Assembly: GCA_027491395.1 (NCBI GenBank) | Contig: JAOZFI010000012.1 | Coordinates: forward strand, 1-16,264 | Length of the DNA: 16,264 nucleotides | Direction: 5' to 3' | DNA from: Thermoproteota archaeon | Lineage (GTDB): Archaea; Korarchaeota; Korarchaeia; Korarchaeales; Korarchaeaceae | Part shown: in pieces, positions 1 through 16,264 of the stretch | Position numbering within the stretch: the first letter of the stretch is position 1 | Layout of the letters: each line of letters begins with the position of its first letter | Program-made: the position numbers and the translations under genes | The notes under the pieces: generated by a model | Seen by the model: the letters and a program-made list of their open reading frames with translations, nothing else | What the model was told of the DNA's origin: nothing | Databases searched by the model: none

Positions 1-257
1 CCGGGTATCACCAATCCATCGTACTCCTCCGGGTTCACCTCCTTGAACTCCTTATCCACCCAACCAAACCTGTACCCCGGCTTCTCCGTGTAGGTCTCCC
101 AGCCGGGCTCGAAGTCATGAACCACGGTCATAAGAGTCTTCTTCTTGGGGGCAGCGACTTGTATCTCGAATCCCTCCTCCTTGAGGCGCCAGTACGGGTA
201 AAATAGCTCTTGAGCCTCCACGGCATCCCCGGCCACAATAAGGACCTTCTTGGTCAT
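1..257 (-). CDS. DJ-1/PfpI family protein (type 1 glutamine amidotransferase-like), 3' part outside window
   Basis: Not in ORF track. Manual translation from ATG at 257: MTKKVLIVAGDAVEAQELFYPYWRLKEEGFEIQVAAP...PEEYDGLVIP, matching PfpI N-terminal motifs (E..YP..RL.E.G; YD.LVIPG). SD GGTGA upstream; frame open to the window edge. Confidence 0.9.
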   Translation of the reverse strand, partial: MTKKVLIVAGDAVEAQELFYPYWRLKEEGFEIQVAAPKKKTLMTVVHDFEPGWETYTEKPGYRFGWVDKEFKEVNPEEYDGLVIP

Positions 258-337
258 AAGGGATCACCAAGTATTAGAGGAAGGAAGAGGAGATAACGAT
301 TTCCCTGCGATCATAAAAACCTTTGAATAGTAGATGC

Positions 338-1255
338 CTAGCTGGCTTCCTCATTTCCCCTCTTGGATGTGAAGAACGCCCAGGCGAGTATTGCCAGTAT
401 GATCGCTAGCGAAAGTCCAGTGGGCATGTGTATGTCGAATGCGGTGAGCAAGAAGGCCACTCCCAAGTAAACTAGGTATATAGCCAGTCCCTTTCCCAAG
501 TTCTCCAGACGCTTTACTCCATGTTCCAGAACGAAGTACAGGGATCTCAGACCCAGAACTGCGAGTATGTTGGATGTGTAGGCTGTGAAGAATTCCCTAG
601 TTATCGCGAGGACTGCTGGCACGGAATCGAAGGCGAACATTATGTCTGTGGTCTCTATCGCTAGGAGAACGAGTATCAATGGTGTGAAAACTTTTCTACT
701 CTCCCTCTTGACTATGAACTTATCGCCCTCGTACTCGTGAGTGAGAGGAAGGAACCTCTTAGCCAGCAGGACTATTTTGTTCTTACCCGGATCAACGCTC
801 TCCGCTCCACCCTTAGCCATCTTGTACCCCGAATAGATCAGTATGGCACCGAACACGTAGACCATCCAGTGGTACCTCTCCAGCAACGCTACTCCAACGA
901 TTATGAAGAGCCCCCTGAACAGGGCAGCGAACAGTATGCCTAAGAGGAGGACAAAGGGTCTCGAATGGTATGGAACCGAGAAGTAGGTAAAGATGGCGAG
1001 GAAGACGAACACATTGTCCATAGATAAGGTGTACTCGGTGACGTAAGCGGTGATGTACTTGATGAACTCTTCCAGTCCGTAAATATCTAGAATGAAAATG
1101 GAGAATGCCAGTCCTATAGATACCCAGATAGCTACCCATTTAAGACTGTCCCTTAACGTAACTTCCGTCTTCTTGTAATGCCTGAGGTCCAAGTAGAGGA
1201 AAACCACGATTGTCGCGTGAAATGCTATCCAGAAGACGGGAGAGGTCACCTCCAT
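338..1255 (-). CDS. terC: TerC/Alx family integral membrane protein (metal, probably Mn, homeostasis)
   Basis: TerC motifs EYTLSMDNVFVF, IETTDIMFAFDSVPAVLAIT and SNILAVLGLRSLYF; multiple TM segments. Confidence 0.93.
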   Translation of the reverse strand: MEVTSPVFWIAFHATIVVFLYLDLRHYKKTEVTLRDSLKWVAIWVSIGLAFSIFILDIYGLEEFIKYITAYVTEYTLSMDNVFVFLAIFTYFSVPYHSRPFVLLLGILFAALFRGLFIIVGVALLERYHWMVYVFGAILIYSGYKMAKGGAESVDPGKNKIVLLAKRFLPLTHEYEGDKFIVKRESRKVFTPLILVLLAIETTDIMFAFDSVPAVLAITREFFTAYTSNILAVLGLRSLYFVLEHGVKRLENLGKGLAIYLVYLGVAFLLTAFDIHMPTGLSLAIILAILAWAFFTSKRGNEEAS

Positions 1256-1264
1256 CTCAATCCG

Positions 1265-1291
1265 AGAGCCCCGATGAGGCTCTATTAAAAA
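1265..1291 (-). promoter_or_regulatory. Putative terC TATA box (TTTTTAATA, 1291-1283) with adjacent 6-bp inverted repeat AGAGCC-N7-GGCTCT (1265-1283)
   Basis: The AT box lies about 28 nt upstream of the ATG at 1255 with no SD, consistent with a leaderless transcript. The palindrome sits between the box and the start. Confidence 0.45.
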
Positions 1292-1436
1292 GTTAATTGG
1301 GGAGATTAGAGGAGCGAGCCGCGAAGTTTGTTAGCTCGCTGAGAAAGACTGCTCTGATACTTTAGGATTGCTCCCATCTCCTATGAAAATTTACTCATGT
1401 TAATTGATCGAGGAGAGAAAAATAGGGAGGTGGATC

Positions 1437-2930
1437 TTAACCACCGAGGAACTGAACGTTCAAGTATAGAGCGAAGGCGTAGGTGAACATTATGGCGCTT
1501 ATGAGCGTGAAGATGAACGGAATCCATGTAGGCCTGACTACCTTACCTGCTGGGTGTATCTTCGGTAGCATATACCAGTTCTGGTAGAGGAAGAGCCACG
1601 TGTAAATCACCATTATGAACATGTTAGTGACTCCGGTGAGGATTATCAGGATTCCCGGTCTCTGAAGCAGCACTGTTATAGCCCCTATCACCGTGTATAT
1701 GGTTATCAGGTAGTAGTAGATCTTCCTGTACTCTATCTTCTCGGGGACACCAGGTAGGGTATAGGCGTTGCTGGCGAATATTCTTCCCACTCCGTCCAGA
1801 GCAGTTATGTAGGCGTCGACCAAGAAGAAGAACCCTATCAGGTAGAGGGCAGCTCTTCCAGCGTCTCCCCAGAGGTGGCCGAACCACTCTGCCTGCACTA
1901 CCACTATTTTGAACCCCTTAGGCAGTGCCTCGGCCCCCTTTTGGAGATACTCCGGTCTGAGGACTGCATATGTCAGCAGGGTCGTGAGCACTATGGTGAG
2001 CGTGTTCAACGCAACCCCAAAGAGGTTGTCCACCCAGAGCCAAGTCATCCAATCCTTCCATCTCTTCCTGTTCTCCGGTGTGTCGGGGAACGCGACTCCG
2101 ACACCAGGTATCGGCTCGGGATCACCGGTTATAGGGCTGGTAACCCTGCCTATGTGAGCAGACATGCCCGCGTTCTTGTCCCTCACCCAGAAGCTGTACA
2201 GGAGGTTCCATATGCCTCCAGCACCCGTGTAAGCTATCAACGTTATGAAAATACCCATGTCAGCCTTGTCGAAGTTGGAAGGAAGCAGGTTAAATCCTTG
2301 ACTGAAGGGTATCAGGGCCGGGAAGTACTCTCCAACGATCTTACTTACCGCGGGTGAGAATAGCACCACGAGAAGCATGCCGCCGAACGACACTATGGCA
2401 GCCAGGCTCTCTATGTACTCCACTATCTTATAAGCCACTGGTCCTATCATGAACATTACCCATATGAGAAAGATCGCTACCTCAGCCCAGAACCTAGTCT
2501 GACCGGCAGCGTCCCATCCAGGCGGGAACTTAGTTAGCGCGGCTAAGGCAGTAGCACCGCCCGATACGTAGCCCCCTACCCAGAGATAGACGACGAGGGC
2601 TACGAAGAACGCGAACCATCCGTAGAGCCTATTCACCCTGTGGAATCCCTCGAATATGGACTCCCCAGTGGCCATAGTATACCTAGCTATCTCGAGATTA
2701 ACCCAGTACTGTAGAGAAGCGTAGAAGAGGAGCCATCCAAGGAAGAAGAGGCCATATTTTGCCACCATGTATGGCCACCATATAAGCTCCCCGCTTCCCT
2801 GAGAGAGTCCTGCCCAAACCAAGCCCGGACCGAACATCGCAGCCCATCCTGGGAAATCAGGGAGGTCCTTTACGTCAAAGGGCTTCGTAAATCTTCCAAA
2901 AATGAGGTTTCCACCTTCCTCCTTCGCCAT
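1437..2930 (-). CDS. Nramp-related (APC superfamily) secondary transporter, substrate unknown
   Basis: About 11 hydrophobic segments; TM1 motif GPGLVWAGLSQGSGELIWWP and TM6 AYTGAGG typical of Nramp-like families; canonical DPGN motif absent. ATG at 2930 preferred over GTG at 2939. Confidence 0.75.
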   Translation of the reverse strand: MAKEEGGNLIFGRFTKPFDVKDLPDFPGWAAMFGPGLVWAGLSQGSGELIWWPYMVAKYGLFFLGWLLFYASLQYWVNLEIARYTMATGESIFEGFHRVNRLYGWFAFFVALVVYLWVGGYVSGGATALAALTKFPPGWDAAGQTRFWAEVAIFLIWVMFMIGPVAYKIVEYIESLAAIVSFGGMLLVVLFSPAVSKIVGEYFPALIPFSQGFNLLPSNFDKADMGIFITLIAYTGAGGIWNLLYSFWVRDKNAGMSAHIGRVTSPITGDPEPIPGVGVAFPDTPENRKRWKDWMTWLWVDNLFGVALNTLTIVLTTLLTYAVLRPEYLQKGAEALPKGFKIVVVQAEWFGHLWGDAGRAALYLIGFFFLVDAYITALDGVGRIFASNAYTLPGVPEKIEYRKIYYYLITIYTVIGAITVLLQRPGILIILTGVTNMFIMVIYTWLFLYQNWYMLPKIHPAGKVVRPTWIPFIFTLISAIMFTYAFALYLNVQFLGG

Positions 2931-2976
2931 GGGTAGCACCCTGTCTGTTGTCTAACACTCCTTAGGCAATTAATAT

Positions 2977-3049
2977 AAAGATGGCTCTCCGGTCCCCGCT
3001 GAGCCCAGTAGCCCGACTTCAAGACCTGCCGACTAAAAGAGCCATCTTT
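2977..3049. repeat. 12-bp perfect inverted repeat AAAGATGGCTCT / AGAGCCATCTTT with 49-nt spacer, each arm running into a TATA-like box
   Basis: Arms at 2977-2988 and 3038-3049 read directly from the sequence. Confidence 0.8.
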
Positions 3050-3221
3050 TTAACGTTAATTTTCAGCATTAACTTCCCCTAGATCCCAATTAATATATAT
3101 TGTATTATCGCATGTTTCGATGATAATTAAGATGAAAAACAGCTTTTAAGTAACAAATATGTTTCAAAGAGTCCCCGGGCAAAGATTAATATTGTTTCCA
3201 GCCCCTATCCGCGGTGATGGC

Positions 3222-3569
3222 ATGTACAGGATGCTCAGGAGGGTCGAGGCCAAGCCGTATGAGACCTGGCCGGGCGTAACTCGAAGAGCTCTCGCGCTGG
3301 GGGAGAGGTTACTTCTCTTGGAGATCTCATTGAGGAAAGGGGCAATAGCGCCCGCCCACTCTCATCCCAACGAGCAGTCAGGTTACATCGTGACGGGGAG
3401 GCTCAGGATAAGAATAGGGGACAAGACGCACGATCTCAATCCAGGAGATGCTTACATAATACCTCCTGACGTTGAGCACGAGGCGGAGGCTTTAGAAGAC
3501 ACGGTGGTTGTGGAGGTATTCTCTCCTCCTCACGAGCTCCTGAAGAAGGACCTAACGGGGGAGGTGTGA
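3222..3569 (+). CDS. Cupin domain protein, KdgF-like
   Basis: GVTRRALA...GAIAPAHSHPNEQSGYIVTG...GDAYIIPPDVEH...EVFSPP matches the KdgF-type cupin pattern. Start moved to ATG 3222 (SD GGTGA). Confidence 0.75.
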   Translation: MYRMLRRVEAKPYETWPGVTRRALALGERLLLLEISLRKGAIAPAHSHPNEQSGYIVTGRLRIRIGDKTHDLNPGDAYIIPPDVEHEAEALEDTVVVEVFSPPHELLKKDLTGEV

Positions 3570-3574
3570 TCCGT

Positions 3575-3991
3575 ATGCCCAAGTATGTGGTTAGCCCCGA
3601 GGAGGTCACGGGCGGCGCCCCTATGGAGAAAGGAGCCGGTAAGAGGAAGCCAGTGAGGGATCTGAAGATAATATATCCGGAAAACGTAGATCCCGATCCA
3701 AAAACCCTAATTCTGGGGGTTGTGGAGGTAGATCCCGGACACCACACCCCCCTTCACAGACATAAGTGCGAGGAGGTCTACTATATCCTTCAGGGAGAGG
3801 GGGAGGTGGAGATAGAGGGCCAAAGATACCCGGTGAAGGCCGGATATGGAGTCTTCCTGCCTGAAGGTGTGAGGCACAGGATACACAACACCGGGAAGGA
3901 GGTACTAAGGTATGTGGCAGTTGGGGGCATAATGATGGTTCCCTTGGTGCCCAAGTGGCCCACCGAATCCCCCTATGAAATACTGGAGTGA
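3575..3991 (+). CDS. Cupin_2 domain metalloprotein
   Basis: Metal-ligand motifs PGHHTPLHRHKCEEVYYILQGEG and GVFLPEGVRHRIHNTG. ATG 3575 follows SD GGAGGTG. Confidence 0.85.
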   Translation: MPKYVVSPEEVTGGAPMEKGAGKRKPVRDLKIIYPENVDPDPKTLILGVVEVDPGHHTPLHRHKCEEVYYILQGEGEVEIEGQRYPVKAGYGVFLPEGVRHRIHNTGKEVLRYVAVGGIMMVPLVPKWPTESPYEILE

Positions 3992-4037
3992 TGAACCACC
4001 ATCCAACCTTTTTATGTGTGGCGAGGAGGTCCGCCGG

Positions 4038-4511
4038 ATGTATAAGGCTCCTCCGAAGTTCATCTACGTAAGGTGGATAGGTCTGCTCTGCACCCTAGTA
4101 CCGATGATCGCCTTCCTCGTGGTCACGGTACTTTCGAGCGGGTACCACGGGGTTCCCTTCACCTTGGCCAGCTTCCTGCCCCTGCTAGCCCTCTCGTACT
4201 ACCTAGACAGGATAGTAGGAGCTCTTCCCCTGCCGGAGAGATTAAGGCACCCCTACTTATCGGTTGCACTTGCTTGGCTCTTAGCTTATCCCCTAGCTAG
4301 GCTATTGGTCACAGAGCCCATGCTGATAGCCCTCGGATATCCCACCTTGGCCTTCAACGGAGTGGCAGGCGTCCTGCTGATACTGCTAGGATTGGCCTTC
4401 TTGGGGTTCGCGTACGGGACCTTCTTCTACACTGCCTACATAACGATCTTCAGGATCTACCTAAAGAGGAAGCTGAAAAAGGGAGAGGTACCGAAAGAGC
4501 TCACCGGATGA
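4038..4511 (+). CDS. Hypothetical membrane protein (about 4 TM)
   Basis: SD GAGGAGGT before ATG 4038; four hydrophobic segments and a basic C-tail; 3' end overlaps the convergent ilvD by 11 nt. Confidence 0.7.
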   Translation: MYKAPPKFIYVRWIGLLCTLVPMIAFLVVTVLSSGYHGVPFTLASFLPLLALSYYLDRIVGALPLPERLRHPYLSVALAWLLAYPLARLLVTEPMLIALGYPTLAFNGVAGVLLILLGLAFLGFAYGTFFYTAYITIFRIYLKRKLKKGEVPKELTG

Positions 4512-6156
4512 CGTTCAGATCGGGTCTCATCACAGCCCCAACATCAGCTGAGGCTGCCAGCATGGAGTAGATGGCTAGGAATCCGCTCTCCTTTGGAGGA
4601 GGTGGCGTCCACTTCTTTCTCCTCTCCTCCAGCTCGTCCTCATCCACTAGGAGGTCAAGCCTCCTTTTAGGCACATCTATGAGGATCTCGTCCCCCTCCT
4701 CCACCAAGGCTATTGGCCCGCCCTCGGCAGCCTCGGGAGAAACATGCCCTATAGCTGGACCTCTCGTGGCCCCTGAGAACCTCCCATCCGTGATAAGAGC
4801 TACCCTCTTTAGTCCCATGCCCATTATCGTCGCTGTGGCCGTGAGCATCTCCCTCATGCCCGGACCACCCTTAGGCCCCTCGTACCTGATCACCACAACA
4901 TCGCCCTCAGCTATCCTCCCGTCGAATATGGCCTGAACAGCCTCCTCCTCCGAGTCGAAGGGCTTGGCCCTCCCCTTGAAGACCAGCATCTCAGGATCCA
5001 CGGCTGTCTGCTTTATCACCGCGCCTCTGGGGGCAAGAGATCCCCAGAGAATGGCCAACCCACCCTGTTCATGGTAAGGGTTATTCTTTGGTCTTATGAC
5101 CTCCCTGTTCCTCACCTCAGCTTTGTTCACTATATCAGCCCAGGTCTCGCCGGCCACGGTGAGCTGGTCCAGATGCATCATCTTCGCCAGCTCCTTGAAG
5201 ACCGCCGGCACCCCACCAGCGTAATGTAGGTCCCTGACATAGTGCGGGCCCGCGGGGTTGAGGTTGGCTATGTGAGGGGTCTCCTTGCTTATCTCATCGA
5301 AGAGCTCGAGCGGGAGATCGACCCCGGCCTCCTTGGCTATCGCCATGAGGTGAAGCACCGCGTTGGTGGATCCACCCAAAGCTACGTCGACCCTTATAGC
5401 GTTCTCGAAGGCCTCTCTAGTCATCAGATCCCTGGGTTTTATGCCCCTCCTCAGCAGATCCATCACAGCCCTTCCAGCTGCTCTCCCAGCCCTGATCCTC
5501 TCAGCCGAGACAGCTGGTATAGTGGATGTCCACGGGAGGGCCATTCCCAGCGCCTCGGCTGCTATGGCCATGGTGTTAGCAGTGTAGAGACCCGCGCAAG
5601 ATCCCGGACCCGGGACGGCCATGGACTCGATCCTCCTCAGCTCTCCCTCACCTATCTTTCCGGCCTTGTACTGGCCAACAGCCTCGAACACGTGGCTGAC
5701 TGCCATCTCCTTTCCATCCACCACTCCGGGCAGCATGCACCCTCCATTTACTAGGACAGCCGGGATGTTGAGCCTCGCCGCGGCCATGAGCATTCCCGGA
5801 GTTATCTTGTCGCACGAAGTGACCAGTACTAGGGCGTCGAAAGCGTGAGCCTTCGCCATCAGCTCGACACTACCGGCTATCAACTCGCGGCTGGGGAGAG
5901 GAGCCTTCATGCCCTCGTGCCCCATAGCTATGCCGTCGCATATCGCAATGGTGTTGAATTCCAGAGGAGTACCACCCGCTTCCCTCACGCCTTGCTTTAC
6001 GGCCTCAGCCACTTTATCTAAATGGACATGGCCGGGAACTATCTCATTCCACGAGTTAGCTATACCTATGAGGGGCTTACTTAGGTCCCCGTCATCGAGA
6101 CCTGCTGCCTTAAACAAGGATCTCTGGGGGGCTCTCTCCGGCCCCTCCGTTACCAT
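4501..6156 (-). CDS. ilvD: Dihydroxy-acid dehydratase (IlvD/EDD family); true start may be CTG at 6180
   Basis: Motifs NEIVPGHVHL, ICDGIAMGHEGM, SCDKITPG, GSCAGLYTANTM, GGSTNAVLHL, GPKGGPGMREM and TDGRFSGATRG..IGHVSPEA. Confidence 0.95.
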   Translation of the reverse strand: MVTEGPERAPQRSLFKAAGLDDGDLSKPLIGIANSWNEIVPGHVHLDKVAEAVKQGVREAGGTPLEFNTIAICDGIAMGHEGMKAPLPSRELIAGSVELMAKAHAFDALVLVTSCDKITPGMLMAAARLNIPAVLVNGGCMLPGVVDGKEMAVSHVFEAVGQYKAGKIGEGELRRIESMAVPGPGSCAGLYTANTMAIAAEALGMALPWTSTIPAVSAERIRAGRAAGRAVMDLLRRGIKPRDLMTREAFENAIRVDVALGGSTNAVLHLMAIAKEAGVDLPLELFDEISKETPHIANLNPAGPHYVRDLHYAGGVPAVFKELAKMMHLDQLTVAGETWADIVNKAEVRNREVIRPKNNPYHEQGGLAILWGSLAPRGAVIKQTAVDPEMLVFKGRAKPFDSEEEAVQAIFDGRIAEGDVVVIRYEGPKGGPGMREMLTATATIMGMGLKRVALITDGRFSGATRGPAIGHVSPEAAEGGPIALVEEGDEILIDVPKRRLDLLVDEDELEERRKKWTPPPPKESGFLAIYSMLAASADVGAVMRPDLNVIR

Positions 6157-6485
6157 CCGGCTTCTCCACTTGAGATCCAGGGAAACACCCCCGGAGGAGG
6201 ACTGGAGTTAGATATAGCTTTTTTGTACGGATTGGGGGCTACTTTCAGCGGACTGATCTCCCAAGGATCCAGCAAATATATGATTACCTCGCTGACTAAT
6301 TGGCGCAACCCCCTACCTGACTTTTGTTCGACTTGGAACATAATCAAGAACTATAGCATGAATGCTTCACCCTGTATCTATGAAAAGCGCGGGATTTCTA
6401 TGCTATTTTTAAGTTTCAATGCCGTGAACGAGTAAATTATTTATTTAGCTGATTTCGATAAATTTTTCAGGAGGTGGGAAAGAAA

Positions 6486-7490
6486 GTGAAGTTGAGTAGG
6501 TTCGCCGTCTTTCTAATCGCTGCGCTACTAGTTTCGAGCTACGTTTTGGCGTCGGCCTTCCCCATTAAATCACCCACCGCGACCATACTCCCGCCTCCAA
6601 TACAGCTGCCGACCCCCGTACCGATACCAATAATCGCTGTAACCAAGACGGAGCCTACCGTGACCATACCCAAACCTCCAATCACGATAATACCTATACC
6701 AACAGTTACTATTCAGCCGACCACCGCGACCTTCAGGAAGTTGCATGAGGTGATCATCAAAGTGGATCCTCCCTATGCGGGGGAGGTGAAGCCCCTCAGC
6801 CAAGGAAAGCACCCCATGAAGGAGGGTAAGAGGATAGTCTTGAGGGCCGTTCCCAACGCCGGATATAAGTTCGACCACTGGACGTTAGATGGTCATCGCA
6901 AAGTATATAGAAGGGTACTCAGGTTGCAGGTCCAGAAGGATCACGTTATCGTCGCTCACTTCGTCAAGGCCTCAAGTAGTACTAGGAGCCCCCCTAAAAT
7001 ACCCACGGGATCACCATCTCCTGCAACGAAAAGTGCCCCGGCCGGGTGCATCCTACCCAATGGATTCCCCAAGTCTATGTCATACTCCGGGATGTACGCT
7101 GATCTGCTGTACAACGAGGACCTGCTAGCGGGATTAGGAGAGGGGGTTGCGGGCAAGGTCATAATAGGTAGGGAGGCAGTGAGGCCGCAACCTTGGCACA
7201 GTTACGGTGTGGAGATGGGCGACCTGATCCTGCGGATTAATGGGACAAAGTTCAGTGCGAATTTCGGCTCTGAGGACTACGGCATAATATATCTTAAGTG
7301 CGAGGACGGTTATCTAACCATCAGAGTCGCCGGATTGACTAGGTACGGCACTAGGGCAGCGCTTCTTTACCTCCTCAGCTATCCAGATGTTGTGAACGGC
7401 AAGATACTTATCATCCTAGGGTGGAAGGACTCTAATTCCGACAGGAAAGTTGAATTGGAGGAGGTAATCCCGCTGGTATCGATACCCTGA
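6486..7490 (+). CDS. Secreted/surface protein: signal peptide, Pro/Thr/Ile-rich linker, InlB-B/'bacterial repeat'-like beta domain, archaeal S-layer-like C-terminal domain
   Basis: N-terminus KLSRFAVFLIAALLVSSYVLASA; motif LRAVPNAGYKFDHW...HVIVAHF; C-terminal EDYGIIY...VAGLTRYGTRAALLYL...WKDSNSDRKVELEE. GTG 6486 lies 9 nt after SD GGAGGTG. Confidence 0.65.
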   Translation: MKLSRFAVFLIAALLVSSYVLASAFPIKSPTATILPPPIQLPTPVPIPIIAVTKTEPTVTIPKPPITIIPIPTVTIQPTTATFRKLHEVIIKVDPPYAGEVKPLSQGKHPMKEGKRIVLRAVPNAGYKFDHWTLDGHRKVYRRVLRLQVQKDHVIVAHFVKASSSTRSPPKIPTGSPSPATKSAPAGCILPNGFPKSMSYSGMYADLLYNEDLLAGLGEGVAGKVIIGREAVRPQPWHSYGVEMGDLILRINGTKFSANFGSEDYGIIYLKCEDGYLTIRVAGLTRYGTRAALLYLLSYPDVVNGKILIILGWKDSNSDRKVELEEVIPLVSIP

Positions 7491-7494
7491 TCCC

Positions 7495-8313
7495 TCATAC
7501 CTCCTCCATCATCTTCTCTATCCACGATTTTTCCCTTCCGACCTTCAGACCCCTGAACCTAGCGAGAGCATCGAGTATCTTGGTCTGGCCTAAGAGCAAG
7601 AATAAGGAGACAACTATATAGAGCAGGTTCAAGGGCCATCCCCTCATGAGGGAGAGGTAGGTTTCGTAGATATCTAGGGGCTCCTCTATTAAAGCCATTG
7701 GAACCAGCTCCAGTAGGAACTCGCCCCCTAAGTTAATGAATCCTATGATGGATGTCCCTATTATGAAGCTTAGGACCCTCAGGCTCTTCGTCCTCCTGTA
7801 TATCATTGCAAATAGTACCTCTCCAGCTAGGGCTATGACGAAGAGTATGGAGATTCCAAACGTTACAGACACTCTTATGATGTCAATGGACCTTATATAT
7901 CCCAAGAAGACGGCTCTGAAGAGGTAGTAGGTGTAGAAGAGCACGTAGAAGACGAAGAGAAATACCATCGTCGGAACCAAGTAGAAAACCCTGAACTCCA
8001 TTAGGTATACCGCTAGTGTAGCTACCGCTGCGGATGATAGGAGAAGAAAGCTCAGAGCTAGGAACCAGCTGAATATCTTTACTGTGGTCTCGGCGTAAAC
8101 CAGAAAGACGCTCTTGTTCAACCAGTAGTAAAATACTAAGGAGAACTCTGAGAGGGCAAAGACGAGGAATGTACTCAAAGAGAGAAGTAGCCTTCTTTCT
8201 CTAGTCCTAAGTATTTCCGCGAATATGTATAGAGAGATCGCTATCTCGGAGACCAATCCCACCAAGTGGGCTAGGGGATAGGGGTTCATCAGGATCGACA
8301 TCAGGGGAGCCAA
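7495..8313 (-). CDS. Seven-transmembrane protein of unknown function, last gene of the GTPase-locus left arm
   Basis: Seven hydrophobic segments counted by eye; strong SD GGAGGTGA overlapping the upstream stop, before TTG 8313. Confidence 0.75.
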   Translation of the reverse strand: MAPLMSILMNPYPLAHLVGLVSEIAISLYIFAEILRTRERRLLLSLSTFLVFALSEFSLVFYYWLNKSVFLVYAETTVKIFSWFLALSFLLLSSAAVATLAVYLMEFRVFYLVPTMVFLFVFYVLFYTYYLFRAVFLGYIRSIDIIRVSVTFGISILFVIALAGEVLFAMIYRRTKSLRVLSFIIGTSIIGFINLGGEFLLELVPMALIEEPLDIYETYLSLMRGWPLNLLYIVVSLFLLLGQTKILDALARFRGLKVGREKSWIEKMMEEV

Positions 8314-8324
8314 AACATCACCTC

Positions 8325-8783
8325 CTACATGAAGAAGAGGCCCCTAGATCTCTCAAGGGCCTTATCCACTATTCCCCGGTCGTATCTCCTCTCCTCCCCC
8401 GAGGCCTCGTAGCTTTCAAGCGTCCTGAATATGTCCGGGAGTATGCTCTTCAGGAGTTCCTTCGTCAGGGACTTGTTCTCGCTCAACTGCCTGTAGACCT
8501 GAATCAGCCCACCTTCCAGCCTTGCGACATCCCCCTGATTCTTGGAAACTGCTAGGAGGGATGCTATTCCCGCTCTCGGCCTCTCTCCCTCCAGCCTCAG
8601 GGTTACACCAACGAAGTAGAACCCTCCATGGACAAACTTGACGATCTCCCCTCCTTTAGCTGAGAAGGGAAAGGACCTCAGAGGTACCGTTCCCATCTCA
8701 TCTGAGAAACTCTTTGGGTAGCCAGCAATGATCTCTAGACCTCCCGGCTCGAGCGAGGCAAGCAGCAGATACTCAAGCCCCAT
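8325..8783 (-). CDS. uDENN/longin-like domain protein (152 aa)
   Basis: Pattern LLLASLEPGGLEIIAGYP...VPLRSFP...FYFVGV...ERPRAGIASLLAVS + helix resembles the uDENN longin module. ATG 8783 with GGAGG upstream and a TTTTATTA box at 8818-8811. The CDS is secure; the fold call is tentative. Confidence 0.55.
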   Translation of the reverse strand: MGLEYLLLASLEPGGLEIIAGYPKSFSDEMGTVPLRSFPFSAKGGEIVKFVHGGFYFVGVTLRLEGERPRAGIASLLAVSKNQGDVARLEGGLIQVYRQLSENKSLTKELLKSILPDIFRTLESYEASGEERRYDRGIVDKALERSRGLFFM

Positions 8784-8880
8784 AATCCTCCACTCTAAAC
8801 GTCTCTGAAATAATAAAAGGATACCAGCGTGACAGATCACAGATATTTCAGGAGAGCGAAGGCTTAGAAATACCCGTTGG

Positions 8881-9771
8881 TCACTCGGCGTACCTGGCCA
8901 TCATGTCTATGAGGATGTCCTTCACCCTGCTGTAGTCCTTGGTCTTAGATATGCTATTGATCACATCCATTAAAAGAGCCCTGACCTTGCTCTCCGGGGA
9001 CCTCTTTGGTATCAGGGCAGCTGCAAGCAGTCCTTTCTTGTGGGCTATCACTATCTTCCTGTCCTTCATCTCTATGGACTGGGGGATGTCCCTCAAGGCA
9101 TCCTCTGTGTAGTTCTTAGTGAGGGACAGGAACGCGCTCAGGGTGAGGCTCCTCGACGAGGATGTCGATACCAAAGGATTGCCCTGCTCGTCGAGGATCA
9201 CGAGCTCCTCGATCCTCATTGGATGGATGACCTCTCCACCGGTAAGCTGCTCGTAGAGCCAAGCGAACGCCTCGAATAACCCAAAACCGGTCAGAGCGCT
9301 TGTCCATACCACCTGCCAAGGTATCCCCTCCAGCTTGGTCAGATCGAAGTAATCTATCACCTCCATGACAGTAGCAGCGTCTTCCAGATCCGCCTTGTTG
9401 GCCAGCACTAGGAGGGGGATGTTCCTCTTCATCATCGAGATAACATTCCAGAGCTCCGCCTTGGCCTCATCAAATCTCTCCCTATCGGCTGAGTCGATAA
9501 CGAATATGATGGCGTCGGCCTTCTCAGCGTATTCAGCCCAGATCCTGCGGAGGGACCTCTGCCCTCCCAGATCCCATACATTGAATTCTAGGTTCCTGAC
9601 CCTTAGCTTCTCGTAGTTAGCTCCCACCGTCGGTATCGTTGATCCCGGCTCTCCCTTCCTCAGATAGTTGAGAAGCGTAGTCTTACCAGCTCCATCAAGC
9701 CCTAGGATGACTAGAGTGGCCGACCTCCTGAAGAGGCCCAGAAGATTAGAGATGAGCCTTCCGAAGGGCAT
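8881..9771 (-). CDS. Arf-family small GTPase with N-terminal amphipathic helix, fused to a C-terminal longin-like domain
   Basis: G1 GLDGAGKTT, G2 TIPTVG, G3 WDLGGQRSLRRIW (Arf signature), G4 ANKAD, G5 TSALTG. C-domain IEELVILDEQGNPL...LSAFLS...IQSIEM-like pattern (IPQSIEMKDRKIVI). Start at ATG 9771 or 9789. Confidence 0.9.
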   Translation of the reverse strand: MPFGRLISNLLGLFRRSATLVILGLDGAGKTTLLNYLRKGEPGSTIPTVGANYEKLRVRNLEFNVWDLGGQRSLRRIWAEYAEKADAIIFVIDSADRERFDEAKAELWNVISMMKRNIPLLVLANKADLEDAATVMEVIDYFDLTKLEGIPWQVVWTSALTGFGLFEAFAWLYEQLTGGEVIHPMRIEELVILDEQGNPLVSTSSSRSLTLSAFLSLTKNYTEDALRDIPQSIEMKDRKIVIAHKKGLLAAALIPKRSPESKVRALLMDVINSISKTKDYSRVKDILIDMMARYAE

Positions 9772-9793
9772 CGCAATACTGTGACCCATATCC

Positions 9794-9807
9794 TAAAATA
9801 GCTTTTC
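9794..9807 (-). promoter_or_regulatory. Putative BRE/TATA (GAAAAGCTATTTTA) for the Arf-longin gene
   Basis: Ends 23 nt upstream of ATG 9771, consistent with a leaderless start. The same AAAAGCTAT 9-mer occurs upstream of ilvD (6222-6214, minus strand). Confidence 0.4.
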
Positions 9808-9838
9808 TAGGGTAGGCAGCTCCTCTCGTAAAATATTT

Positions 9839-10228
9839 TTAGTTAACCCTCGACCCGCCACCACCAAGGTATGACCTGAGCTCCGATATCAGGGAATCCA
9901 CCCTCTCCTTCATACTATTGTAATCCCTCACCCCAAGTCCAAGGTAGACATCCTCCCCCACTGTGGCCAGCAGCATGCAACCATTCTCAGATCTCATAAG
10001 GCACATATCGAAGCTTCCCAGGCCAGCGTGTTCTGAGAGGGATCGAGATATCTCGACTATGGCGGCGCTGGAGGCGAGGAAGAAATCCCTGACCATCTCC
10101 TCGGAGAGGGAATCGTAGAGAGATATCCCATCGGGAGTGAACAATCCTATGAAGAGCAAATCTTCCCCCGCATCTTCCGCGAACCTCTCAAGTATGGCTC
10201 TGAATTCCTTGGTCAATTCGGGCATCAT
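9839..10228 (-). CDS. Roadblock/LC7 (MglB/LAMTOR-like) domain protein
   Basis: Helix-beta-beta (FIGLFTPDGISL)-helix (FLASSAAIVEISRSL..GLG)-beta-beta-beta (MCLMRSENGCMLLATVGEDVYLGL)-helix. ATGA overlap with the upstream gene. Confidence 0.85.
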   Translation of the reverse strand: MMPELTKEFRAILERFAEDAGEDLLFIGLFTPDGISLYDSLSEEMVRDFFLASSAAIVEISRSLSEHAGLGSFDMCLMRSENGCMLLATVGEDVYLGLGVRDYNSMKERVDSLISELRSYLGGGGSRVN

Positions 10229-10968
10229 TCACCACCACGCGGGAAGATTACAGAACTACTCCTTAGCTCATCTAGGTACTTGACCACTCCGGGAGCCAGC
10301 TGCCTGTACTTCCCCACTAAGAACCTGAGGTACCCAAGGATCTCCATTAGGTCCTTGATCTTGTTAGTGATCTCCTTCTCCTCGAAATCGCTGTAGACCT
10401 CCCTGAGTACCTCACCTATCTCATCTAGCTTATCGGCTACGGGCTCAACATCCCCGTCGTAGGGAGGGAGCATGTCCCTCATCAGTTCCACCAGCATCTC
10501 TAGATAGTTGCTTGGCATGTAACCGAGCTTGGTTGGTGCCTCGTTTACCCTCGCCGCTAGGAACCTTATCTCAGCTCCTGCATCCGGCATCCTCCTGAGC
10601 ACCTCGCCTAAAACAGATGTAGCCAACTCTATTTCTCGCTCTATCCGGGTGAGTAGGTCGCCTATCCTGTTCCTCATCCTCCTGATATCTTCCTTGAGCC
10701 TTCTCATCTCCTCCCTCCTTGGAGGTTCCTCCTCGGCTCTATCGAGAACCTTGCTCATTCCGTTTATCAGGAGGGACACCTCTCTCTCCAGTTCATTGAG
10801 CTCCCTGTCGAAGCTCCTCCTGAGAAGGGGACTCGAGGCCTTGAGGAGGCTATCAACTCTCCTGAGGTCGTTAACCACGTAATAAACGTCCTCATACAGT
10901 GATAGGATGAGTAGCTTCATTTCCAACCTTTTAGCTTCATCTTCCTCCAAGTATCTTTCCAACATCAT
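10225..10968 (-). CDS. Hypothetical alpha-helical/coiled-coil protein
   Basis: 247-aa E/R/L-rich ORF with heptad-like runs; translationally coupled to the Roadblock gene (SD GGTGGTGA, ATGA overlap). Confidence 0.75.
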   Translation of the reverse strand: MMLERYLEEDEAKRLEMKLLILSLYEDVYYVVNDLRRVDSLLKASSPLLRRSFDRELNELEREVSLLINGMSKVLDRAEEEPPRREEMRRLKEDIRRMRNRIGDLLTRIEREIELATSVLGEVLRRMPDAGAEIRFLAARVNEAPTKLGYMPSNYLEMLVELMRDMLPPYDGDVEPVADKLDEIGEVLREVYSDFEEKEITNKIKDLMEILGYLRFLVGKYRQLAPGVVKYLDELRSSSVIFPRGGE

Positions 10969-10989
10969 GCGTAAAGGATACTAGGATGC

Positions 10990-11000
10990 ATTTATATTTT
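10990..11000. promoter_or_regulatory. Putative bidirectional TATA element ATTTATATTTT in a 59-bp divergent intergenic region
   Basis: Reads TTTATATT on + (about 30 nt before ATG 11028) and TATAAAT on - (22-25 nt before ATG 10968/10965). Confidence 0.55.
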
Positions 11001-11027
11001 GGGTGGATCACGATTCTCTGATATTGA

Positions 11028-12713
11028 ATGGAAGCGAAGACCTTGGAGGAGATACTCGATCACCTGAGGAATTCCGGCCTTCCCCCTGAGAGGATAAACA
11101 AGTTCGCTAATTTGTTGAGGAGGGACGGGGTCTTAGATGTTATAGTGAGGGTCCTCAGTAGGTGCCAGTCCTTGGAGGATGCACTAGAGGAGATCTCCAG
11201 CCTCGGGGGAATGGCCGATATCTCCAAAGAGATCTCCCACAAGGTTAACATAGTCAGGAACTTCGTCCTCACTTCTTTAGTGAATCTTTCCGTTGATAAA
11301 TCCTACATGAGGAGCTTCTTCAGGAAGAAGTCAAGGGCAAAGAAGCTGAAGGAGATCCTCTTATCAACTGAGGAGGAGCTTAAGGAGACGGAGGCCCGTC
11401 TCTTAGATGCTGTGAGGAGCGTACTCCTCAAGACCCTAGAATCTCTTGAGATCAGAGACGAGGGACTCAAGGCGGAGGTAGAGGGAATAAAGAGCCTTCG
11501 TGATCTGGTTACAGCCAAGAAGATATGGAATAAGATAAAGCCCGAGTTGGAAAGGGCTGTGGATGGGACTAAGACCCAAGGTCAGGTGAGAAGGGGCGAG
11601 GAGGCGGTGCTGATAACAGACGATCTGCTTAACGAGATACTCGAAGCCCTAGCGAGGATGGAAGATAATAGGAAGGAGCTAGAGCTGAGAGGGTGCACAT
11701 TCCTCCTCCTCTCCGAGGTGTCATCCCTCAAAGATCAGATCCTAAACTGGCTCTCTTCCAACTTCGGGAAGGAGTCTTACGGAGTGGCTAACATCCTTAA
11801 AATGATAAGGAGGTTATCTGATGACTCGGAAACCCTCCTTTCCACTTCCATCAGGCTGCTGAACCTGAGGTCCGAGCTTGAGGCGGTCAAGAGAGAGGTT
11901 TTGGATAAGATCGGCCGGAAGATGCCCCATCTTACGGAGGCCATATCGATGATAGGGCTGAGCTCACCGAGGCTCCCATGCATCATCTCCATGCCCGAGG
12001 AGATAGCCAGCCTGAGGTACGAGGTTTCAAGGCTTGGGGACACTGTGAGCGCCCTGAAAGAGCTAAGTAGCGAGCTGGATCACTTCAATGAGGAGATCAA
12101 GTTCCAGCCGGAGAAGCTGTCTTACAGGACAGAGCCCGATTTCCTCAAGAGCTTAACAGAGACCCTAAGGGCTTTCAGGCTCTCTAGAGGACTCCCAAGC
12201 ACGGCCTACTCCTTACCAGGTCTAATGGAAGAGCTACTCTCCCTGTACCCTAGATGGAGGGAGTACGTGAAGGAACAACTGGAGGAGAAGGGCCACCTTG
12301 AGGTAGAGGAACTCTCATTCATACCTGATATGTGGAGGGATTGGTTCTTGTCTAACTTGGAGGATGAGGGGCTCATCACAATCTCCGATGGTAAGATACT
12401 CCCAAGAGCTCCTAGCCCCGAGTTGAGAAAGCTCAGAATGAAGTTTGAATTCCTGAAGGACACCTACGAGGACATGAAACCCGTATTCCAGAAGGCAGGG
12501 ATTAGCGAGCAGTATCTTGACTCCCTTGAGAGGAAGCTAGCTCTCCTGATGGATCCCAACTACAGGGATGGGGATAAGGAGAGGCTGCAAAAGGAGGTCG
12601 AGGAAGGTATAGACAGGGCCCTGAGCGTTCTCAAGGGTGGGGTGCCCGATGAGAAAGATGAGACTGGTGGTGATGGGCCCGCACCAAGCTGGCAAGTCCA
12701 CCTTGATACATAG
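11028..12713 (+). CDS. Large alpha-helical/coiled-coil protein with a possible winged-helix subdomain near the C-terminus
   Basis: 561-aa soluble E/L/K/S-rich ORF. Segment WREYVKEQLEEKGHLEVEEL...WFLSNLEDEGLITISDGKI is wH-like. Confidence 0.7.
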   Translation: MEAKTLEEILDHLRNSGLPPERINKFANLLRRDGVLDVIVRVLSRCQSLEDALEEISSLGGMADISKEISHKVNIVRNFVLTSLVNLSVDKSYMRSFFRKKSRAKKLKEILLSTEEELKETEARLLDAVRSVLLKTLESLEIRDEGLKAEVEGIKSLRDLVTAKKIWNKIKPELERAVDGTKTQGQVRRGEEAVLITDDLLNEILEALARMEDNRKELELRGCTFLLLSEVSSLKDQILNWLSSNFGKESYGVANILKMIRRLSDDSETLLSTSIRLLNLRSELEAVKREVLDKIGRKMPHLTEAISMIGLSSPRLPCIISMPEEIASLRYEVSRLGDTVSALKELSSELDHFNEEIKFQPEKLSYRTEPDFLKSLTETLRAFRLSRGLPSTAYSLPGLMEELLSLYPRWREYVKEQLEEKGHLEVEELSFIPDMWRDWFLSNLEDEGLITISDGKILPRAPSPELRKLRMKFEFLKDTYEDMKPVFQKAGISEQYLDSLERKLALLMDPNYRDGDKERLQKEVEEGIDRALSVLKGGVPDEKDETGGDGPAPSWQVHLDT

Positions 12714-13293
12714 GCTCGACCCTTGGGCCGTCAGGATGGACTACTCCAAGGGTACCTTCTCAACCACCGTTGGCTTCGACTACGGCATAGTCCTGTGGGA
12801 CGCTACGGAGAACAGGATATACAGGAAGAATCAGCTCGATCTCGTGGACCCCTCAAATGAGATATGGAAGGTGACCATAACTGGAACTCCGGGACAGGTT
12901 GCCTTCACCCCGGTGAGGAAGGTGTTAGCTAAAGGTAAGGATGGGGTGATCCTCGTGATAGACAGCGCTCGTCCCGTGCAGATGGTCTACGCGCTGAGCC
13001 AGTACCAAGAGGCGAGGGAGGCCGCTGGTCCCGTGCCTCTAATGGTACTCGCGAATAAACAAGACCTTCCACAGGCAAAGAGAGCTGAGACTATAGCTTC
13101 ACTATTGGGCATAAGATGCAGGGTTGTCCCGATATCCGCACTGAAAGGGACCAACGTGGAGGAGGGCTTCCTCCAGTTCCTCAAGGAAGTGAGGAGGGGT
13201 ATCCTCGCCAAGTCCATATCGGAGAGATTGGCCGAAAGAAAGGAGTCAGGGTGGATGTCTTGGGTGAAGAGAAAGCTAGCATCATCCGTTTGA
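12649..13293 (+). CDS. MglA/COG2229-type small GTPase
   Basis: G1 GPHQAGKST, G2 TTVGFDYG, G3 GTPGQ, G4 ANKQD, G5 SALKG. ATG 12649 follows SD GGGGTG; overlaps the upstream ORF by 65 nt. Confidence 0.88.
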   Translation: MRKMRLVVMGPHQAGKSTLIHRLDPWAVRMDYSKGTFSTTVGFDYGIVLWDATENRIYRKNQLDLVDPSNEIWKVTITGTPGQVAFTPVRKVLAKGKDGVILVIDSARPVQMVYALSQYQEAREAAGPVPLMVLANKQDLPQAKRAETIASLLGIRCRVVPISALKGTNVEEGFLQFLKEVRRGILAKSISERLAERKESGWMSWVKRKLASSV

Positions 13294-13817
13294 AGGCCGA
13301 TCTTTCCTTTAGACCCAATCCTAAATGCGCTTTCACTTCCTCGGGTTACCGTGTTGAAGTGCTATCCTTGGGATGCTCCTCCATCTGCGCATCCATAGCA
13401 GTGGTTTCCTCCCTGCCGACCCTTCCTCCCGAGGCCGTATTGAATGTCTGCGGAAAGAATACTTCCATTGAATTGAGTGGAGCGCCGATATCTAGGTCAG
13501 ACCCCATTATCATAGTACACGGCAGATGCGACTTGGAGCTTGGTGGGAGGACGCTTGGGCTTCCCTGCGTGAAGAGGACCCTCCCCGCGTACCTAGCGGT
13601 CGATAACGTAAGGGAGGAAGTGCAGGAGATAGGCCTTAATGTCAGGGGAAAAGTGCTCTACAAAGGTGCTCTCTCGATATACCTCCTCCAAATGCCCACT
13701 GGGGGAGAGTTACTAACAGGAGAGGCGATCAGATTCAACCCGGGCAGCTTCCTACTGATCACCGAAGGAAGAAGGCCTAAGCTCAGAGTAGAAGGGGAGG
13801 AACTGGTCCTCCCTTGA
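13251..13817 (+). CDS. Hypothetical beta-rich, Cys-containing protein
   Basis: GTG 13251 preceded by AGGAG; fills the gap to the convergent gene (2-nt gap between stops); no recognised motif. Confidence 0.55.
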   Translation: MDVLGEEKASIIRLKADLSFRPNPKCAFTSSGYRVEVLSLGCSSICASIAVVSSLPTLPPEAVLNVCGKNTSIELSGAPISRSDPIIIVHGRCDLELGGRTLGLPCVKRTLPAYLAVDNVREEVQEIGLNVRGKVLYKGALSIYLLQMPTGGELLTGEAIRFNPGSFLLITEGRRPKLRVEGEELVLP

Positions 13818-13819
13818 AA

Positions 13820-14332
13820 TCAGGGGACTTCGACACTTTTAGAGACGATTTTCCCGTTCCTGAGGGTGCCCTCCACCACCAACACCTTACCACCGGTGAC
13901 ATATTCGGAAGGAACGAAAAGGGAGAGTTCCAAGCTTTCCTTCGGGTTAAGAGGGGTACCTAGGTGATAACCACCCGTTATGTTCTCTCCTGTAATGAGG
14001 TACACTTCTCCATGTCCGAAACCAATGGTCTCGAACCTAAGCTCTACGATGGGGGCTCCTCCGGCGTTACTTATCCTGAGATCTATGGCATATCCGCCTG
14101 TCGGATCTCTCGGGTAGCCGCTTGAGTAGATCGGATAGGAGCTACTATATACTGAGTCATCCGCCAGAAGGAAGGGCGATTCGGGCAGGTACTCGGATCT
14201 CAGTATCCTCACGTAAATGCCCTCTTCCAGCTCCCTAGCGGAGATAGTGGTCTGGTAAGCTATGAAAAGGCCCACAACTATAGCGGTAGCAAGGACTATC
14301 ACTACCCAGCTCACATTTTCTGGGGTCTCCAT
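13820..14332 (-). CDS. Pilin-like membrane-anchored protein with a beta-sandwich domain
   Basis: SD GGGGTGA before ATG 14332; METPE followed by a hydrophobic helix; IDLRISNAGGAPI motif; directly downstream of the TadC-like gene. Confidence 0.55.
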   Translation of the reverse strand: METPENVSWVVIVLATAIVVGLFIAYQTTISARELEEGIYVRILRSEYLPESPFLLADDSVYSSSYPIYSSGYPRDPTGGYAIDLRISNAGGAPIVELRFETIGFGHGEVYLITGENITGGYHLGTPLNPKESLELSLFVPSEYVTGGKVLVVEGTLRNGKIVSKSVEVP

Positions 14333-14358
14333 TAGAATCACCCCTATTCCTTCACCGA

Positions 14359-15954
14359 TCAACGGTAAAGCGCGAAGAGGGCCGGGGATATCAACGAGTG
14401 GATCGCCACAATCATTATCATCGAGACCACCGCGTAAACTATGCTCTGGATGTTCCCGTGCCTAGTACCGTCAGAGACGCTACTGGTGAATATTCCGAAT
14501 ATGAATATGAACATCACCGCGAATAGGAAGTAGACATCGATTATCCAAGCCTTCGCCTTTAGAAAGGAGAGCAGCATCAACATACCCTGCATTCCAGTGG
14601 CTATTTGTGTTCCAGCGTGTTGAACTTGGGCCATGGATTCGGACACCTTCTCACCTAGGAAGGCCATGAGGTCCACGAAGAGCATGCTGAAAGAGAGGCT
14701 AACTGCCATCAGGAAGCTGTTCATGGAGAGGGTCCCCCTGATTTTCTCGTAGACGGTAGACATCAGGGCTATTATCGTCCTGACGTTGAGGAGCGCTTCA
14801 TATCCGTATATCCCCTTCTGGAGATCGGTTATTAGCTTCTTGTAGATCTTGTAAACGTATATCCTCTCGAAGTCCTTCTTCTCGGGGATCTCCCCAACGT
14901 TAACTAGGTTACCGAGGCTGAATTTGAGGACCTTTGAGAACCTCCCGTAAATGTCGAGGGGCATCGAGGTCACTGCCTCGGTGAATGTCTGCCCTATGCT
15001 TATCCTTCCTCCCAAGTCAGCTAGGAAAACCGGGAGAAATGTGTAGGTGTCCTTCCTCAGCCCTATGTACTCCTTTGTAGCCAGATATCCTGCGATGAAG
15101 AAGACTAAAACCCCTAAGAATAGGGAGTACGTGCCGATGATGAAGTAACCAGCTATAGAAACCAGAGAGGCGAGGATCAGCTGGATAAAGAATAGCTTCC
15201 CGTTGAACATTATCTGCTCGGGATAGTACAGGAACTTGTTCTCCGAGAACAGGAGTATGAGCCCCACACCGAGCCCGAGGGCGAGGTTGATGAATAAGTA
15301 CTCGATGAAGGGCATATTAGCCACTCCACCGAGGAGAACCAGCATTAGGGGAGTCATTATGATGAAGGGCATGAGACCGCTCAAGAAGGAGTTTATGAAC
15401 TGTTCGAATGTCTCAATATTTCTCTGACTGTCTATGATCTCCTGCTGTATTACCATGCTGAAAATCCCCTTGGTATCGATACCCGTGGTCATCCCGTTGT
15501 ATATACTCGTCAGGAAGCTCTTGAAGCTCACTCCAAGCCTCTTCTCCTCTTGTAGAACTCTGTTGATAGCCTCCCTAAGGTCCATGCCCATAAAGTAGAA
15601 GTAACCCATGATCTTCCTGAAAACGTAGCTCCCCTCATATTCCCTCATTCGAGCGAACTGATCGAATATGCCCGTGACATCGAAACCAGCGTTTGCTAGT
15701 ATGAAGCCGTGCAACGCGAAGAGTACAGTCTCCCTGTTCACGAGCCCATAGTCTCTCCCTGTAGTGAAGAGACCGTAAAGGAGCATGACGGCGAAGAGAG
15801 GGATCAGAACGAGCACCACGTAATAGCCCGTCACGTAAGCGAGCACTCCGAGTAGTAGCGAGGAGGCGATTACCTTCTTTATGGCCCCCTCAAGCCTCTC
15901 CTTAGCGTTATATACTCCCCTCTTTTCGAGCTCAAGGGCTATAGCATCTAACAA
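14359..15954 (-). CDS. Type II secretion system F (TadC/ArlJ-like) pilus membrane platform protein
   Basis: Two T2SSF-like cytoplasmic domains (ILANAGFD...MGMDLREAI...FKSFLTSIYNGMTTG; LPVFLADLGGRISIGQTFTEAV...YGRFS) separated by TM clusters. TTG start with SD GGTGA. Confidence 0.8.
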   Translation of the reverse strand: MLDAIALELEKRGVYNAKERLEGAIKKVIASSLLLGVLAYVTGYYVVLVLIPLFAVMLLYGLFTTGRDYGLVNRETVLFALHGFILANAGFDVTGIFDQFARMREYEGSYVFRKIMGYFYFMGMDLREAINRVLQEEKRLGVSFKSFLTSIYNGMTTGIDTKGIFSMVIQQEIIDSQRNIETFEQFINSFLSGLMPFIIMTPLMLVLLGGVANMPFIEYLFINLALGLGVGLILLFSENKFLYYPEQIMFNGKLFFIQLILASLVSIAGYFIIGTYSLFLGVLVFFIAGYLATKEYIGLRKDTYTFLPVFLADLGGRISIGQTFTEAVTSMPLDIYGRFSKVLKFSLGNLVNVGEIPEKKDFERIYVYKIYKKLITDLQKGIYGYEALLNVRTIIALMSTVYEKIRGTLSMNSFLMAVSLSFSMLFVDLMAFLGEKVSESMAQVQHAGTQIATGMQGMLMLLSFLKAKAWIIDVYFLFAVMFIFIFGIFTSSVSDGTRHGNIQSIVYAVVSMIMIVAIHSLISPALFALYR

Positions 15955-16264
15955 CTTCTACATCACCAGATTCCAACCACATTATCACGAGGTAGTAATC
16001 CTCAGATGGGTAGGAGGACACGGAGGGTAGATCGGTTAGGTTGACATCTACCTCAACCAGTTCCTTAGCTGGGAACGACATGACAGTCCCATTTGCCTCT
16101 GAGTACTTGGTTCCATTGTAGTAGATTGTGAGGTTCTCACCGGTCTCACTGTAGAACACGGATATCCTGTCAGTGTAAACCCAGTCCCCGTAGTTGTAGA
16201 AGTGTATTGCGGTGTAGTTGTGGTCAGGGATGAGGTTCCCCCCACTCAAGCGATAGGTAGTATT
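15932..16264 (-). CDS. Surface/pilin-like protein, C-terminal part (5' end outside window)
   Basis: Frame open to the edge (NTTYRLSGG...); IHFYNYGD motif; six N-x-T sequons in 110 aa; overlaps the TadC-like start. Confidence 0.6.
   Translation of the reverse strand, partial: NTTYRLSGGNLIPDHNYTAIHFYNYGDWVYTDRISVFYSETGENLTIYYNGTKYSEANGTVMSFPAKELVEVDVNLTDLPSVSSYPSEDYYLVIMWLESGDVEVVRCYSP

Follow-up and report, generated by a model that had tools for sequence, protein, structure and literature searches.

A Korarchaeum locus that joins an Asgard-type Arf GTPase trio to an MglA/Roadblock-type module

Eight genes encoding two small GTPases and their neighbors are arranged around a 59-bp divergent gap in the genome of Korarchaeum, a hot-spring archaeon of the Korarchaeota. 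The locus is composed of two modules of different age and is not one self-contained invention. Module 1 encodes an Arf-family GTPase with a longin-like C-terminus (ArfLon), a stand-alone longin protein (p171) and a polytopic membrane protein (TM7). Module 2 (GTP2, Robl, cc247, h561 and p233) is probably the older one. The best explanation of the whole, held tentatively and at somewhat less than an even chance, is that an acquired Asgard-type Arf trio, with p171 as its GAP, was inserted in the older korarchaeal module. With a gene set common to Korarchaeum and Asgard, the proteins that archaeal Arf GTPases probably work with become directly testable.

Gene layout

The window is the whole stretch of 16,264 nucleotides that was analyzed. 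All eight open reading frames of the divergent locus described in an earlier note on this DNA are present at the coordinates it gave, five on the minus arm and three on the plus arm, although four starts (p171, ArfLon, GTP2 and p233) were revised from orthologue alignments. The p171 start was moved to 8783 (M20 of the longer frame; 12 orthologues compared) and that of ArfLon to 9771, giving 296 aa. Orthologues of p233 (177-207 aa) align only from residues 54-77 of the long frame, and a GTG at 13251 has AAAGGAG just upstream. The features are:

7495..8313, minus: TM7, 272-aa polytopic membrane protein, about 7-TM
8325..8783, minus: p171, 152-aa stand-alone longin-domain protein (earlier frame 8325-8840)
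8881..9771, minus: ArfLon, 296-aa Arf-family (ArfR) GTPase with C-terminal longin/roadblock-like domain (earlier frame 8881-9789)
about 8887-9207, minus: ArfLon C-terminal domain, topology bb-a-bbb-a-a in the model
about 9241-9726, minus: ArfLon G domain
about 9724-9768, minus: ArfLon N-terminal amphipathic helix, muH 0.72
9839..10228, minus: Robl, 129-aa Roadblock/LC7-like protein (MglB/LAMTOR-like)
10225..10968, minus: cc247, 247 aa, probably coiled-coil, leading gene of the minus-strand arm
10969..11027, no strand: divergent intergenic region, 59 bp, with TATA-like TTTATATT at 10991-10998
11028..12713, plus: h561, 561-aa Korarchaeota-only protein
about 12649-12658..13293, plus: GTP2, MglA-type small GTPase, 211-214 aa (earlier frame 12637-13293)
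about 13251..13817, plus: p233, about 188 aa, family not recognizable (earlier frame 13116-13817)

The TATA-like element begins 22 nt past the ATG of cc247 and stops 30 nt short of that of h561. From its sequence, the gap is likely an archaeal promoter that acts in both directions and yields two transcripts with short leaders or none. Robl lies between cc247, which it overlaps by 4 nt, and ArfLon, from which it is separated by 67 nt on the same strand, and co-transcription of Robl and ArfLon is therefore likely. The gap between TM7 and the longin gene is 11 nt. GGAGG-type sites are found upstream of the TM7, p171 and p233 genes.

ArfLon and its candidate regulator

The Arf-longin fusion proposed in the earlier note was confirmed. 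ArfLon matches Pfam Arf at E 2.4e-53 (180.6 bits vs. a cut-off of 22.3) and Gtr1_RagA at only 3.5e-7, is 45-49% identical to eukaryotic Arl1, and carries the motifs GLDGAGKT, WDLGGQ and NKADL, with the catalytic Gln of WDLGGQ retained. Its predicted model (pLDDT 84.9) matches Arf6 at VIA Z 27, and the amphipathic moment of its N-terminal helix is equalled in 0.9% of shuffles. The C-terminal domain shows weak Fuz_longin_1 or Robl_LC7 matches in four of nine ArfLon proteins, and it aligns with the N-domain of a 250-aa protein from Asgard archaea, itself a weak match to longin Pfams, with an hhalign probability of 84%. In the tree, korarchaeal ArfLon forms a single clade (100/95) within the archaeal ArfR clade. 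This agrees with the available part of the preprint by Vargova et al. (bioRxiv 10.1101/2024.02.28.582541), in which ArfR occurs in a shallow korarchaeal branch and a transfer from Asgard is inferred. The host is not an Asgard archaeon, as had been considered possible, and it is the Arf gene that has been published as acquired from that group.

The protein described previously as uDENN-like has a longin fold (AF2 pLDDT 78, topology bb-a-bbb-a-a) and no DENN core in its 152 aa. The best Foldseek matches of p171 are GATOR1 and SEA-complex entries, which we take to be NPRL2/NPRL3 and Npr2/Npr3, together with the Loki Roadblock-Longin 8yqg (8yqg_B, VIA Z 11.0). Among GAP-type longins, VIA returned 8fw5_B, presumably NPRL2, at Z 12.0 (131 aligned), FLCN 6nzd_H at 10.3 and C9orf72-SMCR8 7o2w_A at 9.4; these matches are aligned ranges, in which R70 of p171 is not equated residue by residue with NPRL2 Arg78 or SMCR8 Arg147. 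The likeness is one of fold, and p171 sequence profiles reach neither NPRL2 nor SMCR8. Across 16 aligned korarchaeal and Asgard sequences, no column is invariant apart from those of R70 and P23. R70, which lies in the b4-b5 loop, is better conserved than any other residue in the family, and 105 of 120 representatives have Arg there. The family extends to Asgard p171-like proteins (hhalign probability 96.2%, E 2e-9). Its modeled fold makes p171 a candidate for regulating the Arf GTPase, either as GAP or as GEF.

The GAP reading is favored because the best fold matches of p171 are GAP-type longins, R70 is near-invariant and the ArfLon Gln is kept. It is weakened by the lack of a clear GP motif as published for GAP longins: ahead of strand 2, korarchaeal p171 shows G without P, and its Asgard relatives show NP. 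Longin and roadblock platforms are, moreover, mostly GEFs and not GAPs, which also counts against it.

Alternatively, p171 and the ArfLon C-terminal domain may form a longin dimer for nucleotide exchange or for tethering at TM7, with R70 in a structural or interface role. Mon1-Ccz1, TRAPP, DENN and Ragulator are GEF or anchoring platforms, and the same fold searches return the GEF longins DENND1A (Z 9.1), MON1A-CCZ1 (8.2) and Mon1-Ccz1 (7.5). The unclear GP motif would fit this alternative, as would the weak Fuz_longin_1 match of ArfLon, Fuz_longin_1 being the family of MON1, FUZ and HPS1. However, GAP longins outrank all of these GEF longins, and a single b4-b5 loop Arg as the most conserved residue fits a finger. 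We consider exchange or tethering unlikely, while granting it an appreciable chance.

Under the preferred GAP reading, module 1 would be an Asgard-type Arf switch acquired as a unit. GTP-bound ArfLon would bind the membrane via its N-terminal amphipathic helix, p171 would form a pair with the longin-like C-terminal domain of the GTPase, and the conserved C-terminal tail of TM7 would hold this longin pair at the membrane. As a GAP, p171 would then insert R70 into the active site of the Arf domain, in the manner of the SMCR8 longin on Arf1; in the available part of the C9orf72-SMCR8 study (PMC8213707), Arf1 is cupped by two longin domains and the finger is SMCR8 Arg147.

The membrane protein

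TM7 has seven hydropathy peaks, roughly bearing out the predicted 7-TM protein, and matches no Pfam family, transporter families included. Its C-terminal tail, predicted to be cytosolic, carries the conserved motif E-x-[ST]WIE[KR]MMEE, whose E261, W264 and I265 are kept without exception in 10 orthologues. A [ST]WI[AES][KR] tail is common to all 17 Asgard TMb proteins and the membrane protein of L153. Among 3807 open reading frames of at least 100 aa in its own genome, TM7 itself is the only one with such a tail in the last 20 residues. Homology between TM7 and Asgard TMb is weak (hhalign probability 36-57% only, confined to the tail), and the TM7 profile search gave matches in Korarchaeota only. 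In the ESM Atlas, the clusters closest to TM7 are Promethearchaeota hypotheticals (score 0.93-0.94). Placement of the switch at the membrane is favored because the ArfLon N-terminus is amphipathic and the tail motif is common to TM7 and Asgard TMb.

Distribution of the two modules

Conserved synteny in relatives, by which the earlier note had proposed to check its reading, was found in every Korarchaeum locus whose flanks are long enough, nine in all (L023-L028, L030-L032): the eight genes are kept together in each. Identity across these loci falls to 25-65% (tblastn), and since all eight open reading frames were recovered by tblastn in every one, they are genuine genes and not chance frames. 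The gene next after TM7 is ilvD in nine of nine.

Strong ArfLon matches (E<=1e-100) occur in 14 of 20 genomes of the genus and in none of 20 from outside it. Three further paralogous loci (L017, L033, L034) carry the trio by itself, and in 12 of the 13 korarchaeal ArfLon loci TM7 comes after the longin gene. Counting against linkage, genome G003 has ArfLon on one contig and the p171-TM7 pair on another. GTP2 matches (E<=1e-8) were found in 21 of 41 genomes with its own included, i.e., 20 of 40 relatives, among them genera without detected ArfLon. GTP2 and h561, with or without cc247 or Robl, occur in G004, G015, G020, G021 and G022, where ArfLon gave no strong match, and cc247 also lies beside h561 in the first three. 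Module 2 is probably older because it is present in korarchaeal genomes where ArfR was not found. In every locus compared, h561 is upstream of GTP2; the Robl gene immediately follows the MglA-type GTPase in a sister genus (L175); and in more distant loci p233 keeps its cluster membership on the other strand, between Robl and cc247.

P0018 matched at E<=1e-25 in 113 of 400 Asgard genomes, and among the top Asgard matches listed, many lie in open frames of about 300 aa spanning both domains. In 16 of the 20 Asgard loci fetched, ArfLon is accompanied by a p171-like gene and by genes for one or two polytopic membrane proteins; two loci are cut by contig ends and two (L152, L171) are without the partners. 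This clustering differs from the situation in MK-D1, where, according to the available part of Tran et al. (PMC10933270), GTPase genes do not as a rule share operons with longin or RB genes. Robl, cc247, h561, GTP2 and p233 were not found in the 20 Asgard loci (E<0.05), except for a Roadblock-like open reading frame in L165. Thus the parts of the "self-contained" GTPase locus had been recognized correctly, but they belong to two modules, and the trio is of Asgard type. The interpretation in the earlier note is partly supported overall; the sensor, GEF/GAP and cascade roles that it assigned are ones that we, too, only infer.

The trio may instead have landed by chance beside an MglA/Roadblock module, as two unrelated neighbors with no cross-talk between the GTPases, and the trio-only loci, the five genomes with module 2 alone and the near-absence of module 2 genes from the Asgard loci are consistent with this. 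Adjacency is nevertheless maintained in all nine main loci across 65% ArfLon identity, and the position of Robl between cc247 and ArfLon, likely co-transcribed, argues against chance; we find this alternative unlikely. In the insertion scenario that we prefer, the trio would have entered the cc247-Robl transcription unit of the older module, a korarchaeal MglA/MglB-like pair accompanied by lineage-specific proteins, and we propose that one divergent promoter region therefore expresses both switches.

Proteins of module 2

The MglA-type GTPase expected on the plus arm was verified: GTP2 has the P-loop GPHQAGKST, a G3 TGTPGQ without Asp, NKQDL and SAL. Its PDB profile matches the Arf-type HodArfR1 8oul (1.5e-12) slightly better than MglA 3t12 (2.7e-10). 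The Roadblock protein also held up, with a Pfam Robl_LC7 match (E 0.002) that at 18.2 bits is below the cut-off of 23 and is the sole such match in its genome, and with profile matches (8 orthologues) to Prometheoarchaeum Roadblock3 9jue (E 2.6e-4) and 7f8m (E 0.012). Probably coiled-coil by sequence, cc247 has only weak matches to coiled-coil families (SpiroCoCo 1.4e-4, ASRP 4.2e-4). No Pfam or NCBIfam family was found for h561, which has 14 homologues at E<=1e-5, one with a source name, Candidatus Korarchaeota. No Pfam or Atlas match was found for p233. Besides GTP2, Robl and p233, module 2 has two Korarchaeota-only proteins.

Comparison with known systems

GATOR1 is a GAP complex for Rag GTPases. 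A Rag-like sensing system (an ArfLon dimer like RagA/C or Gtr1/2, a Ragulator-like Robl base, TM7 as SLC38A9-like sensor, p171 as GATOR1/FLCN-like GAP, and ilvD as a hint of amino-acid sensing) is very improbable: the best p171 match lies within a GATOR1 entry, ilvD is constant after TM7, and a G domain with a C-terminal roadblock/longin domain in about 300 aa fits Rag architecture and resembles the Asgard fusions termed Rag-like by Tran et al. (PMC10933270, available in part), but the G domain is Arf-type and placed in the ArfR clade, the N-terminus is amphipathic and Arf-like, Robl is part of the older module and missing from stand-alone trios, and TM7 has no transporter match.

The ArfR GTPase itself has already been published and hence is not new. 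ArfR of Asgard and of Korarchaeum cryptofilum (Kcr_0908), with an Arf-type G domain and amphipathic N-terminus in the available part of Vargova et al. (10.1101/2024.02.28.582541), is the family of ArfLon. To this are added the C-terminal longin-like domain and the linked small longin and membrane protein, in both Korarchaeum and Asgard. The stems neighbo-, operon and synten- are absent from the main text of that preprint, although its supplementary tables may list more, and our literature search found no paper on the operon, on the linkage across Asgard archaea or on p171 as a candidate regulator.

Module 2 resembles MglA-MglB, the bacterial polarity switch, in the G3 T-x-P-G-Q without Asp of GTP2 and in a Roadblock gene at most four genes away, adjacent in the sister genus; it differs in h561, cc247 and p233, partners of GTP2 without bacterial counterparts. 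A "Group 4 MglA", possibly the orthologue of GTP2, is noted for the one korarchaeal genome in the accessible part of PMC4316618.

The predicted role of p171 recalls C9orf72-SMCR8 (PMC8213707, available in part), GATOR1 (NPRL2-NPRL3) and FLCN-FNIP2, which combine a longin with a conserved Arg, a two-longin pocket and an Arf/Rag-type GTPase. Unlike these, p171 has no DENN part and no clearly kept GP motif, and unlike in C9orf72-SMCR8, the second longin would come from the GTPase itself, in cis. By description, p171 is also like the Asgard longins of "FLCN/SMCR8-type" that carry a GP motif and an arginine finger (PMC12290439, available in part), being small, archaeal and structurally GAP-longin-like with a conserved Arg. 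Whether such longins have ArfR or Rag GTPases as partners is a question raised in that paper; for p171, a partner is nominated through conserved gene linkage.

Organization of the locus and its host

The window takes up a complete contig (C42; 16,264 bp) of an archaeal genome of 1.72 Mb that is 98% complete. An earlier note had described a divergent small-GTPase locus of eight genes at 7495-13817, and all eight ORFs were found where it had placed them. Five are on the minus strand, namely TM7 (a membrane protein of roughly seven transmembrane segments), p171 (a longin protein), ArfLon (an ArfR GTPase with an additional C-terminal domain), Robl (a Roadblock-like protein) and cc247, and three are on the plus strand, namely h561, GTP2 (an MglA-type GTPase) and p233. 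The tight packing attributed to the locus, with overlap, SD-type sites and a 59-bp divergent gap, was likewise observed: Robl shares 4 nt with cc247, p171 and TM7 are spaced by 11 nt, and GGAGG-type sites are located upstream of TM7, p171 and p233. Four gene starts (p171, ArfLon, GTP2 and p233) were re-set from orthologue alignments.

Re-set gene starts and the divergent gap
8325-8783, minus strand: p171, 152 aa, start at M20 from the orthologue alignment
8881-9771, minus strand: ArfLon, 296 aa, start at M7 from the orthologue alignment
About 12649-12658, plus strand: start of GTP2 from the orthologue alignment
About 13251, plus strand: start of p233, a GTG preceded by AAAGGAG
59 bp, between the two arms: divergent intergenic gap, with TTTATATT at 10991-10998

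The nearest homologues of ArfLon are named Candidatus Korarchaeota or Korarchaeum. Within the host genome, the Pfam Arf model matched the two GTPases of this locus only, the sole match of the Roadblock model was Robl, under the cut-off, and the p171 profile matched p171 alone. A third small GTPase (G000:C56:11421-12005, minus strand), a GTP2 paralogue of 66% identity, was missed by the Pfam Arf model; its neighbouring genes are unrelated to cc247, h561 and Robl.

Conservation of the cluster in Korarchaeum

Conserved synteny, the check named by the earlier note, was observed by tblastn, with all eight genes together in each of the nine Korarchaeum loci that have enough flank (L023-L028, L030-L032). 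Across these loci the identity of ArfLon ranges from 98% down to 64%, and that of cc247 and h561 is as low as 25-30%. In the five more distant of these loci p233 lies on the other strand between Robl and cc247, still within the cluster. ArfLon has a strong match (E ≤ 1e-100) in 14 of the 20 same-genus genomes and was found in none of the 20 genomes outside the genus (best E 5.6e-9).

p171 and TM7 adjoin ArfLon in 12 of the 13 korarchaeal ArfLon loci. The exception is G003, where ArfLon (L029) has no adjoining p171 or TM7 and a p171-TM7 pair is found on another contig (L035) beside a short Arf-like ORF. Three loci (L017, L033, L034) carry a paralogous ArfLon-p171-TM7 trio and no other gene of the cluster. 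In one locus (L032, G008:C110, 4645-7247), ArfLon and p171 are separated by an additional cc247/h561 pair, again divergent (26-29% identity).

ArfLon is an Arf-type GTPase with a second domain

Membrane budding in eukaryotes is initiated by Arf GTPases, whose relatives in archaea have been described only recently. The Pfam Arf model matches residues 17-181 of ArfLon with 180.6 bits (cut-off 22.3), and the G domain is 45-49% identical to eukaryotic Arl1. The motifs GLDGAGKT, WDLGGQ (with the catalytic Gln kept), NKADL and SAL are present, and G24-T31, D67, G69, G70 and Q71 are invariant among 16 sequences. The N-terminus is amphipathic (muH 0.72, equalled by 0.9% of 2000 shuffles), and residues 4-13 are modelled as a helix at low pLDDT. 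The AF2 model (pLDDT 84.9) matches Arf6 at a VIA Z of 27. In a fold search with the whole model, the matched part was the G domain only (residues 12-180).

In the model, residues 189-295 follow the order bb-a-bbb-a-a of a longin domain. Weak, sub-threshold matches to Fuz_longin_1 or Robl_LC7 were obtained for this C-terminal domain in four of nine orthologues, and it aligns with the N-domain of a 250-aa protein of the Asgard operons described below (hhalign 84%, E 7e-6), which itself matches three longin Pfams at about 1e-3. Direct hhalign comparison of the C-terminal domain with p171 or Robl was not significant. A Rag-type G domain was rejected for ArfLon, since it matches Gtr1_RagA at E 3.5e-7 versus Arf at 2.4e-53; its likeness to Rag proteins is limited to the two-domain architecture.

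In a G-domain tree of 65 rows with GTP2 as the outgroup, the 15 korarchaeal sequences form one clade (100/95). This clade falls inside an archaeal clade (96/84), the sister group of eukaryotic Arfs, that holds both long and short Asgard forms. The two sets of korarchaeal ArfLon paralogues are inside the single korarchaeal clade, in agreement with a single acquisition and a later duplication of the trio.

p171 is a longin-fold protein with a conserved arginine

p171 had been called uDENN-like. With 152 aa it comprises a single longin module and a tail; as there is no DENN core, the term is valid only in the sense of "longin." The AF2 model (pLDDT 78) has the longin fold b-b-a-b-b-b-a-a. Foldseek returned nine matches at E ≤ 1e-3, of which the ninth is titled longin domain and the others are chains of the GATOR1 or SEA complexes, presumably NPRL2/NPRL3 or Npr2/Npr3; the Lokiarchaeal Roadblock-Longin structure 8yqg is beside these chains among the top matches. 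Similarly, a VIA search of 48,161 chains placed the GATOR1 chain 8fw5_B, which we take to be NPRL2, first (Z 12.0, 131 aligned), followed by 8yqg_B (11.0), 8adl_S of the SEA complex (10.6) and FLCN (10.3), and then by VAMP7 and C9orf72-SMCR8 (9.4). Z ranges from 12.0 to 8.0 over 22 entries, most of which have longin-containing titles. Sequence profiles of p171 against the PDB gave design proteins and transposases only, at E > 0.01, and no link to NPRL2, FLCN or SMCR8.

R70 of p171 lies in the b4-b5 loop and is one of two invariant columns among 16 korarchaeal and Asgard sequences. In the wider family the position is Arg in 105 of the 120 representatives covering the loop. NPRL2 and FLCN are thought to work as SMCR8 does. 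In the solved C9orf72-SMCR8-Arf1 complex, Arf1 is cupped by two longin domains and the arginine finger is Arg147 of SMCR8 (PMC8213707). The p171 profiles against the PDB yielded no alignment of R70 with the known fingers Arg78, Arg164 and Arg147. A GP motif before strand 2 is given as a feature of GAP-type longins in PMC12290439; by our own alignment and model, korarchaeal p171 has the G of this loop without the P, and its Asgard relatives mostly have NP. The predicted complex of ArfLon, p171, GTP and Mg scored 0.55, versus 0.51 for the control, a result that speaks neither for nor against an interaction. Weak points of a GAP reading of p171 are the missing alignment of R70 with the known fingers, the not clearly preserved GP motif and the fact that many longin platforms are GEFs.

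With a family profile built from the korarchaeal and Asgard sets, 131 of 1.84 billion cluster representatives were matched, and almost all of these have 150-180 aa. Ten clusters were looked up, and the four with names belong to Hodarchaeota, Lokiarchaeota/Promethearchaeota, Thorarchaeota and Korarchaeum cryptofilum. The K. cryptofilum protein is ACB07655.1, the next number after ACB07654.1 (Kcr_0908, the published ArfR). Orthologues of the K. cryptofilum type (P0126, P0252-P0265) were named "maltooligosyltrehalose synthase" by JGI/IMG; a longin-fold protein of 151 aa cannot be that synthase, thus an annotation error has probably spread over the records. The C-terminal end of p171 (about 8325-8350) carries a [KR]-G-x-F-F motif common to korarchaeal and Asgard members, which might serve as a further short docking motif.

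A trio of the same kind in Asgard loci

Of 400 Asgard genomes searched with P0018, an Asgard protein of the full ArfLon two-domain architecture, 113 contain a match at E ≤ 1e-25. Many of the top matches listed are ~300-aa open frames in which both domains are covered, and shorter matches to the G domain only are listed as well. Twenty Asgard loci were fetched from these matches and scanned with HMMs of the korarchaeal genes. In 16 of the 20, a p171-like gene (160-170 aa) accompanies ArfLon, as do polytopic membrane proteins of about 215 aa, either one or two per locus. Usually the genes run from a 250-aa longin-like protein through a ~424-aa Pyr_redox_2-like protein, the p171-like gene and the membrane proteins TMa and TMb to ArfLon; one locus (L170) has the korarchaeal order of ArfLon, p171 and membrane protein. 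Two loci (L160, L162) reach the contig edge just after the membrane proteins, and in two (L152, L171) the partners of ArfLon are absent. Homology of p171 to the Asgard p171-like proteins was established by hhalign (96.2%, E 2e-9, 125 columns).

The 250-aa protein, with its longin-like N-domain, and the ~424-aa protein were found in L154, L156-L158, L164 and L166-L169. The latter has a weak match to Pyr_redox_2 (FAD/NAD oxidoreductase; E 6.7e-7 in L154). The korarchaeal locus holds no counterpart of either. When genome contigs were searched with the ArfLon alignment, the Asgard loci returned held ordinary short ArfRs (ArfNT ≤ 78 bits) without partner genes. Of the Asgard loci, L153 (G169:C214, 4354-4865) is the closest to korarchaeal ArfLon; a frameshift near the loop with the arginine divides its p171-like gene into two ORFs (HMM positions 8-73 and 72-148), which either is due to an assembly error or marks a pseudogene.

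TM7 has seven hydropathy peaks. Neither TM7 nor the Asgard membrane proteins matched a Pfam family, and a word-indexed profile search with TM7 returned 16 proteins, exclusively from Korarchaeota. Its nearest ESM Atlas neighbours are hypothetical proteins of Promethearchaeota. The hhalign comparison of TM7 with Asgard TMb (36-57%) covers the tail only and does not establish homology. A motif in this tail, [ST]WI[AES][KR] near the C-terminus, is present in 11 of 11 korarchaeal TM7 and 17 of 17 Asgard TMb proteins, and in the L153 protein; within the last 20 residues it occurs in one of the 3807 ORFs of the host genome. The idea that TM7 and the Asgard proteins might be Yip1-like found no support.

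GTP2, Robl and the remaining genes

The MglA family is defined by a G3 motif of the form TxPGQ in which the conserved Asp is missing, a definition consistent with PMC4316618. GTP2 has TGTPGQ, invariant in nine orthologues. Against structures, its profile ranked HodArfR1 8oul (1.5e-12) and an Arf-like GTPase (1.1e-10) above MglA 3t12 (2.7e-10). Robl scores 18.2 bits with Pfam Robl_LC7, below the cut-off of 23, and its profile matches Asgard Roadblock3 9jue (2.6e-4) and 7f8m (0.012). The L027 orthologue of Robl (G001:C22, 8949-9350), which has one internal stop codon, was excluded from the Robl alignment. A further mark of the MglA family is a Roadblock (MglB) gene within four genes. Robl and GTP2 are three genes apart in the window; in L175 Robl directly follows GTP2, and in L177 it lies two genes upstream of it. 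The MglA-type G3 motif and the Roadblock neighbour suggest that GTP2 and Robl are a GTPase-GAP pair like MglA/MglB. No family was found for cc247, h561 or p233, and p233 matched neither Pfam nor the Atlas. Homologues of h561 are from Korarchaeota only, in that the one with a source name is korarchaeal and the other 13 are close relatives. Comparison of cc247, h561 and p233 with the 250-aa and 424-aa Asgard operon proteins by hhalign was not significant.

GTP2 homologues (E ≤ 1e-8) are present in 20 of 40 relatives, including genomes and two sister genera where ArfLon was not found.

Arrangement of GTP2, Robl, cc247, h561 and p233 in compared genomes
G015: p233, then divergent cc247/h561; GTP2 match at the contig end
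G004: GTP2, then divergent cc247/h561
G020: h561, cc247, GTP2
G022: h561 divergent from GTP2-Robl
G021: Robl, one gene between, GTP2

At a cut-off of E < 0.05, the 20 Asgard loci yielded none of these five genes, except for one Roadblock-like ORF in L165. Present in relatives where ArfLon was not found and not detected in the Asgard loci, the five-gene module looks native to Korarchaeia, and from this distribution the trio looks to have been inserted between Robl and ilvD. Kept across Asgard lineages and carried by Korarchaeum as well, the cluster of the trio points to the transfer of a functional module, not of a single gene. Robl is placed upstream of ArfLon, and the two modules share a likely divergent promoter region, both of which suggest co-regulation; cross-talk between them is only a possibility.

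A candidate Arf cycle and its relation to published work

By analogy with the C9orf72-SMCR8-Arf1 complex, a proposal of four steps can be made. p171 would pair with the ArfLon C-terminal domain, the two together would dock at the TM7 tail, R70 of p171 would speed GTP hydrolysis by ArfLon, and the N-terminal helix would move ArfLon on and off the membrane in cycles. More broadly, and tentatively, since we consider it rather doubtful as a whole, the trio could be a conserved archaeal Arf GTPase cycle with a cognate regulator and a membrane receptor, a prokaryotic counterpart and possibly forerunner of C9orf72-SMCR8, GATOR1 and FLCN-FNIP, which would have entered Korarchaeum as a working cassette and been wired into an MglA/Roadblock polarity-type switch.

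The korarchaeal ArfR and its Asgard origin were already reported, as "a single ArfR gene" (bioRxiv 10.1101/2024.02.28.582541); the main text of that preprint mentions no neighbours, operons or synteny. In the full-text literature, the six flanking locus tags gave only the mention of Kcr_0908 in the same preprint, whose supplements may list more. Asgard GTPase-longin and GTPase-RB fusions are described in Tran et al. (PMC10933270), who state that the GTPase genes of MK-D1 are generally outside operons of RB or longin genes. Asgard longins with an arginine finger have also been described, with the question of whether their partner is ArfR or Rag GTPases (PMC12290439). Literature searches found no published account of such an operon, and supplements may hold relevant lists. 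The earlier interpretation, a GTPase switch or cascade with its regulators, is partly right. The GTPase itself was known; the conserved cassette, its presence across Asgard archaea, the candidate arginine and the membrane-tail motif appear undescribed so far. If the broader reading of the trio is true, the published question on the GTPase targets of Asgard GAP-like longins would be answered, and a hot-spring archaeon with a small genome would be a protein source for reconstitution. As the cluster is kept over Asgard lineages and Korarchaeum, a candidate longin, arginine and membrane proteins can be named, making the question testable by a few bench assays.

Genes flanking the cluster

Two further proteins are encoded downstream of the plus-strand genes (13820-16264), one of 180 aa whose N-terminal part includes a hydrophobic segment, and one of 531 aa that is polytopic and matches no Pfam family. 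In G002 (L178, C9:54500-73500) the corresponding genes precede those of a T2SSE-type ATPase (E 6e-21) and of large Laminin_G_3 and CarboxypepD_reg proteins, after which comes another MglA-type GTPase; the whole looks like a type-IV-pilus-like cluster between two MglA-type GTPases. A type-IV-pilus link was rejected as an explanation of the GTP2-Robl module, since the 531-aa and 180-aa genes are adjacent only in the closer relatives G002, G010, G012 and G020, and not in L023-L027 or G022. On the other side, ilvD (dihydroxy-acid dehydratase; 4501-6156) lies downstream of TM7 on the same strand in all nine main loci, at a spacing of about 70 nt in the more remote loci. Between TM7 and ilvD, the window and its close relatives have an opposite-strand gene (6474-7490) for a Pro/Thr-rich protein of 338 aa that carries a Flg_new_2 (InlB B-repeat) domain.

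Follow-up and report, generated by a model that had tools for sequence, protein, structure and literature searches.

The korarchaeal DNA analysed here encodes an Arf-related small GTPase (ArfR) of the Arf/SR-beta clade, built from an amphipathic helix, an Arf-type G domain and a predicted longin domain. The window, meaning the whole 16,264-nt stretch analysed, is from contig JAOZFI010000012.1 of assembly GCA_027491395.1 (Korarchaeaceae). Next to the ArfR-longin gene lie genes for a soluble protein (p152) and a polytopic membrane protein, and the whole is best explained as an Asgard-derived, membrane-bound GTPase switch module made of these three products, a reading that we regard as probable.

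The GTPase itself is not new, because korarchaeal ArfR has been described and Asgard GTPase-longin fusions have been reported. It belongs to the published korarchaeal ArfR group, of which Kcr_0908 of Candidatus Korarchaeum cryptofilum is a member (Vargova et al., bioRxiv 10.1101/2024.02.28.582541), and Asgard archaea are on record as having Arf/Rag-like GTPases fused to a longin or roadblock domain (PMC10933270; PMC11914678). The main texts on ArfR and AArf make no mention of a korarchaeal C-terminal longin domain or gene neighbourhood, and their supplements may list the architecture (bioRxiv 10.1101/2024.02.28.582541; PMC11914678). We did not find in print the homology of the longin domain to that of Asgard ArfR-longin proteins, the shared p152 and membrane partners, or the duplication of the trio.

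Table 1. Features of the ArfR-longin locus (positions in the window)
Feature	Position	Strand	Basis or context
ArfR-longin gene	8881..9789	minus	302 aa + stop; open frame, Pfam Arf, homologue starts, AF2 model
Amphipathic N-terminal helix, residues 9-22, FGRLISNLLGLFRR	9724..9765	minus	hydrophobic moment; predicted helix 10-20
Arf-type G domain, residues 23-184	9238..9723	minus	motifs, Pfam, PDB matches, Foldseek
Longin domain (predicted), residues 195-300	8890..9207	minus	predicted topology bbabbbaa; Z to solved longins; Foldseek
p152, soluble partner	8325..8783	minus	no known family; adjoins ArfR in main and paralogous korarchaeal loci
Polytopic membrane protein, 272 aa	7495..8313	minus	11 nt downstream of p152; main and paralogous loci
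Roadblock-like protein, 129 aa	9839..10228	minus	49 nt upstream of ArfR, same strand
Coiled-coil protein, 247 aa	10225..10968	minus	stop overlaps start of roadblock-like gene by 4 nt

Identity of the gene

A first-pass annotation, made from the sequence alone, had described an Arf GTPase fused to a longin-like domain. Both parts were confirmed, the first by the Pfam Arf family (PF00025), which matches residues 17-181 over profile positions 8-173 of 174 (E 2.4e-53; 180.6 bits, cut-off 22.3), and the second by a predicted longin fold. All the sequence strings quoted in that annotation are present in the minus-strand translation; a gene on the plus strand was ruled out, as 8881-9789 of that strand is full of stops. 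PF00025 is the top match among the 15 GTPase/NTPase families listed for the protein; SRPRB matches at E 1.4e-11 (44.5 bits) and Gtr1_RagA at E 3.5e-7 (30.3 bits). The sequences of solved Arf and Arl1 structures in the PDB match at E 2e-39 and below, and the Asgard ArfR structures 8oun and 8oum at E 2.5e-36 and 1.8e-34.

Translation most likely begins at Met7 (position 9771). In alignment A1 (17 rows: the ArfR-longin protein and 16 homologues, with one Asgard row at 34% identity) 11 of the 16 homologues begin at the Met7 column, four later and one earlier. The sequence from there begins Met-Pro-Phe, with no N-terminal Gly for myristoylation. An AF2 model of the full-length protein reached pLDDT 82.3 and pTM 0.83; this model and that of the C-terminal domain were built on shallow alignments of 17 and 12 rows, respectively.

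N-terminal helix and G domain

The N-terminal helix has a hydrophobic moment of 0.747 and a mean hydrophobicity of 0.61, matched by one of 2000 shuffles, and in the full-length model residues 10-20 are helical at low pLDDT (38-45). It remains amphipathic, with moments of 0.60-0.75, in five of the other family members checked; the helix is shorter and weaker in two members of the paralogue group (0.58 and 0.62) and weak in the Asgard protein P0019 (0.38). An amphipathic N-terminal helix has been named a defining feature of ArfR (bioRxiv 10.1101/2024.02.28.582541).

The G domain contains the motifs GLDGAGKTT (G1, residues 30-38), TIPTVG (51-56, with switch I Thr54), WDLGGQ (G3, with Gln77), ANKAD (130-134, G4 NKAD) and SAL; IIFVIDSADRERFDEAKAEL occupies residues 94-113 and GLFEAFAWL residues 170-178. 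The motif residues are invariant in the 17 rows of A1 and are kept in eukaryotic rows too. Residues 72-84 (WDLGGQRSLRRIW) fit WDxGGQxxxRxxW, the hallmark of the Arf interswitch toggle, and this match and the hydrophobic moment support the interswitch signature and amphipathic helix noted on first pass.

Identity was counted against 11 eukaryotic Arf/Arl rows. The stretch from G1 to EAxxEL (residues 30-113) is gapless and has 46-50 identities in 84 positions, and residues 23-184 have 70-79 in 162 (43-49%), so the earlier hand count of 43/84 to human Arf1, 'about half', was right in size. P0109, which has the source name Arf1, was set aside as a stand-in for human Arf1, being a divergent copy. 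The nearest Asgard proteins share 44-45 of the same 84 residues. By Foldseek the G-domain model superimposes on GTP-form Arf/Arl structures with TM 0.90-0.92 and rmsd 1.4-1.8 Å, and on Asgard GerdArfR1 (8oum) with TM 0.88-0.91; as a predicted structure only, it is closer to GTP-form than to GDP-form Arfs (TM 0.75).

The aromatic triad F51/W66/Y81 belongs to the Arf effector surface. Its equivalents here are Ala57, W72 and Y87, two of the three being kept, and the alignment bore out the same reading made on first pass. W72 and Y87 are each kept in 9/9 other korarchaeal rows, and the F51 column holds Ala in 8/9 and Val in 1/9 of these rows and Phe in 10/11 eukaryotic rows. The triad bears on effector specificity; neither Pfam nor the preprint uses it for membership.

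Predicted C-terminal longin domain

Foldseek searches with the whole model gave GTPase chains only, and the C-terminal domain was therefore modelled separately (pLDDT 83.5). The elements of this model (E11-15, E21-24, H28-47, E54-56, E60-67, E70-77, H82-99, H102-117) occur in the same order in the full-length model. With two C-terminal helices and no N-terminal helix, the domain model fits the longin topology, beta-beta-alpha-beta-beta-beta-alpha-alpha without an N-terminal helix (PMC10933270).

In VIA-align, where unmatched models typically reach a best Z of 7-8, the domain model matched the longins of VAMP7 (Z 11.4), Mon1 (11.3), Fuzzy/CPLANE (11.1), AP-3 mu (10.8), TRAPP (Bet5/Trs23; 10.7) and Sec22 (10.4), with sigma-adaptin within 10-11.4 and sedlin at 9.9, mostly over residues 8-118. 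Roadblock chains reached Z 9-10.3 but covered only about residues 6-103. Foldseek with the domain model placed AP sigma subunits (E 4e-5) and Mon1-Ccz1 at the top, in an E range of 4e-5 to 1e-3. These comparisons support the assignment of the C-terminal ~110 aa as a predicted longin domain, and structure prediction of this domain, proposed as a check on first pass, has thus returned a longin fold, with roadblock matches covering less of it. The earlier wording, 'longin modules of sigma-adaptin/sedlin type', is supported for longin (topology, Z 10-11.4) but not for the subtype. Sigma subunits lead the Foldseek list, and in VIA-align Mon1, SNARE and TRAPP longins tie or rank higher; with Z values no more than 1-1.5 apart, the comparison does not separate sigma-adaptin/sedlin from the other longin types.

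No Pfam longin family matched the window protein at E ≤0.01. The nearest Asgard homologue matched Fuz_longin_1 at E 0.0024 (18.5 bits, under the cut-off of 26.1), and a phmmer search with the C-terminal domain against 1.84 billion representatives returned its own family only, plus two spurious partial matches. As no curated longin family matched, the assignment rests on the predicted fold. The domain may act as a regulator or adaptor in cis.

Neighbouring genes

The p152 frame is open up to a GTG at 8840, and homologues start at the Met at 8783. The protein has an invariant Arg70 (8574-8576) and the C-terminal tail RGLFFM. No Pfam or NCBIfam family matched p152, and among 18 p152/p165 members searched with Pfam at E up to 10 no family occurred in more than two; uDENN appeared in one of the 18 at E 0.087, which is noise level. 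The p152 profile (A3) found nothing better than E 0.47 among PDB sequences, and hhalign of p152 with the ArfR longin domain gave 0.2%, no profile similarity. Complex prediction with ArfR (A1) and p152 (A3) scored 0.00 in two runs without controls, a result that counts neither way on binding.

By a crude count the membrane protein has 7-8 hydrophobic segments; its cytosolic tail (...SWIEKMMEEV) is conserved, and the protein has no match in Pfam or NCBIfam. The roadblock-like protein matches Pfam Robl_LC7 at E 0.0021 (18.2 bits, under the cut-off of 23). Conservation of its gene upstream of ArfR is limited to the main korarchaeal loci; the gene is not kept beside the paralogues, and none was found beside Asgard ArfR-longin genes except one distant ORF. 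It is possibly in the same transcription unit as ArfR, and its membership of the module is uncertain. The same uncertainty applies to the 247-aa coiled-coil protein, which has weak coiled-coil family matches only and occurs in the main korarchaeal loci at 25-94% identity. Within the window, no gene with a Sec7 or an ArfGAP domain was found in the surroundings of ArfR-longin.

A roadblock-like gene so close upstream brings to mind the Rag/Gtr GTPases (with Ragulator and the longin GAPs GATOR1 and FLCN-FNIP), in which a G domain is likewise followed by a C-terminal domain of the longin/roadblock superfamily. The longin domain might then only pair two ArfR chains, or ArfR with the neighbouring roadblock-like protein, in a soluble or peripherally bound signalling switch, with the p152 and membrane genes as co-inherited non-partners. 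The weak Gtr1_RagA match is in line with this, as are the Asgard fusions of Rag/Arf-like GTPases to longin or roadblock domains (Tran et al., PMC10933270) and the Lokiarchaeota Roadblock-Longin protein 8yqg_B (Z 10.0, rmsd 3.1 Å, 114 residues to the C-domain model), an archaeal longin solved as a dimer. A further possible likeness to Rag/Gtr is a small Arg-bearing regulator, for which there is a lead only: a language model linked p171 to a cluster with NPR2 in 19% of its members (score 0.87). We nevertheless judge such a dimer unlikely: unlike Rag/Gtr, the window protein has an Arf G domain (180.6 bits for Arf against 30.3 for Rag), its C-terminal domain has longin topology, it retains a strongly amphipathic N-terminal helix and there is no Ragulator-like set, while the genes kept beside paralogues and Asgard homologues are those of p152 and the membrane proteins and not the roadblock-like gene.

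The link to polytopic membrane proteins also fits a one-chain analogue of SR-beta with the SRX longin of SR-alpha, in which an Arf-family GTPase paired with a longin would, together with the membrane proteins, deliver or insert proteins at the membrane. The Arf family includes SR-beta (bioRxiv 10.1101/2024.02.28.582541), Pfam SRPRB matches the window protein, and the SRX chains 5ck3_A, 2go5_1 and 6frk_y match the domain model at Z 8.1-9.2. These SRX matches rank beneath many other longins, however, and the protein, a single chain unlike SR-beta and SRX, has a 14-residue amphipathic helix in place of an SR-beta-type transmembrane anchor. The conserved neighbourhood has no SRP, Sec or insertase gene and no sign of an NG-domain partner, and we consider a receptor of this kind very improbable.

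Distribution in Korarchaea

Close homologues of ArfR-longin carry the source names Korarchaeota or Korarchaeum. Of 20 other genomes in the genus, 14 gave a full-length match and six (some of them incomplete) gave none; in the 20 genomes from outside the genus no match surpassed E 5.6e-9. Within the korarchaeal relatives covered by the search, the gene is confined to the window's own genus. Korarchaeal orthologues range down to 50% identity with the motif residues invariant. Relative G010 has an in-frame TAG within the gene, and in genome G003 p140 accompanies ArfR-longin and the membrane partner is not nearby.

The main korarchaeal loci have the genes of ArfR, p152 and the membrane protein side by side, as do the paralogous loci L017, L018 and L020. 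The trio has been copied as a unit, with paralogue identity down to 27-36% for p152 and about 28-31% for the membrane protein. The flanking order of ilvD, permease and cupin genes is kept in the near-complete relatives G013 (one contig) and G016 (two contigs).

The even likeness of the G domain to eukaryotic Arf/Arl1 and to the nearest Asgard proteins, and the mis-assignments known for other archaeal candidates (bioRxiv 10.1101/2024.02.28.582541), could be taken to mean that the contig is Asgard or eukaryotic DNA misplaced in a korarchaeal bin. The probability of such an artefact is negligible, and it was rejected on the identical site of the gene in the two near-complete relatives, between ilvD/permease and a second-GTPase cluster, in a 1.59-Mb single-contig genome and a 0.9-Mb contig; GC along the window is also even (0.48-0.59).

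Asgard counterparts and a shared gene set

Asgard ArfR-longin loci were found by searching 400 genomes with P0019. Matches that extend at least to query residue 250, within open frames of ~288-347 aa, were present in at least 64 of these genomes, counted by hand among the 150 matches listed of 392. A search of genome contigs based on A1 had mostly brought up more remote GTPases of Asgard archaea and bacteria, with no p152 or membrane homologue close to any of them, and three Asgard genomes from these loci had no match to A3; the patterns used in that search missed the true Asgard ArfR-longin genes. An HMM made from korarchaeal C-terminal domains only matches the last 128 aa of 16/16 Asgard ArfR-longin proteins (E 5e-17 to 1.6e-5), and hhalign of korarchaeal with Asgard C-terminal domains gave 98.3% (E 1.6e-14, 110 columns) and 93.4% (E 2.4e-7). 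By profile similarity, the korarchaeal longin domain is homologous to the C-terminal domain of the ~300-aa Asgard ArfR-longin proteins.

The Asgard gene order p165, memA, memB, ArfR-longin, or a variant of it, was seen in 13/14 regions, and twice each in L117 and L119. Duplication of the trio as a whole is seen in some genomes on both the korarchaeal and the Asgard side. The A3 profile matches 12 Asgard ORFs (E 3e-8 to 1.5e-3), 11 of 163-167 aa and one an 80-aa fragment, and hhalign of A3 with Asgard p165 gave 88.5% (E 2.8e-6). The p152/p165 proteins are soluble and ~152-167 aa long, and they share a single invariant Arg and a C-terminal [KR]-G-x-[FM]-F motif; their joint alignment has only three invariant columns, the Arg among them. 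The family comprises 119 clusters, of which 118 are unnamed or called 'hypothetical protein' and one has an ill-fitting name. None has a Pfam domain, and every source-named lineage is Asgard or Korarchaeum.

Korarchaea and one Asgard lineage have one membrane partner, and other Asgard lineages have two. A full-length HMM of the korarchaeal membrane protein found no Asgard ORF at E <1, and hhalign of the korarchaeal and Asgard proteins aligned the C-terminal 41 columns only (E 0.005, probability 6.9%). A cytosolic W-I-[EAS]-[KR] tail after the last helix is common to the korarchaeal protein, Asgard memB and the 274-aa protein of L114. The putative homology of the membrane proteins thus rests on the last helix, the tail motif and operon position. 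The Asgard synteny is not independent, because most sampled loci come from one closely related clade, and the weight of the comparison is that of three groups: this clade, G170 (L114) and Korarchaea.

The shared neighbourhood might instead reflect common ancestry and not function, with ArfR-longin a transferred gene that acts alone, for example as a self-regulated membrane binder, or decays. The in-frame TAG in G010, the 6/20 same-genus genomes without a full-length match and the missing partner near ArfR-longin in G003 fit such a history. It is made improbable by motifs that stay invariant at 50% (korarchaeal) and 34% (Asgard row of A1) identity and by the duplication of the trio as a unit, retained at the divergence given above. 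Gene order also differs between Korarchaea and Asgard archaea while the gene set stays the same, which argues for selection on the set.

Phylogeny and probable transfer

Phylogenetic placement had been proposed on first pass as a check of the Arf relationship. A 54-row G-domain tree unites the korarchaeal rows in a single clade (UFBoot 89, SH-aLRT 98); its backbone, which joins them to the eukaryotic and the Asgard ArfR-longin groups, lacks resolution, and the tree itself does not display nesting within Asgard. A quick G-domain tree grouped Korarchaea with Asgard ArfR-longin (SH-aLRT 88). Vargova et al. place korarchaeal ArfR within the Arf/SR-beta/ArfR clade, describe it as confined to a terminal branch of Korarchaea and nested among Asgard homologues, and read it as horizontal transfer from Asgard (bioRxiv 10.1101/2024.02.28.582541). 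We infer that an Asgard donor passed the fused gene and its partners jointly to the korarchaeal genus. The triad W and Y kept in the korarchaeal G domain are missing from the Asgard ArfR-longin proteins sampled, so the donor lineage is absent from the Asgard lineages sampled.

A proposed membrane-bound switch module

In the proposed mechanism, GTP binding would flip the Arf interswitch, by a two-residue register shift, and free the amphipathic helix into the membrane. Crystal structures display the interswitch toggle in Asgard ArfRs, and in yeast HodArfR1 and GerdArfR1 no longer bound membranes once their amphipathic helix had been deleted (bioRxiv 10.1101/2024.02.28.582541). The longin domain would then offer a platform for dimerisation or docking. 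Longin and roadblock domains are such platforms for Rag, SR-beta, Rab and Arf GTPases. Here its partner would be p152 (a candidate longin-like regulator), the tail of the membrane protein (as receptor, anchor or client), or both. p152 is possibly a GAP supplying its invariant Arg, a role for the residue that is a guess. Together the three proteins would make up a membrane-bound GTPase switch module.

A stronger form of this model, which we offer as speculative and rather doubtful, is that the trio is an undescribed, self-contained archaeal GTPase system: a membrane receptor or anchor with a cytosolic W-I-x-K/R docking tail, an Arf-type switch with a longin platform of its own, and a new longin-like regulator that provides an arginine finger. 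If true, the trio would be a prokaryotic counterpart of the GTPase-longin machines (SR-beta/SRX, Rag-GATOR/FLCN, Arf-adaptor sigma/mu). Asgard-type Arfs would also gain their first candidate cognate regulator and membrane partner, in a cassette mobile enough to have been passed to Korarchaea.

Relation to known Arf-family proteins

ArfR-longin shares with korarchaeal and Asgard ArfR (AArf) proteins its family, Arf-type G domain, interswitch signature and N-terminal amphipathic helix. The two ArfRs studied experimentally are of a 184-aa class without extra domains, whereas the window protein adds a longin, and sequences with flanking domains were left out of the published helix screen (Vargova et al., bioRxiv 10.1101/2024.02.28.582541). 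It resembles the Asgard GTPase-longin/roadblock fusions of Tran et al. 2024 in that a small Arf/Rag-like GTPase is joined to a longin. Small GTPase genes of MK-D1 generally lie outside operons with roadblock, longin and TRAPPC3 genes (PMC10933270); the ArfR-longin subgroup, in contrast, has a conserved neighbourhood, but one of proteins without known family. Like eukaryotic Arf1, Arl1 and Arf6, the protein has all G motifs, the WDxGGQ Gln, the W66 and Y81 equivalents and an amphipathic N-terminal helix, with a gapless core; unlike them it has no myristoylation Gly, has Ala for F51 and has an extra longin domain (118 aa).

Arf-family switches set off membrane budding and organelle identity in eukaryotic cells; only recently were they discovered in Asgard archaea and, second-hand, in Korarchaea. 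No regulator, effector or membrane partner of Asgard or korarchaeal ArfR is named in the ArfR literature consulted, and the main text of the preprint gives no GEF (bioRxiv 10.1101/2024.02.28.582541). One ArfR subgroup is now tied to a predicted longin in cis, a small invariant-Arg protein and dedicated polytopic membrane proteins, a conserved set whose products are concrete candidates for joint expression and testing. The korarchaeal version, from a hot-spring archaeon (a thermophile by the names of its relatives) and with a single membrane protein, may be the simplest to reconstitute. The conserved gene set and its two partner proteins could show how such switches worked before eukaryotes.

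The ArfR-longin protein

The ArfR-longin gene, encoding an Arf-type G domain followed by a longin domain, lies on the minus strand as one uninterrupted reading frame, and homologues place the start of translation at Met7. A gene on the plus strand of the same interval was ruled out by many stops. The first-pass annotation had described an Arf GTPase fused to a longin-like domain without stating a strand, and all of the strings it quoted are present in the minus-strand translation (see table). Residues 17-181 match Pfam Arf (E 2.4e-53), with other GTPase families scoring far lower. Among solved structures, Arf, Arl1 and Arf6 match the protein sequence at E 2e-39 and below; for 8oun and 8oum, both Asgard "GTP-binding proteins", E is 2.5e-36 and 1.8e-34. 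The hand count of 43/84 identities to human Arf1 from G1 to EAxxEL was roughly correct: against 11 eukaryotic Arf/Arl proteins there are 46-50 identities over these 84 ungapped positions and 70-79 over the 162 of the entire G domain. The aromatic triad is also as first described, with Ala57 at the F51 equivalent and the W66 and Y81 equivalents retained as W72 and Y87, and the N-terminal amphipathic helix is borne out by a hydrophobic moment of 0.747 (residues 9-22), equalled by 1 of 2000 shuffles.

Features of the window and of compared loci (dash in the strand column, minus strand)
Feature	Location	Strand	Remarks
338-aa protein	6474-7490	+	N-terminal hydrophobic segment; Pro/Thr/Ile-rich stretch; Flg_new_2 (InlB B-repeat-like) domain
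272-aa membrane protein	7495-8313	-	7-8 hydrophobic segments; starts 11 nt after p152
p152	8325-8783	-	Soluble; ORF reaches 8840, homologues begin at inner Met
ArfR-longin	8881-9789	-	302 aa
FGRLISNLLGLFRR	residues 9-22		N-terminal helix stretch, ArfR-longin
GLDGAGKTT	residues 30-38		ArfR-longin
TIPTVG	residues 51-56		ArfR-longin
WDLGGQRSLRRIW	residues 72-84		ArfR-longin
IIFVIDSADRERFDEAKAEL	residues 94-113		ArfR-longin
ANKAD	residues 130-134		ArfR-longin
GLFEAFAWL	residues 170-178		ArfR-longin
Roadblock-like protein	9839-10228	-	129 aa; Robl_LC7 E 0.0021, below cut-off
Coiled-coil protein	10225-10968	-	247 aa
561-aa protein	11028-12713	+	No known family
Second small GTPase	12637-13293	+	218 aa, divergent
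233-aa ORF	13116-13817	+
Interrupted ArfR-longin orthologue	G010:C35:4364-5257 (L008)		Same-genus genome
Extra coiled-coil and 561-aa copies	L023:4702-7076 (G008)		Diverged (29% and 26%)
p152 relative and ArfR-longin	L019:8785-10218 (G003:C6)		p152 relative 140 aa, profile E 2.1e-12
Asgard 250-254-aa protein	L117:1480-2241		Weak Fuz_longin_1, E 0.0011, below cut-off (L117 alone scanned)

The C-terminal domain takes the order beta-beta-alpha-beta-beta-beta-alpha-alpha both in a full-length AlphaFold model (17-row alignment, pLDDT 82.3, pTM 0.83) and in residues 185-302 modelled alone (12 rows, pLDDT 83.5). Longin domains are distinguished from roadblock domains by two C-terminal helices and the lack of an N-terminal helix (PMC10933270), and the predicted order is that of a longin. 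In an all-against-representatives structural search, the C-domain model matched the VAMP7 longin (Z 11.4), Mon1 (11.3), Fuzzy of CPLANE (11.1), AP-3 mu (10.8), a TRAPP subunit (10.7), Sec22 (10.4), the lokiarchaeal longin 8yqg (10.0), Sedlin (9.9) and SRX (8.1-9.2), mostly over residues 8-118; roadblock proteins superpose over about residues 6-103 only. The best Foldseek matches were AP sigma subunits and Mon1-Ccz1 (E 4e-5 to 1e-3). A role resembling that of SR-beta and SRX is a less likely reading of ArfR-longin. By sequence the domain stands alone: a Pfam scan gave no match, and phmmer against 1.84 billion representatives returned its own family only. A longin fold is supported by the models, and the longin-like domain of the annotation stands as a predicted fold, whereas its sigma-adaptin/sedlin subtype is not distinguishable from other longins. 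ArfR-longin keeps its Arf-type switch intact, together with a strongly amphipathic helix, and bears the longin domain in cis.

Distribution and phylogeny

Close homologues of 288-303 aa (50-94% identity) carry the source names Korarchaeota or Korarchaeum. The window's genome (1.72 Mb, 98% complete) has one Arf-family gene and one divergent small GTPase. Of 20 other same-genus genomes, 14 have a full-length ArfR-longin match, and in 20 genomes from outside the genus no match was better than E 5.6e-9. Two near-complete relatives, assembled as one and two contigs respectively, have ilvD, a permease and two cupins around ArfR in the same order, which excludes a binning error. One same-genus orthologue (G010) contains an in-frame TAG, for which sequencing error, pseudogene formation and read-through are all possible explanations.

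The gene belongs to the korarchaeal ArfR group of Vargova et al. (bioRxiv 10.1101/2024.02.28.582541). In that preprint's account, ArfR was first encountered in Candidatus Korarchaeum cryptofilum (Kcr_0908), occurs beyond Asgard archaea in Korarchaeia only, where it is confined to a terminal branch, and forms there a single clade nested among Asgard homologues, implying recent transfer. In our G-domain tree of 54 rows, korarchaeal sequences form a single clade (UFBoot 89, SH-aLRT 98) with a paralogue group inside it (100/99); the tree's backbone is without resolution, so it neither supports nor opposes the published placement. Two aromatic-triad residues, W and Y, are kept in the korarchaeal G domain and missing in 16 of 16 Asgard ArfR-longin proteins sampled, which points to a donor lineage outside those sampled.

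Korarchaeal gene neighbourhood

Five window genes run head to tail, encoding the coiled-coil protein, the roadblock-like protein, ArfR-longin, the soluble protein p152 and a membrane protein, and all five are kept together at the main locus in korarchaeal relatives. Some korarchaeal genomes have a second, diverged ArfR-longin (~50% identity; L017, L018, L020), again followed by a diverged p152 (27-36%) and a diverged membrane protein (~28-31%), so this trio was duplicated and retained as a unit. Roadblock and coiled-coil genes are not beside these second copies.

Immediately upstream of ArfR, and on its strand, lie the roadblock-like and coiled-coil genes, which overlap each other by 4 nt. Both are kept at the main locus, are absent from the paralogous and Asgard modules, and may serve either of the window's two GTPases. 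The second GTPase has the G3 motif TGTPGQ, with Thr in place of the usual Asp, an MglA-like feature. The closest solved structures are 8oul/8ouk, an Asgard 'Arf GTPase' (E 1e-10), followed by MglA (E 1.7e-7). The gene for this GTPase overlaps the end of the 561-aa gene, and the pair, divergently oriented, adjoins the ArfR cluster and is kept in the main korarchaeal loci. The 233-aa ORF overlaps the 3' end of the second GTPase gene. In near genomes its relatives show 59-70% identity; at 25-31%, relatives lie elsewhere, between the roadblock and coiled-coil genes of more distant korarchaeal loci.

Individual loci vary. In G008, diverged coiled-coil and 561-aa copies lie between ArfR-longin and p152. 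In G003, a p152 relative lies directly upstream of ArfR-longin, an Asgard-like order; no recognisable membrane partner is near it, and the nearest 7-TM gene has by eye the look of a drug/metabolite-type transporter. The 338-aa gene appears to have been inserted recently between ilvD and the membrane gene, because it is found in the nearest relatives only (45-89% identity) and is missing at this spot in more distant ones.

Asgard ArfR-longin loci

An Asgard ArfR-longin protein of 297 aa (P0019) aligns to the korarchaeal protein across both the G domain and the C-domain. Searching 400 genomes of its phylum gave matches in 122 (E 1e-20 or below), and a hand count over the best 150 of 392 matches found at least 64 Asgard genomes in which the match reaches P0019 residue 250 or beyond within an open frame of ~288-347 aa. 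Each of the 16 extracted Asgard ArfR-longin proteins was matched in its final 128 residues by a korarchaea-only C-domain HMM (E 5e-17 to 1.6e-5). Compared profile to profile, the korarchaeal C-domain gave 98.3% (E 1.6e-14, 110 columns) with the nearest three Asgard proteins and 93.4% (E 2.4e-7) with a 13-member Asgard clade. This homology implies that the GTPase-longin fusion is common to both groups and older than the transfer.

Thirteen of 14 Asgard regions examined, the fourteenth being a 4.7-kb contig, hold ArfR-longin together with p165 (soluble, 163-168 aa), memA (a membrane protein of ~215 aa with 4-7 hydrophobic segments) and memB (a second membrane protein, 199-231 aa). The commonest order is p165, memA, memB, ArfR-longin on a single strand; in one region the first three are divergent from ArfR, and L117 and L119 each contain the set twice. 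The Asgard ArfR closest to those of Korarchaea (301 bits against the family profile) belongs to the genome of L114, which has a single 274-aa membrane protein, like Korarchaea, and an 80-aa fragment of a p165 gene.

Two genes upstream of p165 in L117 is a gene for a 250-254-aa protein with equivalents in L115, L116, L120-L122, L124 and L125, followed by a 421-448-aa FAD/NAD oxidoreductase-like gene. Downstream, several loci encode a TPR protein of 785-798 aa whose N-terminus matches MIT weakly (L117 alone scanned). These genomes are closely related, and the synteny may reflect kinship only.

Homology of the partner proteins

There is good sequence evidence that p152 and p165 are homologous. 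In a small set, the korarchaeal p152 profile matched 12 Asgard ORFs (E 3e-8 to 1.5e-3), 11 of 163-167 aa and the L114 fragment, and hhalign of the two families gave 88.5% (E 2.8e-6). Both families have at their C-terminal end, or close to it, the pattern basic residue, Gly, any residue, Phe/Met, Phe (RGLFFM, RGFF and KGYMFF in Korarchaea; KGSFF and RGSFF in Asgard archaea), and their joint 18-row alignment has three invariant columns, Pro, Gly and Arg, the last being Arg70 in the window's p152. A profile search of a large protein collection returned 119 clusters, 118 nameless or "hypothetical protein" and one with an unfitting name; none has a Pfam domain, and the lineages named by sources are all Asgard or Korarchaeum.

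Evidence for homology of the membrane proteins is weaker. Full-length korarchaeal and Asgard profiles gave no mutual match; an alignment covers the final helix with the cytosolic tail (E 0.005, low probability). A tail motif is common to both groups, with ...SWIEKMMEE, ...WIERMME or ...SWIDK in Korarchaea, ...SWIEMQGK in L114, and ...TWIAK, ...TWISK or ...AWISK in memB. As leads only, language-model look-alikes of the korarchaeal p152 and membrane protein are unnamed Asgard clusters (0.93-0.94), and a lower-scoring p152 look-alike cluster has NPR2 in 19% of members.

Proposed mechanism and significance

Two archaeal phyla retain the ArfR gene set although its order has been reshuffled, and the set has been duplicated as a unit. 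A lone gene acting with no partners is a less likely reading of ArfR-longin. As in Arf, GTP loading would release the amphipathic helix into the membrane. For two short Asgard ArfRs, the preprint reports that membrane binding in yeast requires the helix and that the interswitch toggle is visible in crystal structures. Longin/roadblock domains are described as mainly dimeric platforms for small GTPases, including Mon1-Ccz1, TRAPP, Ragulator, GATOR1, FLCN-FNIP and SRX (PMC10933270), and by analogy the longin domain of ArfR would be a pairing surface. We propose that it pairs with p152 and/or holds the membrane-protein tail, p152 being a candidate nucleotide-cycle regulator whose invariant Arg is a possible arginine finger. 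Profile comparison found no resemblance between p152 and the longin domain of ArfR. A Rag-like dimer, with the neighbouring products not physical partners of the GTPase, is the leading rival; Asgard Arf/Rag-like GTPases fused to longin, roadblock or both are on record (Tran et al., PMC10933270).

The Arf GTPase-longin finding is real, and less surprising than the annotation rated it, since the ArfR group is published and so is the fusion type for Asgard archaea; a Nature Communications paper on Asgard Arfs likewise mentions extra N-terminal domains such as longin (PMC11914678). Vargova et al. sorted sequences by extra domains before helix screening, and the preprint's main text leaves the korarchaeal C-terminal domain unmentioned. 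The literature searched, to which supplements and other papers may add, did not yield a longin fold for this domain, a homologous relationship to the ArfR-longin subgroup widespread in Asgard archaea, a conserved and duplicated set with the p152/p165 family and dedicated membrane proteins, or cassette transfer into Korarchaea. The implication is that a cassette, rather than a single gene, moved into Korarchaea.
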